The notes beneath the pieces are model-generated. The model saw only the letters and a list, made by a program, of their open reading frames with translations. It was not told where the DNA came from and ran no database searches. DNA of 20,000 nt from an uncultured virus (IMG/VR IMGVR_UViG_3300027631_002940) (lineage: Duplodnaviria > Heunggongvirae > Uroviricota > Caudoviricetes), in IMG/VR virus record IMGVR_UViG_3300027631_002940; one strand, 5' to 3'. The translations under genes and the position numbers were made by a program. Of this stretch, positions 1-20,000 are shown piece by piece. Position 1 is the stretch's first letter. The number at the start of each line of letters is the position of its first letter.

Positions 1-618
1 AGCTGTAGTACCAGGCTCTCCTCCTGATGCATACATAAAATATGACTTTCCTACATCAGGACATGAAGCGTTATCAATAGTGGTAATTCTTCCTCTAAAT
101 ATAACATTAGCTTGTGTATCTAATTTATAGTATAGGGAAGATGTGGAGCTAACAGAATCTACAAAATATAATCCATTTTGAGTTTTTGTAGTCTGTGATT
201 TTACTAGTAAATTATCTCCAGAGTTAAGAACAATACCATCATGTGTATCTGGAGCATTATCTAATATATCACTAGCAAAACCTGATATATTAGTAGTTGT
301 TGATGTAACAGCATTGGGCAGCACTATTGGATCAACAGTATCTAATAAACAATATTTAAATCTATATCCTAATTGATATAAATCTGATCTTAATGTTGGA
401 TTAGTAGGACTTGCTGCTCCATAAATATCACCTATAGTTGTGTCAAGCCATAGTTTGACACATTCAACAGAAGAATTTAGCCATTGTAATTGAATAATTT
501 TTTTAGAAGAATATATACCATCTTCAATTAAACCAAAATCAAGGCCAGGGAGCTGCGGAGTTGTTATTGTTGATCCGTTAGTGTTGTCTAGTTCTACCCA
601 AATTAAAGCTTGTGACAT
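1..618 (-). CDS. Partial (3'-truncated by the window edge) probable virion structural/tail-associated protein
   Basis: Hand translation from ATG at 618 is open to position 1 (206 codons; MSQALIWVELDNTNG...SGGEPGTTA). Contains DGIVLNSGDNLLVKSQTTKTQNGLY, a module common in phage structural proteins and also present in 16083..16919. Not in the ORF track. Confidence 0.8.
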   Translation of the reverse strand, partial: MSQALIWVELDNTNGSTITTPQLPGLDFGLIEDGIYSSKKIIQLQWLNSSVECVKLWLDTTIGDIYGAASPTNPTLRSDLYQLGYRFKYCLLDTVDPIVLPNAVTSTTTNISGFASDILDNAPDTHDGIVLNSGDNLLVKSQTTKTQNGLYFVDSVSSTSSLYYKLDTQANVIFRGRITTIDNASCPDVGKSYFMYASGGEPGTTA

Positions 619-640
619 ATTATAATCCGAAAAGATTTGT

Positions 641-672
641 ACAGGAGGTTATTTTATTTTTCTACCTCCTGT
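641..672 (-). terminator. Stem-loop immediately downstream of phoH; possible terminator or processing hairpin
   Basis: acaggaggt (641-649) and acctcctgt (664-672) form a perfect 9-bp inverted repeat with a 14-nt loop. No strong U-tract directly follows. Confidence 0.45.
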
Positions 673-677
673 GTTAA

Positions 678-2042
678 TTATCTTCTTTGTGCTTCTGGTT
701 TATTGAAGATTTCACTAGCAACAGCTGCTAATTCAGATCTTTCTACCTTAGACAGAGTAATAGAAGCAACTAAATGACTATGTCTACCACCAGAGATAGC
801 ATGAGCAAGTCCGTTTGATTTAGAATCCAAATATGGGTTTTCTACCTGTGATAAATCGCCTAAAAGAATAACTTTAGAGTCTTTACCGCATCTTTCGACA
901 ACCATTCTAGCTTCTTTTGGAGATAAGTTTTCAGCTTCATCTAATAGAATAATGCTTCTTGGTATACTTCTACCTTGAATAAATGCCATTGCTTCTACTT
1001 CGATGATTCCTTCTCTAACCATCTCTTCAAACATATTATTTGCTGATAATGATTTTGATCCTAAGATCTGATCAATATTATCTCTAATTGGTCCTAACCA
1101 TGCAGATACTTTTTCAAACTTATCTCCAGGAAGAGCACCAATATCTTTACCACCTACTGGGATTAAAGGCTTCATAACAACAATCTTGTCATATGTGCCT
1201 TCGTTGATTTGCTGTAATGATGAAGCTACGGCTAAAAAGCTTTTACCAGTACCAGCTTTACCAGAAATAGTTACTAGAGGTACAGTTTTGTCATAAAGTG
1301 CTTCTAATGCACATTTTTGTTCAAGATTCTTACCCTGAACATTTTGATATGCTTTAACTGTGGAATTTGATTTATCTTTTAATGTTCGTAATAAACCATT
1401 TTTATTATATGTTGGGCATTTAGCTTCTCCATATTCAAAAATGAGAAATTCATTAGGATAATATGTTCCAATGTTATTTCTTAATTCTTCTGATAGATTA
1501 GTGATAGGTGTGTCGTCATCACTCCATAACATTTTCCAATCAGTTTCAGAAGTACAAGAAATATATTTTAACCCATTATAATCTTTTTCATCTAATTGAT
1601 CTGATTTATAATTTTCAGAAAAACAGTTCCAAGAAATAGCACGTATTCTTAAACCTGTATCTTTAGTTACAACACATACTTTTTTTCTAGGATTAGCTGC
1701 TTTCAGAGCCAAGCAGCATTCAATTATAGCGTTATCCGAATGAACTTTTACAATGTTAGGTCTTTCGTTTTTTTGTAAAGGAGACTCTGTATTGTAAACA
1801 AACAATCTACCATTTTGTTCATTGATTTTGACACCCTTCATTAAGTCTTGGAGGGTGAAAGCTTCCAAATGTCTGAAAACTTCTCTTGCACTCCAACCAA
1901 TGATGTCACGCTTGGTTTTCATGTCATCTAAATCATCAATAACAGCAAGAGGTAAATAGATATCATTATCTGCGAATTTATACAATGAATAAGGATCATG
2001 TAAAAGAACACAGGTATCGATTATATATATGTGTTTTGCCAA
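678..2042 (-). CDS. phoH: PIN-PhoH fusion (PhoH2/YlaK-type): N-terminal PIN nuclease domain plus C-terminal PhoH ATPase
   Basis: PIN motifs YIIDTCVLLHDP, AVIDDLD, DNAII, VTKDTGLRIRA. PhoH motifs GKAGTGKS, IGALPGD, FIQGRS, ILLDEAENL, LGDLSQ, ERSELA. Start revised from 2060 to TTG at 2042 because a perfect AGGAGG (2050-2055) lies 7 nt upstream of it. Confidence 0.93.
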   Translation of the reverse strand: MAKHIYIIDTCVLLHDPYSLYKFADNDIYLPLAVIDDLDDMKTKRDIIGWSAREVFRHLEAFTLQDLMKGVKINEQNGRLFVYNTESPLQKNERPNIVKVHSDNAIIECCLALKAANPRKKVCVVTKDTGLRIRAISWNCFSENYKSDQLDEKDYNGLKYISCTSETDWKMLWSDDDTPITNLSEELRNNIGTYYPNEFLIFEYGEAKCPTYNKNGLLRTLKDKSNSTVKAYQNVQGKNLEQKCALEALYDKTVPLVTISGKAGTGKSFLAVASSLQQINEGTYDKIVVMKPLIPVGGKDIGALPGDKFEKVSAWLGPIRDNIDQILGSKSLSANNMFEEMVREGIIEVEAMAFIQGRSIPRSIILLDEAENLSPKEARMVVERCGKDSKVILLGDLSQVENPYLDSKSNGLAHAISGGRHSHLVASITLSKVERSELAAVASEIFNKPEAQRR

Positions 2043-2063
2043 TTTGTTTCCTCCTGGCAATCT

Positions 2064-2088
2064 AAAAAATGGGGATTAATTTCCCTCA
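2064..2088 (-). terminator. Weak hairpin plus U-tract between the J-domain gene and phoH
   Basis: Minus strand reads tgagggaaattaatcccca followed by tttttt: a 6-bp stem with one bulge. Confidence 0.35.
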
Positions 2089-2156
2089 CTGCAATATTCC
2101 CTATGTAGCATGTTATGTCCTATATTGGTTTAAGCAGATCAAGGTTTTGCAATTAT

Positions 2157-3122
2157 TTAATTTTCAGGCAATTTATCAATAAAATCAGCAGCTTTTTCAT
2201 CAAATTTGGTATTGTGAGACCTTAAATTCAAGATCATTTGTAGCTTTTCTTTATCAAATTGCTTCATTTCATCACCTGACATCCATTTGCTTTGTTTATT
2301 ATCATTCTCAATTTTTGATAGATTTTTAGTCAATTTGCCATTATGAAGGTCTTGTAGATCATTTTCCAAATTTGTTTTTAAATAATTTTTAGCTGTTTCA
2401 AGAGAAGTGGTTTCTAATAAATTATAATCGCTATATGAGACTGATGTTAATTCCCCATTAATCATCACTTTATTACCGTCAGGGCTTACTACTTGATTAG
2501 ATGTATTCCTTCTTAAAAATAAATTTGTTCTTGGAATACATATATAAATCTTGAAAGGTAATGACTCTTCAATCTGTTTAGAGTCTGTCAATCTTAGCAC
2601 TTCGTTTTCATCATTAACGATTGACAGAACTAATTTAGATTTTGTGTCTTTGATAAGAAAATCCCATTCATAGTTATGCTCTGATGTTTGTGGGTAAAAA
2701 GCAGGAGCTAGATTAAGTTTATCTTTCATCTCAGCAACAGTGAAAAATAAAGAAAATCCAATAGAATCTTCTGGTGTTCCTTTGCGATATGTTCCAACTT
2801 TATTCCAATCTACAATGAATGGATTTTCTGCATCTAAATTGGAATCTTCTGTAAATTCACCTTTATCGTAAATATTTCTCAACAAAGAATCTTCTAGAAT
2901 TCTTCTTGCTCTAACTAGATTTAAGAATTCTTCATTAGTACCACCAAAATCAGGGTGTTTCTTTCTAGCTTGTTTTCTGAATGCTTTATCAATTAAATCA
3001 GAAATGAAAATTTTATCATTTCTAGTATTACCTTTAGGGAAAGCTTCTCTCGCAATATCTAATATCTCATAGTAATCTTGACTAAAATCAATAATCTTTT
3101 TTGGATCAAATTCATTGGACAT
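2157..3122 (-). CDS. J-domain (DnaJ-type, class C) co-chaperone with an uncharacterised C-terminal region
   Basis: DYYEILDI...IDKAFRKQARKKHPDFGG..EEFLNLVRARRILED..LRNIYD. HPD is intact; no G/F-rich or Zn-finger region follows. Confidence 0.88.
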   Translation of the reverse strand: MSNEFDPKKIIDFSQDYYEILDIAREAFPKGNTRNDKIFISDLIDKAFRKQARKKHPDFGGTNEEFLNLVRARRILEDSLLRNIYDKGEFTEDSNLDAENPFIVDWNKVGTYRKGTPEDSIGFSLFFTVAEMKDKLNLAPAFYPQTSEHNYEWDFLIKDTKSKLVLSIVNDENEVLRLTDSKQIEESLPFKIYICIPRTNLFLRRNTSNQVVSPDGNKVMINGELTSVSYSDYNLLETTSLETAKNYLKTNLENDLQDLHNGKLTKNLSKIENDNKQSKWMSGDEMKQFDKEKLQMILNLRSHNTKFDEKAADFIDKLPEN

Positions 3123-3160
3123 ACAGGAATTATAAAAGATAAAGCATTATAATTGTAATT
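3123..3160. promoter_or_regulatory. Back-to-back -10 boxes of a 38-bp divergent promoter region
   Basis: TATAAT on minus (3134-3129) is 6 nt before ATG 3122; TATAAT on plus (3148-3153) is 7 nt before ATG 3161. Neither gene has a Shine-Dalgarno. Confidence 0.6.
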
Positions 3161-3487
3161 ATGTGGTACAGACTCGCTCAAAATTATGATATTGACGGTA
3201 ATCTTGTAGAGGATCAGATATTAGCAGATCCTCCGAAAAATCCCGCCCCACAAAATTTAGAAGAAACAGAACAAGATATACCAGCAGGGACAGATATACC
3301 TAAACCTGTCCAAGATCTTACAGCTGGAATGAGACTACCACCTATCCATCAGTTTTGTCATTGTTATATTCAAAATCATCCTGGTGGTAAAAAAGTATGG
3401 CAATTTAGTGAAAATTGCTGTGAAGAATGTAAAAGTTTAGCTTTAGATTTTAATTCTAAACAAGATCAGATGTATTCACAGTCCTGA
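3161..3487 (+). CDS. Small Cys/His-rich protein with a MuF/SPP1-gp7-like PPxHxxCxC motif and an MWYRLAQ leader
   Basis: LPPIHQFCHC and W...CCEEC motifs; acidic/Pro-rich linker after the N-terminal leader. Confidence 0.7.
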   Translation: MWYRLAQNYDIDGNLVEDQILADPPKNPAPQNLEETEQDIPAGTDIPKPVQDLTAGMRLPPIHQFCHCYIQNHPGGKKVWQFSENCCEECKSLALDFNSKQDQMYSQS

Positions 3488-4040
3488 TTTTAATATTATA
3501 TCCCAGTAAATTAACATCAATCTTTTTATTTAGATATGTTTTGTTTGGACATTTTGCTTTGGATATATAATAATTTATTTTTCTTTTAGATTCAGGTTGG
3601 AAAATAGAATTTTTAATTATTTTATTAGTATGTTTTTTGATTAAATCCCAAGACATATTAGTATTGAAACATTTGTCAAAGATTTCATTTTCCAGTGATT
3701 GCAATTCTTTTTTATATAGAATTATTTCATCTACTGATAAACATTTAAATGCATTTGTAAGTAAATATCTAAGCATGCGGAAATTAGGGAGATATTTTAT
3801 TGTTATATCATTAAGTATATGAATATCTAATAATATATCAATATCTCCATAAATTTGATTTACATTACCATTTGAAGCAATCCTGTAAATAGATTTAGCT
3901 TCATTGCCTTTTCTAATAACGATGACAGGTGCGATGGAATGTATATCTATATTAATATTAATGCCAATACCTATAAGATTTACAACATCTTCGTTATGTA
4001 ATCTTAAAGCAAAGCATATTTCTGCATTTAGGTTATCCAC
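3456..4040 (-). CDS. Hypothetical protein
   Basis: 194-aa ORF overlapping the stop of the upstream same-strand gene; no recognised motif; start uncertain. Confidence 0.6.
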   Translation of the reverse strand: MDNLNAEICFALRLHNEDVVNLIGIGININIDIHSIAPVIVIRKGNEAKSIYRIASNGNVNQIYGDIDILLDIHILNDITIKYLPNFRMLRYLLTNAFKCLSVDEIILYKKELQSLENEIFDKCFNTNMSWDLIKKHTNKIIKNSIFQPESKRKINYYISKAKCPNKTYLNKKIDVNLLGYNIKIRTVNTSDLV

Positions 4041-4633
4041 GATTCTACAACTTTTAAATTCCTGTCTAAATAATAATTTTCTTTATTGCCATAAATTCCT
4101 GACCAAAGTAAATATATTTTTTCTTCAAAAGCTGTATGCCAACAATCTTTCCAACCATAATCTTTTTTTGATAGTATTTGAAAATATTTATGTTTAAATT
4201 TATCTGCTATTTCTCCACGTAATTTTAGCATTGCATATATTTCTTCATCTAAATTACTGGAGCTTGATAAAATGTCATCTTGTGCTAATGGATCAATTCT
4301 CAATCCATCATAATATATTTGCTGATATTCTTCTAATAAATATTCTTCAACAACACTAGCAGCACATATTTTTTTATTTTTCGGCAGATTATATATAAAA
4401 TTGTATGAAAACGAATTATTTATGAGCCTAATTCGTTTTCTTTGTAATTCTTTTGTGTCAACATTTATAAGATATGAGATATCTTGATTGGATAAGTTTG
4501 TAGTAAATATAATACTGGGTGTGGAAATATTATTCGATAAAGAAGCGTGTAGAGCGAGTAATATATCTGTGAAATTACTTTTGTTTACAAGCTTCTTTAT
4601 TTCTTTGTTAAAATATATTTCAATATTTTCCAA
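4028..4633 (-). CDS. Hypothetical protein
   Basis: 201-aa ORF abutting 4634..4900 in a tightly packed minus-strand run. Confidence 0.7.
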   Translation of the reverse strand: MENIEIYFNKEIKKLVNKSNFTDILLALHASLSNNISTPSIIFTTNLSNQDISYLINVDTKELQRKRIRLINNSFSYNFIYNLPKNKKICAASVVEEYLLEEYQQIYYDGLRIDPLAQDDILSSSSNLDEEIYAMLKLRGEIADKFKHKYFQILSKKDYGWKDCWHTAFEEKIYLLWSGIYGNKENYYLDRNLKVVESWIT

Positions 4634-4900
4634 TTAAACTTTTTTCTTGAACAATGCGTAAGCCATATCTTTAATATAAGGTGTCAATTTCCCTCTTGTA
4701 TTGTGCCTTATATTATCCAAACCATTATTTGCTTCTTCTATTTTTTTAAGCAATATTTTCTTTTTTGCTTCGAGCTCTTTATCAGAAGGGTTATAATTCA
4801 ATTGCTTGTAGAAAAGATCTCGTAAAGCTTTGTCAACAATATCCGTAATTACTTTTACTTCATATGATGGATCTGAACCAGAAGCTTTTCTATACCACAT
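4634..4900 (-). CDS. Small basic helical protein with an MWYRKAS leader
   Basis: 88 aa; N-terminus matches that of 3161..3487 (MWYRxA); coupled spacing with neighbours. Confidence 0.75.
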   Translation of the reverse strand: MWYRKASGSDPSYEVKVITDIVDKALRDLFYKQLNYNPSDKELEAKKKILLKKIEEANNGLDNIRHNTRGKLTPYIKDMAYALFKKKV

Positions 4901-4902
4901 AA

Positions 4903-5133
4903 TTAATAATTCTTTCCTTCAATAACATGATTCTCATTAATTACAAAAGCAACATTTTGAGAAGGAATGTTAAATAAACAAACATTCATCTTATCATCTT
5001 TGTAAATAACATGAAAATCTTTGCCCACAATTAATATGCCATCAATACCACCAACACAGGTGCCAGGGTTATATGTGTAAATTTTCCACTTACCTACACC
5101 TCTATTTTGAATACTACTGTCATTTAATGCCAT
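4903..5133 (-). CDS. Small hypothetical protein
   Basis: 76 aa; GAGGT Shine-Dalgarno upstream; first gene of the minus-strand run. Confidence 0.7.
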   Translation of the reverse strand: MALNDSSIQNRGVGKWKIYTYNPGTCVGGIDGILIVGKDFHVIYKDDKMNVCLFNIPSQNVAFVINENHVIEGKNY

Positions 5134-5226
5134 AGTAATACCTCACTTTCCGTATATTTATATCCTTGATTTATCACGCTATATCCTTTAATTTGCATGT
5201 GGATTACTATATGGTAATATGAGTTT

Positions 5227-7119
5227 ATGGAACAAAATATGCTCATCAAGTTCTTTTCATCTAAAGAATTTAAAAACATCGGCGAAGCAAAAGCACAAAA
5301 AATCATAGATGCATTTGGTGAAAATAGTATAGATGTTCTGATGGCAAATCCAAAAGCTATCTATGAAATGTCTGATTTAGCTGACACAGATAAATCCACT
5401 GTCTACAATTATTTTACCAATAAAGATAAAAATACAATCAATAATCTTATCAAATTGGGTTTATCATTTACATTCGCCCAAAAGGTAATGATGTATTTTG
5501 GCGTTAACTGCACAAATGATATTAAAGATAACCCATTTTGTATGCTTGAAATTAACGGCATAGGCTTCAAGAAATGTGATCAAATATATCTAGCTAATCA
5601 TCAAGATATATATAGTCAACTTCGTTTCACCGCTGCTGTAACCCATATATTACAAGAATCGACTAATATTGGACACTGTTATTTGGCGAGTAATGAACTT
5701 TATAATGAAATAAATAATTTATTAATCAACAAACAAAAATATCCAGCACAACAATATAAGCAATATTTGATTGACCTTAATAAAAATCATTCAATCATTA
5801 TTCAAAACGATAATATATATCTTCCATATTTGTATTATGCTGAAAGATCATCAGCTAAATTACTTACAGATTTGGATACATATGAATATGATTTTAACAA
5901 AGTAGCAGAACATTGCACTGAATATAATTTTAAGTCATTGTCTGATGAACAAAACTATGCTATCAATAGTGTTTTGAAGAATAATGTTACTATCATTACT
6001 GGTGGACCTGGAGTAGGTAAAACACACGTAGTAAAAGGTATTGTTCAAGCTTTGAAATACTTTAATGTTAATTATGCGCTTTGTTCTCCCACTGGTAAAG
6101 CAGCCGATAGATTGTCTAAATCTTCTGATGAGTCTGCTTCAACTATCCACAGATTACTAAAAGCTAATCATACTGGTGGTTTTGATAAGAATGAATATGA
6201 ATTGCTGGAACATGAAGTTATTATTGTTGATGAAGCTTCGATGTTAGATATCAATCTATTTAATTCTTTATTAAAGGCTATGAATACATCTACTAAGCTT
6301 GTTTTAGTAGGCGATATCAATCAGTTGCCTTCAGTAGGACCGGGTAATCTACTAAATGATCTTATTAGCTCACAATTGTTCCCTGTTTGTAGATTGACCA
6401 AAATTTTCCGTCAAACATCTACAAATACAATTATCAATACAGCTCACAAGATTTTAAAAGGTGAAGATCCTGACTTGATTCAAGCTTCCGAGGGGTCAAA
6501 TTGCTTCTTTTATCAAACTAATGAAGAAAATCTTGTTAATAGAATAACTAAGCTATATCGCAAGCTTATGGATAATAAATATACACCTCAGCAAATTCAA
6601 ATAATGACCCCCAAAAAAATTGGACCTTTAGGCAGTGTAGAACTTAATAAAATGCTACAAAATGAACTAAATCCTAAAATCAAAGGTGTAGATGAATTCG
6701 CTAATGATTACAAAACATTCCGAACAGGTGATAAAGTAATTCAAAATAAAAATAATAAAACCAAGAATGTATTCAATGGAGAAACAGGCATTATTGTCAA
6801 TATTTCTAGCTCAATTAGAGTTGATTATAATGGAAAGATCATTGAATATGTTCCTGCTGAATTAGTAGAATTAGATTTGGCTTATGTAATTACCGTTCAT
6901 AAATCTCAAGGCAGCGAATACGAAGTTGTAGTATTCTTGCAATATAATCAATATTTTCCATTACTTCAAAGAAAACTTCTATATACTGCTGTCACAAGAA
7001 GTAAATCATATTGTTTTATCTTAGGCGATTATAACAGCATGATCAAGTCTATAGAAAATTTATCTGAAAGTAAAAGAAATACCAGCTTGATAACAAGATT
7101 AAAGGAATCAACAGTATAA
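5227..7119 (+). CDS. recD2: RecD2-type SF1B ATP-dependent 5'-3' DNA helicase
   Basis: HhH motifs (NIGEAKAQKI, INGIGFKKCD), Walker A GGPGVGKT, IVDEASM, LVGDINQLPSVG, LTKIFRQ, GDKVIQ..N, VFNGETG, LAYVITVHKSQGSEY, LLYTAVTR. Confidence 0.95.
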   Translation: MEQNMLIKFFSSKEFKNIGEAKAQKIIDAFGENSIDVLMANPKAIYEMSDLADTDKSTVYNYFTNKDKNTINNLIKLGLSFTFAQKVMMYFGVNCTNDIKDNPFCMLEINGIGFKKCDQIYLANHQDIYSQLRFTAAVTHILQESTNIGHCYLASNELYNEINNLLINKQKYPAQQYKQYLIDLNKNHSIIIQNDNIYLPYLYYAERSSAKLLTDLDTYEYDFNKVAEHCTEYNFKSLSDEQNYAINSVLKNNVTIITGGPGVGKTHVVKGIVQALKYFNVNYALCSPTGKAADRLSKSSDESASTIHRLLKANHTGGFDKNEYELLEHEVIIVDEASMLDINLFNSLLKAMNTSTKLVLVGDINQLPSVGPGNLLNDLISSQLFPVCRLTKIFRQTSTNTIINTAHKILKGEDPDLIQASEGSNCFFYQTNEENLVNRITKLYRKLMDNKYTPQQIQIMTPKKIGPLGSVELNKMLQNELNPKIKGVDEFANDYKTFRTGDKVIQNKNNKTKNVFNGETGIIVNISSSIRVDYNGKIIEYVPAELVELDLAYVITVHKSQGSEYEVVVFLQYNQYFPLLQRKLLYTAVTRSKSYCFILGDYNSMIKSIENLSESKRNTSLITRLKESTV

Positions 7120-7149
7120 AGCTCTAAAATATAATAAGAGGTATGTTTT

Positions 7150-8061
7150 ATGGACTTTAGAGAAGTTTTTTCACAAGCTGGCCCAAATGCTAAAGAAAGA
7201 GCAGATAGACAATTTGCTCAAACATATAGCCATGATAAAGATCTTATTGATTTAAGAGACCCAAGTGATAGAGAATTAGTTAAATCTATCAATCCTAAAG
7301 TTATGGAAGTGGTTGAAGCATACGAATCGATGCCACAAAAATACGTCCCTACAAAACCATATGTAGTAAGATTCGGTAATAAAACAGTAATTATCCCTCC
7401 TGTTAAGGGATTAAAAGAGAAATTTGAAAAAGAATTAGCTCCTCTCTGTTTTATGAGCGAAGAAACAGCAGAACGTAATGTAGGAAGTGCTAGAAATTTT
7501 ATTCAGAATGTAGGATTACTTCATACAGATAGACCTAAATCTGCAACATTACATGTAAGATACTCTACTGGTACAGATTCAGGAATTAGTGCTGATACTG
7601 AAAGAGAAGTCGCCTTAATCCCTAGATTAGATAGATTAGTACAATCTTTACCTCCAGATTATACTAGATCATTAGGTTTAGTAGAAAAAGGTTCACATAA
7701 ATTAATGTGGCAAACTAGCTTGATGAGAGCTATGTTTGATGATACTTATCGTAATGAGATTATAGACACACTAACTCCATTTGAAAAAGGTGTTTTAAGA
7801 TCTAAAGTTTCAACATTATATGCTTTGAAAAATAAGTATGAAAATGATCCAGAAGCATTTATGGCAGAAATTAGTTGGGATCAATTAACCGCTCAATTAC
7901 TAAAAGATCTAGATAGAAAATTTGAATATACAAAAATTCACTCTGCTAGATTAAAAACAGGTAAAAACTGGTATCCTGTAGACTTCCCAGGAATGATCAA
8001 AGAATTTATCACAGGAACAAAACATCCTGAAACTCTACATTCTGAAGAAGAATACGAATAA
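7150..8061 (+). CDS. Hypothetical protein
   Basis: 303-aa ORF; TATAAT at 7130-7135, GAGGT SD 7 nt before ATG, and a strong hairpin after the stop suggest its own transcription unit. Confidence 0.85.
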   Translation: MDFREVFSQAGPNAKERADRQFAQTYSHDKDLIDLRDPSDRELVKSINPKVMEVVEAYESMPQKYVPTKPYVVRFGNKTVIIPPVKGLKEKFEKELAPLCFMSEETAERNVGSARNFIQNVGLLHTDRPKSATLHVRYSTGTDSGISADTEREVALIPRLDRLVQSLPPDYTRSLGLVEKGSHKLMWQTSLMRAMFDDTYRNEIIDTLTPFEKGVLRSKVSTLYALKNKYENDPEAFMAEISWDQLTAQLLKDLDRKFEYTKIHSARLKTGKNWYPVDFPGMIKEFITGTKHPETLHSEEEYE

Positions 8062-8062
8062 A

Positions 8063-8094
8063 AATAAGGCTGAAACATTAGTTTCAGCCTTATT
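8063..8094 (+). terminator. Intrinsic terminator-like hairpin
   Basis: aataaggctgaaac-atta-gtttcagccttatt: perfect 14-bp inverted repeat directly after the stop at 8061. Confidence 0.8.
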
Positions 8095-8125
8095 CTCCTT
8101 AAGTATGCGTGTATAATGTCTGTAT

Positions 8126-9502
8126 ATGTCTGATATCATTAAAAGCAATACTCAGCGGTGTGCTTTCTGTACTAAGAAAGCTACTGAAAAAATTACAGAC
8201 CATTTGAATTTATTTTCAAAAGATAATGCTCTTTATTTATGTGAAGCTCATTTTAACAGTTTTCAAGTTGGAACTGTTTTTGGGCAGATGGAAATAAATG
8301 CTAAAATTATTTCTATTTTATCTAATATAGACGATGATCTCACTGGAGAGACATTGAAAAATAGAGTATATACATTAGTACCTTTGGGAAAAACACAAGT
8401 TGATTCATCGCCTCAATCAAGGCCTGTTTCATTTTCTGAATTTAGCCCAAAATATTTCTATGAGTCTTTGAATAAAAAAGTAATTGGTCAAGAAGATGCT
8501 AAAAAGAGAGTATCTTTGGCTGTATATGAGCATGTAAAATCATCATTTGACAAAAATGAATCTAATGATAGGCACAATATACTTCTTCTTGGCGCATCGG
8601 GAAGTGGCAAAACTTTCATCATCAATAATGTTGCCAAAGACTTAAATGTTCCTTTTGTCGTAGGTGATGCTACTTCATATTCTCCCACAGGTTTTCAAGG
8701 TTCAGATGCGGATTCATGTATACACGATCTTTGGACATCAGTAGAAGGCGATATAGAATCAGCTGAACGTGGAGTAGTTTTTATTGATGAAATTGATAAA
8801 CTAGCTACATATAATCACACTGGATCAAGATCTGAATCTTTTAATCAGTCTACACAGTCTACTATGTTGAAGCTTATAGAAGGTAAGCGCATAAAAATAC
8901 CATCATCCGTCACAGGTGATACTGGTAGCCCGCCTCCATATATATCTACTAATAAAATATTATTCTGTTTTGGCGGGGCTTTTAATGGTCTGCATAAAAT
9001 CGTAGCTAAGAAAATGGGGAAAAAAGAAAAAACCATTGGATTACGATCAGACGCAGATTACAATGAAGAATATCAAAAACAATTAGAATCTTATGAAATC
9101 TTAAGATCTGCTTCTCAAGATGTCCTTATAGAAAGCCTTATAGAATATGGATTATCTGCTGAATTTGTAGGTAGAATTCAAAATATTGTTGCATTAGCTC
9201 CTTTAAACAAAGAAGAACTAATGAAATGTTTAGTAGAAATTGAAACATCACCTGTCAATAAACAACAGATTCTTTTTGCCGAGTCTGGTATACATTTGAT
9301 ATTTGAAGAAGATTTTCTAAATCATGTTATTGATAAAGTTGAAAAAATGGGTACAGGTACAAGAGCTCTTAACACATTAGTAAAGAAATCTGTATCTTAT
9401 GCTGCATTTGAACACCTTGGTCATTCAGGTAAGAAACCAAAGAGTATTACCATCATACAGGAATGCTTAGAAAATCCTGAGAAATATCATATAGAGTATT
9501 AA
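8126..9502 (+). CDS. clpX: ClpX-like AAA+ unfoldase (divergent)
   Basis: N-terminal CAFC...LCEAH zinc-binding domain; VIGQEDAKKRVSLAVYEH; Walker A GASGSGKT; AERGVVFIDEIDK; QSTMLKLIEG; ILFCFGGAF; IGL loop; YGLSAEFVGR; GTRAL. Confidence 0.92.
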   Translation: MSDIIKSNTQRCAFCTKKATEKITDHLNLFSKDNALYLCEAHFNSFQVGTVFGQMEINAKIISILSNIDDDLTGETLKNRVYTLVPLGKTQVDSSPQSRPVSFSEFSPKYFYESLNKKVIGQEDAKKRVSLAVYEHVKSSFDKNESNDRHNILLLGASGSGKTFIINNVAKDLNVPFVVGDATSYSPTGFQGSDADSCIHDLWTSVEGDIESAERGVVFIDEIDKLATYNHTGSRSESFNQSTQSTMLKLIEGKRIKIPSSVTGDTGSPPPYISTNKILFCFGGAFNGLHKIVAKKMGKKEKTIGLRSDADYNEEYQKQLESYEILRSASQDVLIESLIEYGLSAEFVGRIQNIVALAPLNKEELMKCLVEIETSPVNKQQILFAESGIHLIFEEDFLNHVIDKVEKMGTGTRALNTLVKKSVSYAAFEHLGHSGKKPKSITIIQECLENPEKYHIEY

Positions 9503-9519
9503 AAATATAAGGTGATATT

Positions 9520-11079
9520 TTGAGCAAATATATTAAGAAAATTGTTGATTTAAACAGATATACTACAGATTCAGAAGCTAATGTAAAGCTATCTTATAAA
9601 ACTCTCGAAGCAATTTCATCCTTATGGGTCAAGGTTGCTGATAACCCTGTCACCCCTACAGTACCCGATGTTACTCGTGCTATTGGTGTTCAAACTACTT
9701 CTAGAGATATTGCTAACTATACCAAAATTGTAGATCATTTTTTAAATCTTTTAATGAAGAGCACAAATCAAAAATATAATCAAAAAATATATAAATATGA
9801 TTTTGTTTTTACTTCTAATCCTGAAATAGATCCAGAAGCAACTTTGCATAAGAATGAGATTGACAAAAAGTTTGATGAATTAAAAGCAGCTGAACCTACT
9901 CCAAGTTTTGAAACTAAATATCGTAAAGCTGGTGGTAGCAGTTGGACAGCATATAGCGATGTAATTTTTTATATTGAAAGTACAGGGTTCAGTGGAACTC
10001 TTGAAACTGATGATACTACTACTCCAACTCCAACAATTAATGCTACTGTATTATATAATTTGCCTTCAGCTCCTAGGCATAATAATCCAGCATATTTGAG
10101 TTATAGTAATACAGCTAAAGTAGCATTACTCAATCTTTGTACAAGCAGAGGCATCCCACCCGTAGCACCTGGGTCACCTCTTAACACTTATGAAGATTAT
10201 AAAAACAGTATCATTGCATCTTTCGGAACTCCTACAGTAAAACAAAAAAAGATTCGATCTAGTAATCCTATTGAAGGTGTAATACCAAAAACAGATGACG
10301 AATATTTTATAATTGATTTAGTAAAATTAGTTAACACTAAGACAGCGCCACCACCTGGTATGCCAAGAGAGAATTATGAATATATTTTAAATAAATCTGG
10401 CGTTTTGACCTGGGCGGGTGTTTCAGAAACAGATCCTAGCGTATATAATCCAGCGTTGCTACCTTATGATCCAAATAAATTTGCTGTAGGGGATGTTGAA
10501 AAAGCTACATTACTCAACCGAGATTTGAAAATTCCCGCAAGTATGGGTGGTTTTATTTTAGCTAATGTTTTAGCTTTACGTGCATCTATGATAGCAAGCA
10601 TTACATCTACAGTAGAATCTAATTTCGACTTAGATGGTGGACAGATAGCTATTCAAGAAATGTTTAGTGCATTTACTCCTCGACAAGCAAAATTATTCAA
10701 TGCTAGAGGTTTGGAATCTTATGTTGCTAATGATGGAACAGTAAGATTTGATGTAGATAAAACTATGGATTATCTTAAACAAATGGCTAATTACAATGGT
10801 ATAACACAGTTTTTTGATAAAAGAATTCAACTTAAGTTGTCTAAATTAATTGATTACCCTATAGAATCTTATGATAATGAAAAAGGTGTAAAGAAAACAA
10901 CTCCTTACAAAGATTTTATCAAGAATGCAACATATGAACAATTAGTAGATCCAACCATTATCAGTCTAATAAGAAATATTGCTAGACAAATAGCCGTTGA
11001 AATAGGTAAATTAGAGATCAAATTAGTTCGTTATCAAAGAAGACAGAGAATCGATAAAATCAATAAAGCAGGTGATTAA
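9520..11079 (+). CDS. Hypothetical protein, possibly virion-associated
   Basis: 519-aa ORF; TTG start with AAGGTGA SD; Pro/Thr-rich linkers; first of three coupled genes. Confidence 0.8.
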   Translation: MSKYIKKIVDLNRYTTDSEANVKLSYKTLEAISSLWVKVADNPVTPTVPDVTRAIGVQTTSRDIANYTKIVDHFLNLLMKSTNQKYNQKIYKYDFVFTSNPEIDPEATLHKNEIDKKFDELKAAEPTPSFETKYRKAGGSSWTAYSDVIFYIESTGFSGTLETDDTTTPTPTINATVLYNLPSAPRHNNPAYLSYSNTAKVALLNLCTSRGIPPVAPGSPLNTYEDYKNSIIASFGTPTVKQKKIRSSNPIEGVIPKTDDEYFIIDLVKLVNTKTAPPPGMPRENYEYILNKSGVLTWAGVSETDPSVYNPALLPYDPNKFAVGDVEKATLLNRDLKIPASMGGFILANVLALRASMIASITSTVESNFDLDGGQIAIQEMFSAFTPRQAKLFNARGLESYVANDGTVRFDVDKTMDYLKQMANYNGITQFFDKRIQLKLSKLIDYPIESYDNEKGVKKTTPYKDFIKNATYEQLVDPTIISLIRNIARQIAVEIGKLEIKLVRYQRRQRIDKINKAGD

Positions 11080-11081
11080 AA

Positions 11082-11894
11082 ATGACTAGAAATGAAAAAT
11101 ATATAGCTTTAAATATAGAGCTGGATCATTTAGAAAAAGCTATATATGATAATAGAAATACTAAAATGGCTAAAATAGTCACAGCAAATCCGGGTGCTCT
11201 CGCTACTATTGGACCTCAACTGATTAAAATTGGTGTAAGTTCAGGCACAACAACTCAGTTTTTACAAAAAGCTGGTTCAGGAGCTATTAGTCCAACAACT
11301 TTTAGCACAGTATTATCGAGTGGTATGACAAGTGTTCCTGGACTAAGTAATATGAAGAATCTTAGTCTTGGTTTAAATTCATGGGAAGAAATTGGAAACG
11401 TATTACAAGATATTCTTAGTACCGCAGAACTAATCGCAAAATTAGCACCTATGATTATCTATACCATTGATTCACTAGTTACTATGGATACTATTTCTCC
11501 AGAAGAAGCATCAAAAAAAGTTCAAGATCCTCTTTATGATTCTAAACAACAAGCTGGTACTGATTCTGAAGCACAAGCACAGATGGGTGGATTTACAGGT
11601 GGTGGATTTGGTAACATTCCTATGAATACAGATCCAACAAAAGTAGATATTACTTCTAGCAACAAAAAAATGACTCGTTTGGCTGCAAATGAGGTCGAAT
11701 TAACTGGAGCAGATGCTAATGCAATGCCAGACTCTGTAAATGGCATTCTAAAGAGATTTATGGCTTTAGCTAATGACCCAACAACTGGTGGTCCTAATGA
11801 TCCTAGAACAGCTAAAAAGTTGGAAAATTATTATAACGAACTTAATAGTAAGTATGGTCCAGTATTGAAAAAATTACCTAAGGTCAATCTTTAA
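11082..11894 (+). CDS. Hypothetical protein, possibly an internal virion protein
   Basis: 270-aa ORF; Gly/Ser/Thr-rich segments; internal KMTRLAA motif. Confidence 0.8.
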   Translation: MTRNEKYIALNIELDHLEKAIYDNRNTKMAKIVTANPGALATIGPQLIKIGVSSGTTTQFLQKAGSGAISPTTFSTVLSSGMTSVPGLSNMKNLSLGLNSWEEIGNVLQDILSTAELIAKLAPMIIYTIDSLVTMDTISPEEASKKVQDPLYDSKQQAGTDSEAQAQMGGFTGGGFGNIPMNTDPTKVDITSSNKKMTRLAANEVELTGADANAMPDSVNGILKRFMALANDPTTGGPNDPRTAKKLENYYNELNSKYGPVLKKLPKVNL

Positions 11895-11896
11895 TT

Positions 11897-12493
11897 ATGA
11901 ATCATTTAGATATTTATAAAGTTGCGTCTGACAGGGATAAGAATCTTAATTTTCAAGAAGCTGACCATTTAGATAATGAATTGATCAAAATTGCACAAAA
12001 TTTAAGTGTTCCAGGTGCAGTAGTTACAAGTCCATCTGAAATGTTTTTCGGTGGGGCAAATTCTCAATATGGTTTTTCCCAATTGCCAGGAGCTTCTATT
12101 CAAGGTAAAGGTGCTAAAAGACCAGATTTATTCTTTCACGAACCTGGTTCTGATTCAAGATTTAGAATAAACCCAGCTACAGGTAGAGAATATTCTTACG
12201 ATGAGATTAAAGTATTGCAAGAACGTGAATTGATGAATCAGCAAACTAGAAATCCTCAATATGAACAGGCATTTGAGAATCAGTGGAATAATTATTACCA
12301 GACATTAATTCAACAGGGTGCTACTCCTGATATGCTACAAAATGTATTATATCATTGGGGTGAAAAATTAGCTGCTAAGGTCAAAACTGGTATGACTCCT
12401 GCACAATTTTTCTCTCAGTATGGAATTATTAATCCACAGCTTAGAACAAGCCTTATGAATCTATTACAACAGGAATCTTTACTTAAGAATTAA
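11897..12493 (+). CDS. Hypothetical protein, possibly an internal virion protein
   Basis: 198-aa ORF; N-terminal helical segment IYKVAS...EADHLDNELIKIAQ followed by a Gln-rich region. Confidence 0.8.
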   Translation: MNHLDIYKVASDRDKNLNFQEADHLDNELIKIAQNLSVPGAVVTSPSEMFFGGANSQYGFSQLPGASIQGKGAKRPDLFFHEPGSDSRFRINPATGREYSYDEIKVLQERELMNQQTRNPQYEQAFENQWNNYYQTLIQQGATPDMLQNVLYHWGEKLAAKVKTGMTPAQFFSQYGIINPQLRTSLMNLLQQESLLKN

Positions 12494-12510
12494 ATGTATA
12501 ATTGGACATT

Positions 12511-13257
12511 ATGACATGTCCATTATATTGTTCTAAAGTAAATCAATGCTTTGTAAAAATTACTTCTAATACAAACATTCTATCTCATCTTACATCAATC
12601 CCCTTAAATCTTGTAGACAGTCAATGGTCCGAAGATTGCAAGGGGATTTTTGCTAATTGTTCTTTTGTTGAAAAAACTACAGAAGAAATTAAAGAAGAAG
12701 CACCTGATACTTCCGAAGCACAAGAAGAGCCAGTTATTGAAATAGAAGATGTCAAAGTACGTATTTTCAAATTAGATAATCCATATGTGGTCAAAGCTGA
12801 TGTACTTGTTTATCCTAATAATATGCTTTTGAATATTGATGATCCTTTGCTTGCAAGAATGACTAAAAATAAAATGCAAGATTATTTGGATAAAGTCAAA
12901 CGTCCTATTAAAATGGGTTCGGTACATGAATCAGAATCTTTTGGAATCGTTCCTAAGAAGGTTTACCATGCAATTATTTCTGGTGAAAGCAGATTAGTTA
13001 GTGAAGAAGATATTAGAATCTGCACAAGAAAATCTTTATTATTAGCAGAAGAAGCACAAGCAAGAACTGTTGTCTATATTCCATTTGACTGCGGAACACA
13101 TGACATTCTTGACACAGCTAGAACACAATTAGCAGCAATTAAGACCTTTTTAAAGCAAAATAAGGACCTACAATACATTAAAAATATCTTTATTGTAATG
13201 GAAGATGAGGAATCTTACAATGTTTTCATGGAATATTATAATAGAATATTTAAGTAA
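12511..13257 (+). CDS. Cys-rich N-terminal domain fused to a degenerate macrodomain (Appr-1-p processing fold)
   Basis: N-terminal CPLYC-x5-C...C-x6-C, then an acidic linker, then a macro-like pattern KADVLVYPNN, IKMGSV..S, PKKVYHAI, IRICTRKSLLLAEE, RTVVYIPFDCG, LQYIKNIFIV. Start placed at ATG 12511, 8 nt after TATAAT, rather than TTG 12502. Confidence 0.75.
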   Translation: MTCPLYCSKVNQCFVKITSNTNILSHLTSIPLNLVDSQWSEDCKGIFANCSFVEKTTEEIKEEAPDTSEAQEEPVIEIEDVKVRIFKLDNPYVVKADVLVYPNNMLLNIDDPLLARMTKNKMQDYLDKVKRPIKMGSVHESESFGIVPKKVYHAIISGESRLVSEEDIRICTRKSLLLAEEAQARTVVYIPFDCGTHDILDTARTQLAAIKTFLKQNKDLQYIKNIFIVMEDEESYNVFMEYYNRIFK

Positions 13258-13268
13258 AGGTATTGTTT

Positions 13269-13598
13269 ATGCAGCCAAAATCAGATGCTATATTACAAGC
13301 GTTTATGGACAGCTTTACATTTCCACTATGGCTTGTTGATTCTAATCATAATATTTTAATGAATGAGTATGCTCTAGGGTTATCTAATTCTGGTTTTGAT
13401 ATAAGATCTAGAATTGGCAAAATGCGGTTAGGTGATACAAAAAATATTGTTTATAATGGAATAAAATATAAAATTCACAGTAAAGATATTAATCACGGCA
13501 CAAACTGCTTAGTATTCACAATGGAAAAAATACTTGATGATGTTGTTAGGCTCAAAGAATCAACATCTAAATTAAGGAAAGTATTAGGCTCAGTATAA
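13269..13598 (+). CDS. Stand-alone PAS-like domain protein
   Basis: LQAFMDSFTFPLWLVDSNHNILMNEYA matches the PAS N-terminal pattern (ld.l..pi.vvD.ng.i..N..a); C-terminal strands ending LVFTMEKI precede a helix. AAGGT SD favours ATG 13269. Confidence 0.6.
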   Translation: MQPKSDAILQAFMDSFTFPLWLVDSNHNILMNEYALGLSNSGFDIRSRIGKMRLGDTKNIVYNGIKYKIHSKDINHGTNCLVFTMEKILDDVVRLKESTSKLRKVLGSV

Positions 13599-13601
13599 TT
13601 G

Positions 13602-14156
13602 ATGGAACATAATGATGATGATTTCAATTACAGAGATCTCAAAAATATAATAAACGCACAAACAGAAGCTTATGTAGAATTCAATAATGCACTAGTAAGA
13701 ATCATAGAACTTCAAAAACAGATTAAAGAAGAAATTAATCGTGTTGGGGATACTGATTTAGACGAGCTTAAAGGCATTTCTGAAAAAATAACCAAAGTTA
13801 CTACTTTACTGGAATTATTTACTGATAATAAAAACAGTCTAGCTAATGAGATGGACGAGTACAATGCTGTTCTTTCTGATTTCGGTTCAGAATTACAGAG
13901 TTTTAAATTCGACTTAGAAAGAATTATTCTTACCCAAGCTTCTAATAATGAATATGAAAAACTGAATAGATCTTTCAACGACAAATCAAATACTTTAAAA
14001 TCCCTTATTGATACTTTGGGTAAAAAAGTAGATTCTATGCAAGGTACACAAGATAAAGCATATAGCCAAGTTCAAAAATTCTTATGGGGCTTAGGCGGAG
14101 CTTGGTTCGTTATTCAATTTTTAATTAGTATTGGACTGTATAATCTTAGGAAATGA
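13602..14156 (+). CDS. Coiled-coil protein with a single C-terminal transmembrane helix
   Basis: Heptad-rich helical body; hydrophobic FLWGLGGAWFVIQFLISIGLY followed by a basic NLRK tail. Confidence 0.75.
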   Translation: MEHNDDDFNYRDLKNIINAQTEAYVEFNNALVRIIELQKQIKEEINRVGDTDLDELKGISEKITKVTTLLELFTDNKNSLANEMDEYNAVLSDFGSELQSFKFDLERIILTQASNNEYEKLNRSFNDKSNTLKSLIDTLGKKVDSMQGTQDKAYSQVQKFLWGLGGAWFVIQFLISIGLYNLRK

Positions 14157-14518
14157 AAATAAATATTACAGGAGATTATATTAATCTTCTTGATAAATTA
14201 AAACAAATAGATAATACATACTATATAACAGAAGAAGATGCTTTAAGAGTTCATATATCTAATAACAAGCCTGATAATCATGTTCATGTATGGCAAAAAG
14301 TACATGATAATAAAGTAACAGATCCATATTCTTATTATGAAAAATTAAAACAAGATATGGGGTTGTTGATATTAGTGGTAAAAAATGTCTTCTACAATTC
14401 TAGACTAGGCACTATGCATTTAATATTTCATTACGATGGAATTGCTAGTTGCCAAAATGATCAAGAATTAGATTATATTTTAGCGGAAATGATTGCAGAA
14501 CTTCAATATAATGAGTAA
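14153..14518 (+). CDS. Hypothetical protein
   Basis: 121 aa; ATGA overlap with the upstream gene; TGTATAAT 8 nt before the ATG. Confidence 0.72.
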   Translation: MKINITGDYINLLDKLKQIDNTYYITEEDALRVHISNNKPDNHVHVWQKVHDNKVTDPYSYYEKLKQDMGLLILVVKNVFYNSRLGTMHLIFHYDGIASCQNDQELDYILAEMIAELQYNE

Positions 14519-14747
14519 ATCCTTAATCAGTTGCTATTGCTCCGAATGCTATGAACAGTATTTTATGAGCAATGATGAAATATTAATACCTAAATCTATG
14601 AGTATTATGGCAAAAGCAAAAAATATCGAAGATCCAAAAACATGGATCGATTGGCTAGAACATATTCAAAATTATTGTCCTGAATGTAGGCTTAAAAAAG
14701 CTCCTGAATCATGTATTAATAATTTATCTAGAATGACTAAGAGATAG
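14511..14747 (+). CDS. Small zinc-ribbon-like protein
   Basis: CSEC...CPEC pairs; start placed at ATG 14511, overlapping the end of the upstream gene. Confidence 0.65.
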   Translation: MSKSLISCYCSECYEQYFMSNDEILIPKSMSIMAKAKNIEDPKTWIDWLEHIQNYCPECRLKKAPESCINNLSRMTKR

Positions 14748-15216
14748 CTTTTTCAACTAAAGATTTGAACATATCTTTTAATATTTTTTCAGAATCACTA
14801 GTAATCTTACCGTCTGAAAATTCTAATCTTCCGCTGTCTAATAAATAAGAGGCTAGTCCTAATCCTGCATCTTCTGCTGTTTCAATTAATTCAGGATTAA
14901 TCGATAATGGTTCAGAAGAATTATCTATAGATTCATTTTGTGCAGTTCTAAATATTCTTGAAAATAAATGATCTATATATCTATCGTCTACAGATGAAGT
15001 TCTAAGATTATCAATATCTGCTTGTGGTATTTTGTTAACGTATGATTGAACAGCTTCTTTATGTTTAGGACATTCCCAGTAAGTAGATCTTAAACCACCT
15101 CTACAGTCTAAACATACAGGTGCGCCACATTCTGGTTTACTACATACACCCATGTAAGCTCTATGTACAGGCTTACCGCATTGTGAACATGTTAAATTAG
15201 GAACGTAATTTTTCAT
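14737..15216 (-). CDS. Zn-finger protein with an acidic C-terminal region
   Basis: CSQC, CSKPEC, CLDC and CPKH give eight potential ligands; internal IFRTAQ motif. Confidence 0.78.
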   Translation of the reverse strand: MKNYVPNLTCSQCGKPVHRAYMGVCSKPECGAPVCLDCRGGLRSTYWECPKHKEAVQSYVNKIPQADIDNLRTSSVDDRYIDHLFSRIFRTAQNESIDNSSEPLSINPELIETAEDAGLGLASYLLDSGRLEFSDGKITSDSEKILKDMFKSLVEKAIS

Positions 15217-15220
15217 TTGC

Positions 15221-15249
15221 TTGACAATTCTACCTTTAAAAGATATATT
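15221..15249 (+). promoter_or_regulatory. Near-consensus sigma70/sigmaA promoter for the transglycosylase gene
   Basis: TTGACA (15221-15226), 17-bp spacer, TATATT (15244-15249). Confidence 0.75.
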
Positions 15250-15254
15250 ATAGA

Positions 15255-15385
15255 TGTATTAAGGGGAAACCTTTAATATAGTAGGGCCTGAGAGGCAGCC
15301 CGAACTTATGCCATTCGTGGAAATCCAATAAAGGATGTCTCATACGTTGGAAAGAGCTAACACTTTCCCAACGCACTCTGGAGGT
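15255..15385 (+). ncRNA. Candidate structured cis-regulatory RNA leader (riboswitch-like)
   Basis: Consecutive stems: 15255-15280 (11 bp, GAAA loop); GGGC/GCCC 15284-15301; a junction closed by TATG/CATA (15307-15344) enclosing CCA-TTCG-TGG and ATCC-N6-GGAT; CGTTGGAAAG/CTTTCCCAACG 15345-15373; then SD GGAGGT at 15380-15385. Confidence 0.55.
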
Positions 15386-15390
15386 ATCAA

Positions 15391-16026
15391 ATGAAATATT
15401 TGGCACTATTTATGAGTATGATTTCTTTCATACAAGTAGGTGTTAAGCATGAAAACTCGAAAGGTGCTTTGGTTGGTGCGGATACTACACAACAAAAATT
15501 AAATCTGCAAGCTTCTGAAATGAGTCCTGATAAGAAAAAAATTATTGGCTTCATTCAGATCATACAACCAAAATATCCTATGGCAAAAGTTAAACAAATA
15601 GCTGATGTCATATTCTTAGCGAGCAAAAGATATAGGATTGATCCTTATGTTATTACTACTACAGCTTATGTAGAAAGTGAATTCGACATGAAATCAAAGC
15701 CCTGTATCGGTATTATGCAAATGCTAGGATCTACAATTAGATCAGAATACAAAGGTACAAAACATGACCCTCGTACAGTACAAGGGAATATCATGTTAGG
15801 AACTGATTATCTGAAGAAAATATTAGATATGCAAAAAAACAAATCTAATAGCCCATCAAGAATATCAGCTGACTGGAGATTCTATCGTCTAATGTGGGGC
15901 AGATATAGTGGGTATGGGAGCGGAAGTTTCTATGTCAAAAGAAACCAGACTGTGCTCCATTCCTTAAAAACCCTTAGCCTAGATAAACTCAAAGCTAAAA
16001 TTAAAAGTAAAGGGCATATCTGGTAA
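15391..16026 (+). CDS. SLT-family lytic transglycosylase with an N-terminal signal peptide/anchor
   Basis: MKYLALFMSMISFIQVG hydrophobic N-terminus; ASKRYRIDP...AYVESEF (catalytic Glu), IGIMQM, DP...NIMLGTDYL, WGRYSG; GGAGGT SD. Confidence 0.88.
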   Translation: MKYLALFMSMISFIQVGVKHENSKGALVGADTTQQKLNLQASEMSPDKKKIIGFIQIIQPKYPMAKVKQIADVIFLASKRYRIDPYVITTTAYVESEFDMKSKPCIGIMQMLGSTIRSEYKGTKHDPRTVQGNIMLGTDYLKKILDMQKNKSNSPSRISADWRFYRLMWGRYSGYGSGSFYVKRNQTVLHSLKTLSLDKLKAKIKSKGHIW

Positions 16027-16027
16027 A

Positions 16028-16063
16028 AAAAATGGGGAAGATAGAAATATCTTCCCCATTTTT
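16028..16063. terminator. Bidirectional intrinsic terminator
   Basis: aaaaatggggaagata-gaaa-tatcttccccattttt: perfect 16-bp inverted repeat with A/T tracts on both sides, between convergent genes. Confidence 0.92.
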
Positions 16064-16082
16064 AGCTTAGAAAGCAGAGAGA

Positions 16083-16919
16083 TTAGTAACCTCTGCGCTG
16101 TCCTGATGGATATCTTGAAGTCTGAGCTGCCAAAGAAATATTTGGTGTAGCATTTCCAGCTGCAAGAATCTGAGTCATGTCGAGAACTAATCTATTAAAT
16201 TCGAAAGTATTCTTTTCGAACTTCTTTTGAAGATTTCTCATAGAAAGAATAGTTTCGTTTGCGACGAGTGATCTTGCATCGTAATCTGTCTCTGCAACAA
16301 GAGCTGCATAAGCAGTGTCGAATGCAGTACAGGCTGCGACGATCTGATCCTTGACCTTAAGGAAATCTTCCCAGGTTTCGGTAGCGAGTGATGTTGCTGC
16401 AACGCCAACGTTAACGTCAGTAGGATACTTAGCAACTGAATTGTATACAGCAACAGCTGGTAACTCTTCAAATCTTACTGCATCAATACCGAGGGTAAAT
16501 CCAGCAAGAATATTTCTAAGAACGAATACTTTCGCTCCGTTGACAGTACCACCATTGACAGCAACAAACTTGAAGTTGCTAGCTGCAAGTAATTTTGCAG
16601 AAGTGTCAAAGCTGGTATTTCTTGACCATGCACCAGATGCTGCGGTATAGATACCATTGTCAAATGCATTTGTCTGATTTTTTACGAGAACAAAGTTACC
16701 AGCTGAAACAGAAACACCATCGATGGTCTGTGCGCCAGTAAGAGCGATGTTTGCTGTAGTAGCAGCATGAATAGTGGCAGGTGTACCTACTGTACCAGCA
16801 GCAGTAAATGCGACACTGACAGCCTGAGTAAATTTAATTTCTCTCTTATCAGCAACGTTATCAACTGCTCTTGCTCCAGGTGCAATTCCACTGATGAAAC
16901 TAGATGGATAGTTTGGCAT
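16083..16919 (-). CDS. Probable abundant virion structural (decoration/fibre-like) protein
   Basis: AATTANIALTGAQTIDGVSVSAGNFVLVKNQT...NGIY..ASGAWSR module; Ala/Thr/Val-rich; helical C-terminus; AGGAG SD 6 nt upstream; own terminator; visibly more GC-rich than its flanks. Confidence 0.8.
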   Translation of the reverse strand: MPNYPSSFISGIAPGARAVDNVADKREIKFTQAVSVAFTAAGTVGTPATIHAATTANIALTGAQTIDGVSVSAGNFVLVKNQTNAFDNGIYTAASGAWSRNTSFDTSAKLLAASNFKFVAVNGGTVNGAKVFVLRNILAGFTLGIDAVRFEELPAVAVYNSVAKYPTDVNVGVAATSLATETWEDFLKVKDQIVAACTAFDTAYAALVAETDYDARSLVANETILSMRNLQKKFEKNTFEFNRLVLDMTQILAAGNATPNISLAAQTSRYPSGQRRGY

Positions 16920-17090
16920 ATAAATCTCCTATAATTTTCCTTCGAAGAAAAAATTTAGTTTAAAACATTTTTTTGTTTTCTGATAACGTTTTTCTACATC
17001 TATCAGGTTATTTCCTTTTTTCTTGGAACAGGATATATAAACCTTCTTGGAGAATATGCTATCTGTACAATAATCTTTGTAAAACAAAAA

Positions 17091-18605
17091 ATGCTAAAAG
17101 AAAATAACATTTGGTCAGGGTCAAATACATTTTTAAAAAGTGTAGTTTTCCCAAAAAATCAAACATTTCATCTTGATAATCTTGTATCAGATTCTCCAAA
17201 ATCTGGTTCAATGTTATACTACGATGGCTCAAAATATTCTAATATTGAGCCAGGTTCATCCAATTCATCTCTTGTATTACTGGGAGATAAACCTACATGG
17301 ACTTCTATCAATATTTCTAAAGTATCTGGAATATTGCCTATAGAAAATGGCGGTACAGGCTGGACAAACGTACCAAATCCAGGTTTATTATTTATTAACA
17401 AAGATATTATTGAATCTATATCTCCTGTAAATAACAAAGTATTAGCTTATATTAACAATGAATTTACATGGATTTCTTTACCTGAACAAGCAACTATCCA
17501 ATCTATTGAAGTTCCAGACACATCAAATTTTATTACTTTAGATGATATTCCTAAGCAAAAAGATTTCTGGGAAGTTACTAATGGCGGAACAGGTCTCAAA
17601 AATGTAAATAAGGGTGATTTATTATATTCAAATCAAGATAATAAAATCACCGTATTATCAGCGGTTAGTAAAGAGAATTTTATTTTATCTGTAGAAAATG
17701 ATCTCCCAAAATGGATTGAACTAGATGTAAATAAAATCCTCAAAAAACAGATAAAAGATTTCCCAACATTTGAAATAACAGATAAAGTCAAAATTAATAA
17801 TATTGAGATAGCTCGTATAGATTCTGATATTAATGGAACAGCTTTATCTATTAGAGAAATTTTACCAGCTAATTTAGGTGGTACAGGTTTTGATGTTTCT
17901 AATATACCTATGGGATCAATATTATATGCTTCTGAACAATCACATTATAATATCTTGTCTCCTGGGGAAGCTGATTCTGTTTTAATATCTAATGGAGAAA
18001 ATAAAGCTCCATCATATAAAAAGATTAATTTAGAATATGCAGCAGGATCAGGAATTAAGCTATCAGATAAAACATTTTCTTTTGATAATGAAGCTAGCTA
18101 TACTTTTACAAATCCACAAAGTTTTAATCTTATATCTACCAAAATCGCTAAAGCATCAAGAATTATATTAGAAGAAGATACTATAGACAAAAATAATAAT
18201 AGCTTGTTTGTAGATAACAATACATTATTCTTTAGAAGTAATAACAATAACCATAATTTACTTCAAAAACAAGAGATTATACAACCATACATTACATTAC
18301 AAATATTATGTAATACTAACGATTTATCCGCTCCATTTATGATTCCTTACTTGTCAGATCATAAAGAACAATTTAGAGTAAAAAGATTAGATTGGTATAT
18401 TACAGATTACAAAGAATCTATCAACATAAATATAGTTAAAAATGGTATAGATTTATTATCTAATGATATTTTAGTAGATAATAAAACAGGATATATAAAT
18501 AATTTTGGACTATTGGAATTACTGTCTGGAGATTTTATATTTTTCTCAGCATCAGTGGAAAATAAATGGAATCTTTGGATTACTCTTGAAAGGCTATCTG
18601 TATGA
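17091..18605 (+). CDS. Tail-fibre-like repeat protein
   Basis: Three LPxxxGGTG-type repeats (GILPIENGGTG, WEVTNGGTG, ILPANLGGTG), each followed by G.LLY...VL....P.W-like segments; YAAGSGIKLS spacer. Confidence 0.72.
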   Translation: MLKENNIWSGSNTFLKSVVFPKNQTFHLDNLVSDSPKSGSMLYYDGSKYSNIEPGSSNSSLVLLGDKPTWTSINISKVSGILPIENGGTGWTNVPNPGLLFINKDIIESISPVNNKVLAYINNEFTWISLPEQATIQSIEVPDTSNFITLDDIPKQKDFWEVTNGGTGLKNVNKGDLLYSNQDNKITVLSAVSKENFILSVENDLPKWIELDVNKILKKQIKDFPTFEITDKVKINNIEIARIDSDINGTALSIREILPANLGGTGFDVSNIPMGSILYASEQSHYNILSPGEADSVLISNGENKAPSYKKINLEYAAGSGIKLSDKTFSFDNEASYTFTNPQSFNLISTKIAKASRIILEEDTIDKNNNSLFVDNNTLFFRSNNNNHNLLQKQEIIQPYITLQILCNTNDLSAPFMIPYLSDHKEQFRVKRLDWYITDYKESININIVKNGIDLLSNDILVDNKTGYINNFGLLELLSGDFIFFSASVENKWNLWITLERLSV

Positions 18606-20000
18606 GTAATTTCTTTATAATTCCACCTCGTTTGATTGTTGGCTCTACTCCTGGGGTCAATGTAGTAACAAGCTTAAATGGTCTTCGTGGAGATCTAATT
18701 GTAAGTGCTGATACTCTTTCTGGAATCTCAGCATCAGTAAATAATAAAACAATTACCCTTACCATATTGCCAAACTTCTATGTAAAAAAAGCTGGCGATA
18801 CATTTCTTGGTAACCTTGATTTTATTCCTACAGCTGGCAAATATGGTCTTAAACTATTAGCTTCAAATGTAGATCCAACAGAATTTGCTGAAGGCGCTAT
18901 TTATTTTAACACTAACGCAAATGTACTTAAAATTTATTCTGATGGTGCTTGGTTAACATTAGCTCAAACAGGTGCATTAACACAAGTAGATGGAGACCTT
19001 AGATATCTTAAAATAGATGCTAGTAATGGTCCTTTAACAGGCAACTTATCTTTAGGTACTACATTATTAGGTTTAGGACAAAAAAATTCCGATCCGCTTA
19101 CTGGTGTTCCGGGACAGGTCTATTATAATACAACTACAAATTCACCAAGATTATATGATGGTACTGCTTGGACAGGATTTGCTGGTGCTGCGGTTAGTCT
19201 TACATCAGGGAACGGTATTAGTCTTTCTCCATCCACAATTACTTCCAATGGTTCTATATCAGTTAATCTTGGATATAATTTTATTTGGACAGGCTCTCAT
19301 ACACATAACAACGCTATAACATTTGCAGCTGCTCAAAGATTTGATATTACTAAATTAGAAATAACATCTCAAGCTACAGGTGATTTAACATATTATTCTG
19401 GTACTAACTGGACTAGAAGAGCAATTGGTACAGATGGTCAAGTATTATCCGTAGTATCTGGTGTACCTACTTGGAGTACGATTTCAGATGGTAGAATTGG
19501 CACCCCAGCAGATACATCTTATTCTGATGGTTATTTTAGCACATGGACATCGAGTACTACAGTAGCAGATGCATTTGATGATGTTAATGAACTATTATTA
19601 CTATTAGCTCCAACTCAAGGTGGTTTACTTACTGGAGTTAATCTTACATCATCTGGAGTTACGTTCTATTCAGCCAAAGTACCATCCGGATTACCTGCTG
19701 CTTGGTATGGCAATGGTGTTACTGCTGGAAGTACTATTACATCTTATTATGTAACAGGTACATTATCTCTTGTATCACCGTCTCCATCAACTATTTTTAG
19801 AGCTGGTAAACTTAACACTCCATCTAGTTATGGCAATGTTGTTCATAAATTATATACTGTAGCAGCCCCATCTGGAACAGCGGTAGACACTATAGCTTTA
19901 TCTAGTATTGTTTCTACTCCTTCTACAACAGGTTCTTTAACAATTACAGATTTTTCCACTTATAATACAATCTGGAAAAAAGCAAATGCAACAATATCTG
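18602..20000 (+). CDS. Partial (3'-truncated) large tail-fibre/virion structural protein
   Basis: ATG 18602 overlaps the upstream stop (ATGA) and the frame is open to the window end (MSNFFIIPPRLIVGSTPG...). Fibre-type motifs VTSLNGLRGD, YVKKAGDT, GAIYFNT...IYSDGAW, GQVYYNT...YDGTAW, IGTDGQVLSVVSGVPTW. Not in the ORF track. Confidence 0.85.
   Translation, partial: MSNFFIIPPRLIVGSTPGVNVVTSLNGLRGDLIVSADTLSGISASVNNKTITLTILPNFYVKKAGDTFLGNLDFIPTAGKYGLKLLASNVDPTEFAEGAIYFNTNANVLKIYSDGAWLTLAQTGALTQVDGDLRYLKIDASNGPLTGNLSLGTTLLGLGQKNSDPLTGVPGQVYYNTTTNSPRLYDGTAWTGFAGAAVSLTSGNGISLSPSTITSNGSISVNLGYNFIWTGSHTHNNAITFAAAQRFDITKLEITSQATGDLTYYSGTNWTRRAIGTDGQVLSVVSGVPTWSTISDGRIGTPADTSYSDGYFSTWTSSTTVADAFDDVNELLLLLAPTQGGLLTGVNLTSSGVTFYSAKVPSGLPAAWYGNGVTAGSTITSYYVTGTLSLVSPSPSTIFRAGKLNTPSSYGNVVHKLYTVAAPSGTAVDTIALSSIVSTPSTTGSLTITDFSTYNTIWKKANATIS

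Follow-up and report, generated by a model that had tools for sequence, protein, structure and literature searches.

Why does the gene for a secreted phage lytic transglycosylase begin with a long, GC-rich and apparently structured 5' leader, and is that leader a riboswitch? The locus lies in a 20,000-nucleotide stretch of DNA (hereafter the window) that spans positions 8454-28453 of a linear virus record of 165,921 bp, IMGVR_UViG_3300027631_002940. An earlier note on this DNA had singled out positions 15255-15390 as a riboswitch-like leader with fragments of the c-di-AMP (ydaO) class. The record is about 46% complete (CheckV), its GC content is 0.33 (0.32 in the window), and the sequencing runs containing it come from metagenomes labelled lake, freshwater, estuary and marine; 14 DNA runs contain 0.83 or more of its sampled words. 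Because relatives of its genes are found on contigs of up to 358 kb, the source is taken to be an uncultured freshwater jumbo phage; the phage GenBank collection contains no DNA match to the window sequence. Elsewhere in the window a PIN-PhoH fusion (678-2060, minus strand), a RecD2/Dda-like helicase (5227-7119, plus strand) and an AAA+ ATPase (8126-9502, plus strand) are recognizable, and many of the ORFs that neighbour them belong to no family.

The enzyme is a 211-residue protein (15391-16026, plus strand; Pfam SLT, E=2.6e-8) with a hydrophobic, signal-like N-terminal segment and the catalytic motif AYVESEF, the ES of which is invariant in an alignment of 15 proteins (the window's own and 14 relatives). 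Divergent from it is a cysteine-rich ORF of 159 residues (14737-15216, minus strand) without a Pfam or PHROG family. The same neighbour is found upstream of the SLT gene in relatives, where these ORFs end in CAT beside the promoter. A repeat search reveals a perfect 16+16 palindrome between an A-run and a T-run just behind the SLT gene (16028-16063, both strands), which is likely a bidirectional terminator; beyond it comes another minus-strand gene. This arrangement would make SLT a one-gene unit. Within the SLT coding sequence the minus strand has a further terminator-like hairpin with a T-run (15768-15786), in a scan whose count equals the chance expectation.

The divergent genes are separated by 174 nt, against a median gap of 48 nt, which makes this gap the 31st longest of 151 in a crude gene call. 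Its GC content, 0.40, ranks second or third within the 40 longest gaps, and that of the leader is 0.44 as opposed to 0.32 for the window. The leader had been described as unusually long and GC-rich; this holds in part. Several of the GC-rich long gaps are explained by five tRNA genes (Leu-taa, Lys-ttt, Met-cat, Asn-gtt and Arg-tct) that lie outside the window at 138,952-148,686 of the same genome. Rfam adds one further tRNA-like match (L107:15036-15105) and omits the Leu gene at 138,952.

A sigma-70-type host promoter, TTGACA-17-TATATT, occupies 15221-15249 on the plus strand. It matches the consensus at 11 of 12 positions in a promoter scan and is identical in L013, the related locus discussed below. 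Promoter geometry predicts a transcription start near 15256, at the first base of the hairpin P1, so that the promoter and its relation to the run of stems are as first reported. The divergent gene starts 4 nt from the -35 box, and a minus-strand TATAAT (15247-15252) that overlaps the plus-strand -10 box is a possible -10 element of that gene, lacking a good -35. Six other promoters in the genome have a perfect TTGACA. They place the start codon 9-33 nt past the -10 box, giving leaders of approximately 0-26 nt, as against 141 nt from -10 box to ATG here. Most of them are found among small genes and tRNAs, in what looks like an early region. Since the promoter needs no phage factor, SLT is probably transcribed once the host polymerase sees the DNA. 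A promoter scan of the leader found no second sigma-70-like site, and a 7-mer enrichment screen for a late-promoter motif in the genome returned solely an unrelated repeat element. The leader also lacks an intrinsic terminator-like site, and therefore any control would be exerted on translation or stability. A tRNA/tmRNA search of the leader was negative.

The leader is indeed found in RNA. When contigs from three RNA libraries and one DNA run are placed on 14600-16300, RNA contigs from two different studies share a start at 15271, one of them 741 nt long and ending at 16011 (depth 26.6), the second ending at 15627. Most of the leader, from P2 to P5, is therefore joined to the SLT coding sequence in RNA libraries. 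RNA depth on the neighbouring genes is 4-5 upstream and 46 downstream. The RNA contigs, which cannot prove absence, do not cover 15216-15270 (promoter) or 16012-16075 (terminator), cover resuming at 16076, and the DNA run bridges 14600-15294. This pattern fits transcripts, although contigs cannot prove it, and it is only through the uneven depths that DNA carry-over becomes unlikely. The two RNA-free stretches are also consistent with the boundaries of a one-gene unit. As contigs give neither strand nor true 5' end, the common start at 15271 gives only a weak indication of where the 5' end lies. A true start near 15256, with the first nucleotides lost in library making, would agree with it. 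Alternatively, a start or processing site may exist at 15271, 15 nt past the predicted start, in which case P1 would be excluded from the RNA. A further RNA contig (run X16, record 4) covers the start of the divergent cysteine-rich gene (15088-15215) with 4 differences and continues beyond 15215 with 24 nt unlike the window. A related strain thus has another intergenic region.

The leader (15256-15390) is predicted to fold with a minimum free energy of -39.1 kcal/mol (z=-2.43; 3 of 200 shuffles are as good), a stability that is only moderately unusual; the opposite strand folds about equally well (z=-2.1). The 180-nt start region of the SLT gene ties for the 4th to 6th most stable of 217 genes. 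The predicted fold, entirely on the plus strand, opens with P1 (15255-15280), a hairpin of 11 bp with a GAAA loop and pair probabilities of 0.9-1.0. P1 is a near-palindrome in the DNA, with two G.U pairs that become mismatches if read on the other strand, so that plus-strand RNA is favoured. P2 (15284-15301) would be a GGGC/GCCC stem with a 10-nt loop. A three-way junction follows, whose closing helix pairs 15308-15316 with 15380-15387 (pair probabilities 0.74-0.92 without coding sequence). Its arms are P4 (15317-15343, core AUCC/GGAU at 15323-36) and P5 (15345-15373), a hairpin of 10 bp with one bulge and the loop AGCUAACA. The 3' arm of P5, CUUUCCC, is pyrimidine-rich and resembles an anti-Shine-Dalgarno sequence. 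An alternative small hairpin with a UUCG loop can form at 15311-20.

The run of stems, the three-way junction and the 10-bp stem ending 6 nt before the Shine-Dalgarno (SD) sequence had all been described in the earlier note, and each is recovered, the junction in the minimum free energy fold. The GAAA and TTCG tetraloops it listed are likewise present, though their identities are not conserved in natural variants. The complement behind a proposed pseudoknot, TGAGA (15289-93) with TCTCA (15338-42), is present but not beyond chance: 33% of 2000 shuffles hold a 5-nt equivalent. The 7-mer TAACACT in the P5 loop was considered as a signal, being enriched upstream of genes (8 against 1 expected). 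It is taken as a coincidence because the enrichment stems from a 14-copy palindromic repeat in which the 7-mer has a different context. The leader itself has no repeat in its own genome, where just a 14-nt match to the promoter part is found.

The SD sequence, GGAGG (15380-15384, plus strand), lies 6 nt upstream of the ATG, and its predicted unpaired probability is 0.02-0.24 across folds. Its partner varies with the length folded: 15311-16 when the leader is taken alone, and 15406-11 (codons 5-7) when 30 nt of coding sequence are included. The predicted accessibility of the SLT ribosome-binding site ranks 48 of 217 genes and is not extreme.

Comparison with L013 shows the leader to be under strong purifying selection and functional. 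This locus is related to the window by 92% DNA and 96% amino-acid identity, with differences at 320 of 4037 aligned positions. In eight flanking ORFs, 12.7-22.4% of third-codon positions differ (pooled, 17.0%, or 217 of about 1279). At that rate the 136-nt leader should carry 23.1 changes; it carries 4 (binomial P=2.9e-7; P=0.014 against overall divergence). The changes fall at 15266/15267 in the P1 loop, turning GAAA into CUAA, and at 15295/15297 in the P2 loop, while the 122 nt outside these two apical loops show none (P=1.4e-10). Outside the leader the nearest differences are at about 15167 and about 15403, so it does not merely sit in one long identical tract, and another intergenic spacer in the comparison shows 4 differences in 56 nt. 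The unpaired linkers are as invariant as the stems, an indication that the leader is more than a row of passive hairpins. The promoter of the divergent gene could be part of what keeps the first 60-80 nt conserved.

Strain variants follow the same pattern. The core stems are unchanged in L013 and in the strain variants of runs X16 and X17. The strain in these RNA runs has a G>T change at 15317, at the P4 base or helix end, or within the small UUCG loop. In the DNA assembly of run X8 the stretch 15265-15325 splits into two alleles of 61 nt, a sign of polymorphism around the P2 loop. With three or four haplotypes in which the stems never vary, no covariation is available.

The SLT protein has 15 database relatives; a 98%-identical protein, P0001, has a cluster of 51 members. 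Scanning viral contigs with the single protein gave none, and an alignment-based scan gave 9 viral loci and 80 metagenome loci, the latter kept from 124 that were confirmed. Up to 260 nt before the first in-frame ATG were collected from the 79 loci with at least 200 nt of flank, loci with shorter flanks being left out, and these collapse to 56 distinct upstream sequences. The leader is present in two of the 56: L012, which is the window's own record, and L013. The covariance model made from this pair finds nothing else in the phage's own genome and nothing in four related jumbo records (169-358 kb). In 57 related loci it recovers L013 only, apart from noise matches in L080 (12.8 bits) and L004 (10.1 bits). 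A pattern scan with P5 gave no matches, and a 19-mer scan of prokaryote genomes gave one, in a GC-rich MAG, where alignment shows nothing related beyond the 19-mer. The leader is thus single-copy and confined to one phage species or lineage. The earlier note would count a lack of conservation among homologous leaders against its reading, and with 2 of 56 sharing the leader, one of them the window's own record, that is largely what is found; the selection seen against L013 is nonetheless strong. The literature collection searched describes no leader of this kind for a phage lytic transglycosylase or a jumbo phage.

Most relatives have a simpler arrangement. In 42 of the 56 sequences (type A) one hairpin, TTTCAAG-N9-CTTGAAA, folding at -8 to -9 kcal/mol, precedes an unpaired AAGGAG-type SD, and the remaining 12 fall into at least two other designs, with a masked SD in some (L006, L069). 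Type A shares with the window's leader the gene, the divergent neighbour, the position of the promoter, a pre-SD hairpin with a UUUCC-type run and a GGAG-type SD. It differs in that its one hairpin leaves the SD free, in contrast to a fold of -39 kcal/mol and 141 nt from -10 box to ATG here, and the two cannot be aligned. A near-consensus sigma-70 promoter occurs at the equivalent site in 27 of the 56 (25 relatives, L012 and L013); its -10 box is 53-73 nt from the ATG in the relatives versus 141 nt in the window and L013. Within the type A hairpin (L003-L091, some 50 nt before the SLT start), CTGCTTG is invariant and the UUCCU/UCCUU loop is anti-SD-like. Variants of the hairpin give plus-strand G.U pairs (CAGG in L009, TTTTAAG in L064), which hints at a role as RNA rather than DNA. 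In six loci (L043, L049, L060, L069, L073 and L087) the region upstream of SLT has no sigma-70 promoter and carries instead TTAATACGATA(A/T)T, similar to the beginning of promoters used by T7-type single-subunit polymerases. Homologous SLT genes therefore seem to be driven by different promoter classes.

The leader is, then, a real, selected and transcribed structured RNA element, specific to one lineage. What it does is a separate question. Our preferred reading, held with modest confidence, is that it is a cis-acting 5' UTR of about 135 nt whose junction masks the SD and which works like the leader of the T4 lysozyme gene. The unit would run from the host-type promoter through the leader and the secreted SLT transglycosylase to the bidirectional terminator. 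In the RNA, P1 would lie at or near the 5' end, followed by P2 and the three-way junction, and the SD would be buried either by the closing helix of the junction or by a local hairpin with codons 5-7. Timing or dose matters for a secreted enzyme that cuts peptidoglycan, and burying the SD would hold down or time translation of a potentially self-damaging hydrolase. The message may also gain stability, so that the leader probably restrains or stabilises it. Candidates for releasing the mask are a protein, RNA processing, a ribosome on a small upstream ORF, or a ligand.

In T4 gene e, according to PMC3014915, a helix in the long transcripts made early sequesters the ribosome-binding site, and translation comes from late transcripts whose start lies within that helix. 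The T4 soc, 49 and I-TevI leaders are described there as likewise inhibitory. In both cases a cis-acting RNA structure precedes a gene that encodes a phage cell-wall hydrolase and is transcribed with no need of late factors, and the SD is placed, here by prediction, in a helix that takes its 5' strand from further up the leader. The sequences are not similar, however, and in place of a single hairpin the leader here has about 135 nt, five helices and a junction. Nor was an internal second promoter found that would give an unmasked late transcript. For this reason, and because the accessibility of the ribosome-binding site is no outlier, the leader is said to work like that of gene e rather than to belong with it. 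If it does gate translation of the hydrolase, it would represent a second, independently evolved case of early transcription with delayed translation, the strategy of T4 lysozyme, here in an uncultured freshwater jumbo phage and by means of a much more elaborate RNA. For a single-lineage element with no assigned trigger, the general importance is modest.

A related precedent is the 5'-terminal stabiliser hairpin of bacterial mRNAs, such as that of the ompA leader. P1 is comparable in lying at the predicted first transcribed base and in being very stable. Against a pure stabiliser, the RNA contigs begin at 15271, and the invariance of the remaining 110 nt would be left unexplained.

The alternative that survives best, although we consider it unlikely, is a translational operator at which an RNA-binding protein, phage-encoded or a host CsrA/RsmA-like factor, blocks the ribosome-binding site. 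GGA is the motif of CsrA, and the leader has five, one in the SD and one within AAGGAUGU, where 2.4 are expected. This excess is not significant (P=0.06), the GGA of the P1 loop is lost in L013, and no candidate protein was identified. Invariance of the unpaired stretches would suit such an operator, as does the use by T4 of RegA and similar repressors (PMC3014915).

The same invariance of linkers and junction, combined with variable terminal loops, is also the pattern expected of an aptamer, and it raises the question of an orphan ligand-sensing riboswitch. Here the junction (15308-15387) would be the aptamer and a ligand would switch translation through the closing helix that holds the SD. 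The long GC-rich leader in an AT-rich genome, the compactness of the junction and the lack of a terminator, implying translational control, are all in keeping with this. Known riboswitch classes recur widely, however, and this element is single-copy in one species. The covariance model does not find it beyond that species in the phage's own genome, four related jumbo records or 57 related loci, pattern scans yield 5 and 0 matches in viral contigs, all unrelated, and one chance match in genomes, no Rfam class matches, covariation is lacking, and homologous genes manage with a simple hairpin. We therefore regard an orphan riboswitch as improbable. We judge equally improbable a related version of the idea, in which the junction, with its invariant linkers, is the aptamer of a new riboswitch of very narrow distribution, or senses some factor from the phage or its host, and so times translation of the secreted transglycosylase from an early host-polymerase transcript.

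The conserved region might instead act as DNA, as operators or spacer between two divergent promoters, with the RNA hairpins incidental. The closeness of the divergent start to the -35 box, the overlapping -10 boxes, the near-palindromic P1 and the lack of RNA cover over 15216-15270 would all be accounted for. Conservation nevertheless reaches the ATG, 170 nt from the divergent gene, P1 is perfect solely with G.U pairs, that is, as plus-strand RNA, and the intergenic regions of relatives house both promoters in about half the space. Control at the DNA level is accordingly a quite improbable explanation. Coupling to an upstream ORF has still less to commend it. A 19-codon ORF (15335-15394, plus strand, by sequence reading only) spans P5 and the SD, and its TGA overlaps the SLT start as ATGA, so that ribosomes on it could melt P5 and the SD mask and re-initiate. 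But its SD-like AAGGA abuts its own ATG, a poor spacing, its start is inside the P4 stem, variation of a synonymous type is not seen, and the other leader types have no equivalent ORF. We hold this mode of release to be very improbable.

There remains the ydaO proposal from which the question arose. The strings GTAGGGC (15281-87), N10, GCCCGAA (15298-15304) and AGCTAAC (15355-61) are exactly where the earlier note placed them, and it presumed GUAGGGC...GCCCGAA and AGCUAAC to be ydaO strings. A scan of viral contigs for the string pair with a variable gap gave five matches, all unrelated and mostly coding. In Rfam 15 at gathering thresholds the window has no match to ydaO or any other class. 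The ydaO model (RF00379, cut-off 38 bits) has none at E<=10, either in the 301-nt region 15150-15450 or across all 165,921 bp of the record; of 14 control genomes, 2 reach its cut-off. The same Rfam scan detects five tRNAs elsewhere in the genome and thus works on this DNA. With permissive settings on 15150-15450, the only weak match on the leader strand is DUF805b (RF02914; 15.7 bits at 15260-87, cut-off 35.6). Sub-threshold matches to this family number eight in the genome and occur in 14 of 14 control genomes, and the literature collection searched for DUF805b holds nothing relevant. A match to NsiR9 on the opposite strand (15.8 bits against a cut-off of 90) is noise.

A divergent c-di-AMP riboswitch is therefore refuted as regards family membership: the leader resembles ydaO in being long, structured and placed before a cell-wall enzyme gene, a type of gene with which ydaO is linked (PMC5575661), and in a few short strings, but it fails RF00379, is not conserved across homologous leaders, and consists of two hairpins and one three-way junction with no duplicated half and no terminator platform, unlike the pseudo-two-fold symmetric fold with two ligand pockets described in PMC5575661. 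What stands of the variant or new riboswitch first suggested is a structured, transcribed and selected leader; the kinship with ydaO does not. Searching for long GC-rich intergenic regions can evidently flag a real selected RNA element even when the remembered family is wrong.

A repeated structure of the same genome deserves mention. Outside the window, at L108:3847-14116 (about 149.8-160.1 kb of the genome), 14 copies of an element of about 88 nt lie between small genes, mostly 350-800 nt and up to about 2.5 kb apart. Its core is the palindrome CTG-N4-TTAGG(C/T)TTGT-NN-ACAA(G/A)CCTAA-N4-CAG, with variable N4 blocks that appear to be complementary. The core is preceded by a T-run and TTATTTAACA and followed by TAAATAATAAGA. 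The element may be a terminator-plus-promoter cassette of an early region, comparable with the T4-type PeSL elements.
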